Source: Candidatus Cloacimonadota bacterium (lineage in GTDB: Bacteria > Cloacimonadota > Cloacimonadia > JGIOTU-2). From it: a DNA stretch of 64,000 nt. The position numbers were made by a program, and so were the translations under genes. The stretch's first letter is position 1. Each line of letters opens with the position of its first letter. The notes beneath the pieces were generated by a model. That model was not told the origin of the DNA. It ran no database searches and worked only from the letters and a program-made list of their open reading frames with translations. This document shows positions 1 to 64,000 of this stretch, piece after piece. The stretch spans positions 256,001-320,000 of the forward strand of contig JBNGBT010000002.1 in assembly GCA_049903315.1 (NCBI GenBank), given 5' to 3'.

Positions 1-795
1 GAAGTGATGGATATTGAACCGGATATTAATGATATAAAGAACGCTCGTGATATGCCGGACGTGAAGGGGGAAATTGAAATTAAGAATTTATACTTCAAAT
101 ACAACACTTCCGAAGATTGGATACTCAAAGATATTTCTCTTACGGTACCAGCAGGCAAAACTGTAGCGCTGGTAGGGGAATCCGGTGCAGGAAAGACGAC
201 CCTTGCTTCTTTGATCCCCAGGTTTTATGAAGTGCAAAAGGGCTGTATCTGCATAGATGGGAATAATATCGTGGAGGTCAAGCAGGGATCGTTACGTGAG
301 AACATTGGCTTGGTGCAGCAGAATGTCTTTCTCTTTGACTCCACAATTCGGGATAATATTTTATATGGAAATCCTGAAGCATCGGAAGAACAGTTGATCG
401 ATGCGGCACGCAGAGCAAATATTCTCGAATTTGTTGAATCACTTGCCGATGGCTTTGATACACTAACAGGTGAGCGCGGCGTGATGTTATCCGGGGGTCA
501 AAAACAGCGCATTTCCATTGCTCGTGTATTTCTGAAAAATCCGCCAATCCTTATTTTTGATGAAGCCACATCATCTCTTGACACAGAATCCGAAGCATAC
601 ATCCAGAAAGCAATGGAAGAATTATCTCATAACAGAACTACGATCATCATTGCACACCGGCTTTCTACAGTACGAAAAGCAGATTTACTCTATGTGATGA
701 ATAATGGTGAGATTGTCGAGCAAGGCAGCCATGATGTGCTTATGAAAAATGAGGGATATTATTATAATCTTTACACAAAAAACATGATTCTATAA
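1..795 (+). CDS. ABC exporter (MsbA-like), C-terminal ATP-binding domain; 5'-truncated by window edge
   Basis: Walker A GESGAGKT, signature LSGGQKQR, Walker B ILIFDEATS, H-loop IAHRL; frame open to position 1. Confidence 0.93.
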   Translation, partial: EVMDIEPDINDIKNARDMPDVKGEIEIKNLYFKYNTSEDWILKDISLTVPAGKTVALVGESGAGKTTLASLIPRFYEVQKGCICIDGNNIVEVKQGSLRENIGLVQQNVFLFDSTIRDNILYGNPEASEEQLIDAARRANILEFVESLADGFDTLTGERGVMLSGGQKQRISIARVFLKNPPILIFDEATSSLDTESEAYIQKAMEELSHNRTTIIIAHRLSTVRKADLLYVMNNGEIVEQGSHDVLMKNEGYYYNLYTKNMIL

Positions 796-852
796 AAAAC
801 GATCAGTTGCCGAAAGGCACTGAATTCGCAGAGGTCTATAATAGGGGTAACA

Positions 853-2640
853 ATGAAAAAACTGATCATTATACTGTTTTTCTTCATGGCATTTTACTGC
901 CAGGCAAACGAAATATCTATTGAAAAACCAGAGACATTTCACCAGCTTCTGGATAATTATTTCCGTACAGTAATTGAGATTAATCCTGGAAATGCCAGCC
1001 ATCTCGGTTTGGATCCTGAGGGTAATTATCACTATAATAAATCAAAACTAACTGACAATTCAGAAGCAGCTTACCAGTATGAACTAAAATTAATCAAGGA
1101 TTATCTCAAGCTTTCAAAAGAATTCAGTGATCTGTCACCTGAGGATGAATTAGAATGTGCAGTTTTTCAACACTATTTGCAAAGTGTTATTGATACAGAT
1201 ATATTCCGTTACAATTACTATGTGCTTAATTACTTTTTTGGATTCCATTATAAACTTATTGCTCTTTTTACCGAAAATCATTCGATAAATACCAAACAGG
1301 ATGCGGAAGATTATCTTACCCGAATGGAGCAGCTTACTGCGTATTTCGACAATCTTTTTCTTGAGCTGGAGGAAAGAGAAAAGCAAGGAATCATACCTCC
1401 TATTTCAATTTTGGACCGGATGAAAAACATTACAGATGACCTTTCGGGTAAACTCCCGGAAGAAATAATATATTATACCCATTTTGTTGATCGTATAAAT
1501 GAGATGGAAGAATTGGATGAGACCACAAAGAATATCTATGAGGATAGAGCTCTTAATGCAGTAAATGAACGCGTTATACCGAATTACAAAAAAATATCAG
1601 AACATATTGAACATTTAAAGAACAAGGCGGGATATACTTCGGGTGTGTGGAAATTACCAGATGGCGATAATTTTTACAAATTTTGTCTGCAACAACATAC
1701 TACTACAAATCTTTCAGCGGAGGAGATCCATCAAATCGGATTGAAAGAAGTTGAAAGGATCCAGACAGAAATGCTTCAACGATTTGATGAACTGGGCTTT
1801 ACAGAAGGAGAGAACTTTGGCGAAATTGAAGGTCAATACTGGCATTCTTTGCAGGGAAGCGAATTCAATTACGTACAAAATGAATTCGGTCGAAAGCAGG
1901 CATTGGATGATTATCTGCAGATAATTGAAGAAACGAAAAAACGCCTGCCCGATGTCTTTGAAAAGATACCCTCGATCCCTGTGACCGTGTGTGCGGTTCC
2001 TGCGTATAAAGAACAATTTGCTGGACAGTATTATGACATGGCTCCGATCGACAGAAGCAGACCTGCGATCTTTTATACGAACCTAAGCTGGCTTCCCAAA
2101 AAACCAGGCATGCAAACCCTCCTGCATCACGAAACGATTCCGGGACATCATCTGCAGATCGCTTATGCACAGGAACTTGCTAATATTCCCATGTATCGCA
2201 ATTTTACTTTTTTCACTGCTTATATTGAGGGCTGGGCACTCTATGCGGAAAAACTTGCTTATGAACTGGGTTGGTATAAGGATATTTACAGCGAACTTGG
2301 TTACTTGAATTCAGAACTTTTCCGTGCTGCGCGACTGGTTGTGGATACTGGAATTCATTATAAAAAGTGGAGCCGTGAACAGGCGGCAGATTATATGGAG
2401 AAAAACCTCGGATGGGCAAGTTTTGGTGAGATTGACCGATACACGGTTTGGCCCGGACAAGCATGTGCGTATAAGATAGGGGAATTGAAAATACTCGAAC
2501 TGCGTGAAAAAGCAAAACATACATTAGGAGATCAATTCGATCTCAAAGAATTTCATGATGTGATTCTGCGAAATGGCGCTATTCCGCTGAACTTGCTGGA
2601 AAACGTTGTGGATGAGTGGTTGGAAGGGAAAACAAGGTGA
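853..2640 (+). CDS. DUF885 family secreted protein (metallopeptidase-like)
   Basis: Signal peptide; HETIPGHHLQ, YIEGWALYAE, RAARLVVDTGIH and PGQACAYKIGE are typical DUF885 motifs. Confidence 0.88.
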   Translation: MKKLIIILFFFMAFYCQANEISIEKPETFHQLLDNYFRTVIEINPGNASHLGLDPEGNYHYNKSKLTDNSEAAYQYELKLIKDYLKLSKEFSDLSPEDELECAVFQHYLQSVIDTDIFRYNYYVLNYFFGFHYKLIALFTENHSINTKQDAEDYLTRMEQLTAYFDNLFLELEEREKQGIIPPISILDRMKNITDDLSGKLPEEIIYYTHFVDRINEMEELDETTKNIYEDRALNAVNERVIPNYKKISEHIEHLKNKAGYTSGVWKLPDGDNFYKFCLQQHTTTNLSAEEIHQIGLKEVERIQTEMLQRFDELGFTEGENFGEIEGQYWHSLQGSEFNYVQNEFGRKQALDDYLQIIEETKKRLPDVFEKIPSIPVTVCAVPAYKEQFAGQYYDMAPIDRSRPAIFYTNLSWLPKKPGMQTLLHHETIPGHHLQIAYAQELANIPMYRNFTFFTAYIEGWALYAEKLAYELGWYKDIYSELGYLNSELFRAARLVVDTGIHYKKWSREQAADYMEKNLGWASFGEIDRYTVWPGQACAYKIGELKILELREKAKHTLGDQFDLKEFHDVILRNGAIPLNLLENVVDEWLEGKTR

Positions 2641-2763
2641 GAATAGTAATTTTCATCTTCGATAAAATAATCTGGCTCTTATGAGAAATGGGTATTGGAT
2701 ATTCAGGTTTTAAGTATATTTACAATGTCAACTCAGTAAAAACTCAAAAGAACATATTATCTC

Positions 2764-4590
2764 TTATTCCTGACTCAACTTATTCAACCTGTTCATCTCT
2801 CTTTTTCGTGTTGTTTCATCAAGCATTTTTTTACGCATCCTGATATTTTTGGGAGTTACTTCAAGAAGTTCATCATCATTAATGTATTCAAGTGCCTGTT
2901 CCAAACTGAACTGCCGTGGGGGGACGAGTACAATCGCATCATCCGAACCGGCTGCGCGAACATTTGAGAGTTTTTTACCTTTCACGATATTCAAAACAAG
3001 ATCATTTTCCCGCGAATGCTCACCGATGATCATCCCTGCATACACTTCCACACCAGGTCCAATGAATAAAATTCCACGCGCCTGAAAGTTGAACAGTGAA
3101 TATCCGGTTGCGATACCTTTTTCCATTGCGATCAACGCACCGCGACTTTTTTTGTCTAAATCCCCTTTATAAAATTCATATTCATAAAAACTATGATTAA
3201 TGATACCTGTTCCGCGCGTAGTTGTAAGAAATTCATTCCTGAAACCGATCAATCCGCGAGCCGGCACTTTATATTCAAGGCGTGTGTAACCGTCGTTGCC
3301 TGGAACCATATCGAGCATCTCACCTTTTCTGTATCCAAGCATTTCGATCACTGTCCCGACAAATTCATCAGCAACATCGACAGTCACAAGCTCAATAGGT
3401 TCTGTGCGTTTGCCCTCGAGTTCTCGATAAATCACTTTGGGAGTTGAAACCTGGAATTCAAAACCTTCGCGACGCATATTTTCAATCAGGATTGAAAGTT
3501 GAAGTTCACCGCGTCCTTTTACGATGAATTCATCTCCGTTTTCCGTGCCTTCGATCTTGATGCTGACATTCGTTTGAAGTTCTTTCTGCAACCTGTCCCA
3601 GATATTTCTGGATGTGACATATTTGCCATCTTTTCCCGCAAAAGGAGAATCGTTCACACGAAATGTCATAGAAAGGGTAGGAGCATCGATCTCGATGATT
3701 GGAAGGGGTTTAGGATTATCTTTGCATGCTGCTGTTTCTCCCACGTCGACCCGCTCCATACCTGCGAGTGAAACGATATCACCGGCAAATGCTTTTTTTA
3801 TTTCTTTCTTTTTCAGACCGTCATAATGGTAAATCTTTGTGATCCGATAAAGCAGTCTTTCTCCATCACGCTTGAGTAATACGACCTCTTCGCCTTGACT
3901 CACAGTTCCATTTGTAATTTTCCCAGTGCCGATCTTTCCGAGATAATTATCATACTCGATGGCAGAGACCAGCATTTGAAATGGTTTGGATACATCGCCT
4001 TCAGAATCTTTCACTCTGTGTATGATCGTTTCGAATAAGGGGATCAGGTCGTCATTTTCGTCTTCCAGCTCATACCTGGCATAGCCGTCTTTACCGGATG
4101 CAAAAAGAACAGGGAAATCTAACTGTGAATCATTTGCATGCAGGTCACAAAACAGGTCGAACACCATTTCAAGAACTTCTGCAGGTCGCGCATTGGGTCT
4201 GTCTATTTTATTGATGATCACGATTGGATCAAGTCCTAGTTCAAGGGATTTCTTCAGGACATACTTTGTCTGAGGCATCGGTCCTTCAAAGGCATCGACC
4301 AGGAGTAGAACAGAATCTACCATTTTCATGATGCGCTGAACTTCTCCACCGAAATCGGCATGTCCGGGTGTATCGACAAAATTTATTTTGTAATCTTTAT
4401 AGGTGAGAGACGCATTTTTGGAAAAGATAGTAATGCCCCGCTCTCTTTCAAGATCGTTGCTGTCCATCACGCGATCGGCAATGTTCTCGTTATCTCTGAA
4501 TGTGCCGGACTGCTTGAGAGCAGCATCGACCAGTGTGGTTTTGCCATGATCAACATGGGCAATAATAGCGATATTTTTAATTTTTTTCAT
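2764..4590 (-). CDS. typA: Translational GTPase TypA/BipA
   Basis: NIAIIAHVDHGKTTLVD, ERERGITI, DTPGHADFGGEV, GRGELQLSILIENMRREG, C-terminal LEVTPKNIRMRK. Confidence 0.97.
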   Translation of the reverse strand: MKKIKNIAIIAHVDHGKTTLVDAALKQSGTFRDNENIADRVMDSNDLERERGITIFSKNASLTYKDYKINFVDTPGHADFGGEVQRIMKMVDSVLLLVDAFEGPMPQTKYVLKKSLELGLDPIVIINKIDRPNARPAEVLEMVFDLFCDLHANDSQLDFPVLFASGKDGYARYELEDENDDLIPLFETIIHRVKDSEGDVSKPFQMLVSAIEYDNYLGKIGTGKITNGTVSQGEEVVLLKRDGERLLYRITKIYHYDGLKKKEIKKAFAGDIVSLAGMERVDVGETAACKDNPKPLPIIEIDAPTLSMTFRVNDSPFAGKDGKYVTSRNIWDRLQKELQTNVSIKIEGTENGDEFIVKGRGELQLSILIENMRREGFEFQVSTPKVIYRELEGKRTEPIELVTVDVADEFVGTVIEMLGYRKGEMLDMVPGNDGYTRLEYKVPARGLIGFRNEFLTTTRGTGIINHSFYEYEFYKGDLDKKSRGALIAMEKGIATGYSLFNFQARGILFIGPGVEVYAGMIIGEHSRENDLVLNIVKGKKLSNVRAAGSDDAIVLVPPRQFSLEQALEYINDDELLEVTPKNIRMRKKMLDETTRKREMNRLNKLSQE

Positions 4591-4697
4591 TATTTTTCAA
4601 CTTATGATTATTTCTTTTGGAGCAGGTCACAAAAAAGTAGCCTTATCAAAATCGGGTGGTTATTGAGTCAATGTATTTGAGGGTATTAGCAGGAAAA

Positions 4698-4747
4698 GTA
4701 GCGCAAGATTCCGATCTTGCGTACTCAACATCGGAATGTTGAGTTAC
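4698..4747. repeat. Inverted REP-like doublet (GTAG/GTAA type)
   Basis: GTAG-CGCAAGAT-TCCG-ATCTTGCG (4698-4721) and, on the minus strand, GTAA-CTCAACAT-TCCG-ATGTTGAG (4747-4724). Confidence 0.7.
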
Positions 4748-4869
4748 AGATTAATTCTCGGAGTACATAAGTTTGATCTTGTCCGTCCACTGACAAACCC
4801 TTGTTCTATAAATTCCTTCCTCCCTTCTCCCTTTTCCATCTTTCACTTCTGATCGGCAAACAAAATCTG

Positions 4870-6009
4870 CTATTTAAAATAACTGCTTATTACTTTCCAG
4901 TTTTCGAAATAGTTATATTCTTTATTATTGATTATCGCTGGATATACTTTATGTGAACCTTGATGATCAGTGTTAGAAAAAGAAATCTGATGATCTATAC
5001 CAATATCTAAATTTTTTATTGATTCCATCTGAGTAATAAAATTTGATCTTGTAAGATCGTTGGCGGATCTCGCCAATCCTTCTACCAAAACCTTGGCAGC
5101 GAGATATCCTTCCAGACTTACATGATTCAATTCTACATTTGGAACATATTCTTCCAAATCATTTCTTGCATCCTCTACTCCGGGAAGCATACTGAATTCA
5201 GGAGGAACAACCTGAGTGATAATTTCTCCATCACCCTGACCTGCATCATTCAAAATATCCAGAAGTTTGTGCGCTCCGACAAAAGACACGTTCATATAAA
5301 TAGGATTAAAATGCTGATTTTTTCCTTCGATAATGAATTTTGCGCAGCTTCCGTAGGTCCCGACCATTACAATTGCATCCGGATATGAAGGTAGAATGTT
5401 GTCTAATCCAGTTTGAATATCAGAAGTATTTCTCTGATACGTTCCACGGGAATGAATCTTTAATCCTCTTTTTGTTAATGAATTATTCAGACCTTCAAGT
5501 ACAGTATAGCCAAAAGGATCATCCTGATAGAAACAGGAAATTTTGGTCATGCCAAGTTCGTCCACAACTCCTTTAATAAATTTTTCTACTTCGTCGTAGT
5601 AGCTGGCACGATAATGAAATATCTCTTTCACCAGCGGATGCCTTAACGGCTCAGCTCCTGTAAATGGTGCAACGAGTGGAATGTGTTTTTCAATGATAAT
5701 TGGTTTTATCGCCATGGTGGTAGGAGTTCCCACGTTTCCGAATAAACAAAAAACTTTATCTTCATCGATCAATTTATATGTATTCTCGATGCAGCGACTC
5801 GGCTCATATCCATCATCATAGGCGATCAGTGTAATATTTCTGCCATTCACACCACCTAACTTGTTGATGCGATTGAAATATGCCATTGCTCCATTTTTGA
5901 AGCTCATTCCCAAATAGTCTGAAGGACCGGATAAAACCGTGGACATCCCAATCAAGATCTCAGTGTCTGTTACTCCTACATGGACTGGCTCTGTTACATT
6001 AGCTTTCAC
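4870..6009 (-). CDS. Branched-chain amino-acid ABC-type substrate-binding domain protein (no signal peptide)
   Basis: IGMSTVLSGP, GGVNGRNITLIAYDDGYEP, GNVGTPT; GTG start preceded by AGGAGG. Confidence 0.85.
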   Translation of the reverse strand: MKANVTEPVHVGVTDTEILIGMSTVLSGPSDYLGMSFKNGAMAYFNRINKLGGVNGRNITLIAYDDGYEPSRCIENTYKLIDEDKVFCLFGNVGTPTTMAIKPIIIEKHIPLVAPFTGAEPLRHPLVKEIFHYRASYYDEVEKFIKGVVDELGMTKISCFYQDDPFGYTVLEGLNNSLTKRGLKIHSRGTYQRNTSDIQTGLDNILPSYPDAIVMVGTYGSCAKFIIEGKNQHFNPIYMNVSFVGAHKLLDILNDAGQGDGEIITQVVPPEFSMLPGVEDARNDLEEYVPNVELNHVSLEGYLAAKVLVEGLARSANDLTRSNFITQMESIKNLDIGIDHQISFSNTDHQGSHKVYPAIINNKEYNYFENWKVISSYFK

Positions 6010-6197
6010 TGCAATACCTCCTGTGTATTCCTATATTATAAAATTCGGACAACACACAAATATAATTGTATGTTATTTGCATTCTTTTGTATAAATTAAG
6101 TTTTCAGCAGATTCAGTTGTCAAGTTGTAGATGAAATCAATAGAATTCACTCTCCGTTTTCCCTCCTCCCTTTTCCCTTTCTCTATTTCCACTTTCT

Positions 6198-6225
6198 TTG
6201 ACAAAATATCAGTCCATTTAAAACT
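6198..6225 (+). promoter_or_regulatory. Putative sigma70-type promoter of pgi
   Basis: TTGACA-N16-AAAACT upstream of a GGAGG RBS; near copy at 8068-8095. Confidence 0.5.
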
Positions 6226-6251
6226 TCACCTATCATAATTCCGGAGGTTTA

Positions 6252-7901
6252 ATGCTCAAAAAGATAAATCCGACAAAAACTGGTGTCTGGAAAAAACTAC
6301 TGAAACACTATAGTACAATGCAACAGATATCCATGAAAGAAATGTTTGTGCAAGATCCAGAGAGATTTAATAAATTCTCAATACAATTTGAAGATATACT
6401 TCTGGATTATTCGAAAAATATTATAAATGAAAAGACAATGAAACTGCTTATCCAGCTTGCTCAAGAATGTGAGCTGGGAGATGCTATCGAAAAGATGTTC
6501 ACTGGCGATAAAATAAATGAGACAGAGGATCGAGCTGTACTGCATACTGCATTGAGAAATTTTTCAGGTAACCCGGTTTTCGTGGATGGCAAAGATGTCA
6601 TACCGGAAGTGAAAGTAGTACTTCTTCACATGAAGGAATTCTCAGAAAAATTACTCAATGGTGAATGGAAAGGTTATTCGGGTAAACCAATCACAGATAT
6701 TGTGAACATAGGTATTGGCGGTTCTGATTTGGGTCCTGTTATGGTGACAGAAGCGCTCAAAACGTACTGGAAGCAGATAACACCGCATTTTGTCTCAAAT
6801 GTAGATGGTACTCATATTGCAGAAACGCTCAAAAAACTCAATCCCGAAACCACACTCTTCATGATCGCTTCCAAAACCTTCACAACGCAGGAAACAATGA
6901 CCAATGCACACACTGCGCGTAACTGGTTCTTGAAAAATGCAAAGAATGAAGATCATATTAAAAGGCATTTTGTGGCGATCTCGACTAATGAGCAGGGAGT
7001 AAAAAAGTTCGGCATCGATCCGAAAAATATGTTCCGGTTCTGGGATTGGGTTGGCGGACGCTATTCTTTATGGTCAGCAATTGGCTTGTCTATAGCTTGC
7101 ACGATCGGGTATGAAAATTTTGAGCAACTTCTGATAGGTGCGTACGCCATGGATGAGCATTTCAGAACTGCATCCTTTGAGAAAAATATACCTGTCGTAT
7201 TAGCTCTGCTTGGGATATGGTATAATAATTTTTTCAATACACAAACTCAGGCAATTCTGCCGTATGATCAATACATGCATCGGTTTGCTGCGTATTTCCA
7301 GCAGGGAGATATGGAAAGTAACGGCAAATCCACAGATAGAAATGGAAATCAAGTGGACTATCAAACAGGACCGATCATCTGGGGAGAGCCGGGTACAAAC
7401 GGACAACATGCATTTTACCAGCTTATTCATCAGGGCACCAAGCTTATTCCCTGCGATTTCCTTGCGCCTGCGATAAGTCATAATCCGATAGGGGAGCATC
7501 ATAAGATATTACTTTCAAATTTCTTTGCACAGACCGAAGCGCTCATGATGGGGAAGACCGAAGAGGAAGTTCGAACAGAACTTGAAAAAGCAGGGAAATC
7601 AAAAGCTGAAATTGATAAACTCTTACCATTCAAAATATTCAAAGGCAACAAGCCCACAAACTCAATTCTTTTTAAAGAACTTACTACTCACACACTTGGC
7701 AGTTTGATTGCGATGTATGAGCACAAGATATTTGTGCAAGGTGTGATATGGAATATTTTTAGTTTTGATCAGTGGGGTGTGGAGCTAGGTAAACAGCTTG
7801 CAAAGAGCATTTTGCGTGAACTAGAAAACGACGAACCGGTCACGAATCATGATTCATCAACGAATGGATTGATGAATGCGTATAAGGGGATGAGATATTA
7901 G
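6252..7901 (+). CDS. pgi: Glucose-6-phosphate isomerase
   Basis: [46 protein letters not shown]. Confidence 0.98.
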
Positions 7902-7933
7902 AAATAAGATGATGTTTTTAATTGTAGAAAATA

Positions 7934-7984
7934 TGGAGTAAATCGACTGTGTCGATTTCGCATTGACTTAGTCAATGCACTCCA
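7934..7984. repeat. Inverted REP-like doublet (TGGA type)
   Basis: TGGAGT-AAATCGAC-TGT-GTCGATTT and, on the minus strand, TGGAGT-GCATTGAC-TAA-GTCAATGC. Confidence 0.65.
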
Positions 7985-8067
7985 AAAAAATCTTTACCTT
8001 AACTCTGCATTCAAATGTTCACCTACTGCTGAAACTAGGTTCTTCCTCCTCAGCTATTTCCATTTCT

Positions 8068-8095
8068 TTGACAAATAATCCTCCTAATTAAAATT
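8068..8095 (+). promoter_or_regulatory. Putative sigma70-type promoter of the TSUP/flavoprotein operon
   Basis: TTGACA-N16-AAAATT; flanks resemble the pgi promoter. Confidence 0.45.
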
Positions 8096-8130
8096 GCACC
8101 TATCATTATTTCAGGGTGAATAAATAAGAA

Positions 8131-8874
8131 ATGGAAACCAATATCCTCATTCTCGGCTCGATCATTATTTTTCTGGCTGCTCTTTTACAGGGAACAACCG
8201 GATTTGGTTTTTCGCTTTTTTCAATACCTTTGCTGACGCTTTTCATTTCTCCAAAGACAGCGATTTCGATGATATTGCTTGTTTCAGTTCTCATAAATAT
8301 TTCTGTGCTCTATAATAGTAGAAAATCTCTGAATTTTAAGTTTATTTTGCAAATTTTCCTCTTCAGCATGATCGGCGTGCCAATCGGTGCAAAGCTGTTG
8401 CTGATACTTCCTGATTATGTGCTTAAGATCGTGATCGGGGTATTCATCCTTCTGTTTGGGATACTGTTCTTCTTCAATGTACGTTTCAAAGTGAAAAATG
8501 AGAAGATCACCAGGGTAGTGGTTGGATTTTTCAGCGGGTTGCTGAACGGCAGTATTACAATGAGTGGACCTCCGATTATCATCTTTCTTGCAAACGAACA
8601 AAAAGGAAAAATGCATTTCCGCGCTCATCTCGCATCATTCTTCCTGCTTCTGACACTTTTTACAATCCCAGTATACATTTACTACGGACTTATTACAAAA
8701 GTGGTCGTGGATTATGCGCTTATTTTCAGTGTTGCGGTCATTCTCGGTGTGATCGGCGGCAACATTCTTATACATAAAATTAAAGAAGTACATTTTAGAA
8801 AGTTGACATTAGTGATCATAATTCTCATGGGAGTATTAGCAGTATATTCAGGCATTCGAGGAGTTTTATCATGA
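8131..8874 (+). CDS. Sulfite exporter TauE/SafE (TSUP) family membrane protein
   Basis: 247 aa, about 8 hydrophobic segments, QGTTGFGF and GLLNGSITMSGPP motifs. Confidence 0.85.
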   Translation: METNILILGSIIIFLAALLQGTTGFGFSLFSIPLLTLFISPKTAISMILLVSVLINISVLYNSRKSLNFKFILQIFLFSMIGVPIGAKLLLILPDYVLKIVIGVFILLFGILFFFNVRFKVKNEKITRVVVGFFSGLLNGSITMSGPPIIIFLANEQKGKMHFRAHLASFFLLLTLFTIPVYIYYGLITKVVVDYALIFSVAVILGVIGGNILIHKIKEVHFRKLTLVIIILMGVLAVYSGIRGVLS

Positions 8875-10106
8875 AAGAATATGATGTCATTATTGTTGGT
8901 GGAGGAGCTTCCGGGCTGGTTGCTGCGATCTCATCAGCACGGAACGGCGCAAAAACAGCCATAGTGGAGCGTTTACCCCGGGTGGGGAAAAAGATACTCA
9001 TAACTGGAAATGGACGCTGTAACCTCTCTAATACGTCTTTGAAGAAGAAAAAGTATCATGGAACCGATCCCGCATTTATCGGATATGTATTTTCACAGTT
9101 CAACGGTGCACAGATACTTGAATTCTTTGAAGAACTCGGCATCCTGACAAAAGAGGAAGAAAATGGGCGCATTTTCCCTAGATGCGACCAGGCAGGCGCA
9201 TTGCTTGATGTGTTGAGATATGAATGTGAAAGACTGCATGTTCAGGAATTGTGTTCGAAGGAAGTCGCGGGAATCAGGAAATTGGAGAATTGCTTTGTCA
9301 TAACATCATGTAATGGGGAAGAACTCTATTCCAAGAAAATAATACTCACAACAGGCGGTAAAGCAAGTCCGCAGTTCGGATCGGATGGCTCGGGTTTTGC
9401 ACTAGCAAACAAGCTGGGACATACTATTGTCGAACCCTTTCCCACGCTCGTACAGATAAAACTCAAAGATGAGTTTGTGAAGCATTATAAAGGAATTCGC
9501 TTTGATGCGAGAATATCTTTGTATGCAAATGAAAGCTTGGTGGATACGCAGGAAGGTGAAGTATTGTTCGCTGATTACGGGATTTCGGGAATTCCAATAT
9601 TGCAGCTGAGCAGATATATGCATCACCCTGAAATTAAGCATACAATTATGAAATTGCATATTGACTTATTCCCCGAAATACAATTTCATGATATGAAAAA
9701 GATGCTGAGTGATAGATTTCAAAAGATGTCTTTTAAATCTATTGAAGATGCTTTGATCGGTTTAGTAAATAAGAAGTTTATCCTACCAGCACTTACACTA
9801 TCAGATATTGGGAGAGACAAATTGTGTTCTGAACTTAATAATGCAGAGCTGGATAAACTCGTTTATCAATTTAAGGATAGAAGATTTTTGGTGAGTGGTA
9901 CGCTCTCATGGCGCGATGCACAGGTAACTGCTGGTGGAATCTCAACAACAGAAGTAGATGATAAAACTCTTGAATCAAAACTTATCCCTGGACTTTATTT
10001 TGCTGGTGAGGTACTTGATATTCACGGTGATTCAGGCGGGTATAATCTTGCGTGGGCATGGGCGTCGGGTTATGTTGCTGGGATGCATGCAGCGAAGAAA
10101 AGATGA
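8871..10106 (+). CDS. HI0933/YhiN(BaiN)-like NAD(P)/FAD-dependent oxidoreductase
   Basis: GGGASG, GKKILITGNGRCNLSN, AQVTAGG, GLYFAGEVLDIHGDSGGYNL; ATGA overlap with upstream gene. Confidence 0.92.
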   Translation: MKEYDVIIVGGGASGLVAAISSARNGAKTAIVERLPRVGKKILITGNGRCNLSNTSLKKKKYHGTDPAFIGYVFSQFNGAQILEFFEELGILTKEEENGRIFPRCDQAGALLDVLRYECERLHVQELCSKEVAGIRKLENCFVITSCNGEELYSKKIILTTGGKASPQFGSDGSGFALANKLGHTIVEPFPTLVQIKLKDEFVKHYKGIRFDARISLYANESLVDTQEGEVLFADYGISGIPILQLSRYMHHPEIKHTIMKLHIDLFPEIQFHDMKKMLSDRFQKMSFKSIEDALIGLVNKKFILPALTLSDIGRDKLCSELNNAELDKLVYQFKDRRFLVSGTLSWRDAQVTAGGISTTEVDDKTLESKLIPGLYFAGEVLDIHGDSGGYNLAWAWASGYVAGMHAAKKR

Positions 10107-10254
10107 ATATCCAATGTCCAATGATCAATATCCAATTATGAAGTATAAAATAATGAGAGATATTCAAAAGAAATTTGATTTAAATAATCATTTACTTAGG
10201 AGACATCCAATAACCTGGAAATTGGACATTTCGTCTTGGTTATTGGATATTCAT
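10103..10254. repeat. MITE-like element with 13-bp terminal inverted repeats and 7-nt periodic subrepeats
   Basis: ATGAATATCCAAT (10103-10115) and ATTGGATATTCAT (10242-10254); internal AATATCC/AATGTCC/AATGATC units. Confidence 0.6.
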
Positions 10255-10294
10255 TTCTTACCTCATCAAGACTCTATAGGAAAAACTATAAATT

Positions 10295-11920
10295 ATGATC
10301 CGAATTGAAGAAATAAAACTGCCAATAAGTTCCAACAGAAGTAAATTAAAAAAGGAAATTCTCAAAATTCTTGAAATTGATGAAGAGAAGTTCGAGTACT
10401 ATAGATTAATAAAAAAGGCAGTCGATGCACGCCACAAATCAAACATCCAATTTGTGTATACAGTTGATGTGACTTTTTCTGAGAAAAAGGTTGAGATAAA
10501 TTTACTAAAGAATTTACAAAAAGCAAGATGCGCAAACTTGTACAAGCGACACCGTATTAAAAAAATTGAACCATATCATTACGATATTCCGCATATTATA
10601 CATATAAAAAGTTTTCATAGACCGGTCATTGTCGGCTCAGGACCAGCTGGTTTGTTTGCAGGTTTACTACTTGCCAAAGCAGGGCTTACACCACTTGTAA
10701 TTGAGAAAGGGAAAAGGGTCGAAGAACGCATAAAAGATGTTGAGCTTTTCACGCAAACAGGTGAATTAAACACACATTCGAATATTCATTTTGGAGAAGG
10801 TGGAGCAGGAACATTTTCTGATGGCAAGCTCTACACACTCATCAACGATCATAGAACAAAGTTTATTTTTGACGAACTGATCGCCGCAGGTGCACCCACA
10901 GAAATTGCGTATAGTGCTCGACCGCATATTGGCACTGATAATTTACAGAAAATGGTGAAAAATCTTCGTGAAAAAATTGAGCAGCAGGGTGGAGAATTTT
11001 TATTTGGAAATGAACTACAGAATTTGATAATCGAAAATGGTACTCTTAAAAAAGTAGTAATAAACGGAAAAAATAGAGATGCTTCCTGCGTTGTATGCGC
11101 GATAGGGAATGCTTCACGGGGTACATTTAAAATGCTTCACGATAATAATGTAAACATAGAACCAAAGGCATTCTCTATGGGTGTTCGCATTGAGCATCCA
11201 CGTGAGTATATCAACAAATTACAATACGGAGAGCAGTATAAAAATCCGACCTTACCTCAAGCTCACTACAAACTCGCTGTTCATCTAAAAAATGGAAGAG
11301 GAGTCTACTCTTTCTGCATGTGCCCGGGTGGCTGGGTCGTACCAGCAGCTACTGAATCAGGCGGAGTCGTGACAAATGGGATGAGTACATTTGCACAGGA
11401 TAATATAAATTCCAATGCAGCGCTTCTTGTAGGTGTTACTCCAACAGATTTTCCTTCAAATGATCCGCTGGCAGGTATTGAGTTCCAGAAAATATGGGAA
11501 AAAAAGGCATTTATTCTCGGAGGAAATGGGTTTAGTGCTCCTGTCCAACTTTTGGGAGATTTTCTCGAAGATAGACCTTCAACTTCTTATAAAAGTGTCA
11601 TCCCTTCATATAAACCCAGCAGAACTCCGTGCAGTATTAAGGAGTGTTTGCCAGATTTTGTATATGTGAGTTTAAAGGAAGCGTTCCCACTTCTTGATAA
11701 GAAATTTCCGGGATTTAATTATCCATCAGCAGTGTTGACAGCAGTCGAAACACGAAGTTCATCGCCAGTTCGTATTGTGCGAGGAGATGATCTTCAATCA
11801 AATATTATAGGGCTTTATCCTGCTGGAGAAGGATCCGGATATGCAGGTGGTATTGTCTCTTCTGCAGTTGATGGGATGAAGGTTGCGGAGAAGATAATCA
11901 CTTTGATGAAAGATGACTAA
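10295..11920 (+). CDS. Uncharacterised FAD-dependent oxidoreductase (COG2509-like)
   Basis: GSGPAG, FGEGGAGTFSDGKL, FCMCPGG, ETRSSSPVR, GEGSGYAGGIVSSAVDG. Confidence 0.9.
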   Translation: MIRIEEIKLPISSNRSKLKKEILKILEIDEEKFEYYRLIKKAVDARHKSNIQFVYTVDVTFSEKKVEINLLKNLQKARCANLYKRHRIKKIEPYHYDIPHIIHIKSFHRPVIVGSGPAGLFAGLLLAKAGLTPLVIEKGKRVEERIKDVELFTQTGELNTHSNIHFGEGGAGTFSDGKLYTLINDHRTKFIFDELIAAGAPTEIAYSARPHIGTDNLQKMVKNLREKIEQQGGEFLFGNELQNLIIENGTLKKVVINGKNRDASCVVCAIGNASRGTFKMLHDNNVNIEPKAFSMGVRIEHPREYINKLQYGEQYKNPTLPQAHYKLAVHLKNGRGVYSFCMCPGGWVVPAATESGGVVTNGMSTFAQDNINSNAALLVGVTPTDFPSNDPLAGIEFQKIWEKKAFILGGNGFSAPVQLLGDFLEDRPSTSYKSVIPSYKPSRTPCSIKECLPDFVYVSLKEAFPLLDKKFPGFNYPSAVLTAVETRSSSPVRIVRGDDLQSNIIGLYPAGEGSGYAGGIVSSAVDGMKVAEKIITLMKDD

Positions 11921-12558
11921 AGATGATAGTTAAGTTGAATCTTTAATTGATCGACGTTCTTGCCACGTTCAGTGCTATTTCTATCGAAGGGAATCAAATA
12001 CATTAGTCCAACTCCAAATTTATTAAGTTCAAATTCAAGTCCAATTAAACCTCCCGTTTCCGGATCATCGAGAAAGTCGTCGATTTGCTCATCAGAGCCC
12101 TTATCTTTATCTAATTTTATTGAAAAGAGATACTTCTTAAGATAGAGACCGGCGTGGATATAGAAAAGGTCATAATAACTATACATCAAAGAAAACGGTA
12201 CTTGCAGATGAGTCATTAGATACTTGATTTCATCTTCGGAAACATAGGGAGTTTTATCGATAAGACGTTCAAAATCCATTAATAATCCTGCTCTCATATA
12301 GATTTTATTTGAAAGCTGATACTGAAAGAATGTGCCAAATGATAATTCTGGAACTTGTTTGTCGAAGTAATGACTCACGGTAGGTGCAGCATATACGGTG
12401 CTGTTCAAGGTCAGTCCAAAGGAAATTTTATTGGCATACGCTGATGACTGAAGAAGAAAGGTAGTAAACAAGAAAATTGTGAGACCATAACCATACAATC
12501 TCTTTTGTGATATTAGGGTGCTTCCAAATAAATGCCTGAAGATACTTATGTTATTCAT
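11917..12558 (-). CDS. Putative small outer-membrane beta-barrel protein (paralog 2); start uncertain
   Basis: Hydrophobic signal-like segment ending SAYA, alternating aromatic strands, C-terminal QLNYHL; paralogous to the next ORF. Confidence 0.6.
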   Translation of the reverse strand: MNNISIFRHLFGSTLISQKRLYGYGLTIFLFTTFLLQSSAYANKISFGLTLNSTVYAAPTVSHYFDKQVPELSFGTFFQYQLSNKIYMRAGLLMDFERLIDKTPYVSEDEIKYLMTHLQVPFSLMYSYYDLFYIHAGLYLKKYLFSIKLDKDKGSDEQIDDFLDDPETGGLIGLEFELNKFGVGLMYLIPFDRNSTERGKNVDQLKIQLNYHL

Positions 12559-12567
12559 ATATCACCT

Positions 12568-13260
12568 CTATAATCTATAATTGAGCTGAACTTTTAATTG
12601 ATCGACGTTTTTATTTCGTTCTTTGCTGGTACGATCGAATGGTAGATATAATAATAATCCAAAATCAAATTTTCCCACTCCGCGTTCCAGTCCAATTATT
12701 CCACCAAATTCCGGGTCATCAAGAAAATCGGTTTTCTTTATATTCCCCTTACAATTTTTATAGTAGTAATTTTTCGTTTCGGTTTTAATCGAGAAAAGAT
12801 ATTTGTTTGTGTATAATCCTCCACAGATATAAAACCAATTCAAATACTTATATCGTATCTTCGCAGCCATCTGCAGGTGAGTCATCAAATACTTGTTGAC
12901 TGATTGATCAATGCCTGAATCACTTTTACCATAATAATCATATTCGGCAAATCGTTCGAAATTCAACATCGGTCCGACATTAAAGGATAGAGATTTCGAA
13001 ACCTTATATTGACTATAGAAACCTAACGAGAAATCTGGGGTTTCTTTTTTCAGGAACATGTTATTATCGTAAGTTGAATAGAGTGTCGAATGAAAGGTCA
13101 GTACTAATGAAGGATTTTGGGCAAATAATGAAGTATGAAGTAAATTAATTCCAAACAAAATTAATAATACGAGAGATAGTTGAAGCTTTTTATGGAGTAT
13201 GAAATTTCGTGCGAAATTTCTCTTTATGCTAATTCTTCCATCTTTTTTTCCCATAGACAT
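12568..13260 (-). CDS. Putative small outer-membrane beta-barrel protein (paralog 1); start uncertain
   Basis: Signal-like segment ending SLFA-Q; shares KYLMTHLQ, KYLFSIK, DFLDDPE.GG.IGLE and KNVDQLK.QLNY.L with its neighbour. Confidence 0.6.
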   Translation of the reverse strand: MSMGKKDGRISIKRNFARNFILHKKLQLSLVLLILFGINLLHTSLFAQNPSLVLTFHSTLYSTYDNNMFLKKETPDFSLGFYSQYKVSKSLSFNVGPMLNFERFAEYDYYGKSDSGIDQSVNKYLMTHLQMAAKIRYKYLNWFYICGGLYTNKYLFSIKTETKNYYYKNCKGNIKKTDFLDDPEFGGIIGLERGVGKFDFGLLLYLPFDRTSKERNKNVDQLKVQLNYRL

Positions 13261-13337
13261 TTACAAGGTTATTGATTTTATCCTGTCAATAAATTCAATA
13301 ACTTTGACAATAATTACAGCAATTGGACTCTTCCTAT

Positions 13338-14414
13338 ATGAAAGATTTGAAATCATTTACACGAGAAGAATTGACGCAGCATATTCTTAATTTTGATGAA
13401 AAGAGATATCGGGCAGTGCAACTTTTCCATGCAATTCATCAGCAAAATATTGGTACAATTAAAGACATGGCCATTCTTCCAAAAACCTTGAGAAATGAAC
13501 TTTCCAATAAATATCTCATTGATTCACTGAGAATGGAAAAACGGTTTGATTCCCGGATAGATGGAACAAAAAAGTATCTATTTCGATTGAGTGATGATCA
13601 TCTTATCGAGAGTGTGCTGATGAAATACAAGCATGGCTACAGCGCATGCCTTTCCACTCAGGTGGGATGCAGGATGGGGTGTTTATTCTGTGCATCTACC
13701 AAGGGTGGGCTTTTCCGTAATTTAAGTGCAGGGGAAATCGCAGATCAGGTGTATCAGATGCAGAAGGACAGCGGCGTAAGACTATCGAATGTCGTACTCA
13801 TGGGTAGCGGAGAGCCGCTTGAAAATTATGTGAATGTCATGAAGTTCTTCTCTATAATTCATAATGAGCACGGGCAGAATATGGGATACAGACACATCAC
13901 ACTTTCCACAGTTGGCATTCCTGATAAGATCAGGCAGCTTGCTGATGAAGGTTTACAGATCACGCTTTCAATCTCACTTCATGCATCGAATGATGAGTTG
14001 AGAATGAAAATCATCCCTGTTGCACAGAAGTATTCCATTAAAGCCATTCTTGATGCATGCAAATATTACATCGAGAAAACACATCGCAGAATTACCTTTG
14101 AATATGCCTTAATTAAGGATTTAAATAATTCGCAAGAACATGCACGAGAACTGGTAAAGTTACTCAAAGGAATGCTCTTCCATGTGAATTTGATACCAAT
14201 GAACCAGATAAAGGAATCGGAATTACAACCATCACCCAAGAAATGCACTCAGCAGTTTTATGATATGCTTGTATCAAAAGGAATAAATGTCACGATCCGC
14301 AGGGAATTAGGACAGGATATCAATGCAGCATGTGGGCAGTTAAGGCGGGATTACGGAGTAACCACGAAATACACGAAAAATAATGAAATAGTGAATAAAG
14401 AAAATGAGAAGTAA
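13338..14414 (+). CDS. rlmN: 23S rRNA/tRNA m2A methyltransferase RlmN (radical SAM)
   Basis: CLSTQVGCRMGCLFC, MGSGEP, DINAACGQL; ATG 13338 preferred over TTG 13323. Confidence 0.95.
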   Translation: MKDLKSFTREELTQHILNFDEKRYRAVQLFHAIHQQNIGTIKDMAILPKTLRNELSNKYLIDSLRMEKRFDSRIDGTKKYLFRLSDDHLIESVLMKYKHGYSACLSTQVGCRMGCLFCASTKGGLFRNLSAGEIADQVYQMQKDSGVRLSNVVLMGSGEPLENYVNVMKFFSIIHNEHGQNMGYRHITLSTVGIPDKIRQLADEGLQITLSISLHASNDELRMKIIPVAQKYSIKAILDACKYYIEKTHRRITFEYALIKDLNNSQEHARELVKLLKGMLFHVNLIPMNQIKESELQPSPKKCTQQFYDMLVSKGINVTIRRELGQDINAACGQLRRDYGVTTKYTKNNEIVNKENEK

Positions 14415-14525
14415 AACAAGATTTCAATAATGCTATATACTATTTTAAAAATTGAATATTTTCAAGGAAATTGACATTCATTTTTACCCATAAAAATTCA
14501 CAATAAAGAATTCTCAGGATATTCA

Positions 14526-17500
14526 ATGCGAAAGAAATATTTAATTTTGCTTCTCTTATTCGTTACAATTTTAGTAAATCATTCACTCCTTCAAGCGAAG
14601 AAGAAATCAAATAAAGAGATCGAATCTTATCCATATGAATTGTACTTCCAACAGAATACGGAACCGATCAAAGCTGAGATTGTTGGCAATCCTCTCGATT
14701 ATGCAGGGAAGCGCATTGGCATGGATGTACGTAATTTTGAATTACCGCGAGCATATGAGAATTCCTATCGATTTGCCTGTAGATTTCCGATTATAGATTA
14801 TATTTCAAACCAACCTTTATATATGAAGCAATGGGCAGAAGAAGTGAGTGAAAAATTTACCAAAATACAAACAGAAGAAGGAATAAAAGTTACGAATTAT
14901 GCACTTGAGTTGTTGCGAGACACCAAAGAATTTCCTCCCATGAGTATTTCTGAAGATGTCGAATTATTAAAGGATTTCAAAGACATGCTTCGATCACGTT
15001 CATTTACCCCAGAATATCGCATGGCAGTATTGAACTTAGTGGAAAATTATCTCATAGCAAAATCTATGATCGTCAAAGCAAAGGAGAATTTATCTCCTGA
15101 AGACTTGCAATTTTTCAATGATAATCCGGGTTATTTCCTCATTCCTGATGGTGAACACATGCCCTCATTGACCGGAGATGTCTCAACTCATTTTGAATTT
15201 ATTGAACATGCAAGAAAGTTCAAGTATCAGTATATGTTCTTTGCTGCAAAGATCATGTCAGCTGCAATATATGAATATTGGGATGCAACGAAGGATTTGA
15301 ATATTTCTGAAATTTATACTGAAAGTTCTGCTCATGAAGAACCATTCATTTACGTGACAAATTCATTGAGAATTGTCATTCGGGGAACTGGAGATGATGT
15401 TTATACAAAGGATGCGGATCTTCTCATAGATATTGGTGGAGATGATGTGTATCAAAATAATGCTGGCGGGTGCAGATCGAGTTACGAAGAAATTGCAGTG
15501 TGTATAGATCACAATGGAAATGATAAATATGATTCTCCAAATGATATATTTGTGCAAGGTTTTGGATTTTTGGGATGCGGTTTTCTTGCTGACTTCAATG
15601 GAAATGATATCTATGCAGCAAAGCACTTCGCTCAGGGAGCAGGTGTATGCGGTGTAGGTGTGCTCTGGGATGAATCAGGATTTGATACATATGATGCGCA
15701 TGCATTCTGCCAGGGAGCTGGTATGTTCGGACTTGGTATGTTGCTTGATAATAATGGAGAAGATCTCTACAGTTGCGCAACACTCGGGCAGGGAGGTGCA
15801 ACAACGCTTGGTCTGGGCATTCTCTCCGATCTGGACGGTGACGATAAATATTATCTTGCAATTGACGAATCAAAGGACAATTTAGGTAACCTTCCAGGCT
15901 ACGGACAAGGGGGAGCACTTTCCTTCAGAAATTATCCGTGGATTAAAAAACTCACTGCTTATGGAGGTGCGGGACTGCTTTTCGATGCGTCAGGTAATGA
16001 CCGTTATTGGACAAAAGGTTGGTGCGATCAAGGAGGAAGCTATATCATGTCCCTCGGTGCTTTGGTTGATGCAAAAGGAAATGATCATTATACTGCAAAT
16101 ACAGGACAGGGGAGCGGAATTCATATCACCAATGCAATCCTCATCGACAAAGACGGGCATGACATCTATGAAGGGGATTTTCGTACAGGTGGTTCCGGCG
16201 GAGACCGATCTCCAGGATTTTTCATAGACTATGCGGGAAATGATATTTATAAATCCCGGACCTCATCATATGGAACGGGTGTAAAGCCAATGAGTTACTC
16301 TCTTTTTATAGATTATCAAGGCGAAGACACGTACATTTGTGATGAGCCAGAGAATGGCGTCACATTTAATAATTGGGATAGTTTTGGCGGTGTATGGCCT
16401 GAATCAGAGCCCTATAACTGGCCCTTTACGATTTGCATGGATCTTGCTGGTGAAGATGATTACCAGGTTCGTTTTCATGAAAATAATTGTGAGCGATCAA
16501 GTTTTGGGCATGGGATTTTCGTAGATACAGAATGGCACAATGGAGATATAATTGGTGATATAAAGAATGAATTAAAAGATCAGAAGTTTCCAAAATTAAG
16601 TGATAAAATCAGACAATCACCATATTTTGAGAATATTAAAGACTTGCTCTCGCCAAGTGCGTTTATTCGTTTTCAGGCAATTGGAAGATTAATCCAGGAT
16701 TCGCAAGAAATCATTCCATATCTCACAGAAATTCTGCATATTTCAGAAAACAGAAATGTAAATCGCGATGTCTTGGAAATACTTCATTATTTTCTCATAA
16801 ATGAAGAACTCACTGAATCATCGCAAAAAGAGTTGCTTTCATTATTGGAAGCCCCTGAAGAGGAAGTCCGTTACATCATAGCAGATGATATTGGAATTTG
16901 GAAAATGGATATAGGCGAAAATGCGCTATCAAATATTGCGCTATCGGATACTTCAGCGGATGTTCGATATGCAGTGCTGAGATCATTACTAAAATTAGAG
17001 TCCATGAAAGGGCTTATTACTGCGCGAAAATTATCCGAAAAAGATGTTTCGGAAAAAGTGCGAAGAATTGCAACTGTTTACATGGGAGTCGTCAACGACG
17101 GAGTTGATCCCTTTCCTTTACTGAGTTATATCCTTCAACATGATTCTTCACCATCTGTCAGAGTGGAAGCGGCAGAAGTCTTTGGTAAACTCAAGGATGC
17201 AAGAGCAGTGCCATTACTGAGAAAAGCATCGCGGTCCTTTGATGTGTATCTCCAACGTGCTGCAGGGAAAAGTCTCGCGGAATTGGGCTTTATAGAAGGG
17301 ATTGAAATTTTGATTAAATCACTCTCATTCCCTTCAATCGACGCTTTTGAAAATTATAATTATAATATCCCAAATTTTATTTCAATGTACTCGGGATTTA
17401 ATCTGCCCGAATCAGAACGATACGACCAGCAAAAATGGCATGAATGGTTTGAGAAAAATAAATTCCATATCAATATCCAGGAGAACCTGAAAAATTTGGA

Positions 17501-17885
17501 TGAGTACAAATTTTTGCAGGATTCTATTGCACAGCTTGAGCAACATGAGAAAATACAACCTCTTGAAATTTTCCTCGCTTCACATCAAGATTTCATCAAA
17601 GCCAGGAAAGACCTTGCACACATTCTAAACAGCGTTGCCTGGGGTATGATAACTTCACCGGAGGGTTCGGAACAATATGATCTTAAGAACGGACTGGAAT
17701 ATGCAAAACGATGCGTAGAACTCGACCCTCAACTGAATTATATTGATACACTTGCAGAAGCATATTATCGAAAAGGTGATTATGCTCAAGCTCTAAAAAT
17801 TTGCAATGATGTAATAGCGGATCATCCAACAAATAAAATGTTTTTAGAAAGAAAAAAACTGTGCGAACAGAAACTCAGAAATTAA
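14526..17885 (+). CDS. Secreted protein with DxxGxDxY repeats, HEAT-like repeats and a C-terminal TPR
   Basis: Signal peptide; about 13 (D)xxG(N/D/E)DxY units in a Gly-rich region; VRxxAAxxLG-type HEAT segments; YIDTLAEAYYRKGDY TPR. Confidence 0.75.
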   Translation: MRKKYLILLLLFVTILVNHSLLQAKKKSNKEIESYPYELYFQQNTEPIKAEIVGNPLDYAGKRIGMDVRNFELPRAYENSYRFACRFPIIDYISNQPLYMKQWAEEVSEKFTKIQTEEGIKVTNYALELLRDTKEFPPMSISEDVELLKDFKDMLRSRSFTPEYRMAVLNLVENYLIAKSMIVKAKENLSPEDLQFFNDNPGYFLIPDGEHMPSLTGDVSTHFEFIEHARKFKYQYMFFAAKIMSAAIYEYWDATKDLNISEIYTESSAHEEPFIYVTNSLRIVIRGTGDDVYTKDADLLIDIGGDDVYQNNAGGCRSSYEEIAVCIDHNGNDKYDSPNDIFVQGFGFLGCGFLADFNGNDIYAAKHFAQGAGVCGVGVLWDESGFDTYDAHAFCQGAGMFGLGMLLDNNGEDLYSCATLGQGGATTLGLGILSDLDGDDKYYLAIDESKDNLGNLPGYGQGGALSFRNYPWIKKLTAYGGAGLLFDASGNDRYWTKGWCDQGGSYIMSLGALVDAKGNDHYTANTGQGSGIHITNAILIDKDGHDIYEGDFRTGGSGGDRSPGFFIDYAGNDIYKSRTSSYGTGVKPMSYSLFIDYQGEDTYICDEPENGVTFNNWDSFGGVWPESEPYNWPFTICMDLAGEDDYQVRFHENNCERSSFGHGIFVDTEWHNGDIIGDIKNELKDQKFPKLSDKIRQSPYFENIKDLLSPSAFIRFQAIGRLIQDSQEIIPYLTEILHISENRNVNRDVLEILHYFLINEELTESSQKELLSLLEAPEEEVRYIIADDIGIWKMDIGENALSNIALSDTSADVRYAVLRSLLKLESMKGLITARKLSEKDVSEKVRRIATVYMGVVNDGVDPFPLLSYILQHDSSPSVRVEAAEVFGKLKDARAVPLLRKASRSFDVYLQRAAGKSLAELGFIEGIEILIKSLSFPSIDAFENYNYNIPNFISMYSGFNLPESERYDQQKWHEWFEKNKFHINIQENLKNLDEYKFLQDSIAQLEQHEKIQPLEIFLASHQDFIKARKDLAHILNSVAWGMITSPEGSEQYDLKNGLEYAKRCVELDPQLNYIDTLAEAYYRKGDYAQALKICNDVIADHPTNKMFLERKKLCEQKLRN

Positions 17886-17927
17886 AAATTATTAACTTAT
17901 TGACGAAAATAATCTTTTTTTTCTATT

Positions 17928-19625
17928 TTGAAAACACTTCTTTACAAAATAATAAGGATGCTTATGGAAAAGTTTGATATCAATAATTACAAAGAATTCA
18001 ATAAAGCGTTACAACAATTAAATGAGCTTATAGGGAAACAAGGGAAACATATTAAACAACTTATCCATATTGGTGAATCCCTCTCTGCAAAAAATAGTCT
18101 TGTAAATATTTTTACTCTGATCCTCAACGAAGCTATGGATTATGCAAATGCAGATGGGGGAACTATTTACATCGTCTCTAATGATAAAAAATTCCTTGAT
18201 TTCAAGCTGACCTATAATAAATCTCTTAATTTAAAAATGGGGAATGCGGATGCTCCAGTGACATGGCCGAGTATACCTCTTTATCTAAAAAGTGGTTTGG
18301 CAAATATGAGTTATATGGTTTCTTATGTGTATCATACAAAGGAAAGCAAAACCTTTGAAAACGTGTATGAACAGAATCTGTTTGATAATACAGGCACTCA
18401 AAAATTTGATACACGTAATAAATATCACTCTCAATCTATGGCAGCTATTCCTCTTATAAATCATGAAGACGAAGTGATGGGAGTGATCCAACTGATCAAT
18501 GCAATGGATGAAGAAGGGAATGTTATCCCATTTGGAAAAGACCATATTGAAATGCTCAATTCTCTCGCTTCTCAGGCAGCGATCTCACTTTCTAATACAA
18601 GGTTGATTGAAAGCCTTGAAGAGTTGCTTCTGCAATTTATTAAGTCCATTGGTTCTGCAATTGACAGAAAATCAAAGTATACTGCAGGACATGTCAAGCG
18701 TGTGGCAACGCTTACAGAAGAAATAGCCCGAAGAATAAATGAGGATGAGGATGGTTATTTCAAAGATGTGTATTTTAATAGTGATCAGTTAAAAGAACTT
18801 TCAATGGCTGGATGGATGCACGACGTTGGCAAAATCGTCACGCCGGAATGCATTATGGATAAATCAACCAAGCTCCAGAAGATCATTGATAGAATCGAAC
18901 TTATAAAAATCCGATGTGAATTGTTAAAGCAGGTCATAAAAAAAGATATAAATAAACTGAAGTTAAACGGCAGTCTTACAAAGGAAAAAGAGCAAGAACT
19001 TACGCAAATTTCCAATCAATTAGATGACGATATTTCTCTGATAGAAAATTTAAACTATGGTGTGGAAAATTTATCTGATGAGAACAAGAATGAAATCAAT
19101 CGAATGTATTCATTTTCCTATATATCTGAAGGGAAGGAGTATAAAGTCCTTTCTGATGACGAGAAGAAGAATCTCATGATAAGTAGAGGTACACTTACTG
19201 ATGATGAATTTGCCATAATGAAGGACCATGCACAGGTTACATGGGAAATGCTTTCCACACTCCAATTTCCCAAAAAGTATGAAAATGTACCAGTTTTTGC
19301 AGCTGCCCATCACGAAAGATTGGATGGGGGGGGATATCCTCATAACCTTTCAGAGAGTAAAATACCATTGCAAGCTCGGATAATTGCCGTTGCAGATGTC
19401 TTTGAAGCTCTTCTTGCTGAGCGTCCTTATAAAAATGGGAAGAAGGTCAGTGAAGCCCTGAAAATAATTGCGTTCATGGTGCAAGATAATAAGCTTGATA
19501 AAGCAGTGGTTGATATCCTTATTGATTCGGGATTACATATTTCATTTGCACAAAAAATAGCAAAACCCGAGCAAGTCGATAATGTTGATGTAAAAAAAAT
19601 AAAATGCATATATCATAAACAATAA
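17928..19625 (+). CDS. GAF + HD-GYP c-di-GMP phosphodiesterase (true start probably ATG 17958 or 17964)
   Basis: GAF (AIPLINHEDEVMGVIQLIN), YTAGHVKRV, HDVGK, HHERLDGGGYP, VADVFEAL..RPYK. Confidence 0.9.
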   Translation: MKTLLYKIIRMLMEKFDINNYKEFNKALQQLNELIGKQGKHIKQLIHIGESLSAKNSLVNIFTLILNEAMDYANADGGTIYIVSNDKKFLDFKLTYNKSLNLKMGNADAPVTWPSIPLYLKSGLANMSYMVSYVYHTKESKTFENVYEQNLFDNTGTQKFDTRNKYHSQSMAAIPLINHEDEVMGVIQLINAMDEEGNVIPFGKDHIEMLNSLASQAAISLSNTRLIESLEELLLQFIKSIGSAIDRKSKYTAGHVKRVATLTEEIARRINEDEDGYFKDVYFNSDQLKELSMAGWMHDVGKIVTPECIMDKSTKLQKIIDRIELIKIRCELLKQVIKKDINKLKLNGSLTKEKEQELTQISNQLDDDISLIENLNYGVENLSDENKNEINRMYSFSYISEGKEYKVLSDDEKKNLMISRGTLTDDEFAIMKDHAQVTWEMLSTLQFPKKYENVPVFAAAHHERLDGGGYPHNLSESKIPLQARIIAVADVFEALLAERPYKNGKKVSEALKIIAFMVQDNKLDKAVVDILIDSGLHISFAQKIAKPEQVDNVDVKKIKCIYHKQ

Positions 19626-19630
19626 CAATA

Positions 19631-21556
19631 ATGAGAAAAATTCTATTCTTCAGTATAACATTATTGCTTTTGATGAGCACACTTCATGCAATATCAGAAG
19701 TTGATAGTCTCAAAATTGCGATGCTGGATGCGCCGATAGATGAACGAATCACAATCTTAAACATTCTCGCGACAAAGTACTGGTATATCGACCCGGATTC
19801 CAGTGTATATTTTGCTGAAACAGCTCTTGAACTTGCTCGAGTCAGAGATAATAAGGGAGGAGAGGCAGAAGCACTTCACAAACTTGGTGGTGCATATTAT
19901 TTTCTCAGTGATTACAGCAATGCGCTGGAAAATTACAAACAATCTTTGCTTATAAGGGAAGAACTTAATAATAATGAGGGAGTTGCTAATATATCCAACA
20001 ATATAGGAATGATCTATCAGGAGCTTGGAAGTTATGATAAAGCTCTGGATAATTATATGATCGCTTTGCAGTTTTATGAAGCTTCTCATAATGAAAAAAA
20101 GATAGCAGTTGTACTCAATAATATCGGCGCAGTGTATGGGGATCTGAAAAATTACGATAAAGCATTGCTCTCATATATGCACTCTTTAGAAATAAAACAA
20201 AAATTGGATGATAAAAGCGGTATTGCGAGTACTCTTCATAATATCGGAAGGGCTTATGATAACTTACAAGAGTATGATAAAGCTCTTGAATATTATGAAC
20301 GGGCCGTTATTCTAAAAAAACAATTGAATAACCAGTATAGTTTAGCGATAACGCTCAATAATATTGGGAAAGTATATTCCGAACAAAACAAATTTGAAAG
20401 AGCCCTTACTTATTTTGAGGAAGCTCTTCAGATCGAAAAAGCTGTAGGTGATAAATTTGGTGAAGCAAACACTCTGAATAATATGGGTGACTCTTATCTT
20501 CAATTGGAAGAATTAGACAAAGCAGAACAAAATTTATTCCAAGCACTCTCGATTGCTTTAGATATAAAAGCGAAATATATCATTGAAGCCTGTTATGTCT
20601 ATTTATCAAAGCTGTATGAAAGAAAGGGTAAACCTGCTATAGCTCTTGATTATCATCAGAAAATGTTCGATATCAACCAGGAAATATTTAATGAACAAGT
20701 TCGAGATAAAATAGCGATGCTTCAAACAAGATATGAGACTGAGAAGAAGGACCAAGAAATCGAACTTTTAGTGAAGGAAAGAAATATTAATGAGCTCACA
20801 ATTGAGAAACAGCAAAATCTGAGAAATTTCCTTATTGTGCTTATTTTTTTAGTAATTATTATCGCAATAATCATGTATGTTAGCTATCGACAAAAAAGAA
20901 GAGATAACCTGATTATAGCCCAGGAAAAGGAAAAATCCGATAATTTACTTATGAATATTTTCCCGCTCAGAATTGCAAATGATCTGAAAGAAACCGGCGC
21001 GACTGAACCTGAACTTTTTAAAGACGTCACAGTTTATTTCTCTGATATTGTGGGTTTTACTGTCGCTTCTGCTCGTCTTACCCCTAAAAAACTTATTGAT
21101 GAACTCAATGAAATATTCACTGCTTTTGATGAAATAATAGAGAAATATGAGTGTGAGCGAATTAAAACTATTGGTGATGCGTATCTTGCAGTGGGAGGGA
21201 TGAACAGAAGTAATACATCACCTGCAATTAATATAGTTCGCGCAGCACTAGCGCATCTGGAATATCTAAAAAAACGAAATGGATCATCTGATATTAAATG
21301 GCAGATCAGGATGGGTGTTCATACTGGAGATGTAATTGGCGGCGTCGTGGGCATAAAAAAATATATTTATGATGTATTCGGTGATACAATTAATTTGGCA
21401 GCCAGAATGGAGCAATATTCTGATGCATTAAAAATCAACATAAGTGAAGATACTTATCAATACATAAAAGATAGTTTTAGATGTATTGAACGGGACGGTA
21501 TCGTTGTGAAAGGAAAAGGTGTCATGAAAATGTATTTCGTGGAAGGTGTTATATGA
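19631..21556 (+). CDS. Membrane-anchored TPR-sensor class III adenylate cyclase
   Basis: Signal peptide, about 7 TPRs, one TM, then FSDIVGFT, IKTIGDAYL, YDVFGDTINLAARME; the Lys/Asp pair indicates ATP specificity. Confidence 0.9.
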   Translation: MRKILFFSITLLLLMSTLHAISEVDSLKIAMLDAPIDERITILNILATKYWYIDPDSSVYFAETALELARVRDNKGGEAEALHKLGGAYYFLSDYSNALENYKQSLLIREELNNNEGVANISNNIGMIYQELGSYDKALDNYMIALQFYEASHNEKKIAVVLNNIGAVYGDLKNYDKALLSYMHSLEIKQKLDDKSGIASTLHNIGRAYDNLQEYDKALEYYERAVILKKQLNNQYSLAITLNNIGKVYSEQNKFERALTYFEEALQIEKAVGDKFGEANTLNNMGDSYLQLEELDKAEQNLFQALSIALDIKAKYIIEACYVYLSKLYERKGKPAIALDYHQKMFDINQEIFNEQVRDKIAMLQTRYETEKKDQEIELLVKERNINELTIEKQQNLRNFLIVLIFLVIIIAIIMYVSYRQKRRDNLIIAQEKEKSDNLLMNIFPLRIANDLKETGATEPELFKDVTVYFSDIVGFTVASARLTPKKLIDELNEIFTAFDEIIEKYECERIKTIGDAYLAVGGMNRSNTSPAINIVRAALAHLEYLKKRNGSSDIKWQIRMGVHTGDVIGGVVGIKKYIYDVFGDTINLAARMEQYSDALKINISEDTYQYIKDSFRCIERDGIVVKGKGVMKMYFVEGVI

Positions 21557-22503
21557 AACAATTACCAATATCAATCTTATATGTAGAGGACGAGCATATT
21601 ATTCTACAGTCAGTTAAGGAATTATTGGAGGATAAGGTACGCAATCTTTATCTTGCAATGAACGCAAAAGAAGCGCTTGATCTTTTTAAGAAATATAAAC
21701 CTGAAGTGGTTATCAGTGATATTAAAATGCCGGGAATGGATGGTTTGACACTTCTCAGGGAAATAAAAAAGATAAAAAGCGATACAAAGCTTGTGATCTT
21801 GACTGCGTTCGGGAAAAAGAATTACCTTATGGATGCAATCACACTCGGAGTGGATAAATTTATTCTGAAACCGGTTGAAGAGAGTTCGTATTTCCAGGAA
21901 TTACAAGATCTTTCTAATTCTATAAAATTAGAAAAACAGCTCAGACTTGAAGAAGAACGAAGAAAAAAAGCTCAAAATGACCTTGAAGAAGCAAATAAAA
22001 GATTGATTAAATTGGCAAGAACAGATCCATTAACAGGATTATCAAATCGTCGTGACATTTATGAAAAAATTGAATATGAGATCAGTCGTTTTGAGAGAAA
22101 TAATCAGACTTTTGCTATAGTTATTGGAGATATCGATGATTTTAAGAATGTCAATGATAACTTGGGGCATGATGCGGGTGATTTCGTGCTTTTTTCACTT
22201 GCTCATCAAATACGCTCAATGCTTCGTAAACAGGATATTGTAGGAAGATGGGGGGGAGAGGAATTCATCCTGATGTTACCTAATACCAAAATAGAAGGAG
22301 CCAAAGTAGTCACAGAAAAAGTCAGAAAAGCTATCCAGGATAAAATAATACATTATAAAGAAAATGAAATATCCATTACAATCACTTTCGGCATCGTGAT
22401 ATTTGATGAAATGCAACCTATAAATGACTGCATAAAAAAAGCTGATGTTGCTCTCTATGACGGAAAGAATAAAGGAAAGAACTGTATCGCACTTTACGAA
22501 TAA
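21553..22503 (+). CDS. Response regulator receiver + diguanylate cyclase
   Basis: VEDE..SDIKMP..KP receiver; DPLTGL, DIDDFK, RKQD I-site, GGEEF. Confidence 0.93.
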   Translation: MKQLPISILYVEDEHIILQSVKELLEDKVRNLYLAMNAKEALDLFKKYKPEVVISDIKMPGMDGLTLLREIKKIKSDTKLVILTAFGKKNYLMDAITLGVDKFILKPVEESSYFQELQDLSNSIKLEKQLRLEEERRKKAQNDLEEANKRLIKLARTDPLTGLSNRRDIYEKIEYEISRFERNNQTFAIVIGDIDDFKNVNDNLGHDAGDFVLFSLAHQIRSMLRKQDIVGRWGGEEFILMLPNTKIEGAKVVTEKVRKAIQDKIIHYKENEISITITFGIVIFDEMQPINDCIKKADVALYDGKNKGKNCIALYE

Positions 22504-22681
22504 AAGACTGATAAAGACTGATTTTGATACTTTATATTAAAATATAATAAATTATAGATTATATTAAAGTAAATAAAAATCTTGGTCTTCTCCAAAAAAA
22601 CTTGACGCTCCTCATGACTGGATTACCTTTTTGTTCAAATTTTTTTGAATAAAAAATCAATGATGAAAGTTAATAATAAAA

Positions 22682-23668
22682 ATGATTAAAAAATATGTGC
22701 CACTCCTTTTACTAACCGTCTTACTGTTAGTCAGTTGTGCCGATTTTCTCGAGCCAATAATCAATTATGGGGAGCTTGTGATCGAAGCAATTATTCCTAC
22801 GATCGGCTTTGCAAGAGATGTGTTTGTTTCTGAAGAATATATATGTATTGCTGAGGATCAAGCTGGTTTTTCTATTTATGATAAAACAAATGATTCGCTG
22901 TTAATCCAGTATTATGGCACTATTGAAAATGCTCGACTTATTCAAACAGTTGAAGCGATAAAACAGGTTTTTGTTTATGACCAATATGGAAGTCCGGCTG
23001 CGATCATGGTATATGACATTGCCGATCCTTCAAATCCGGTGGAAATGCCACCTATTACCGGGCAGACAAGTGATATCGAAGCACTGAAATGTGAGTTGAA
23101 ATCTGGCAATAGTGTCGATGTTTTATGGACTCACGCCAATAGTTATCAATATGGCAATTATAACAATATCTGGCTTGGATCCTATGCATATAACTTTCCT
23201 AATGCAGTAGGGGGATTTGATATTGTAGATACTCTGCTTTTTGTCACAGGCGAGCAAAGAGGGTTATATATCACAAATCGAAATGACGGAAATATCATCA
23301 GTACAGTGAATACTCCGGGCACTGCAATAGATGTCAAAGTGTATGAAAATTTCGCATATGTTGCAGATAAAGAGTATGGATTCTCGGTAATTGATATTTC
23401 AGATATTACACAACCCGAGTTGGTTTACACTCGTGACACATCAGGACACGCACAGAGAATCGATGTTGAAGGGGATTATCTTGTCGTTGCATCCGGTGGA
23501 GGGGGAGTGTACTTATTTGATATTTCAGACCGTGCTCATCCTGAGTTTGCCGATCGTTGGGATGATTCGGATATTGGTTACACGTATGATGTGGATATGG
23601 ATAATGGGGAAGTTTTTGTTGCAACCCGCGAGGGTGTGTATCGTATGATAATAATTAATGATAAATAA
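22682..23668 (+). CDS. Lipoprotein with LVIVD-type beta-propeller repeats
   Basis: Lipobox LLVSC; repeats AYVADKEYGFSVIDISD, LVVASGGGGVYLFDISD. Confidence 0.8.
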   Translation: MIKKYVPLLLLTVLLLVSCADFLEPIINYGELVIEAIIPTIGFARDVFVSEEYICIAEDQAGFSIYDKTNDSLLIQYYGTIENARLIQTVEAIKQVFVYDQYGSPAAIMVYDIADPSNPVEMPPITGQTSDIEALKCELKSGNSVDVLWTHANSYQYGNYNNIWLGSYAYNFPNAVGGFDIVDTLLFVTGEQRGLYITNRNDGNIISTVNTPGTAIDVKVYENFAYVADKEYGFSVIDISDITQPELVYTRDTSGHAQRIDVEGDYLVVASGGGGVYLFDISDRAHPEFADRWDDSDIGYTYDVDMDNGEVFVATREGVYRMIIINDK

Positions 23669-23684
23669 AAGAACAAGGATTAAA

Positions 23685-26600
23685 ATGAAAAAAGCTCTTT
23701 TAGTATTGATTTTGTGTTTTGTAAGTTTTTCAACTGTGTATGCTTCAACCGAAGATCCTTTAGCTCTCTCTCAGGACGAGAAAGTAATGAGATGCAAATT
23801 TTCAGATTTGAACGTTACTGAGATCAGTTTTGAGCTTCCAGAATATGATCAAAACTCAGTCTATGAAAAGAATGTTCAATATACAAAAATTTCTCTTCCA
23901 TCCGAAGGTGCATTAATACTCGAAGGATATCCTGATCTTCCTGTTATAAGCAGACTAATTGCTATTCCTTCTCAGGGATCGGTAACTTATGAAATTGAGA
24001 ATATTTATGAAGAAGTGATATCAAATGTTGAGATTTATCCATATCAGGGAGAAGATAGAACTGTTAATAATTTTCTGATGAATGAAAAAGTATACCGCGG
24101 GAATTCCCCCTTTCCTTCTGAAATTATTACTGTTTCAGAACCTCAGATTTTGCGAGATCTTCGCCTTGTCCGCGTGACTATTCAACCATTTCAATATTTT
24201 CCCGAAACAAAAGAACTGAGAATAATAAAAAATGCTGATATACGCGTAACAACATCAGGCACTGGTGGAGCAAACGAGAAGTCATCACAAAGGAAAATTT
24301 CACGCGCTTTTGAACCCATTTACAAATCAATGGTTTTGAATTATGATGAGCTTTTCAGAGACGTTGAGTACCAGGAACCCTGCTATTTATTTATCTATCC
24401 AACCGACAATACTGTTCAAACGTATCTTTCCTTAATTACTGAATGGAAACATCAAAAAGGTTTCCATGTCGAAACAACCGACCTGTCGCATTGTGGTTCC
24501 AGCAGTGGACAAATAAAAACTTTCATACAAAATGCATATGATACATGGGCATATCCACCAGAATTCATTTGTATCGTAGGTGATGCTGATGGCTCGTATA
24601 ATGTTCCAACAAGTTATTACTCAAGCGGAGAGGGAGATCAATATTATGCATTACTAGAAGGAAATGATATTCTTGCTGATGTTATTATCGGAAGACTATC
24701 CTTTAATTCTATACTTGAATTCCAGACAATTATTTCAAAAATACTCAATTATGAAAAGACTCCCTATATGGCTAATACAGACTGGTATAAGAAAGCGTTG
24801 CTTGTGGGTGATCAGTCTTCTTCAGGTCCCTCGTGCATCTCAACATGTAAATTCGTGAAAGAGGTAATGCAGGAATATTCAAATGGATATATTTTTGATG
24901 AAGTCTATTCGAATCCATTTGTATCCGGGATTGCGAACTCTATCAATAATGGAGTAAGCTATTTTCACTATCGTGGTTATTACGGGATGAGCCAGTGGGA
25001 TAATACTGACATTTCAAATCTTTCAAATGGGTATCTTCTTCCATTTGCAGTGTTCCCTACTTGTGGAACTGGTGATTTCCAGGGTACTACAGGTCGTTCG
25101 GAATATTTTCTGAAAGTTGGATCTCCATCAGCTCCAAAAGGTGCGATCGCTGCTATTGGAACCGCAACACTCAGTACCCATACATGTTTTAATAATACGG
25201 TCTCCGCAGGTGTTTTTACTGGTGTTTTCCGGGATAAAATATTTAATCCCGGAGGTGCATTAGTCCGCGGTAAACTTAGTCTGTTTAATAGTTATCCAAC
25301 TAATCCAAATAACTGGGTCAACTGCTTTTCTTATTGGAATAATCTTATGGGTGATCCGGGAATGGAATTGTGGACCGGCGTACCTATCCAGTTGAATGTT
25401 ACCCATCCCTCTATCGTACCTGTCGGCACAAATAATATCGAAGTCATCGTTAAGAATACATATGGTTTTGTAATTGAGGACGCTTGGGTCACGATTTACC
25501 AGGAAGGAGATAATATCTTTGAAAGCGGTTATACCGACTCTTATGGTAAAGTAGTGTTACCCATGAATACTTCTATTTTAGATGACGTGACAATAACTGT
25601 GACGAAACATGATCACATTCCATATATTTCTGAGTTTGGTATTGCTCAGGCAAATAGTTTTGCAAGTGTTTGTCATATAGTTGTAGATGATGATAATACA
25701 GGGGCTTCTTCCGGTAATAATAACGCACTTGTAAATCCGGGAGAAGACATTGAACTGATTATTAGTCTGAAAAATTATGGAACATATGATCTTCATAGTG
25801 TGACAGCAACACTTTCTACAAATACTCCTGGAATTACTATCACAGATGGCACTGAGGATTATGGAACTATTCTATCTAACCAGACTGTGCTCTGTGCAGA
25901 TGATTTTGACTTTTCTGTTGATGCTGATGTCCTTGGAGGAACTGAAATAACATTTGAGCTTATTATTACGGATAGTGCGTCAAACGAGTGGACAGAATGG
26001 TTTACAATACCAGTTGACGGAGCAAATCTTGATTTTGTTGAGTGTACGATTATTGATGGTAATGATGGTATATTAAGTCCTGGTGAAACAGCACAAGCCA
26101 TTATTGCTCTCAGAAATTCCGGAACAGTTACTGCATATGCTGTCGATGGAATTCTTCATAGCAATGATGATAACATAGTAATTGATGACAGTCTTGGATA
26201 TTGGGGCGTGATATATGCGAATGATATAGCCACCAATAATGCAAATACTTTTCAAGTTACTGCAGATACTCAGGTCATTCCGGGAACGCAATTTCAATTA
26301 CCCTTACATTTATCGAATACTGATGGATACGATGACAATGTTGTTGTGACGCTTGAGGTTGGTATCGTTGATGTCGGTGATCCCTTAGGACCTGACCAAT
26401 ATGGTTATTACTGCTATGACGATGGTGATACCGATTATAGTGTGGCACCATTCTATTCATGGGTCGAAATAGATCCGGATTTTGGGGGTAATGGTACAAT
26501 CTTGAACCTGTATGATAACGGAGATGATGGTGATATCGAAACAATTGAAATTCCATTTGGCATGACCTTCTATGGACGTTTTTATCATTATCTCACAGTA

Positions 26601-29126
26601 TGCACAAATGGATGGCTTGCACCTGGTGGAAGCGAAGAGTTTGCTTTTATGAATAGACCAATTCCAGAATCTCTTGGACCATCGCCAATGATCGCAGCAT
26701 TCTGGGACGATCTGAAAACTTCTACGAGTGGTAATATTTGTTATAAATATGACAGCAGCTCACATTATTTTGTCGTTGAATGGTCACATTCAAGAAATGA
26801 CTATGACAATTCCGAGGAAACTTTCGAGGTTATTATTTTTGATCCTACTTACTATCCGACTCCGACAGGAGATTCTGAGATATTAGTTCAATATAAGGTA
26901 GTCCATAATGTGAATGCAGGCTATTATTCTGGCGGCTATATTAACCATGGAGAATATGCAACTATTGGTTTGGAAGACCACACTGGAAAAATTGGGCTGC
27001 AATACAGCTTCTGTAATCAGTATCCTACTGCTGCGAAGACCTTGAGCAATGAATCTGCGATATTGTTTACAACTCGCGGATCACAAATTCTTGATCCTCC
27101 GATTGCAGGTGTTTCCCCTCTGGAATTCAATTTTGACCTTGATGTAGGGCAAACTAGTTCGGATGTCCTTAATATTACAAATACTGGAGAGTCCAATTTA
27201 ATATACTCTATTGAAAAAGTGTATAACGATGATCGTGATGGAGGTGGTCCGGATAGCTATGGCTATGTGTGGACAGATTCAAACGAACCCGGTGGACCCA
27301 ATTATGATTGGATAGATATAAGCGGTATTGGAACTGAAGTAAATTTTTCTCATAATGATGTTGCTTCCGGTCCTATTAATATTGGTTTTGATTTTGATTT
27401 TTACGGAGAAACCTACAATGAATTCATCATCAGTCCGAACGGTTGGATTGGATTTGGAGACGATTGGGATGATTATCATAACTATTCAATTCCCCGAAAC
27501 GATGCACCAAGACCAGCCATCTTCGGATTCTGGGATGACCTTGATCCTCTGCAGGGAGGAGACGTTTATTATTATTCAGATGGTGCTGAGAATTTGATAA
27601 TTTGGTTTGACCATGTAATACATTTTCCCGGAAATACAAACGGCACATATGATTTTCAAATAATAATCACAAGTGAGAATACAATTAAATATCAGTATCG
27701 CTCACTCAGTGGGACTTTAAGCTCCTGCACTGTCGGTATCCAAAATGCATCCGGTTCAGTAGGTCTGCAAGTGGTTTATAATGAAACCTATCTGCAGAAT
27801 AATCTTGCCGTTGAGTTTTACAGAGTTATTGATTGGCTCAGTGTAGATCCTATAAGCGGTATTGTTTTCGCAAATGATACTCAACTCGTTGATATTTTTG
27901 TAGATACTGATGATCTTGAATATGGTCATAACTATCAATGTGATCTCTATCTCACGACAAACGATCCCAATCTCAGCCAGACTGTAATACCTGTATATTT
28001 AACGGTTGGCAACATCGATCAAGGTACTGTCCTTGGAAATGTAACATTGCTTGGCGGAACAGCAACAATGGATGAAGTTACTATTAATATCGGGAGTATA
28101 TCTATTCATCCAAATGCATCAGGATATTTTGAAGTACTCGTTCCTATAGGCAACTACACATTTGAGGCAACTTGCTCCGGATATGACAGTTACGTAGAAG
28201 ATATTGAAGTACTGCTTGATCAAACTACCCCAGTAAATCCGATCCTTGAATACACAGAAGCGCCCGATGAAGTATGGGTAGAGCTTTCTGAGGATTATCG
28301 CGCAACAGTTTTATGGAATAGTGTATCTCAATATACTGAGACGAAGTTTTTCCAATCCTACACACTTGCACGTCAAATTGATTCTGGTAATTGGATAATC
28401 ATACAAGAAGGATTATCCGACACAACGTATACGGATAATTTGTTCAATCAATCAGATGGAGAGTATAAGTACGGTGTGAAAGCAGTGTATGAATTCACGC
28501 AAAGTGAAATGACTCAATCTGAAACTGTGCCAATATTCCGTTTTATTGATGTCCAATTTGAATTTACACTGTCTAACGGACTGGAACCGGGTGGAATACA
28601 TTTCACGTTAACGGGATTGGATACAATTTATACACAAGTCTTTGAAGATACAACTCATACAAATGGCATCATAACTTATACGGATGTGTTTAAAACAGAT
28701 TATCACCTCATAGCAGAAAAAGATGGATATGAAACGATTGATGAGATGATTACGATTGATGATGAAACCACAAGTTTTGAATATACACTTCAATACCTCA
28801 CAGCTGTAGGAAATGAACCTGTTCCCCTGATAAGTAAAATTGAGCAAAATTATCCTAATCCTTTTCATATTTCCGGATTTTCAAGTGGTGGAACAGAGAT
28901 AAATTATCACGTTCATAAACCAGCTCATGTGAGTGTGGAAATTTTCAATATCAAGGGTGAACGTGTTACAACATTAGTAAATGAAAGCATGACACCAGGT
29001 ATCTACTCAACTAAATGGGATGGATTGGATGACAAGAGAAGAGATGTAAGTTCCGGTATCTATTTCTACAGACTGATGCTCGATAATTCAACTATTGAAA
29101 GTAAGAAGTGTATTCTCATAAGATAA
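23685..29126 (+). CDS. Gingipain-like C25 protein (non-canonical active site) with propeptide, Ig-like and duplicated GPDxYGY modules, FN3-like domain and T9SS-like CTD
   Basis: Signal MKKALLVL from ATG 23685; propeptide GYPDLP; WKHQKG, IVGD, IGRLS, YEK, NLMGDP; CTD NYPNPF..WDG..SSGIYFY. Confidence 0.88.
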   Translation: MKKALLVLILCFVSFSTVYASTEDPLALSQDEKVMRCKFSDLNVTEISFELPEYDQNSVYEKNVQYTKISLPSEGALILEGYPDLPVISRLIAIPSQGSVTYEIENIYEEVISNVEIYPYQGEDRTVNNFLMNEKVYRGNSPFPSEIITVSEPQILRDLRLVRVTIQPFQYFPETKELRIIKNADIRVTTSGTGGANEKSSQRKISRAFEPIYKSMVLNYDELFRDVEYQEPCYLFIYPTDNTVQTYLSLITEWKHQKGFHVETTDLSHCGSSSGQIKTFIQNAYDTWAYPPEFICIVGDADGSYNVPTSYYSSGEGDQYYALLEGNDILADVIIGRLSFNSILEFQTIISKILNYEKTPYMANTDWYKKALLVGDQSSSGPSCISTCKFVKEVMQEYSNGYIFDEVYSNPFVSGIANSINNGVSYFHYRGYYGMSQWDNTDISNLSNGYLLPFAVFPTCGTGDFQGTTGRSEYFLKVGSPSAPKGAIAAIGTATLSTHTCFNNTVSAGVFTGVFRDKIFNPGGALVRGKLSLFNSYPTNPNNWVNCFSYWNNLMGDPGMELWTGVPIQLNVTHPSIVPVGTNNIEVIVKNTYGFVIEDAWVTIYQEGDNIFESGYTDSYGKVVLPMNTSILDDVTITVTKHDHIPYISEFGIAQANSFASVCHIVVDDDNTGASSGNNNALVNPGEDIELIISLKNYGTYDLHSVTATLSTNTPGITITDGTEDYGTILSNQTVLCADDFDFSVDADVLGGTEITFELIITDSASNEWTEWFTIPVDGANLDFVECTIIDGNDGILSPGETAQAIIALRNSGTVTAYAVDGILHSNDDNIVIDDSLGYWGVIYANDIATNNANTFQVTADTQVIPGTQFQLPLHLSNTDGYDDNVVVTLEVGIVDVGDPLGPDQYGYYCYDDGDTDYSVAPFYSWVEIDPDFGGNGTILNLYDNGDDGDIETIEIPFGMTFYGRFYHYLTVCTNGWLAPGGSEEFAFMNRPIPESLGPSPMIAAFWDDLKTSTSGNICYKYDSSSHYFVVEWSHSRNDYDNSEETFEVIIFDPTYYPTPTGDSEILVQYKVVHNVNAGYYSGGYINHGEYATIGLEDHTGKIGLQYSFCNQYPTAAKTLSNESAILFTTRGSQILDPPIAGVSPLEFNFDLDVGQTSSDVLNITNTGESNLIYSIEKVYNDDRDGGGPDSYGYVWTDSNEPGGPNYDWIDISGIGTEVNFSHNDVASGPINIGFDFDFYGETYNEFIISPNGWIGFGDDWDDYHNYSIPRNDAPRPAIFGFWDDLDPLQGGDVYYYSDGAENLIIWFDHVIHFPGNTNGTYDFQIIITSENTIKYQYRSLSGTLSSCTVGIQNASGSVGLQVVYNETYLQNNLAVEFYRVIDWLSVDPISGIVFANDTQLVDIFVDTDDLEYGHNYQCDLYLTTNDPNLSQTVIPVYLTVGNIDQGTVLGNVTLLGGTATMDEVTINIGSISIHPNASGYFEVLVPIGNYTFEATCSGYDSYVEDIEVLLDQTTPVNPILEYTEAPDEVWVELSEDYRATVLWNSVSQYTETKFFQSYTLARQIDSGNWIIIQEGLSDTTYTDNLFNQSDGEYKYGVKAVYEFTQSEMTQSETVPIFRFIDVQFEFTLSNGLEPGGIHFTLTGLDTIYTQVFEDTTHTNGIITYTDVFKTDYHLIAEKDGYETIDEMITIDDETTSFEYTLQYLTAVGNEPVPLISKIEQNYPNPFHISGFSSGGTEINYHVHKPAHVSVEIFNIKGERVTTLVNESMTPGIYSTKWDGLDDKRRDVSSGIYFYRLMLDNSTIESKKCILIR

Positions 29127-29139
29127 ATAAATTAAAGAT

Positions 29140-29568
29140 ATGCCACAAAGACAGGAAGACACAAAGAAAAACAAAGATATCTTCGAATCTATACCTGAAT
29201 CGATAGAGCAGATTGGTAGGTTGATCGTAGATTCGGCATATACTGTACATTACAATTTGGGATCCGGCTTGCTGGAGAAAATATATGAAGTGTGTTTTTG
29301 TCATGAATTGGCGAAACGTGGTATTAAATATCAAAGGCAGGTAAATGTCCCAATTGTTTATGACGATCTCGAATTTAACGAAGGATTGAGACTTGATGTT
29401 CTTGTTGAAGACAGCGTTATTTGCGAGTTAAAAGCAATTGAGGCAGTAAATCCTATATGGGAAGCTCAAATCATAAGTCATCTAAAACTTACTGGTAATA
29501 GACTTGGCTACTTAATCAATTTCAATGTGCCCAAGATTAAAGATGGCATCCGAAGATTTGTAAATTAA
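29140..29568 (+). CDS. GxxExxY protein (PD-(D/E)XK-like nuclease)
   Basis: LGSGLLEKIY, RLDVLVEDSVICELKA, AQIISHLKLTG..GYLINF. Confidence 0.92.
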   Translation: MPQRQEDTKKNKDIFESIPESIEQIGRLIVDSAYTVHYNLGSGLLEKIYEVCFCHELAKRGIKYQRQVNVPIVYDDLEFNEGLRLDVLVEDSVICELKAIEAVNPIWEAQIISHLKLTGNRLGYLINFNVPKIKDGIRRFVN

Positions 29569-29762
29569 GTATACGATGATTTCAGCCGATTCGTTTATTG
29601 TTCCTTTGCAGTTTTCTTGGAGTCCTTGTGACTTCGTGGTAAAAAGTTAAATAAATTAAATTTATACGTGAAAAATTAAAAATGCTACAGAGACAGTAAG
29701 GCAGAAAGCGTTCTTTAAGGATTCCAACTGTAGTTACCTTTGTGTCTTAGTGCCTTAGTGGC
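29142..29762. repeat. Four 25-bp repeats in alternating orientation around the GxxExxY gene
   Basis: Forward 29142-29166 and 29684-29708; reverse 29616-29640 and 29738-29762; first and last copies match at 21/25. Confidence 0.7.
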
Positions 29763-29797
29763 AGATAAAAAGTAAATATTTTTTTGGAGTTTTTATA

Positions 29798-32700
29798 ATG
29801 AAAAAGTTTTTGATATTCACTATCGTTCTATTTACATGTGCTTCGGCTTTCGCAGATGTTATTGAAAAGACCTATTATTTTGATGCACCTCATATCACTG
29901 AAGTAGATGCTCAATATCAGCTTATTGAGTTTGAGTCAACTATTCAATCTGCCCGTGAAGGTAATCCCTCTTTGCCTTATTTTGCAATTTCATTACTTCT
30001 TCCATCAGGACAGGAAGCATATCAAATCGAAGTAATTTCCGATAATAAAACTGTTGTCTTGGGAGAATATCAGCTCTATCCAATGCAATATGTGCAGCCC
30101 TATTCAAAGGGAGCTTCTGGTGAGTTCGTGAAAAATCAAGAATTGTATAATGAGGCAAAGATCTATCCGGAATTATTGCATGGGGAACTCAGTACTCATT
30201 TTATGAATGGGTATGGATTTGCCTTTGCTGCGATCACTCCTGTTGAATATATACCAAGAGAAAGAAGCATTTCTTATTATAAGAGTTTAACGGTTAGAAT
30301 CCACACTCAATCGATGAACAATTCCTTCTTTGTTGCAATTCCTGCCAGTGTATCTGACCAGCAAATCAGCACTTTACATCAGCTTGCACAGAACGATGAA
30401 ATGTTCTCTTCCTACAACAGAACACAGCGTGACAGCAACTATGAGATACTCATTGTTACTCCTGAAGCTTTTGTAAGCGATTTTTCTGATCTTACAGCAA
30501 TGTATTTAACACAGGGATTGAGAACGCAGATCGCAACTACTCAAACAATCGCAGCTACTATGATTGGCGTGGATCTCCAGCAAAAAATAAGAAATTATGT
30601 TATTCAAGAATATCAAAACAACGGGATTCAATATGTAATACTCGGTGGAGATGATGAGCACATCCCGCATAGGGGTTTCTTCTGCGAAGTACAATCTTCC
30701 TCTTTATATTCTGATGACGATATCCCTGCTGATCTCTACTATTCCGCACTCGACGGTACATGGAATGATGATGGAGATAATCTTTGGGGTGAAATAGGGG
30801 AAGATGACCTTTTGCCGGATGTTTCTGTGGGAAGGATGTCATTCAGTAATTCTGCTGAACTTGCAAATATTCTCAATAAGTCAATGATGTACCAAGAGGA
30901 TCCTATTCTTGGAGAGCTGACGAAGCCCATTCTTGCTGGTGAAGATCTTTACGACAATCCACAAACATGGGGTGGAGATTACCTCGATCTGCTCATTGGT
31001 TATCATGAGGACAATGGCTACACTACTGAAGGCATTCCCATCACAAATAATATTGAAAAACTTTATGATAGAGATATTGGGTATTGGAGCAGTTCTACTT
31101 TGATTAGCAAGATCAATGAAGGAAAATCCTATGTGCATCATTCTGGTCATGCGAGTGAAACATATTGCATGAGAATGTCTAACAGCGACATCACGAATTC
31201 GAATTTTTCTAACCTTAATGGTATTACACACAATTATACTCATATTTATACTCATGGCTGCCTGTCAGGAGCGTTTGATTCAAACGATTGTATCGCAGAG
31301 AAAATAGTGAATTTAGAAAATTTCGCAGCTTCATTTATTGGGAATTCACGCTACGGATGGTTTAACGAAGGTCAAACTGAGGGTCCTTCTGAACATATGC
31401 ATAGAGAATATGTGAATGCGCTATACACACTTCGTACAGACCGGATTGGTGAAGCCCATCTTAATTCAAAGATATACACTGCTCCCTGGGTAAATGCTCC
31501 AGGTCAGCATGAAGAAGGCGCACTTCGATGGTGTTTTTATTGTTGCAATGTGATTGGAGACCCAGTCATGCCCATTTGGACAGATGAACCGATTGATAAG
31601 CAAGTCATGTATCCGGACAGTATTTGTATCGGGCAGAACCAGGTGCAGATAACAGTTACAAGTCTTACATCTTTTGTGGAAGGTCTTGTTTGTACGCTTC
31701 TTAAAGATGGAGAGTTTCATGGTACAGGAATGGTTAATTCTTTTGGATCAGCTACGATTAATATCGATCCGGTTTTTACTGATGTTGGTACAGCACAACT
31801 TATTGTGACTGGTTATAATTGTATGAAATCTACATATGATGTAATGGTAATTCCAAGTGCCGGTGCATATATCATCATTGATAGCGTAGCGACCAGGGAT
31901 GATAATAATAATATTCCTGAATTTTCGGAACAGGTTAGTTTTGATCTCGTACTGAAAAATGTGGGAACACAAGATGCAGCAAACGTGAATGCAACGCTCA
32001 GCTCAGATGACGAATATATAACCTGCTCCTATTCCTCAGCTTTCTTTGATACAATTTTTGCAGGCAGCACAGCATCTCAGCAGAATGTTCTTCCAATTCT
32101 TACTGATGATTATATTCCGGATCAGCATGTGGCTAATATCACTATGGATATCACTGGAGATAGCAAACAAAATTGGCTTACACAGTTTTCTGTCATACTC
32201 AATGCTCCAGTTTTAGAAACAGGAAATTGCCAGATCGATGACAGCTCCGGAGACAATGATGGTGTTATCGACCCGGGTGAAACAGTTGTATTGACTATTC
32301 CAGTTTTAAATACCGGACATGCAACGTCTCCTGCTGTCCAGGCAATCCTTTCATGCTCAAATTATTTAATTACTATCCAGAATACAACTCTTTCTCTCGG
32401 ACAACTTGAAGCAGGAGAGAGTATAAACGCAAATTTCACAGTTACCGCTGACTCAATGCTTGAAGAAGGTACTGCGATCACTTTTAACTTTACTGTCAAT
32501 GCAGGAGCATATGAGCTGGAAGAAGAAATCGGTATGACCATCGGTCTGATTATTGAGGATTTTGAAACAGCAAATTTCAGTATGTTCGATTGGTATTTTG
32601 GTGGAGATGCTGAATGGACTGTCAGTGAGACTGATCCCTACGAAGGTAATTATTGTGTTCAATCAGGGGATATTCCGCATAGTTCACAATCATCATTACT

Positions 32701-33271
32701 CATTGACCTCGAAGTCTTTACTGATGGGACGATAAGCTTCTGGAAAAAAGTATCATCTGAAAATAATTATGATTACTTACAGTTTTATATAGATGGTTCG
32801 CTGCAGGATGAATGGAGCGGGGAATCTCCGTGGTCAGAGGAATCTTATGCTGTTATACCAGGATTACATACATTCGAATGGCGTTACGATAAAGATGTAT
32901 ATGTTACTGGTGGAAGCGATTGTGCTTGGATCGATTATATTGTTTTCCCACCTCTTGGTGCGCCTACTTCAAATGACGATCCTTCTCAAACAACTATAAA
33001 TTTCCTTGCAGAGAATTTTCCGAATCCATTTGAGAATGTGACCAATATTAAATTTGCATTGAAGCAGTCTTCGATGGTTACTATTGAAGTATATAATATT
33101 TTAGGACAGAAGGTCAAAACCGTTACAGAAGATGAACTGCCTTCAGGAATTCACTCTGTTCAGTGGGATGGGAAAGATGACTTTGGACATCAGGTTGCAA
33201 ATGGTGTATATTTTTACCGTATGAATACTGATGAATTCTATCAAACCAGAAAAATGATATTGATGAAATAA
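29798..33271 (+). CDS. Gingipain-like C25 cysteine peptidase with T9SS-like CTD
   Basis: Signal; GNPSLP propeptide; ADLYYSALDG, VGRMS; catalytic-type HSGHA and THGCLSG; CTD NFPNPF..WDG..NGVYFY. Confidence 0.9.
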   Translation: MKKFLIFTIVLFTCASAFADVIEKTYYFDAPHITEVDAQYQLIEFESTIQSAREGNPSLPYFAISLLLPSGQEAYQIEVISDNKTVVLGEYQLYPMQYVQPYSKGASGEFVKNQELYNEAKIYPELLHGELSTHFMNGYGFAFAAITPVEYIPRERSISYYKSLTVRIHTQSMNNSFFVAIPASVSDQQISTLHQLAQNDEMFSSYNRTQRDSNYEILIVTPEAFVSDFSDLTAMYLTQGLRTQIATTQTIAATMIGVDLQQKIRNYVIQEYQNNGIQYVILGGDDEHIPHRGFFCEVQSSSLYSDDDIPADLYYSALDGTWNDDGDNLWGEIGEDDLLPDVSVGRMSFSNSAELANILNKSMMYQEDPILGELTKPILAGEDLYDNPQTWGGDYLDLLIGYHEDNGYTTEGIPITNNIEKLYDRDIGYWSSSTLISKINEGKSYVHHSGHASETYCMRMSNSDITNSNFSNLNGITHNYTHIYTHGCLSGAFDSNDCIAEKIVNLENFAASFIGNSRYGWFNEGQTEGPSEHMHREYVNALYTLRTDRIGEAHLNSKIYTAPWVNAPGQHEEGALRWCFYCCNVIGDPVMPIWTDEPIDKQVMYPDSICIGQNQVQITVTSLTSFVEGLVCTLLKDGEFHGTGMVNSFGSATINIDPVFTDVGTAQLIVTGYNCMKSTYDVMVIPSAGAYIIIDSVATRDDNNNIPEFSEQVSFDLVLKNVGTQDAANVNATLSSDDEYITCSYSSAFFDTIFAGSTASQQNVLPILTDDYIPDQHVANITMDITGDSKQNWLTQFSVILNAPVLETGNCQIDDSSGDNDGVIDPGETVVLTIPVLNTGHATSPAVQAILSCSNYLITIQNTTLSLGQLEAGESINANFTVTADSMLEEGTAITFNFTVNAGAYELEEEIGMTIGLIIEDFETANFSMFDWYFGGDAEWTVSETDPYEGNYCVQSGDIPHSSQSSLLIDLEVFTDGTISFWKKVSSENNYDYLQFYIDGSLQDEWSGESPWSEESYAVIPGLHTFEWRYDKDVYVTGGSDCAWIDYIVFPPLGAPTSNDDPSQTTINFLAENFPNPFENVTNIKFALKQSSMVTIEVYNILGQKVKTVTEDELPSGIHSVQWDGKDDFGHQVANGVYFYRMNTDEFYQTRKMILMK

Positions 33272-33282
33272 AAGGAGCTTGA

Positions 33283-36276
33283 ATGAAAGTTATTCCGATA
33301 TTGGGTTTATGTATGTTTTTTTCCGTGATGCTTTATGGTCAGGCAATGTGGCAAGACGATGGAATACCGGTCCGCCAGGGTGTGAATATAGAATGGTACC
33401 GTTCCGGCGCAGCCTTGAATGATGGATCGGTAGTATATGTGTGGTCAGATACTCGCAGAGGAGATCGCGATGTTTGGGCTCAGCGCGTTGATATCAGCGG
33501 GAATCTCCTGTGGGGAGCAGACGGCATCATGGTCAATGGAGAAATAAACAGGCAGGAAGATCCTGTAGTTATTAATACCGGAGATGGAGGAGCAATAGTT
33601 GCGTGGGTTGATTTCAGGAACGAAGATGCTGGAGATGTCTATGCACAAAAATTAGATGTGAGCGGAAATCTCTTGTGGGATCCATCAGGTGTGCCTTTAT
33701 GTCTTGCAGGTGATGTGCAGATATCTCTTAATATTGTGAATGATGCAAATAATGGTGCTTTTGTAATTTGGCAGGATCACAGAAATCCTGGTGGAGTAGA
33801 TATATACGGTACTCATATAAATGCTTCCGGTTCGATCGTTACAGGTTGGAATACTAATGGAAATGCAATAGCTGCTCAGAATGGAGATCAGGATGGACAT
33901 ACATTCTGGGAAGATGGATTTGGCGGAGCTGTTGTTGCATGGCATGATACAAGAACTGCGACGAATGAAAACCTCTATATGCAGAGAATTGCTTCAGACG
34001 GTTCATTACTTTGGGATGCCGGAGGTACTTTGTTATGTGGCTCATCCGATACTCAGAGCAATGTGAAAATGTGCCCTGATGGTACTGGAAGTTTCATTTT
34101 TGTGTGGCGAGATAAACATCTCGATCCTGATGGCGATATAATGGCAATGCGGGTTGATATAGATGGAAATTTTTTGTGGGCTGTCGATGTTCCGATCTAT
34201 CAGGATGACAGCATTCAAAAGGATCCAAGGATTACTGAGTCTACCGATACTGGCGCTTTTATCGTGTGGGATGATTATCGTGATAGTCCTTACACCTCAG
34301 ATATTTATGCACAAAAGCTCGACGTAAGTGGTACACTTCTCTGGGATGCCGCAGGACTTGCACTTTGCACAGCTCCCAATGATCAGCTCGAACCGCGTTT
34401 GACTAATGATAATAATGCCGGATGTTATTTTGTCTGGACCGATGGAAGGGATGGGGGACATCCGCACGAAGATATTTATATGCAGCATGTTGATGATACC
34501 GGGACAATTGAATGGGAAGCGAATGGAAAAATGATCTGCAATGCATATGGAGAGCAGTTCTCAGCGCTTCTCAGAGGAAATGGCACAGGGAAAGTATATG
34601 TCATTTGGGGAGATAACAGAACTGGGTCTACCGGTCTTTATGTCCAAATTCTGGACGAACCAGGTACAGAATATCTCGCATCAAATGGAAAATTAATATA
34701 TTATGGTTTGTGCGGAGATGCAAAGAATTATTCTCTATATGAAAGTTCAGAAGAATCTGTCATTCTATGGGAGGACAGCAGAAGCCCTTACACTGGGAAT
34801 CAATTATATATGCAGATACTGAGTGATGACGGTACAGTGGAACTTGCGTTAAATGGAGAATCTCTTACTGATCCGACTGGATATGATCAGGAGAATGCTG
34901 ATGCGATATATTCGGTCTCTGAAAATGAGCTGGTTGCTGTCTGGGAAGAAAATAGAGCCGGTTTCAAACAAATATTTGCTCAGGCAGTAGATAACCAATG
35001 CACATCACTTTGGGCTGATGGCGGATTGGCTCTTGGAGATTTTTTCAGTGAGCAGCAAAATCCGAAAGTGTCCTCAATGACAGGTTCAAGATCACTTGAG
35101 TATTATACAGGGTGGTCGGATTATCGAGATTTTATGGATCCGGGCATTTTTGGTCAGAAGATTATTGATGGCGTGTTGCAATGGGATGATGAAGGCATTG
35201 AGATCGTTAATAGAAGTGGCGAAGACAAGCTGACTGATATTGTAGACATGTATTATATTTTTCAAAGCGGCGCATGGAATGATCAGAATATTTATGTGAA
35301 ATTAATAGATAGTGATGGAAATACTGCTGCTGGTTGGCCCAATGGTGGAGTCGCAGTTTGTACCGCAACAGGAAATCAGGATAATGCTACCGGTGTGATC
35401 GTACCCGAGGGTTTGTTCGTGATCTGGGAAGATACCCGAGATAGTGTACTTGCAATATATGGACAAGTCGTGACAAGTGCCGGTTCTATGCTTTGGCAGG
35501 AAAATGGCGTTCCAATCGCTAATTATGCAAACGACCAATCATCTCCTGCGTATATATATGAGAATGAACTGTACGCAGTATGGGAAGACTTCCGTAATGG
35601 CATTGATTATAATATTTTTGGACAAAAAGTGCAGTCATCGGACGGTACTCTTCTCTGGAATCCTGATGGAGTAGCAATTGTTGATGAGACCGGAGATCAA
35701 ACGAGTCCTGCAATTTCTATGATCGGTGCGAATCTCTGCATTCCGTGGCAGGATTTCCGAAATGGCACAAATGCAGATATTTTTGGACAGAAAGTGTCCT
35801 CAGATGGAACTGTGCTATGGGTCAACGATCTGCCGATTTGCACTGCGATCAAAAATCAGTCGGGGCCCCTCACTGTTCCTTTTGACGATAATTATGCAAG
35901 TATCATCTGGCAGGATGCCCGATCGAGCGGTAAGGCAGATATTTACAATATTTATGCTCAAAAAATTGAAATAAATGAAGTTTCGATCGATGATCCTCAT
36001 CATGGGAATAGCAGTTTTATAACACATTATCCTAACCCGATCTCTGGCTCTGTATATTTTACTTTACTATCTCCGACAGTGCATTCTGAAACTACTCTCG
36101 ATGTTTTCAATCTCAAGGGACAAAAGATATATTCACACATTTTTGAAGCTGGTGAGAGAAGCTATGAATGGAATACACACGACGTAAATGGAAATCCGGT
36201 TCACAATGGAATATATCTCTATAAATGCTCAAGTGCCGGAACCACTTCCATGAGTAAGCTAATTATATTGAGATAA
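33283..36276 (+). CDS. Secreted repeat protein (about 16 WxDxR..DIYAQ repeats, probable beta-propellers) with T9SS-like CTD
   Basis: Signal; 55-60 aa repeats; CTD HYPNP..FNLKGQ..NGIYLY. Confidence 0.8.
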   Translation: MKVIPILGLCMFFSVMLYGQAMWQDDGIPVRQGVNIEWYRSGAALNDGSVVYVWSDTRRGDRDVWAQRVDISGNLLWGADGIMVNGEINRQEDPVVINTGDGGAIVAWVDFRNEDAGDVYAQKLDVSGNLLWDPSGVPLCLAGDVQISLNIVNDANNGAFVIWQDHRNPGGVDIYGTHINASGSIVTGWNTNGNAIAAQNGDQDGHTFWEDGFGGAVVAWHDTRTATNENLYMQRIASDGSLLWDAGGTLLCGSSDTQSNVKMCPDGTGSFIFVWRDKHLDPDGDIMAMRVDIDGNFLWAVDVPIYQDDSIQKDPRITESTDTGAFIVWDDYRDSPYTSDIYAQKLDVSGTLLWDAAGLALCTAPNDQLEPRLTNDNNAGCYFVWTDGRDGGHPHEDIYMQHVDDTGTIEWEANGKMICNAYGEQFSALLRGNGTGKVYVIWGDNRTGSTGLYVQILDEPGTEYLASNGKLIYYGLCGDAKNYSLYESSEESVILWEDSRSPYTGNQLYMQILSDDGTVELALNGESLTDPTGYDQENADAIYSVSENELVAVWEENRAGFKQIFAQAVDNQCTSLWADGGLALGDFFSEQQNPKVSSMTGSRSLEYYTGWSDYRDFMDPGIFGQKIIDGVLQWDDEGIEIVNRSGEDKLTDIVDMYYIFQSGAWNDQNIYVKLIDSDGNTAAGWPNGGVAVCTATGNQDNATGVIVPEGLFVIWEDTRDSVLAIYGQVVTSAGSMLWQENGVPIANYANDQSSPAYIYENELYAVWEDFRNGIDYNIFGQKVQSSDGTLLWNPDGVAIVDETGDQTSPAISMIGANLCIPWQDFRNGTNADIFGQKVSSDGTVLWVNDLPICTAIKNQSGPLTVPFDDNYASIIWQDARSSGKADIYNIYAQKIEINEVSIDDPHHGNSSFITHYPNPISGSVYFTLLSPTVHSETTLDVFNLKGQKIYSHIFEAGERSYEWNTHDVNGNPVHNGIYLYKCSSAGTTSMSKLIILR

Positions 36277-36279
36277 GTC

Positions 36280-38559
36280 ATGAAAAAATACACCATCTTC
36301 ATTCTTGTTCTTATTCTTGCAGTTCCTTTATCTGCACAGGTTGCGCTGCCATCGAGATATCATACCTATGATGAGATCAAAGCTGAGCTGGATTCCCTCC
36401 AGCTTGTATATCCTGACCTCGTGTTTGTAGATTCTATCGGAGTGAGTAAAACTGATTCCATTCCTATCTGGGCAGTGAAACTTTCCGACAATGCATCTGT
36501 TGATGAAGATGAACCGGCTGTACTGTATGTGGGGCAATGTCATGCTGAGGAGGTCCTCGGAGTAGAGATCTCCATGTATATGATCAACGAGATATTGGGG
36601 CATTTTTATCAAGCTCCTTATGCAATCTGGTTGAGTGAACTTGAAATCTGGTTTATTCCTTCAATTAATCCCGAAGGATTGCAAGTGGTAATGGATGGAT
36701 GGGATACTGCTTACAGAAAAACGAAACGTGATAATAATTTTAACGGGATTTTTGATTTTCAGCCCGGACCGGGTCATGATATTGATGGAGTCGATCCAAA
36801 TAGAAACTACTCTTATAATTGGGTTCATGGAGACACGTTGTACGAGCCGAGCGGAGAAGAGCGGTACGATTATTATCGTGGACCTGAGCCGTTTTCAGAA
36901 GGCGGCACACAAGCCCTCAAACGTCTTGCACAACAACAGCAATTCCTTTTTTCAATAAACTGGCATTCTTCCCGAACAGGAAATTTCTCTGAGAAAGTTT
37001 TCTATTCGTGGGAATGGGATGGCTTTAAGCGATCACCCGATTTTGAGTTCAATAAAATAATTGGAGAAACTGTTGCATCACTGATAGAAACCGAAGATGG
37101 AACTGCTCATTATGAACCCTCTCCATCACGTGGACGAAAAGGAAATGCACAGGATTGGTTCTATAATACATTTGGTACAGTACAACTTCTTATAGAATGT
37201 GGAACAGAGAATTTACAGCCAAATGCAGCACTGGTAGATGATACATGCGAGCGATGCAAACTTGGTGCATATTGGCTTATGAACCGAGTGCTTGGCTATG
37301 AGACAGATGCTGCAATGCTGACTGGTCATATCGAGGATGGTCAAACAGGTTTACCTATTCAAGCTGAAGTGTACGTGAACGATCATGATATTGTGAGCTT
37401 TACTCCAAGAACATCGGATGAATTATATGGTCGTTACTGGCGGTTGCTCGAACCGGGCACGTATTCAATAACCTACAGAAAAAAAGGATATCAGGATACA
37501 ACGTTCAACAATATCACAATTAATAATTCCGCATGTGCAGTGAAAAATGTTTCTCTGCAACCACTTGCGCAAATTGCAGTTACAGGAAACGTTTATAATA
37601 ACGGTTCACCATTGCAATGTGATATGATACTTAATGATGGATATTTTGCAGACACGTTATCTGTGAGTGGAAGTTTCAACTTCAATTACTATGTTGGAAA
37701 TTATCAGGCAACCTTCATATCTCCGGGATATATCCCACAGATAATGGAACTGACTATTCAGAATGGAATGGACGCTCTCGACATTAATTTTCAACCTGAA
37801 GTAGTTATTTTTGAAGAAAATTGGGAATCAGGTATGGATGGTTGGAATGCTCAAAATTATTGGTGCCTTTATCCCGAACCTTATGAAGGGAATTTTGCGC
37901 TACGTGATAACAGCGAACGATTCTATCGTAACGGTTTTGAGTCCACTATAAAAACGAGTTCATCCATAAACTTGAATGGTGTGAATGAAGATGTTGCCTT
38001 CTCATTCTGGCATAAATATCATGTAGAATGGGAGCATGACAGCTGCTATGTTGAGATTTCATCCAATAATCAGGATTGGGAAGTACTCGCTTCATTTACA
38101 GGCTTTCAACAGGCATGGCAGCAGGTTGTAATTCCTTTGCAGGAGTGGGTAGATACTCATAGCTATTTACGATTCCGGATCAAGACAGACTCATATTTGA
38201 GTGATCCCGGTTGGCTGATTGATAATATTTCGATACTCTCTTCTCAAGGAAATGGAATAGAGGATCCTCCAATTCCAACTGAGTATATTTTATATCAAAA
38301 TCAGCCGAATCCATTCAATTTCATCACATTCTTCCCATATGAAGTCAAGAATTCACATCAGGAAAAACTTTCTCTCTCCATGTTTAATATCAAGGGGCAG
38401 CTTATTCGCACTTTTGAAGTAAGTGATAATAATTCAATGGTATCCTGGGATGGGAAAGATGCTCGTGGTCACAAAGTCGGGTCTGGTATTTATTTCTATC
38501 AACTAAAGGCAGAGAATAAAGTTATTCAAACGAAGAAGTGCGTTTTTTTTAATAAATAG
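36280..38559 (+). CDS. M14 zinc carboxypeptidase with T9SS-like CTD
   Basis: HAEE, NPEG, GVDPNRNY, INWHS, IEC; carboxypeptidase regulatory-like domain; CTD NQPNPF..WDG..SGIYFY. Confidence 0.9.
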   Translation: MKKYTIFILVLILAVPLSAQVALPSRYHTYDEIKAELDSLQLVYPDLVFVDSIGVSKTDSIPIWAVKLSDNASVDEDEPAVLYVGQCHAEEVLGVEISMYMINEILGHFYQAPYAIWLSELEIWFIPSINPEGLQVVMDGWDTAYRKTKRDNNFNGIFDFQPGPGHDIDGVDPNRNYSYNWVHGDTLYEPSGEERYDYYRGPEPFSEGGTQALKRLAQQQQFLFSINWHSSRTGNFSEKVFYSWEWDGFKRSPDFEFNKIIGETVASLIETEDGTAHYEPSPSRGRKGNAQDWFYNTFGTVQLLIECGTENLQPNAALVDDTCERCKLGAYWLMNRVLGYETDAAMLTGHIEDGQTGLPIQAEVYVNDHDIVSFTPRTSDELYGRYWRLLEPGTYSITYRKKGYQDTTFNNITINNSACAVKNVSLQPLAQIAVTGNVYNNGSPLQCDMILNDGYFADTLSVSGSFNFNYYVGNYQATFISPGYIPQIMELTIQNGMDALDINFQPEVVIFEENWESGMDGWNAQNYWCLYPEPYEGNFALRDNSERFYRNGFESTIKTSSSINLNGVNEDVAFSFWHKYHVEWEHDSCYVEISSNNQDWEVLASFTGFQQAWQQVVIPLQEWVDTHSYLRFRIKTDSYLSDPGWLIDNISILSSQGNGIEDPPIPTEYILYQNQPNPFNFITFFPYEVKNSHQEKLSLSMFNIKGQLIRTFEVSDNNSMVSWDGKDARGHKVGSGIYFYQLKAENKVIQTKKCVFFNK

Positions 38560-38663
38560 TAATTTTATCCTTTTTCTCATCGATTAGTTTTAAAAAAGAG
38601 AAAAAGTTTACAATGAATTATCATCAATAAAAAAGAGAATATTATTTTTAAACAGGATTGAAT

Positions 38664-41600
38664 ATGAAAAAGATTATTTTCCTTATTGTATTATGCTTTG
38701 TTTTTTCCTCTCAACTTTTTGCATGGCGACCTCAAGAAATGGAGGTCAAAGTCATTCTTAATTCACAAGAAGATTTTCAAGCATTACATGCTCTTAAACT
38801 GAATGGAGATGTGTATTCAGATTTTGCGCGAGTGTATGTAATCTCTGATGAATTTGATGTTCTAAAACAAACAGGTCTTGAATATGAAATAATTGTTGAA
38901 GACCTTGAAGCCCATTCCAAACAGATATTGGAACTGCGCACAAATTGGCTCTGGTATGATGATATTATTACATTGATGGATAGCTGTGCAACTGCTTTTC
39001 CTTTTATTTGCAGGAAAGAATATATCGGAGAAACTGTTGAAGGAAGACAGATTTCCGCATGTGTTATCAGTGATAATGTGTCCTTGGAAGAGAATGAGCC
39101 GGAGATCATGTTTGATGGAGGTATTCATGGAGATGAACTCTGCGCTGCAGAAAATGTGGCACGAATGATAAGATATCTTTGTGTGAATTACGGCTCCAAT
39201 ACTCAAGTCACTAATATTGTAAATAATACTGAAGTATGGCTTTATCCAATGGTCAATCCTGATGGACGATTTCATGTGGTCAGATACAATGCAAATGGAG
39301 TTGATCTTAACAGGGATTGGGGTTATATGTGGGATGCATGGGGTGGAAGTCCCGGCGCATATTCACAACCTGAAACAAAAGCACTCAGAAGCTGCATGTA
39401 TAATCACCAATTTGTCGTCCATACAACCTATCACAGTGGAACTGAATTTATTTCTCATCCATGGAGTTATCGTTCAAACCTGTGTCCGGATCATCCACAT
39501 ATCAATCAGCTTGCAGGCATCTATTCAACAAGTTCAGGTTATGCAAACCTCGAGTACGGACCGGGTTGTACAGGAATGTACCCGATCAATGGAAGTTCAA
39601 AGGATACAAATTACGGTGTGATGGGCTCAATAAGCTGGTCTATGGAAATTTCCTATCAGAAGCAGCCCCCAACATCACAAATTGTATATTATTGGAATCT
39701 TAACCTGCCTGCAATGCTTACTATGATGGAATACAGCAACTACGGGCTCAATGGACTTGTTACAGATGCTGTCACTGGTGATCCTGTATCAGCTCTCATC
39801 TGGGTAAACAACTTCATGCCTACTTATACAGACCCGCAAGTCGGCGATTTCCATAAGTATGTACTGAATGGAAATTATACTGTTACAGTCACTGCCAATG
39901 GGTACGAAAGCCAGACCATGAATAATGTTACGGTTACAGCAATGAATGCGACAACAGTTGATTTTCAATTGCAACCGTCTGATGACGATGCTTTTTATGG
40001 ATACAAATTTGCAGCAAGCCAAATTCCGGATAATAATACTGGAGATGAGGGAAATACACCTGCATCTCTCGGAGAACCGGATGAAGTAAATTACTCGATT
40101 GGGAAGGATGGATGGTGCATTATTGATATGCAATATCCAATAATCGACGGTGCATATAATGATTTCACAGTTTTTGAAGGAGATATAACTCCTGAAGGTT
40201 ACGACTGCTATGTCGGAAATTCTATCGATGGACCGTTCTATCTAGTTGGTGCCGGTTTTGGGACCACAGAATTTGATCTTAATGGATCGGGACTTGCGGA
40301 AGCACAGTTTATAAAAATAGTCGATGATGGAGATGGCACAGCTACCGCACCCGATGCCGGCTTTGATCTTGATGCGATCTCTACCGAGTTCATTCAAGGT
40401 GCTAATCTTGTAATAGATAATTATTATATTGATGACTCTGCGACAGGTAATGACGATGGTGTTCTCGATCCCGGAGAACAAGCTGACCTCAGTATAGTTG
40501 TGAGAAATAATGGCACCGAAACAGCACAAGATATCTTTTCCATGCTGAGTTGCACCGATTTATACATATCTGTTAATGGGGGACTTGAACCTTTTGGCAA
40601 TATCGAGCCCAGTGAGATGGATACTTCATTTGTGACTATCAGCGCTTCAGGTGGTACACCGAATGGGCATCCTGCTTATTTTTCACTTGATCTGCATTGT
40701 AACAATAGTGCATTTTCAGGAATGTATGATATTATAATAAACATCGGTACAATGCCATATGAAGATTTTGAGACAGGCGATTTCAGTGCATTCAACTGGC
40801 AATTCGGGGGCAGTTTGGATTGGACTATTGACACGAATGCGTATCAGGGTGTATATTGTGCACGATCTGGTGCGATAGGTCATAATCAAACAACTGAAAT
40901 GTCAGTCACTATGGATGTGAGCAGTGGACAGATATCATTTTACAGAAAGGTGTCCTCTGAAAGCAGCTACGATTTTTTGCAATTCTATATTGATGGCGCA
41001 ATGCAGGGACAGTGGTCAGGTCAAATGGACTGGTCTCAGGAATCATTTTCAGTTACAACTGGCACTCATACGTTCAAATGGGTATATGATAAAGATACAA
41101 ATACCACAGGTGGAAGCGACTGTGTCTGGATAGACAATATAAGCTTCCCTGCGTCGAATCCGGACTACCCGATTCTCTACATTGCTCCCACAATGTTTGA
41201 TTTTGGTCAGGTATTCGTTGGTAACGACTCAACGAAACAATTTTTAATTAAAAATGTCGGTGGTGGAACACTCGCTGGTACGATTACTACTCCAGTTGGT
41301 TTTTCAGTAATGGAAACAGGAGGTGTTTCTCCCGTAACAGTACTTGACTATAATTTATCAGGTGGAGATAGTCAGGAATATGAACTTATATTCTCACCAA
41401 CACTTGCCCAAACATATGACAATCAAATTTCTGTATCAGTGCTTCCTTTTCAATTTGAATATCTTAATGTGTACGGAGAAGGTGTTCCCCAAACCAGTCT
41501 TGACGATCCGGAGTTCTATAATGAAACCAGACTCCTCGGTAATTTCCCAAATCCTGTAGGGAATGCAACTGTGATTTCATATCAACTCAAGGGAAGTGCT

Positions 41601-41777
41601 CAATTGCAGGATGTTCTTATCGATATTTATAATATTCACGGAGATTACGTTACTACGATCAAAGGTGAAAAGGGAAGAGCATATTTCGATACTTCCCACC
41701 TCGGTAATGGACTGTATCTTTATAAACTACAGCACGATGACTCAGTTCAAATACAAAAAATGATATTATTAAAATGA
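38664..41777 (+). CDS. M14 zinc carboxypeptidase, multidomain, with T9SS-like CTD
   Basis: Signal from ATG 38664; IHGDE, NPDG, GVDLNRDW, TYHSG, MEIS; CTD NFPNP..NGLYLY. Confidence 0.9.
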   Translation: MKKIIFLIVLCFVFSSQLFAWRPQEMEVKVILNSQEDFQALHALKLNGDVYSDFARVYVISDEFDVLKQTGLEYEIIVEDLEAHSKQILELRTNWLWYDDIITLMDSCATAFPFICRKEYIGETVEGRQISACVISDNVSLEENEPEIMFDGGIHGDELCAAENVARMIRYLCVNYGSNTQVTNIVNNTEVWLYPMVNPDGRFHVVRYNANGVDLNRDWGYMWDAWGGSPGAYSQPETKALRSCMYNHQFVVHTTYHSGTEFISHPWSYRSNLCPDHPHINQLAGIYSTSSGYANLEYGPGCTGMYPINGSSKDTNYGVMGSISWSMEISYQKQPPTSQIVYYWNLNLPAMLTMMEYSNYGLNGLVTDAVTGDPVSALIWVNNFMPTYTDPQVGDFHKYVLNGNYTVTVTANGYESQTMNNVTVTAMNATTVDFQLQPSDDDAFYGYKFAASQIPDNNTGDEGNTPASLGEPDEVNYSIGKDGWCIIDMQYPIIDGAYNDFTVFEGDITPEGYDCYVGNSIDGPFYLVGAGFGTTEFDLNGSGLAEAQFIKIVDDGDGTATAPDAGFDLDAISTEFIQGANLVIDNYYIDDSATGNDDGVLDPGEQADLSIVVRNNGTETAQDIFSMLSCTDLYISVNGGLEPFGNIEPSEMDTSFVTISASGGTPNGHPAYFSLDLHCNNSAFSGMYDIIINIGTMPYEDFETGDFSAFNWQFGGSLDWTIDTNAYQGVYCARSGAIGHNQTTEMSVTMDVSSGQISFYRKVSSESSYDFLQFYIDGAMQGQWSGQMDWSQESFSVTTGTHTFKWVYDKDTNTTGGSDCVWIDNISFPASNPDYPILYIAPTMFDFGQVFVGNDSTKQFLIKNVGGGTLAGTITTPVGFSVMETGGVSPVTVLDYNLSGGDSQEYELIFSPTLAQTYDNQISVSVLPFQFEYLNVYGEGVPQTSLDDPEFYNETRLLGNFPNPVGNATVISYQLKGSAQLQDVLIDIYNIHGDYVTTIKGEKGRAYFDTSHLGNGLYLYKLQHDDSVQIQKMILLK

Positions 41778-41783
41778 GGTAAC

Positions 41784-42980
41784 ATGGAATTATCACAAAG
41801 AGCATTAGGTATTCAGGCATCACCGATAAGAAAACTTGCTCCTTATGCAGACGAAGCAAAGGCAAAAGGTACGCATGTATTTCATCTTAACATCGGACAA
41901 CCGGATATTGAAACACCAAAAGAGATCATGGATGTATATAATCATTTTGATGAAAAGGTGCTGAGTTACGGTCCTTCACAGGGATTGCTGAAATATAGGA
42001 AAAATCTTATAAATTATTATAACAAGCATCAAATTCCACTCAAAATAGAAGACCTCATCGTTACTACAGCTGGTTCGGAAGCTATTATTTTTGCACTTTT
42101 GGCAACCTGTAATGTGGGCGATGAAATAATAGTACCAGAACCTTTCTATACAAATTATAATGGATTTGCAACGATTGCAGGTGTAAAGATCAGACCTCTC
42201 ACGACCTATGCTGAAGAAGGTTTTGCATTGCCGTCAAATGAAAAAATAATTGAGTGCATCACAGATAAAACGAGAGCAATTCTTTTCAGCAATCCAGGAA
42301 ATCCTACAGGCGCAGTTTACTTGAAAAGTGATCTTGAACGGTTGGCAGAAATTGCACTTGAATATGATCTGTATCTTATTTCTGATGAAGTGTATCGGGA
42401 ATTTGTATATGATGGTCTTTCACATGTAAGCAGTCTCCATATTAATGGAATTGAAGATCGGGCAATTATGGTTGACAGCATCTCAAAACGATACAGTGCG
42501 TGCGGTGCAAGAATCGGTTGTATCATTTCAAGGAATCAAGTACTCATGCAGTCATTGCTGAAATTTGCCCAGGCACGGCTCTGTCCTCCAACGATTGATC
42601 AACTTGCAGCAAATGCAGCAGTAGATATTCAGGATGAGTATTTTATTAGTGTACTGCAAGAATATGATAAACGCAGAAATATCGTGTATGATGAAGTACA
42701 GCAAATCGAAGGTGTGGTGTGCGTCAAACCCCAGGGAGCTTTCTATATTATTGTAAAACTTCCTATTGAAGATGCTGAAGATTTTGCGATATGGATGCTT
42801 GAAAAATTTTCTGAAGATGACCAGACTGTAATGTTCGCACCAGCTGAAGGATTCTATGCAACACCAGGTCTTGGCAGAAATGAAGTTCGTCTTGCATATA
42901 TTTTGAACGAGAAAGCGTTAAAGCGCGCAATGTTTCTGTTCCGAAGAGGATTGCAGGAATACATGAATAAAAATTTATGA
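41784..42980 (+). CDS. Class I/II PLP-dependent aminotransferase (aspartate aminotransferase-like)
   Basis: LNIGQPD, NPGNPTG, SDEVY, DSISKRYSACGARIG. Confidence 0.92.
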   Translation: MELSQRALGIQASPIRKLAPYADEAKAKGTHVFHLNIGQPDIETPKEIMDVYNHFDEKVLSYGPSQGLLKYRKNLINYYNKHQIPLKIEDLIVTTAGSEAIIFALLATCNVGDEIIVPEPFYTNYNGFATIAGVKIRPLTTYAEEGFALPSNEKIIECITDKTRAILFSNPGNPTGAVYLKSDLERLAEIALEYDLYLISDEVYREFVYDGLSHVSSLHINGIEDRAIMVDSISKRYSACGARIGCIISRNQVLMQSLLKFAQARLCPPTIDQLAANAAVDIQDEYFISVLQEYDKRRNIVYDEVQQIEGVVCVKPQGAFYIIVKLPIEDAEDFAIWMLEKFSEDDQTVMFAPAEGFYATPGLGRNEVRLAYILNEKALKRAMFLFRRGLQEYMNKNL

Positions 42981-42992
42981 TAGGAGTATGAT

Positions 42993-45900
42993 ATGAAGCA
43001 CATTGTGTTACTTGGATTGTTTGTTTTATTGAGCTCATCTTTGTTTGGAGAAGTAATTGAACTCACGCCGTCTCAGACATTAGTTGATATTACATATTTT
43101 GATGAAAATAATGTAACAATGCAGATCTCACTCGACAAATTCGAGAGAACGGTTCAGCAAAAAGATGGAATTGCATTTGATAATCTCTTTGTCGATTCAT
43201 GGAGTAGATTAAGAGAAGAAGGATATCCTGCATTGCCCTCGATAAGAAAAATGGTAATGGTTCCTGAAAATGGATCTGTTGAAGTTGAAATGTCTGTTTT
43301 GAAAAGCATTGAATACGAGAATATTCATCCGTATCCCGCGCAACCATCTGCAGTTGATAATGATGCTTTTGATACACCTCCTTTTACCTATAATGAACAA
43401 TTCTATACTTCTCAAAATACATATCCGCAAAAAATGTATTCCGTATCGGAAATTTTCACAATACGAGGATTAAGTTTTGTATATCTTACAATAACTCCAT
43501 TCCAATATCATGCTTCCAAAAATATCTTATCCATTGCAGAAGAATTTGAAATCTCACTAAATATATCAGGCACCTATGAATTTGATGACAGATTTTATTC
43601 TGAATATTTAAGTTCAATCGTTATGGATAATGCTATAAATCCAGTGTATGAAGTTCCACAAAGAACTTATCCCAAGGATGTGGATGGTGCGGACCTGATC
43701 ATAGTGACCACATATGATTTTATGGATGCGGCAGAAACACTGAAGGAATGGAAATCGCAGAAGGGATTTTATACGGATATTGCTTACTTAGAAGAAATAG
43801 GTTCGACAGCTCAAAATATTTACACCTATCTCTTTCTCGCATATGAGATTTGGACTCTTCCTCCGTCTTTTGTGATCTTTTTGGGAGATTCAGATATCGT
43901 GCCGACAAATTATATTCCAGATCAGCTTTCCGGCGGATACTTAGGTTCTGATAGACCCTATGCTTGTATGGATGGTGATTATCATCCCGATTTTGGGTAT
44001 GGAAGATTATCTGTAGATGATGAGCAACAGGCATTTATCGTGATTGATAAGATCATTCAATACGAGAAAAATCCTCCAGCATTATCATCATTTTATGAAG
44101 ATGTTATAAATGCCGGATACTTTCAGGATGATGAACATGACGGGTACGAAACAAGGCGTTTTATAAAAACTTCGGAAGAAATGCGCGACTTCCTTCTTTC
44201 CGAAAATTATAATGCAGAAAGAATTTATGTGACAGAAGGCTCGGTGAATCCGACTAATTATAATAATGGATACTATGCAAATGGAGGACCCATCCCTGAT
44301 GAATTGCTGAGGGTGAATGGATTTCCATGGAACGGAAATGCGACAGATATCACTAATGCAATCAATAATGGTATTTTTATGATAACTCATAGAGATCATG
44401 GATATACTGCCGGATGGGGTGATCCGGCTTATAACACGGGTAATATAGCTCAATTAACTAATGGAGAATTACTGCCGATGGTTTTCAGTATCAATTGCCA
44501 AACCGGCTGGTTTGACAGCGAAACAGATGACGACCCAGGCACATTCGAATGTTTCACAGAGATGTTCATCCGAAAAGAAGATGGGGGAGCAGTCAGCTCA
44601 ATCGGAGCATGCAGAAATTCTCTCAGTGGGTACAATGATTTCCTGGCACTTGGAATGATAGATGGTATGTGGGATAATTTTCTTCCTGATTTTAACTTTA
44701 ACACGAATGGCTATCTTGGCTATGTCATGTATGAGGGTTTGATCGTTATGGAACAGTTGTGGAATCCTTTACAATATGAATTCGATATATTCCATGTGAT
44801 TGGCGATCCGACTATTCAAATCTGGCGGGAGCAGCCATTGGAAATTACTGCAACACATGACCTTGGCTTTACTTATGATATAACTTCTATTCCGATTACA
44901 ACTAATATAGATGAAGGAATTGCATCTCTCGTCGTTGATGGAGAACTTGTAGGAAAAACAGAGTTCACTACATCATCTTTTGACCTTTACTTATCCGAAT
45001 CCTTATCTGCACCTCAAACTGGAACGATAACTATAACTGCTCGTGATCATCAGCCCTATGTTCAATCTGTAACATTCATCCCACCAAATGGAAGCTTTGT
45101 CATTATAGATGATTTCTCCATTTCCGATATCAATGGAAATGCAGATGGAGAATGGGACGCAGGTGAGGAAATAATTCTCACCTACAATTTGACGAATGTG
45201 GGTAATGAACCTGTTGATAGTATTGATTTTGAAATATATACAGATGAGAGCTTTTTGGATATTACTCAACCAATCACGACAATTACTGGTTTACAAGCTG
45301 GTGAGTCAATAATTTATAACACCGATGCGCTGATCTCGATGGAATGTACTCATGATCAGAGAATAACGTTAGAAGCAGTAGTGAGTAATATAAGCGCAGA
45401 TTTTGTAGATATTCAGAATTTCAATATTGTCAAACTTCCGAAGATTGTACTGCCAATAGATTCCGTCTATTACGAAGTATCTGATAACTCTATAGTGAGT
45501 GTGCCTTTTGAGATTCAGAATATTGGTGCAGACACCCTTCGCTGCACACTGCTTAACCATTCACATGAATGTGCAAATCTTACTGAGGACGCATCATATC
45601 TTACCATTCCACATGTTGTTGAATTCGAAAATCTAAGCCAGCTTACTTTAACAATGTGGTTAAAACTCAGCCAGATATCCCAGCCTGGATTTATATTGAA
45701 TAAAGGTCTGATCAACGGAGATTTGAGTTTTACTATATCAATGACTAATAGTTCAACACTGTTATACAAATTCCGGGATGCATCGGGTGCCGACTTTCAA
45801 AAAATGGTGAGTTTAGATTTCGCACTTGATGAATGGTTTAATCTGGCATTCGTAGTGAATGAAACTTCAATTACGTCCTATCTGAACGGTGAATTACTCG

Positions 45901-46676
45901 ATACTGATTCTTTTATCTCTCCAATTTATTCAACCAATACAGATATTTTGGTAGGATCATATGTAAATTCCGTGTATGAATTTAACGGATATATTGATGA
46001 ACTTGGAATCTATACTGAAGCATTCACGCAGAATGAATTGCAGGATATGCTCTGCTCAACTGCAAGAGGAAATACGCCAGCCTTGCTCAGTTATTATAAG
46101 TTTGATGCTGAAACAGAAGTTCATGATTATACAGGTTATAATGATGCTCTACCAGAAGGTTCGATCTCATTTGAGAATGCGGGTGCTCCTGTTATGACAT
46201 GGTTTGGCTTTGATTGCTCAGAATTAGTTGTGGAGCCCTATCAAAACGCAGTTATGGATATTTCATTTAATACTCTGGGCTATGACCCGCAATTATTCTC
46301 ATCATACCTGGAGATCAACTCAAATGCAGAGAATAGAAACAGTATGTTGATACCGATTGAATTGCTCTATGAACCATACAGTGTCGATCAAAATAATACT
46401 TTCAACGCTCTCTCATTTTTCTATTCGAATCCATTCTCTCCGCATGATGAAATACAATTCAGCTTAAAAACCCAGCAACATATTTCTGTAGATATATATA
46501 ATTTAAAGGGACAGTTTGTCACAAATATTATCGATGATATGCTTGCACCTCAGAACTATTCTTATCAATGGAATGGGAAAGACCACTCAGGTAGAACGGT
46601 TGAGAATGGTGTGTATTTCATTAGAATTAATTCTGAAGAAAGTACAAATTTCAAGAAAATGGTTTTCCTGAGATAG
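42993..46676 (+). CDS. Gingipain-like C25 cysteine peptidase with LamG-like domain and T9SS-like CTD
   Basis: GYPALP propeptide, WKSQKG, YGRLS, THRDHG and SINCQTG dyad region, VIGDP; LamG WFNLAFV..YLNG..FNGYIDELGIY; CTD. Confidence 0.9.
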   Translation: MKHIVLLGLFVLLSSSLFGEVIELTPSQTLVDITYFDENNVTMQISLDKFERTVQQKDGIAFDNLFVDSWSRLREEGYPALPSIRKMVMVPENGSVEVEMSVLKSIEYENIHPYPAQPSAVDNDAFDTPPFTYNEQFYTSQNTYPQKMYSVSEIFTIRGLSFVYLTITPFQYHASKNILSIAEEFEISLNISGTYEFDDRFYSEYLSSIVMDNAINPVYEVPQRTYPKDVDGADLIIVTTYDFMDAAETLKEWKSQKGFYTDIAYLEEIGSTAQNIYTYLFLAYEIWTLPPSFVIFLGDSDIVPTNYIPDQLSGGYLGSDRPYACMDGDYHPDFGYGRLSVDDEQQAFIVIDKIIQYEKNPPALSSFYEDVINAGYFQDDEHDGYETRRFIKTSEEMRDFLLSENYNAERIYVTEGSVNPTNYNNGYYANGGPIPDELLRVNGFPWNGNATDITNAINNGIFMITHRDHGYTAGWGDPAYNTGNIAQLTNGELLPMVFSINCQTGWFDSETDDDPGTFECFTEMFIRKEDGGAVSSIGACRNSLSGYNDFLALGMIDGMWDNFLPDFNFNTNGYLGYVMYEGLIVMEQLWNPLQYEFDIFHVIGDPTIQIWREQPLEITATHDLGFTYDITSIPITTNIDEGIASLVVDGELVGKTEFTTSSFDLYLSESLSAPQTGTITITARDHQPYVQSVTFIPPNGSFVIIDDFSISDINGNADGEWDAGEEIILTYNLTNVGNEPVDSIDFEIYTDESFLDITQPITTITGLQAGESIIYNTDALISMECTHDQRITLEAVVSNISADFVDIQNFNIVKLPKIVLPIDSVYYEVSDNSIVSVPFEIQNIGADTLRCTLLNHSHECANLTEDASYLTIPHVVEFENLSQLTLTMWLKLSQISQPGFILNKGLINGDLSFTISMTNSSTLLYKFRDASGADFQKMVSLDFALDEWFNLAFVVNETSITSYLNGELLDTDSFISPIYSTNTDILVGSYVNSVYEFNGYIDELGIYTEAFTQNELQDMLCSTARGNTPALLSYYKFDAETEVHDYTGYNDALPEGSISFENAGAPVMTWFGFDCSELVVEPYQNAVMDISFNTLGYDPQLFSSYLEINSNAENRNSMLIPIELLYEPYSVDQNNTFNALSFFYSNPFSPHDEIQFSLKTQQHISVDIYNLKGQFVTNIIDDMLAPQNYSYQWNGKDHSGRTVENGVYFIRINSEESTNFKKMVFLR

Positions 46677-46688
46677 TATTGGAGGGCA

Positions 46689-49142
46689 ATGGAGACAAAA
46701 ATAAACAAAATTTTGTTACTTGTTTGTTGTATCAGTTTGTTGTTTCCACTTGCTCTTTCTGCAGTTCAGAACACTCAACTTCTCGATTCTCTCATCGTTT
46801 CAGGTAAAGATAATTTTGATAAAGGTCGAGATAACCACGCAATTTACATTCTTTTACGAGCAAAGGAATTAGCTGAAGAACTCGAAGATGTCGAAAAAAT
46901 AATTTCGATAAATAAACTTTTTGCTGAAATTTACGAAAACAAGGGGGATTACAAAACGGCAAATGTTTATTTGAGGAGACTTCAAAATATACAGGACAGT
47001 CTTTCTTTGCTGCAACTTGAACAAATATATTTTTATGAACAGGACGAAAGTAAACCCTTAAAGCATCAGACGTATATTGAAGAACTGGAATTATCTAAAA
47101 GAAATCAATTTAATTTATTTGTAATTATTATTTTTGCACTATTGCTTATCTCATTCATCATTATTGTTATAAAAGGGAAACATTCTGAAAAACAAATGCA
47201 ATTGATCATTGAGGAACAAACGAAAGATCTTATAGAAACGAATCTGTCGCTTGAACAGAAAATTAAAGAAAAAGCAGAGAGCGAGGAGAAATTCAGAACA
47301 ATCTACGAACATGCGCCTATAATGATAGATGCGTTTGACGAAAATGGAAAATGCCTACTTTGGAATAAAGAATGCGAGAGGCAACTTGGTTGGTCAAAAG
47401 ATGATCTGACCAATTCCAGCAATCCCTTATCTCTTCTTTATCCCATAGATAAAGAAAGGAAACAAGTACTCGAGTGGATAAAAATTGCGGATGGCAGCTT
47501 TAATGAGAATATAGCAACTACAAAAGATGGCTCTAAGAAGATCCAGATGTGGTCAAACTATAGATTAGCACCTGGTTTCTGTATCTGTGTAGGGTATGAT
47601 ATTACTGAGCGAAAAAAGTCTGAGAATGAGCTTAAGGAAAGTAAGGAACGATACAAAAAATTAATCTATAATTCACCTTCACTCATAGCAGAAGTCGATG
47701 TAGAAACATATGAAATCGTGACGTGCAATCCTGTAATGGCAAAATCTTTAGGAACGACTGTCAATAAGATAATTGGCAGGGATATACGAAAGCTACTTCC
47801 AGAAGATATATTCAAAAGTAGAATGGTGTTTGCAAACAAAGCTCTAGCCGAGAATAATGCTTTTGTCTTTGAAGATACAAATCATGGAAGACATTTTTAT
47901 AATACAGTAATACCAATAATTACTGCAGGTCGGACGACTTATCAAATGATATCTTATGATATTACTGAGAGAAAACATGCTGAGATGGAGCTTCAGGCAA
48001 GTGAAGCGCTGCTTCAGTCATTGATATATAATATTCCACTCGAATTTTATGCGCGGGATGAAGAAAAAAAAGTGTTCATGCAAAGTGCCCGATCAATTGA
48101 AAAGTGGGGTGACCTCTCTGGAAAGAGTGTTGAGGATCATCAGATAGATGTATCTTTAAAGAAATTGTGGAACAAATGGCTGGAATCCGCATACGCAGGT
48201 CATGAAATCGAAGGTGAGTATGATATCTTCATAAAGAATGAACTGCATCATATGAAAACCCTACTTGCTCCTATTAAAAGGGATAATGAGATAATCGGAG
48301 TTTTAGGAACTGATATTGATATTACTGAAATCAAAGAGAATGAGAAAAAATTGATGATGATGAAAGATGACCTTGAAAGCATGGTCGGAGCTGAAATAGA
48401 AAAAAGAAAAGCACAACAGGAGCTTCTCATTCAGAAATCTAAGCTGGAATCTCTTGGTCAACTTGCTGCCGGTATTGCACATGAAATAAACCAACCAATT
48501 GGATTGATCGCACTTGGAGTGGATAATATTTCTGAAAGATTAAAATCCGGAAGTGATGTATCTGCTGAATATCTGACGGAAAAAATAGAAAAATTTTTCA
48601 AATATATTGATAGGATTCATCAGATAATTGACCATATAAGTACTTTCTCCCGAGATCAGAAAGATATAACATTTGATGAAGTAAATATAAATACAATTGT
48701 TGAGCAAGCTTTAGCCATGATAAGATTGCAGTACGAGGATCAAGAGATTCATTTTGAAATAAATCTTGAAGAAGATCTTCGAATGATATTGGGCAACTCA
48801 TTCAAGATAGAGCAGGTTCTTCTTAATCTGCTATCCAATTCTCGTGATGCTCTTGAAGCAAAGACGAACACTGGTGTTGATTTCCAAAAAACGATATCAA
48901 TTAAAACATTTAAAAAAGGTAAATATATAATTATTGAATTCACAGATAATGGAATTGGCATGTCCTCAAAGGAGTTAGAAAGCATTTTTGATCCTTTCTA
49001 TACAACAAAAGGACCGGAAATGGGAACAGGATTGGGATTATCTATATGCTATGGTATTCTTGATGAAATGAATGCAGAGATATCAGTAAAAAGTATTCCG
49101 GATGAATTCACGACTTTTATTATAAAATTTAAGACCTATTAA
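46689..49142 (+). CDS. Membrane sensor histidine kinase with three PAS domains (NtrB-like)
   Basis: Signal + TM; three DITE-ending PAS domains; GIAHEINQP, QVLLNLLSNS, DNGIG, FDPFYTTK, GTGLGL. Confidence 0.93.
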   Translation: METKINKILLLVCCISLLFPLALSAVQNTQLLDSLIVSGKDNFDKGRDNHAIYILLRAKELAEELEDVEKIISINKLFAEIYENKGDYKTANVYLRRLQNIQDSLSLLQLEQIYFYEQDESKPLKHQTYIEELELSKRNQFNLFVIIIFALLLISFIIIVIKGKHSEKQMQLIIEEQTKDLIETNLSLEQKIKEKAESEEKFRTIYEHAPIMIDAFDENGKCLLWNKECERQLGWSKDDLTNSSNPLSLLYPIDKERKQVLEWIKIADGSFNENIATTKDGSKKIQMWSNYRLAPGFCICVGYDITERKKSENELKESKERYKKLIYNSPSLIAEVDVETYEIVTCNPVMAKSLGTTVNKIIGRDIRKLLPEDIFKSRMVFANKALAENNAFVFEDTNHGRHFYNTVIPIITAGRTTYQMISYDITERKHAEMELQASEALLQSLIYNIPLEFYARDEEKKVFMQSARSIEKWGDLSGKSVEDHQIDVSLKKLWNKWLESAYAGHEIEGEYDIFIKNELHHMKTLLAPIKRDNEIIGVLGTDIDITEIKENEKKLMMMKDDLESMVGAEIEKRKAQQELLIQKSKLESLGQLAAGIAHEINQPIGLIALGVDNISERLKSGSDVSAEYLTEKIEKFFKYIDRIHQIIDHISTFSRDQKDITFDEVNINTIVEQALAMIRLQYEDQEIHFEINLEEDLRMILGNSFKIEQVLLNLLSNSRDALEAKTNTGVDFQKTISIKTFKKGKYIIIEFTDNGIGMSSKELESIFDPFYTTKGPEMGTGLGLSICYGILDEMNAEISVKSIPDEFTTFIIKFKTY

Positions 49143-49352
49143 CAATACAGTTTCATAACTGTAACCTTTTTACAACAACTGTTCGATATCGACCAACAGC
49201 AAATAAATTATATAAATTGCAATATAACTGCAATATAAGTAAATTTCGTACCCATTTTACAATAAAAAAATTGACCGAAATCGAACAATTTATTGATAAG
49301 TAAAAATATGTGATATTTGCTAATTGGCTAATGGTAAGCGAGTTAACATATT

Positions 49353-49368
49353 TGGCACACAATTTGCT
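49353..49368 (+). promoter_or_regulatory. sigma54 -24/-12 promoter
   Basis: TGGCAC-ACAAT-TTGCT, with exact GG-N10-GC spacing, upstream of an operon encoding a sigma54 activator. Confidence 0.75.
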
Positions 49369-49385
49369 AATATATAAGCAAACGG

Positions 49386-49730
49386 ATGTTTCTTATGAAT
49401 ATACTTTTAGTAAACTTTGTAAAAGAAAAACTTAATGAGTTGGATGAGTACTTGCATACTCAGGGTTATGAAGTATATTCTGCGGAAAATGACTTGGAAG
49501 CAGTTCAGATCCTCAATAATACACACATCAATGAGGTGGTAGTACACCTTACAAAGATCATGAATGTCGGTTTGATAAATTATATGAATCATTATTTTTC
49601 TGATCTGCGTGTAGTATTAGTGACGAATAATTATGTTGAGCAGGCATTTTCCATAATCAAGAACACTGCATGTGAAATAATCCAAGAACCTTTTACGTTA
49701 TCTACTTTTAGGCAAACGCTCGAGAATTAG
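49386..49730 (+). CDS. Atypical (pseudo-)receiver domain protein
   Basis: Receiver-like pattern (ILLV, GYEVYSAEN..EA, VVLVT, PF) with the conserved acidic pair, phospho-Asp and Lys replaced. Confidence 0.6.
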   Translation: MFLMNILLVNFVKEKLNELDEYLHTQGYEVYSAENDLEAVQILNNTHINEVVVHLTKIMNVGLINYMNHYFSDLRVVLVTNNYVEQAFSIIKNTACEIIQEPFTLSTFRQTLEN

Positions 49731-49821
49731 GTAAAATGAAAGTACAAATTGGTTTTCTTAACGTTGGCTCGGCTTATCGAATCAATCGGAGGAATATCGA
49801 GGAGAAAGGTTAGCTTTCTCA

Positions 49822-51186
49822 ATGGAAGAACTCAAAATCCTCATTTTAGATGATGAAAAGGGATATCGTGAGGGGATCGAGGAGTATTTGTTAACGCAGG
49901 GCTTCACTGTATTTCATGCGGAGAAGCCCTCGGAGGGATTTCAGATTTTAAAGGATGAACCGTGTGATATTGTGATATTGGATCTCAAATTGCCGGAAAT
50001 GAACGGTGTTCAGGTTCTCCGAAAAATTAAGAAATCCTATCCGGAAACTGAGATCATTATGATCACAGCACATGGAGATATGGAAAGCGTTATTGAATCC
50101 TTGCGCTATGGAGCATCGGATTTCTTCATGAAGCCATTCCGGCTTCTGGATCTAAAGACAGCTATAGAACGCACAAAAAGGTTTATAGCTCTTCAGAATA
50201 GAATTACAGGCCTGAAGTTTCAGTACGATCATCTCATCTCTCAAATCAAGGATGCTGACGGCACAACCATAATCGGTAAGAGCAAAGCAATAAAGGAGAT
50301 TTTGAACTTAATGAAAAAGGTTGCGGGAACTGATAATACAACTATTCTCGTAACTGGAGAAAGCGGAACCGGCAAAGAAATTGTTGCAAGAGGAATTCAC
50401 TCATTAAGCGCTCGAAAAAGCCACACATTTTTGGATATCAATTGTAGCTCAATACCTGATAATCTTTTTGAAAGTGAATTTTTCGGGCACAAGAGAGGTG
50501 CATTTACTGGCGCGATCGAACATAAATCGGGATATTTTGAGGTTGCAAACCATGGGTCGATATTTTTAGATGAGATCTGCGATATGCCCAAACATATGCA
50601 GACTAAACTTCTGAGAGTTCTGGAGGGGAATATTTTCAGAAGGATCGGGAGCAATAGAGATATAAAATTCGATGTGCGCGTTATCTCAGCAACAAATCAA
50701 GATATTGATTCATATGTGAAAAATCATGAATTTAGAGAGGACCTACTCTATCGTCTTAATACATTCCGCATTCACATTCCACCATTACGGGAAAGAAAAG
50801 ATGATATAAAACCGTTACTTGATTATTTTGTGAAAGTATATTCCAAAAAGTTAAAGAAATCCATTAAAAATGTGAGTAATCGGATTTATGATTATTTGCT
50901 CAAGTATGAGTTTCCTGGGAATGTACGAGAATTGAGGAATATGGTAGAAAGGGCTTTGATACTCTGCGATAATTCAACACTTCGACTGGAACATTTTACC
51001 CTTCTCGCAGGAAAAGATGCTGAAATTGATGAAGATACATTAGACCTTGCCGTGCTTGATAAGAAAGAAAAGGAGATGCTTACTAAAGCCCTCAAGAGAT
51101 CTGGAAACAACAAAACAAATGCCGCAAAATTATTAAATATCTCCCGCTCGGCTCTTAATAGGAAAATAGAAAAACATAAACTGTAG
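49822..51186 (+). CDS. sigma54-dependent response regulator (NtrC/AtoC family)
   Basis: Receiver, GESGTGKE, GAFTGA, FLDEI, PGNVRELRN, C-terminal Fis-type HTH. Confidence 0.95.
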   Translation: MEELKILILDDEKGYREGIEEYLLTQGFTVFHAEKPSEGFQILKDEPCDIVILDLKLPEMNGVQVLRKIKKSYPETEIIMITAHGDMESVIESLRYGASDFFMKPFRLLDLKTAIERTKRFIALQNRITGLKFQYDHLISQIKDADGTTIIGKSKAIKEILNLMKKVAGTDNTTILVTGESGTGKEIVARGIHSLSARKSHTFLDINCSSIPDNLFESEFFGHKRGAFTGAIEHKSGYFEVANHGSIFLDEICDMPKHMQTKLLRVLEGNIFRRIGSNRDIKFDVRVISATNQDIDSYVKNHEFREDLLYRLNTFRIHIPPLRERKDDIKPLLDYFVKVYSKKLKKSIKNVSNRIYDYLLKYEFPGNVRELRNMVERALILCDNSTLRLEHFTLLAGKDAEIDEDTLDLAVLDKKEKEMLTKALKRSGNNKTNAAKLLNISRSALNRKIEKHKL

Positions 51187-51392
51187 GAGAAAATTTATGA
51201 ACAGGATACTTTTAATAAGTGTGATAGTATCATTAGTAATAATCATAGGCGCAATTATAGGTTTTTTCCTCAACAGAAAAACAGATTTAGGGATAAAATA
51301 GCCTATAATCAGCTGTATCTAAGAAAATCGTTATTTTTCTTGACAAGCCCCTTAGTAAAAATATCAAGTATTCAAAACATGCTGGAGGCAGT

Positions 51393-53399
51393 ATGAAAAA
51401 GCTATTTATTATTTTTGTAATTTTATCATTTTTTATTACTATACCACTTTGTGCCCAATCAATAATCTGGCAAGAAAATTTTAATACAAATCCCGGCACC
51501 TGGGCACTAGATTCAAACTGGAGTATTCAAAGTGGTGCATTAATGTTATCCTGGTCGCCCACAGTCGCTCCCTATGATCTTAGTGCGACATCACCATTCA
51601 TCAATTTACCGTTAAATGTAGGGGATCTGACTGTTTCTCAGTTTATTGACGAGTTTTCGACAAATACAGGAGAAGTAACAAACATTGAACTGATTCATCC
51701 TGGAGGAACAACTGTTCTATGGAGTTTCGATTTGGTTGGTACTAATTGGGGTTATTCTGGTGGTAAAGATATAAGCTTCTCTTTATTCCCATATGCAGGA
51801 CAGCAAGTTCAAATTAGATTTAGAAGTTACGGAGGAAGTACCTATAATTTCAATTATTGGTACATTTATAATGTTGCCATTAATGCATCTCTCGATCATG
51901 ACCTTGCAGCAACAAACATTTCCGGCAATAACATTCTTAATATCGGGCAGCAGGGATTATGGAATGTGACAGTCAAAAACACCGGGCTTAATACTGAGTC
52001 TAATTATGAAGTAAATCTCATGCGAGAACCGGGCATCGTGCTGGGTTCTACTTTTGCAACTACTCCTCTCGCTCCTGATCAACAAACCATCTATCAGTTC
52101 AACTGGACTCCGGATATAAGTGAAGTGGTCAATCTTTACGGGCAGGTTATTCTACCTGGTGATGAGTTCTTGGATAATAATACGACAAATCCATTTTTGG
52201 TTAATATTTATCCTGATGACCCGATTAATGTGCTTGTCTGGGATAATGATAATGCTTCGGATATTGATGGAATAGGTACACAGGTTTTTCTTGAAGAAGC
52301 TCTCACTGCAAATAATGTAACTTATGATACATACACATACCTGCCGGCAAATCTCACACCATATGATGCCATATTTGTTGCTCTTGGCATCTACTGCGTT
52401 GGCTGAGGCACTACACCTCCAGGCTCCGTCGGAGCCTCTGATCAAACGACTTTAATGAACTATCTTTATGGTGGACATCCAATTTATATTGAAGGTTCAG
52501 ATCTGGGATATTCTCACCAGGGAACAGCTTTCCTCGCAAGTCTCGGATGCAGTTTCTTGTCAAATGATACACAAAATATTGGTACTATGACAGGAGTATC
52601 AGGTACTGTTGGAGAAGATTTTGTTTTTCCTTTCACTGCCAATACCGATGCAAATTACTCAGTAGATGAGATAGGCGGAATATTCAGCAGAAGTGTTGCA
52701 TTCAGATCCGATAACAACTATTCCCGTACAGTTGCGTATGCAGGAGCGAATTATAGCACCATTGCATCAACACCGATACTCGGCGGATTAGAAAATACTG
52801 ATACAAACTCAAAAGCTGATTTGGTTGCAACATATCTCGGATACATGCTTAAAATAAATGGTGTATTTCGCGGTATTGTTACAGATAATAATACAGGCGA
52901 TCCTGTTCAAAATGCCACAGTGAATGTAGGTACGTTTAGTGGTGTGACAAATTCATATGGACTTTGTGCGATAGAAGTTCCCCCCGGTTCATATGGTATA
53001 AGCTGCTCACATCCGAATTATGCAACTTTCGTGTATCCATCAGAAATTATAATAGATTATAATGACACATACTGGATGGATATCTCTCTTACTCCAAGTG
53101 TTTCAATTGATGATTTTGAGCAACAGGACGGCATCACGCGCATCTTTCCAAATCCCTTTACCATTCAAACCGCTATTAAATACTATATGAAATCTTCAGG
53201 AAATGTAGATATCAGTGTATTTAATATTAAGGGACAAAAGGTGTGTACTTTAGTTGATGAATACAAACAATCCGGCTATCATGATAATACATTTAACAAT
53301 TCATCTGAATATACTGCGGGACTTTCTTCTGGTATCTATTTCATGAAGTTGGAAACAGAGCAAGTCACTCAAATTGAAAAATTCATAATTCTTGAGTAG
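51393..53399 (+). CDS. Candidate secreted selenoprotein, 668 aa (CxxU, Sec at TGA 52404-52406): signal, beta-sandwich, CARDB-like, alpha/beta domain, carboxypeptidase-regulatory-like domain, T9SS-like CTD
   Basis: The two listed ORFs are in the same frame; the linker GTTPPGSVGASDQTTL is open; the signal is only in the first part and the CTD only in the second; SECIS-like hairpin follows the TGA. Confidence 0.75.
52421..52437 (+). promoter_or_regulatory. Putative bacterial SECIS hairpin
   Basis: Perfect 7-bp stem AGGCTCC/GGAGCCT with GTC loop; 14 nt separate the TGA from the stem and 21 nt from the G-first loop. Confidence 0.65.
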
Positions 53400-53414
53400 A
53401 ATAATTTATAACAG

Positions 53415-53449
53415 AAAAAGCCAGTTCAGTATGTGAGCTGGCTTTTTTT
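53415..53449. terminator. Bidirectional intrinsic terminator
   Basis: AAAAAGCCAGTTCA-GTATG-TGAGCTGGCTTTTTTT between the convergent CDS and tRNA. Confidence 0.8.
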
Positions 53450-53460
53450 GTAATAAAAAA

Positions 53461-53535
53461 TGGTAGCCCCAAGGGGAATCGAACCCCTGTTACCGGAATG
53501 AGAATCCGGCGTCCTTACCCCTAGACGATGGGGCC
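53461..53535 (-). tRNA. tRNA-Glu (anticodon CTC)
   Basis: Reverse complement folds as a cloverleaf: acceptor GGCCCCA/TGGGGCT, anticodon arm CCGGA-TTCTCAT-TCCGG, T arm AGGGG-TTCGATT-CCCCT, encoded CCA. Confidence 0.95.
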
Positions 53536-53590
53536 ACGTGGGATTTGTTTATTTCGTGGTGGATTTTGCTGTCAAGAATTTGAGGAAATG

Positions 53591-53724
53591 ACACACCCCG
53601 ATTCCTTCGGAATCACCCCTCTCGAGAGGGGATTTGTACGATTGTTTTTTTAAAATTAAGTATGATATTGAAAACATCAAAATTTCTCCTCTTGAGAGGA
53701 GTCCGGCTTAGCCGGGAGGTGTGT
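53591..53724. repeat. Composite palindromic REPIN-like unit, copy 1
   Basis: ACACACCCC-hairpin-CCCCTCTCGAGAGGGG-spacer-CTCCTCTTGAGAGGAG-hairpin-GAGGTGTGT. Confidence 0.8.
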
Positions 53725-53839
53725 AAATTAAATCCAATTCTGCATTGATCATGATGGAAAAAATTATTAATTGACAAAATTTACCATTAAAATTGGGAAA
53801 ATATTAAGAATTAGTTCATTAGAAATATTAGGAGCTGTT

Positions 53840-54814
53840 ATGAATTATGAAATAATTCAAAAATTAAGATATAAGTTACAGAAAAGAGTAAGAAGGTTGA
53901 ATTCAATTGAAGTGCCGCAATTGTATCATTCTTATTTAAAACAATTTTGGGTATTTTTACATGAATCACCGATTTTTTCCGGAATATTGGATGATTTATC
54001 AAAAAGAATTCCTGAAGCAGAAAAATTAGCAAATGATATAGTATTGAAAAAAGAAACAATTTCATTCAATATTGAATTAGAATTGGTTGCAACTTGTTAC
54101 TATGTGATTGACATATGTGTTAAATCTAAATCTAATGACATAGAGATGAAAATTGGATTTATATATAAAAAAGCAGGTCCATTTGCTAAAAACCTTGAAT
54201 TTTTTCATCACTATTTTGTGGAAACCCTATATGATTATATTGATGAGAATTTAGATGATCAGAAATTGCTTTTAGCATTATTACGAAGATATAAACAAAG
54301 ATGCGAATGGTTTAGAAGAGATTCCTTACTCAAAATGTACAATGAAAATACTCAGATTGGTGAAAAATCCTTAGCAATGGATTTATATGAATATTTATTT
54401 GATCAAGGGATTGAATTTTCCATTGAACCTTCATCAGCTTCTGGCAAGCCAGATTTGATTGCTGCACAGAATACGGATGATCCATTAATTGCAGATGCAA
54501 AAATCTTTGATCCTCAAAAGAGTAAAAATATAGCATATATTACAAAAGGTTTTAATCAGATTTACCAATATACTATGGATTACAATGAACCATTTGGATA
54601 TCTTGTAATTTTCAAGATTTGTGAAGAGGATCTCAAGTTGGATTTTAAAGAAAAAGAACGAGCAATACCTTTTGTTATTTATAATAATAAGACAATATTC
54701 TTCATCGTAATTGATATTTGTAAATATGAGAAAAGTGCTTCACAAAGAGGTAAATTAAAAGTATGTGATCTAAGGGAGGATGAATTAATTAAAATTATTA
54801 AAACCAAAGAATAA
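53840..54814 (+). CDS. Hypothetical protein with C-terminal PD-(D/E)XK-like nuclease motif
   Basis: ATG 53840 after AGGAG; GKPDL..IADAK and QIYQY (QxxxY); visibly more AT-rich than neighbouring housekeeping genes. Confidence 0.6.
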   Translation: MNYEIIQKLRYKLQKRVRRLNSIEVPQLYHSYLKQFWVFLHESPIFSGILDDLSKRIPEAEKLANDIVLKKETISFNIELELVATCYYVIDICVKSKSNDIEMKIGFIYKKAGPFAKNLEFFHHYFVETLYDYIDENLDDQKLLLALLRRYKQRCEWFRRDSLLKMYNENTQIGEKSLAMDLYEYLFDQGIEFSIEPSSASGKPDLIAAQNTDDPLIADAKIFDPQKSKNIAYITKGFNQIYQYTMDYNEPFGYLVIFKICEEDLKLDFKEKERAIPFVIYNNKTIFFIVIDICKYEKSASQRGKLKVCDLREDELIKIIKTKE

Positions 54815-54859
54815 GCTTAAATAAACAGATGGGCAAATAACAAAAAGTTAATCGAATGA

Positions 54860-55005
54860 ACACATCCGACCTTCCAACAAGTTGGAATCTACCCCTCTCG
54901 AGAGGGCATCCAGCGATTATTATTAATAAATGGTTGTGAGTTGAAAAATCGAAAAATCTCCTCTAAAAAGAGGAGTACTCCGCCAGATGGCGGAGGGAGG
55001 TGTGT
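54860..55005. repeat. Composite palindromic REPIN-like unit, copy 2
   Basis: ACACATCCG..CCCCTCTCGAGAGGGC..CTCCTCTAAAAAGAGGAG..CTCCGCCAGATGGCGGAG-GGAGGTGTGT. Confidence 0.8.
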
Positions 55006-55029
55006 ACATTGCTAAAACGGAGACGCATT

Positions 55030-55389
55030 ATGAAACTTTATTATGATCCAAAATTAAAGCTACTGGCACGTAAGCTTCGTAAGAATATGACACTCCCGGA
55101 AGTAATACTCTGGAATCAACTGAAAAGAAAGAAGTTAGGTTATGATTTCCACCGTCAAAAACCAATAGGGGAATTTATCGTTGATTTTTATTGTCCGGGG
55201 CTCAAACTGATAATTGAAGTGGATGGAGAGGTACATCTCGACAAAGGTGAGTCTGATATAAAAAGACAATCAAAATTAGAATCATTGGGATTACGAATAT
55301 TGCGATATAAAGCGACAGATATTTTGAAGAACTTGAATGATGTTATCGATTCAATTCAGAATTATATTAATGATATTTCATCAAAATAA
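55030..55389 (+). CDS. DUF559 (Vsr-like) endonuclease domain protein
   Basis: ARKLRKNMTLPEVILW, FHRQKPIGEFIVDFYC, IIEVDGEVH; ATG 55030. Confidence 0.92.
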   Translation: MKLYYDPKLKLLARKLRKNMTLPEVILWNQLKRKKLGYDFHRQKPIGEFIVDFYCPGLKLIIEVDGEVHLDKGESDIKRQSKLESLGLRILRYKATDILKNLNDVIDSIQNYINDISSK

Positions 55390-55529
55390 CACACCCCGTC
55401 TTCCAAAAAGTTGGAATCCACCCCTCTCGAGAGGGGATTTGTGTATATTTTGCATGTCTCTGGTTTGGATCTGATGTATTCAAAAATCTCCTCTAAAAAG
55501 AGGAGTCCGGCTTTAGCCGGGAGGTGTGT
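55389..55529. repeat. Composite palindromic REPIN-like unit, copy 3
   Basis: ACACACCCCG..CCCCTCTCGAGAGGGG..CTCCTCTAAAAAGAGGAGTCCGGCTTTAGCCGGGAGGTGTGT. Confidence 0.8.
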
Positions 55530-55542
55530 ATTTATTTTCTTA

Positions 55543-55947
55543 CTACTCAGTAAATATAAGTCCAATCTCTCTCTTTGCACTTTCCGGAGAATCCGAAGCA
55601 TGAACTGCATTCTCTGTAAATGAATCTGCAAATAGAAACCGGATTGTTCCGGGAGCTGCTTTTTCGAAATTAGTATTTCCAACCAATTCTCGAAGCTTTA
55701 AAATCGCATCTTCTCTACTGAGGACTGCGCCTACTATCTTGCCGGATAGCATAAATGATTTAAGTTGCGGGTAGAAACTTTTGCCAAGATGTTCTGCATA
55801 GAAAGTATCTGCTAAATCGTTATTCATGGTGAACATTTTTAATTGCTCAATCACAAATCCGTTGTCTTCGACCATCTTGAGGATTGCGCCGATTTTGTTT
55901 TTCTTTGTTGCATTTGGTTTAATAAGAAGTAAGGTTTTTTGGCTCAT
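55543..55947 (-). CDS. ndk: Nucleoside-diphosphate kinase
   Basis: TLLLIKPNA, FYAEH.GK.F, PGTIR, NAVHASDS. Confidence 0.96.
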   Translation of the reverse strand: MSQKTLLLIKPNATKKNKIGAILKMVEDNGFVIEQLKMFTMNNDLADTFYAEHLGKSFYPQLKSFMLSGKIVGAVLSREDAILKLRELVGNTNFEKAAPGTIRFLFADSFTENAVHASDSPESAKREIGLIFTE

Positions 55948-56089
55948 TTCGTATGTCCTTCAATATTATTTATTTTGGTCTTGAAAAATAATTGTACAAA
56001 AAAATGAGCAAGAAAAATCTTGGTTTTCAATTAATTATTTCCCTCAAAAAATAGTTTGGAATCATTTGTTTTTTAAATATGGAGTTGCA

Positions 56090-56686
56090 ATGATAGTAGA
56101 GAAACTTATTCAAGGAAATCAAGAATTCGTTAAAACCTTTAAAAAAGAAGAAGAATTGTACCAAAAACTTGCACAACACGGCCAGCATCCAAAAGTGTTA
56201 TGGATAGGATGCTCTGATTCACGGATTGTTCCTGAATTCATTGTCAATGCAGATGCCGGAGATCTATTTATTATAAGAAATATTGCGAATATAATTCCAC
56301 CTTGCAATGCAAATGATCTGTGCTCAAGCTCTGTACTGGAATATGCGATGCTCGAACTCAAAGTAGAACATATTGTCGTGTGTGGGCACACAGGTTGTGG
56401 GGGAATAACCGCACTTGTAAAAGGCACACCAAATAATTCAAGAGTATCTGAATGGTTGAAATATGCCTCTCAGAAGAAAGCTGCAAACGATATAAATGCC
56501 GATTCATATATATTAAAATCGATTAAAGATAACATTCTTTTACAATCAGAACACCTTCTTACTTTTGATTTTATAAAGGAAAATATTAATAATTTGTGTA
56601 TTCATAAGTGGCTGTATGACATGCATTCAGGTGGTATTTCGTATTATGATGACAAAGAAAGAAAATGGATCAAACTTGAAGAATAA
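56090..56686 (+). CDS. Beta-class carbonic anhydrase
   Basis: IGCSDSR, GDLFIIRNIAN, VCGHTGCGG; ATG 56090 after GGAG. Confidence 0.93.
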   Translation: MIVEKLIQGNQEFVKTFKKEEELYQKLAQHGQHPKVLWIGCSDSRIVPEFIVNADAGDLFIIRNIANIIPPCNANDLCSSSVLEYAMLELKVEHIVVCGHTGCGGITALVKGTPNNSRVSEWLKYASQKKAANDINADSYILKSIKDNILLQSEHLLTFDFIKENINNLCIHKWLYDMHSGGISYYDDKERKWIKLEE

Positions 56687-56828
56687 ATATTAAAACATGT
56701 AAAATTTGCGATAATTTTTGTCTTAGAAATTAAATTCTCATGAAATTTCGAAAATTCTTGACGTAAAAAGAACAGGTTAACGGGATAACGATAATTAATT
56801 TAAAAAACGATGGAGGAAACTCAAAAAA

Positions 56829-58814
56829 ATGATAGAAAAAAAAGCAATTGACTCTCTTTCGAGTAAAGGAAGAACCTTCCCACCACCAGAAGAAATTAAG
56901 AAAAACGCTTATATAACTTCTGACGAACAGTATAAAGAAATGTGGGAAAGATCCATTAACGATCCCGACGGTTTTTGGTTGGAACAAGCTGAAACTTTGG
57001 ACTGGTTCAAGAAACCTACAAAAGGTTTGAAGTATAACTGGGATACCAAAGCTCGTATAATCGAACACACCTGGTTTGAAGACGGTGAAATTAATGTAAG
57101 TTACAACTGTCTGGATAGGCATCTAGGCACTCCTACAGCAAAAAAGACAGCTCTTCTTTGGCAGGGTGAAATCGAAGATGATGTGAAAAAATATTCCTAT
57201 GAAGAACTTTATACTGAAGTATGCAAATTTGCCAATGTGCTTAAATCCAAAGGCATCACAAAGGGAGATAGAGTAGCTATTTATATGCCCATGGTTCCTG
57301 AACTTGCGATCACAATGCTGGCTTGTACCAGGATTGGTGCGATCCATTCCATAATTTTTGGTGGATTCAGTGCAGATGCAATTCGCGGCAGAGTAAATGA
57401 TTCAGATTGTAAAATGCTTATAACGTCGAACATCTCACGACGTGCAGGCAAACAAATCCATCTGAAAGATATTTCCGATCAAGCCCTGAAAGATACTCCT
57501 TCGATCGAAAGCGTTATCGTTATAAAAGTTAACGATGAGCCATGCCACATGGAAGAAGGACGGGATTTCTGGTATCATGACGAGATGAAGAAAGCAGCTC
57601 CTGTGTGCGAACCGGTTCATATGAACGCCGAAGATCCATTATTCATTCTTTACACATCAGGTTCTACAGGCAAACCCAAAGGTGTTGTTCACACAACTGC
57701 GGGTTACCTCATGCATACAACTCTCACACATAAGCTTGTTTTCAACATTCATGAAGACGACATATACTGGTGTACTGCTGATATCGGCTGGGTAACCGGT
57801 CACAGCTATATTGTGTATGGACCCCTTGCAAATGGTTCTACATCAATTATGTTCGAAGGTGTACCCACCTATCCGGATGCAGGACGTTTCTGGGAGATAG
57901 TGGACAAGTTCAAGGTAACTGTTTTCTACACAGCTCCAACAGCAATCCGCGCTCTTATGAGATTGGGCGATCAATGGCCGGCAAAATATAAATTGGATTC
58001 ATTGAGAATTCTTGGTACAGTTGGCGAACCGATAAATCCCGAAGCCTGGATGTGGTATTACGAAAATATCGGACACGGTCGTTGCCCGATCGTCGATACA
58101 TGGTGGCAGACTGAGACAGGTGGATTTATGATCACACCTCTTCCCGGTGCTCATACTTTAAAACCAGGCAGCGCTCAGCGACCTTTCTTTGGTGTAGAGA
58201 CTGTTGTTCTCAGAGATGATGCCTCAGAATGCGGTGTAAATGAAGGTGGAAAGCTCTGCATCAAAAAACCATGGCCCGGTATGATGAGAACAATGTGGGG
58301 CGATCATGAAAGATTTATCGATACCTATTTTACAATGTTCGATGATGTTTATTTTGCAGGTGATGGCTGCCGAATCGATGAAGATGGTGACTACTGGTTG
58401 CTGGGTAGAATTGATGACGTGGTGAATGTTTCCGGTCATCGTATCGGAACAGCTGAAGTTGAAAGCGCTCTCGTAAGCCATCCTGCAGTTGCAGAAGCTG
58501 CGGTGACGCCAATTCCTCACGAGATTAAAGGACAGGGACTCTATGCGTATGTGACTCTAGTCGGTGGTATTGAACCTACAGATGAATTGAAGAAAGAGCT
58601 TATCAAACATGTTCGTTCTGAAATCGGTCCTATCGCTACTCCAGAGGCAATTCAATGGGCTCCAGCACTTCCAAAAACTCGTTCAGGAAAGATCATGCGT
58701 CGTATTTTACGTAAGATTGCCGAAAAAGATACGGGCAATCTTGGTGACGTGACGACACTTGCTGATCCGAGTGTGGTTGAACACCTCATTGCAGAACGCA
58801 ATTTGAACGACTAA
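56829..58814 (+). CDS. acs: Acetyl-CoA synthetase (AMP-forming)
   Basis: YTSGSTGKPKG, WCTADIGWVTGHSY, VGEPINPEAW, DTWWQTETG, LPKTRSGKIMRR. Confidence 0.95.
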   Translation: MIEKKAIDSLSSKGRTFPPPEEIKKNAYITSDEQYKEMWERSINDPDGFWLEQAETLDWFKKPTKGLKYNWDTKARIIEHTWFEDGEINVSYNCLDRHLGTPTAKKTALLWQGEIEDDVKKYSYEELYTEVCKFANVLKSKGITKGDRVAIYMPMVPELAITMLACTRIGAIHSIIFGGFSADAIRGRVNDSDCKMLITSNISRRAGKQIHLKDISDQALKDTPSIESVIVIKVNDEPCHMEEGRDFWYHDEMKKAAPVCEPVHMNAEDPLFILYTSGSTGKPKGVVHTTAGYLMHTTLTHKLVFNIHEDDIYWCTADIGWVTGHSYIVYGPLANGSTSIMFEGVPTYPDAGRFWEIVDKFKVTVFYTAPTAIRALMRLGDQWPAKYKLDSLRILGTVGEPINPEAWMWYYENIGHGRCPIVDTWWQTETGGFMITPLPGAHTLKPGSAQRPFFGVETVVLRDDASECGVNEGGKLCIKKPWPGMMRTMWGDHERFIDTYFTMFDDVYFAGDGCRIDEDGDYWLLGRIDDVVNVSGHRIGTAEVESALVSHPAVAEAAVTPIPHEIKGQGLYAYVTLVGGIEPTDELKKELIKHVRSEIGPIATPEAIQWAPALPKTRSGKIMRRILRKIAEKDTGNLGDVTTLADPSVVEHLIAERNLND

Positions 58815-58831
58815 TTATATAAAAAATAAAC

Positions 58832-58868
58832 AAGCCGGATTTGCTGCCATGCCTTTCCGGCTTTTCTT
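58832..58868 (+). terminator. Possible weak terminator or intercistronic hairpin
   Basis: AAGCCGGA...TCCGGCTT followed by TTCTT. Confidence 0.4.
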
Positions 58869-58891
58869 AATCAAATGAATGAGGAGAAAAA

Positions 58892-60145
58892 ATGGCTGAA
58901 AAGAAAATTATGAATAGATGGTCTGCTGTGATTGGAGCAGTTATCATTCAGCTTTGTCTTGGCGCAATTTATGCGTGGTCAGTTTTCACAAAACCCCTTT
59001 TTGATGCTGGATGGTCACGAACTCAAACACAAGCTGTTTTTGCAGCAGGATTAGCGCTTTTTGCAATTGTAATGGTCATTGCGGGACGGTTAATGCCAAA
59101 ATTCGGACCACGAAAACTTGCAATTGCAGGAGGTGTCGTTCTTGGACTCGGTTACTTCTTGGCAGGTCTTTTCGGAGGAACTAACTTCTGGCTTGTATTC
59201 CTATTTGTCGGTATCATCGGTGGTTCAGGTATTGGACTTGCATATGTTGTTCCTATCGCAGTTGGGATGAGATGGTTTCCTGATAAAAAAGGTCTCATCA
59301 CCGGTCTGGCAGTCGCGGGTTTTGGTTTTGGAGCATTACTCTGGGTCAAACTTGCAGGAACCTGGGGCAATCTTATCGGCAGTTATGGATTGAGCAAGAC
59401 ATTTATTATTTACGGTATCATATTTTTCATTGCTGTGCTTATTGGAAGTATCTGGATGGTTTTCCCGCCAAAAGATTGGAAGCCAAAAGGATGGGTGCCT
59501 ACAGAAGCAGAGAAAAAAGTGGATGATACAAAATTCCAGATCAAGAGCGGACAGATGCTTAAAACACCTCAGTTCTACATGATCTGGCTCACCTTCGTTT
59601 TCGGTGCAGGGGCAGGATTGATGGTTATTGGTAATATCAAACTGTTTGGTATTGAAGAACTGACAAAAGCCGGTATATCAGATATTACTGCGAGTGCTAT
59701 AGCAGGAACGGCTATGGCAGTGTTTTATGCACTTGCTAATGGACTCGGTAGAATCGCTTGGGGTGCGATCAGTGATAAAATTGGAAGAAAAAAATCCATC
59801 GTTATAATGATGATATCTCAGGGTATCTTCGTAATTATTTTCCAGTGGATTGCCGGTATTCCTGCACTTCTTTACATTGGTGCAGCGCTTATTGGATTTA
59901 ACTTCGGTGGTAATTTTTCACTTTTCCCAACAATTACTGCGGACACATTCGGTACAAAATATATTGGACAAAATTATGGATGGGTTTTCCTTGCGTATGG
60001 CGTAGGCGGTATTTTCGGTCCCATTATGGCTGGAAGACTTGGAGATATGGGCAACTTCGCACTTGCATTCATTATATGCGGTGTATTGTGCATTGTCGCA
60101 GCAGGGATTATCTCACGTGTAAAACCACCTAAGCAGACAGCATAA
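58892..60145 (+). CDS. OFA-family (OxlT-like) MFS transporter
   Basis: About 12 TM; LGAIYAWSVF, WFPDKKGLITGLAVAGFG, NGLGRIAWG.ISDKIGR. Confidence 0.9.
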   Translation: MAEKKIMNRWSAVIGAVIIQLCLGAIYAWSVFTKPLFDAGWSRTQTQAVFAAGLALFAIVMVIAGRLMPKFGPRKLAIAGGVVLGLGYFLAGLFGGTNFWLVFLFVGIIGGSGIGLAYVVPIAVGMRWFPDKKGLITGLAVAGFGFGALLWVKLAGTWGNLIGSYGLSKTFIIYGIIFFIAVLIGSIWMVFPPKDWKPKGWVPTEAEKKVDDTKFQIKSGQMLKTPQFYMIWLTFVFGAGAGLMVIGNIKLFGIEELTKAGISDITASAIAGTAMAVFYALANGLGRIAWGAISDKIGRKKSIVIMMISQGIFVIIFQWIAGIPALLYIGAALIGFNFGGNFSLFPTITADTFGTKYIGQNYGWVFLAYGVGGIFGPIMAGRLGDMGNFALAFIICGVLCIVAAGIISRVKPPKQTA

Positions 60146-60165
60146 TAAAAATTATATAAATGTTT

Positions 60166-60202
60166 AAAGGTGAAATGGTCATATGATCGTTTCACCTTTT
60201 TT
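60166..60202 (+). terminator. Intrinsic terminator
   Basis: AAAGGTGAAATGGTCA-TA-TGATCGTTTCACCTTT followed by a T tract. Confidence 0.75.
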
Positions 60203-60488
60203 ATTTCAAGCAAACATCATACAACAGTGATGATTTATAACATTTCGGAAAAGAATACAACTTTTTTGTATAAATCCCACAATTACTTGACATTTAAACA
60301 GTCTTATCTCTTAGAAAGTACAAATAAACGAATTTTTCGGAGGCAATGTGGACTTTAAGAAATCAAAATATTTAGTTGATTCAGTTAAAGTCAAGCCAAA
60401 AAATGACTTATCTCTTATAGTGAATATAAGACTAAAATCTTTTGCTCACAAAGAACTATTTCAAAATTCATATTAAATTGGAGGCAGC

Positions 60489-62129
60489 ATGTTAAAAGAA
60501 GAAAAACAAACGTATAACGATGTTTATAAAAAATGGAAGTGGAATGTACCGGAATATTATAATTTTGCTTTTGATGTCGTAGATAAATGGGCGGAAGCTG
60601 ATAAAACGAAATTGGCTCTCGTTTCAATTTTGAAGGACGGCGAATCAGCTCAATTCGATAGCTTTTATGAATTGATGGTGCAGTCAAATAAGGTAGCAAA
60701 TCTCCTGTTGGAACTTGGATTTAAGAAGGGAGATAAAGTTTTATTTATTTCTGATTCTGTACCTGAATGGTATTACTGCATGCTCGGTATGTTCAAACTT
60801 GGTATTGTCCCAATGCCCGGGACAGCTCTTCTTACCACAAAGGATATTGAATACAGATTGAATCGTTCTGAAGCGGTCGGTGTTATTACAAATTCTAATC
60901 ATACTGAATCAGTTGATGAAGCAGTAAAAAAATGCACTTTTGTAAAACATAAAATCCTTATGGATGGCTCTAAGCCAGGTTGGGTAGATCTCGTTGCAAA
61001 AATGAGAGAAATGCCAATCTCACTCGATAAAGATAAAATTATCAAAACAAAGAGTTCAGATCCATTGATGATTTATTTTACTTCAGGTACGACCGGGCAC
61101 CCCAAAATGGTCCTCCATTCACATGCATATCCTCTGGGACATGAAGTAACTGCTAGATTTTGCCAGGATTTAAAACCAACTGATTTACATTGGACTGTCT
61201 CTGATCCAGGTTGGGCTAAATGTGCATGGGGAAAATTCTTTGGCCAAATGATAGTTGGCGCTGCTATTATTCAGTGGGACAATCCTGGAAGATTTGACTC
61301 TGATGGACTGCTAGGTTTGATGGAAAGATACGGCGTGACAACTTTTTGTGCACCACCAACTGTTTATAGAATGCTGATACAGACCGATCTAAGTAAATTC
61401 AAATTAAAGCTTAGGCATTGCCTTGCAGCTGGAGAACCGTTGAATCCAGAAGTTATTAGAGTTTGGAAGGATAATTTTAAACTTGATATATATGACTTTT
61501 TCGGCCAAACTGAAACCGTTGCCCTTCTTTCAAACTTCACATTTCTCCCTTTGAAGTTTGGTTCGGTCGGCTTGCCTACTCCCGGTCATGATGTAAGAGT
61601 TATCAATGATGATCTACAGGAAAGCCCTCCAAATGAAGAAGGTCAAATTGCTTTGTATTTGGACAAGAACAAGCCCAAACCTCCAGGACTGATGAAAGAA
61701 TATTGGAAAGATCCTGATATCATGGCATCAGCGTTCCAGGGTGATTATTATCTTACTGGCGACAAAGCCTATCGTGACGAAGATGGATATTTTTGGTTTG
61801 TCGGCAGAGACGACGATGTAATTAAATCCTCCGGATATAGAATCGGTCCCTTTGAAGTTGAATCGGTTCTGATAGAACATCCAGCTGTTGCAGAATCAGC
61901 AGTAGTTGGTGTAGATGATCCGGATGGTATTCGTGGAATACTTGTTAAGGCATTTATCGTTCTTACTAAAGGATATAAACCATCTGATGAATTAACAAAG
62001 GAGATTCAGGATTTTGTCAAATCAAGGACTGCTCCATATAAATATCCTCGAATTATTGAATATAGTGATAGTTTGCCAAAGACAATTTCTGGAAAACTTC
62101 TGAGAAGAGAATTGAGGAAACAAGGTTAA
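60489..62129 (+). CDS. Short/medium-chain acyl-CoA synthetase (ACSM-like)
   Basis: YFTSGTTGHPKMVLH, DPGWAK, AGEPLNP, FGQTET, GRDDDVIKSSGYRIGP. Confidence 0.9.
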   Translation: MLKEEKQTYNDVYKKWKWNVPEYYNFAFDVVDKWAEADKTKLALVSILKDGESAQFDSFYELMVQSNKVANLLLELGFKKGDKVLFISDSVPEWYYCMLGMFKLGIVPMPGTALLTTKDIEYRLNRSEAVGVITNSNHTESVDEAVKKCTFVKHKILMDGSKPGWVDLVAKMREMPISLDKDKIIKTKSSDPLMIYFTSGTTGHPKMVLHSHAYPLGHEVTARFCQDLKPTDLHWTVSDPGWAKCAWGKFFGQMIVGAAIIQWDNPGRFDSDGLLGLMERYGVTTFCAPPTVYRMLIQTDLSKFKLKLRHCLAAGEPLNPEVIRVWKDNFKLDIYDFFGQTETVALLSNFTFLPLKFGSVGLPTPGHDVRVINDDLQESPPNEEGQIALYLDKNKPKPPGLMKEYWKDPDIMASAFQGDYYLTGDKAYRDEDGYFWFVGRDDDVIKSSGYRIGPFEVESVLIEHPAVAESAVVGVDDPDGIRGILVKAFIVLTKGYKPSDELTKEIQDFVKSRTAPYKYPRIIEYSDSLPKTISGKLLRRELRKQG

Positions 62130-62302
62130 GTATTTGTTAGCAAGAGCCGGATGCAATATTCTGTGTGATTATGGATGGAATCCTTAAGGATTCAATATGC
62201 CCTTCACATAATATTGAACATAAGGTAAGTAACTGATAAAACTCAAAAAATTATAATGTGTGATAATATTAACGAAAAAAATTTATATGCAAGGGAAGCG
62301 AT

Positions 62303-63946
62303 ATGAAAAAAATGCCACTTAACGAAACATTGGGGCATCTCATTGAACGGATTTCTAAGGAATTTCCAGATAATGAAGCCCTCGTTTATCCAGATCAAAA
62401 TATTCGACTTACTTATAAGCAATTCAATGATGAAGTCGATAGAATTGCTAAATCACTTTTGGCTTTGAAAATCACGAAAGGTGATCACGTGTCAATTTGG
62501 TCAACGAATATTCCCGAATGGCCCATTCTCATGTTCGCACTCGCTAAGATTGGAGCTGTTCTTGTTACTGTTAATACAAATTATAAATCACATGAACTTG
62601 AATATTTATTAAAACAATCAGATTCTAAAGCAATTTTTTTAATAGAGAAATTCAAAACTAGTGAATATTATAATTGGTTAAACAAGGTATTAGATGATGC
62701 AACATGGCTCGGTAAAGGAAAACTTGAATCAAGAAAAATTCCCATGCTTAAAAACGTTATTTTATTTGATGATATAGCGAGTGAGAATGCCTTGAGTTAT
62801 AAAGATTTCAGAGAAATGGGAAAAGACATTTCGGATGCTGAATTAGAAGAAATCAAAAAAACGCTTGATGAGGATGATGTTGTCAATATGCAATATACTT
62901 CCGGCACTACCGGATTCCCGAAGGGTGTGATGCTGACACATCATAATATCGCAAATAATGGTTATCTTATCGGCAAACAGATGAAACTCACTGAAAAAGA
63001 TCGTATGTGCATTCCTGTTCCTTTTTTCCATTGTTTCGGTTGCGTCCTGGGAATACTTGCAGCTGTGACGCATGGCACTACCATGCTGCCGCTCGTTACA
63101 TTTGATGCAGAAGAAGTTCTTAAACTTGTCAGTAATGAGAAATGTACTGTATTACACGGTGTGCCCACGATGTTCATTGCTGAACTTGGTGTCGAAGACA
63201 GGCATAAGTATGACACAACATCACTTCGTACCGGTATTATGGCCGGGTCACCATGTCCTGTCGAGGTTATGAACAAGGTTATTAACGAAATGCATTGCTC
63301 CCAGATTACTATTGCCTATGGTTTAACTGAGAATTCTCCCGTTATTACAATGACATCTGTTGATGATGATGTTGAACATCGCACAACAACTGTGGGAAGA
63401 GTGTTACCCCCAATGAAAATGAGAATAGTAAATCTGGAAACTGAATTGGATTGCAAGCCTGGTGAACAGGGTGAGGTCATCATGTCTGGCGAATGCGTGA
63501 TGACTGGTTATTATAAGATGGAAAAGGAGAATGAAGTAGCAATAAGAAACGGCTGGTTGCATTCAGGTGATCTTGGTGTTGTCGATGAAGATGGATATCT
63601 TAAAATAACAGGTCGTATCAAGGATATGATTATACGTGGCGGTGAGAATGTTTATCCTCGTGAGATCGAAGAATTTCTCTATACACATCCGAAAATCATC
63701 GATGTCCAGGTTATCGGAGTTCCTGATCAAAAATATGGAGAACAGGTTTTAGCAGCCATCAAGCTAAAAGATGGTGAAACCGCAACACCGGAAGAGATTA
63801 AAGATTTCTGCATGCAAAACATTGCACGTCATAAACAACCCTACTATGTTGTATTCGTGAATAACTATCCCATGACTGCATCAGGAAAAATCCAAAAATT
63901 CAAGCTTCGCGATGAAATGGTGAAACAACTAAATCTTGGAAATTAG
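62303..63946 (+). CDS. AMP-binding acyl-CoA synthetase (ACSF2/YngI-like)
   Basis: QYTSGTTGFPKGVML, PFFHCFG, YGLTE, GRIKDMIIRGGENVYPREIE. Confidence 0.9.
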   Translation: MKKMPLNETLGHLIERISKEFPDNEALVYPDQNIRLTYKQFNDEVDRIAKSLLALKITKGDHVSIWSTNIPEWPILMFALAKIGAVLVTVNTNYKSHELEYLLKQSDSKAIFLIEKFKTSEYYNWLNKVLDDATWLGKGKLESRKIPMLKNVILFDDIASENALSYKDFREMGKDISDAELEEIKKTLDEDDVVNMQYTSGTTGFPKGVMLTHHNIANNGYLIGKQMKLTEKDRMCIPVPFFHCFGCVLGILAAVTHGTTMLPLVTFDAEEVLKLVSNEKCTVLHGVPTMFIAELGVEDRHKYDTTSLRTGIMAGSPCPVEVMNKVINEMHCSQITIAYGLTENSPVITMTSVDDDVEHRTTTVGRVLPPMKMRIVNLETELDCKPGEQGEVIMSGECVMTGYYKMEKENEVAIRNGWLHSGDLGVVDEDGYLKITGRIKDMIIRGGENVYPREIEEFLYTHPKIIDVQVIGVPDQKYGEQVLAAIKLKDGETATPEEIKDFCMQNIARHKQPYYVVFVNNYPMTASGKIQKFKLRDEMVKQLNLGN

Positions 63947-64000
63947 AATTTCTTAATAAAATACATAATGACATTCATTTTCTTGACACGTTTATTTCTT

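Follow-up and report, generated by a model that had tools for sequence, protein, structure and literature searches.

Gene structure and the internal TGA

Within the window analysed here (the whole 64,000-nucleotide stretch of DNA), the open reading frames 51393-52406 and 52455-53399 lie in the same frame, as the original prediction had claimed, and translation of the TGA codon between them as selenocysteine (Sec, U) yields a stop-free protein of 668 residues, in which the recoded codon stands in the context YDAIFVALGIY-C-V-G-U-GTTPPG (Table 1). The further claim that the second half lacks an evident ribosome-binding site also held, GGAGG being found upstream of the first ATG and nothing comparable ahead of 52455. 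Judging from the comparative evidence, we consider that this interval is, with a probability of about 97%, a single gene that encodes a Cys335-Val-Gly-Sec338 motif and that gene callers record as a pair of short ones. A promoter scan returned 13 sites against 9.7 expected, none of which was assigned to the gene, and the hairpin that follows its TAG codon is absent from the terminator-scan list.

Table 1. Features of the selenoprotein locus, in window coordinates
Feature	Position	Strand	Basis
Ribosome-binding site GGAGG	51384..51388	+	sequence
Gene for a predicted 668-aa exported selenoprotein, UGA read as Sec338	51393..53399	+	translation, paralogue, orthologues, homologues
Signal peptide, aa 1-21	51393..51455	+	by eye; homologue N-termini alike
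N-terminal beta-rich domain, aa 22-166, probably MAM/cleaved-adhesin-like (weak)	51456..51890	+	N-terminal domain of homologue P0025 matches MAM PF00629
CARDB Ig-like domain, aa 170-265	51900..52187	+	PF07705
Sec domain, aa 277-488, predicted class I glutamine-amidotransferase-like fold without elbow Cys	52221..52856	+	AlphaFold model and structure searches
Cys335 (TGC), first residue of CxxU	52395..52397	+	Cys in 79/79 TGA-bearing domains
In-frame TGA, predicted selenocysteine 338	52404..52406	+	paralogue, homologue column, assemblies
Putative bacterial SECIS hairpin 21 nt downstream of the UGA (stem of 7 bp; loop GUC, 52428-52430)	52421..52437	+	folding and PMC13188914 rules
Glu367, in the YIEG strand that precedes the elbow	52491..52493	+	Glu in 88/88 family rows and 10/10 non-CxxU rows
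Carboxypeptidase-regulatory-like beta-sandwich, aa 493-567	52869..53093	+	PF13620
T9SS type A C-terminal sorting domain, aa 584-668	53142..53396	+	TIGR04183, PF18962
Strong hairpin with A/T-rich base after TAG, probable intrinsic terminator	53411..53451	+	-26.3 kcal/mol, 0/200 shuffles

An assembly error can be discounted because the contigs of 4 of 4 public runs agree at the TGA and 5 of 5 orthologues retain it. Support in the reads had been named beforehand as a check, and in the assembled contigs of these runs (from four studies, possibly including the source of the present DNA) the whole gene is identical with zero differing letters; the orthologues, in records titled Cloacimonadota, are 67-94% identical to it. 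We also rejected a genome-wide code in which TGA would specify Trp or Gly: TGA terminates 246 of the 1331 long open frames of the genome and is thus an ordinary stop, which implies site-specific recoding rather than another genetic code. Every TGA-bearing homologue that we read runs on in frame into the remainder of the domain.

Selenium machinery of the source genome

The selABCD genes, for which the original prediction had called a search, are all present in the source genome, which is 96% complete and in which the window occupies C22:256001-320000. A genome search located tRNA-Sec (selC) at C22:50023, followed by selA and selB, which scored 550 and 319 bits, respectively, in the profile search, and 2 copies of selD were found, one fused to a cysteine desulfurase and the other with a TGA of its own. 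Directly after the cysteine-desulfurase-SelD fusion lies a paralogue of the present gene (C22:67756-68793), of 345 residues and 32% identity, which consists of signal peptide, domain and C-terminal sorting domain (CTD) and carries C-F-G-TGA-G in register with the TGA under study. The genome also encodes 2 further exported selenoprotein candidates.

A SECIS-like hairpin follows the TGA

The hairpin 3' of the TGA folds with a minimum free energy (MFE) of -11.3 kcal/mol, and shuffled sequences folded as well in 3 of 200 cases for a 30-nt piece and 9 of 200 for a 47-nt piece. According to the legend of Fig. 2 in PMC13188914, a 2026 review available to us in part, bacterial SECIS elements have a loop of 3-9 nt with a G in its first two places, a stem of 4-16 bp, a distance of 16-37 nt from the UGA and an MFE of -7.5 or lower, and the present hairpin agrees with all 4 of these rules (loop GUC, 7 bp, 21 nt, -11.3). 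Across 73 distinct TGA contexts of the family, a stem of at least 5 bp was found in 62 and GU at the loop columns in 70, with a mean MFE of -7.95 compared to -4.43 for synonymous-codon shuffles; 72 of the 73 fell below their own shuffled mean and 27 reached p<=0.05, while a control window further downstream gave -3.47 versus -3.01 when shuffled. Stem covariation amounted to 0.454 against 0.215 in shuffles (0/500 as high) and no more than 0.207 with slid partners, values that kinship among the sequences can inflate, and the encoded residues shift together with the pairing (S..A, V..T, I..NS, E-P..S). The rules, the family-wide MFE and the covariation thus bear out the GC-rich, SECIS-like hairpin that had been proposed at this place.

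RNAalifold returned no consensus structure for the family, which shows 2 stem registers, an Rfam search with the hairpin gave no match, and the hairpin of the paralogue was no better than its shuffles (z -0.49). The host selD carries a hairpin of like size and place. Copies that encode Cys in place of Sec keep the hairpin in 5 of 5 cases, so that it does not separate Sec from Cys genes, and we read its presence there as a relic of a recent change from Sec to Cys.

Distribution of the family and conservation of the Sec column

To describe the family we used 90 loci fetched for hits plus 6 found earlier, some weak hits being left out. The Sec domain was found in 71 of 201 sampled Cloacimonadota genomes, 93 of which have selA; close copies occur in 68 of the 201, about a third, and in Bacteroidales too. 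At protein level, WOR-3 records carry C-terminal halves. A selA match was obtained in 58 of the 62 genomes with a TGA copy, the other 4, without such a match, being drafts that are 83-98% complete. Both the domain and selA are missing from one family of 88 genomes.

The original prediction had proposed looking for homologues with TGA or Cys in the Sec column. Among 95 distinct domains from Cloacimonadota, 79 have TGA, 9 have Cys (TGC) and 7 are without the motif, these last comprising 6 distant relatives and 1 fragment. Cys stands at position -3 in all 79 TGA domains and in 8 of the 9 Cys domains; at the sequence level, this invariance fits a resolving Cys. Departures from the motif are R-x-x-C in one L041 paralogue, its absence in P0025 and a Trp in the protein rows of P0005 and P0038. 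A search of metagenomes with a DNA pattern containing the TGA, biased by design, gave 82 stretches with 77 distinct TGA domains, and these loci were kept out of the Sec-versus-Cys frequencies because of that pattern; 3 metagenome loci (L151, L155 and L174) had no domain match. Word-index homologue searches with the domain, which are insensitive here and leave room for a full-length Sec-bearing public record, gave no match.

Members range from ~340 to ~1000 residues in a variety of architectures, and the complete ones start with a signal-like segment and finish in a CTD-like one. The minimal members, of 338-350 residues, consist of signal peptide, domain and CTD, and since they hold only the domain besides the export signals, the domain appears to be the working unit. 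In a FastTree tree of 194 rows, in which non-Sec library rows were limited to 30, the CxxU/C group forms one clade (162 of 194 rows, support 0.955), with Cys copies scattered at several places within it. Nested among the Cloacimonadota is a Bacteroidales-type clade of 39 rows (support 1.0), a label that comes from a neighbour gene and one homologue; the N-half homologues of this clade number 39, all of 359 residues or fewer. From this tree we infer repeated reversion of Sec to Cys and a transfer to Bacteroidales.

These data bear on the reading of the locus as 2 separate genes, or as a gene broken by a nonsense mutation or a sequencing error, which we find barely credible. In its favour, the halves are stored as separate records in public protein collections, and in the protein library they end at C-V-G or begin at T-P-P-G. 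Against this, the TGA occupies one column across the 79 distinct domains, down to ~27% identity, and the Cys counterparts are full-length proteins; moreover, the paralogue has its TGA in register, 4 assemblies agree and the break would sit within one domain that is confidently folded in the model described below.

Predicted fold of the Sec domain

An AlphaFold model of residues 277-488 built with 108 sequences reached a pLDDT of 95.6, and a single-sequence model of residues 22-276 was unusable (pLDDT 44.7). The structure search with the Sec domain was headed by 2gk3 (Z 17.3, rmsd 2.9, 187 residues aligned), followed by 3rht and 5xb7 (Z 16.8), and Foldseek agreed. As modelled, the Sec domain is a non-catalytic fold of the class I glutamine amidotransferase (GATase) type, which upholds the earlier view of an alpha/beta, non-thioredoxin domain with the motif in a loop. 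No thioredoxin-like structure appeared among the 50 fold-search rows listed, a list too short to exclude one by itself. A PDB sequence search with the domain gave no match (best E 0.048), and Pfam provided weak hints, ThuA in 3 and GLMA_2nd in 2 of the 108 members. For the N-terminal residues 22-166 of the present protein, a Pfam search found no match.

In class I GATases the nucleophile elbow has the form GxCxG. The corresponding strand of the family reads YIEG-[SAV]-D, and its strand-helix junction, at domain positions 92-94, is G-[A/V/S]-[D/N] with no elbow Cys, in a register derived from secondary structure rather than by residue-level superposition. No conserved His-x-Glu was found in the family consensus. 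The CxxU motif comes as a short insert into the loop behind strand 3, and the widespread non-Sec relatives have no such insert; Glu367, in turn, is invariant in both the family and the non-CxxU rows. In the model, WDNDN after strand 1, C335/U338, E367, D370, D425 and R445 probably lie on one face, partly at strand ends.

Export signals

The CTD scored 42.8 bits with TIGR04183 (cut-off 23) and 42.6 with PF18962 (cut-off 27), and by eye the N-terminus shows the basic, hydrophobic and AxA pattern of a signal peptide, homologues being alike. SprA, PorU and PorV are present in the genome, all above cut-off; a GldM search of the genome gave no match, and its positive control was likewise silent. A type IX secretion system (T9SS) may be present in Cloacimonadota, according to the portion of PMC11285876 available to us. 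It had been remarked that the other CTD proteins of the window possess both ends, and this is indeed the case for the 6 others (23658, 29798, 33283, 36280, 38658 and 42993), which have hydrophobic N-termini, as judged by eye, and CTD-like ends. Based on these signals, the product is a probable cell-surface protein.

Proposed function and its alternatives

We propose that SelB, acting on the downstream SECIS hairpin, would bring Sec-tRNA to UGA 338 and so allow synthesis of the 668-residue protein, in the order signal peptide, beta domain, CARDB, CxxU domain, beta-sandwich and T9SS CTD. The inner membrane would be crossed by means of the signal peptide, and the surface or the medium reached through a T9SS-type route. 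Since the CTD is encoded 3' of the UGA, only the Sec-containing protein could be exported, termination at the UGA leaving a CTD-less fragment, and export would thereby be gated by selenium.

The most likely function of the CxxU domain, with odds a little short of even, is that of a surface thiol/selenol redox module, which we put first because Sec is invariably partnered by a Cys and because CxxC variants exist; CxxU is treated as a redox motif in the part of PMC13188914 we had. Sec338 would attack an oxidant or an oxidised thiol and Cys335 would resolve the product into a selenylsulfide, after which an exported reductant, for which the Omp28-like UxxC selenoprotein of the same genome is a candidate, would regenerate CxxU. 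The GATase-like fold would serve as a scaffold that holds CxxU at the strand-end face where such folds place the active site, the remaining domains, which differ freely from member to member, would act as spacers or adhesins, and the role of the whole would be to keep an anaerobe's surface enzymes from being oxidised.

The gene neighbourhoods are also compatible with a selenium-handling role, given the linkage to sel genes (selC-selA, nifS-selD). The exposed Cys/Sec pair might capture selenide or selenite, or soft metals (Hg, Cu or As), at the surface as part of a selenium economy, for example through a selenotrisulfide-type adduct that either feeds the Sec pathway or detoxifies, a reading that is possible with the odds clearly against it. 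In the Bacteroidales-type clade the gene stands just upstream of selC-selA: of 43 loci examined, 34 have at least 400 nt of downstream DNA, and 22 of these carry selC and/or selA after the gene in the same orientation; the short paralogue lies behind the cysteine-desulfurase-SelD fusion, and selD occurs in 7 of 168 family loci. ZupT, ArsG-like and SaoE-like genes adjoin single loci, conserved acidic residues (D284, D286, E367, D370 and D425) could form a metal site, and several predicted selenoproteins are tied to metal handling in PMC13188914, as far as its available parts go. However, it would be circular to spend Sec on gathering selenium, a gene that simply moves together with the machinery on which it depends would show the sel linkage too, most of the acidic residues recur in non-Sec relatives, and most loci, including the present window, have no selenium or metal neighbour.

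The original prediction had suggested that the protein activates neighbouring secreted cysteine proteases, and this idea fared less well: a C25 gene does accompany the family in places, but genes of the Sec machinery are the commoner neighbours. We regard a dedicated reductant or activator of gingipain-like C25 proteases as rather improbable. The window holds 3 C25 genes and the genome at least 9 C25-like matches, 13 Sec-type loci, most of them from a W-T-P-P-[DE]-P subclade, have a C25 gene next to the family member, and the domain's non-Sec relatives occur in fusion with C25, M14, S8 and C1 peptidases. Yet a C25 match was seen in only 15 of 168 loci (a lower bound, with flanks of 1.5-5 kb); the orthologue loci L004-L008 showed none within flanks that stop short of the corresponding position. 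Between the gene and the proteases of the window lie a two-component system and what is probably an operon boundary, and the fused relatives, which are without CxxU, also accompany metallo- and serine proteases that need no thiol reduction. Quite improbable, in our view, is a hydrolase or transferase in which Sec, replacing from a neighbouring loop the missing elbow Cys of the GATase scaffold, is the catalytic nucleophile with Glu367 as its partner. The fold and the invariance of Glu367 would suit it, and a GATase-type selenoprotein is listed in deep-Sep (PMC12013277, available in part), but the best structural matches are non-catalytic (2gk3, GH42 domain B, ThuA-like), His-x-Glu is not conserved, Glu367 is equally invariant in relatives with neither Cys nor Sec, and a Cys so strictly paired at -3 suggests redox cycling, as in the surface redox module that we favour.

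Relation to known proteins and selenoproteins

A direct homologue, with ~27-32% identity, is an unnamed accessory domain of surface proteases of the FCB group (VCLGIYSxNHVL type); it is fused to the peptidases mentioned above, has the YxEG and DxL motifs in common with the family and lacks the C-x-x-U-G-x-T-P insertion. The non-catalytic GATase-like structures, namely STM3548 (2gk3), the GATase1-like 3rht, GH42 domain B (5xb7, 4oif) and ThuA-like proteins (4jqs, 1t0b), have the fold in common with it at 9-15% identity, and relative to them the present family adds the CxxU loop insertion and the export signal. An atlas search for look-alikes of a natural Cys homologue returned none with a name.

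Among selenoproteins, the CTP-synthase-C-terminal-related NF004836 is the sole one of GATase-type fold listed in the available parts of PMC13188914 (Table 1) and PMC12013277. Its motif is GxUxG, compared to C-x-x-U-G-x-T-P-P here, and unlike that GxUxG the present Sec lies one strand earlier than the elbow YIEG-[SAV]-D; none of the 108 members matched the model at E<=0.1. The Omp28-related family NF045500 ('hypothetical protein GOS_C') has a distant member in the present genome that likewise carries export signals, but its motif is UxxC, near the N-terminus of an Omp28-like domain, and it too was matched by 0 of 108 members at E<=0.1. The order CxxU is common to SelW-like PF10262, GrdA, AhpD/CMD-like proteins, UshA-like family 2 (NF049981) and the FCYXU TonB receptor (NF049945), as given in the part of PMC13188914 at hand, and again 0 of 108 members matched the models of these selenoproteins at E<=0.1.

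Apart from the weak ThuA and GLMA hints, no Pfam or NCBIfam family (June 2026) covers the domain in the 108 members at E<=0.1. Table 1 of PMC13188914, which has 119 families and includes those of Haft and Tolstoy 2025, holds nothing alike, the nearest entries being the PyrG-related GxUxG and Omp28-related NF045500 families. The family was not met in the BSepDB paper (PMC13326102), for which the comparison covered genome-list rows of the supplement and not the database entries themselves, and it is not described in the available parts of PMC12013277, bioRxiv 10.1101/2022.07.06.499078 and PMC8542988, nor in what we could access of the literature on selenoproteins of Cloacimonadota and Bacteroidales, T9SS, Omp28 or GATase CxxU. 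The earlier impression that this is not a described selenoprotein family therefore stands against Pfam, NCBIfam and the 119-family review, and the sequence evidence argues for a real selenoprotein of a widespread family missing from the catalogues checked, whose TGA copies stand as fragments in protein collections. With it the known selenoproteins would gain a large family, and Sec a new structural context, a redox-type CxxU in the loop of a non-catalytic GATase-like domain; the natural Cys versions together with the 340-residue minimal form make its function directly testable.

A possible exported selenoproteome

The findings also indicate that selenium is invested by anaerobes in proteins destined for export, a subject for which the available text of the 2026 review has 0 occurrences of 'secret' or 'signal peptide'. 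Tentatively, and as a proposal more likely wrong than right, we suggest that FCB anaerobes export a T9SS surface selenoproteome in which the CxxU, Omp28-like UxxC and [C/U]-E-Y-G-U families would form an extracellular selenium redox relay, and that the CxxU gene moved together with selC-selA from Cloacimonadota to Bacteroidales. If true, this gene may be a main reason why Bacteroidales keep Sec decoding.

A precedent for exported selenoproteins is the Omp28-like protein at C22:43322, which has a signal peptide, one Sec in UxxC and a T9SS CTD, and whose Omp28-like domain we take to be of thioredoxin type. When its state was compared with that of the CxxU family, 47 genomes had Sec in both, 6 combined an Omp28-like Cys with no TGA in the CxxU family and 2 an Omp28-like Sec with no TGA, so that the states match in 53 of the 55 genomes with both; the 6 are confined to 2 families, and the co-variation amounts to about 2 events. 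The [C/U]-E-Y-G-U motif marks a third candidate family encoded in the same genome.

Two further candidate families of exported selenoproteins in the host genome

Besides the CxxU family, the host encodes an exported Omp28-like selenoprotein in which the UxxC motif reads T-S-T-S-U-G-Y-C. This protein gave a weak match to NF045500 (82 bits, below the cut-off of 200), and matches with either TGA or Cys were found in 84 of the 201 Cloacimonadota genomes. In the host, selC-selA-selB lies 4.5 kb downstream of this gene.

The candidate encoded on contig C69 is apparently the third exported selenoprotein of the host and seems to form a separate, uncatalogued family. It comprises a signal peptide, a beta-rich domain carrying C-E-Y-G-U at its end, a choice-of-anchor Q piece and the CTD, its gene presents a SECIS-like hairpin, and the NCBIfam selenoprotein models did not match it. 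Matches to this family, most with one TGA, occur in 47 of the 201 genomes; among the fetched copies, 3 read U-E-[YF]-x-U, with two Sec residues, and one reads C-E-Y-G-C.

Coordinates of the features in the host genome (G000; C2, C9, C22 and C69 are its contigs)
Feature	Location	Strand	Remarks
Exported CTD protein	C2 near 7691	-	distant CxxU-less GATase-like domain
Exported CTD protein	C9 near 9757	+	distant CxxU-less GATase-like domain
Omp28-like selenoprotein gene	C22:43322-45499 (locus L182:6323-8500)	+	725 aa, CTD
In-frame TGA of Omp28-like gene	C22:43424		
Cysteine desulfurase-SelD fusion, short CxxU paralogue, rimP region	C22:65216-68793 (locus L003)		
tRNA-Glu(CTC)	window 53461-53535	-	downstream of Sec gene
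ORF past tRNA-Glu(CTC)	window 53771-54814	+	347 aa
Third selenoprotein candidate gene	C69:9698-11845 (locus L184:699-2846)	+	715 aa
In-frame TGA of third candidate	C69:10379		

Genomic context and Cys-coding copies of the CxxU family

The short CxxU paralogue of the host lies between rimP and a 746-aa cysteine desulfurase-SelD fusion, which comes first, an order seen again in related genomes; such a fusion may serve to direct selenium from Sec into selenophosphate. In a Bacteroidales-type contig (L124), two tandem CxxU genes directly precede selC-selA, and tandem copies also occur in loci L028/L064, L061 and L041.

Cys-coding copies of the family (L023, L030, L039-L044; six genomes, selA still present) keep the SECIS-like hairpin, possibly as a fossil SECIS, and 3 of these 6 genomes keep the third-family TGA.

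Within the window, six exported CTD proteins cluster at 23658-46676 (three C25 gingipain-like proteases, two M14 carboxypeptidases and one unassigned), and a two-component system (PAS histidine kinase, sigma-54 response regulator) separates them from the Sec gene and lies just upstream of it; several CxxU-family loci also have a sigma-54 regulator match. The 347-aa ORF had no Pfam match. tRNA-Glu(CTC) follows the family gene in the window and in all 5 orthologue loci.
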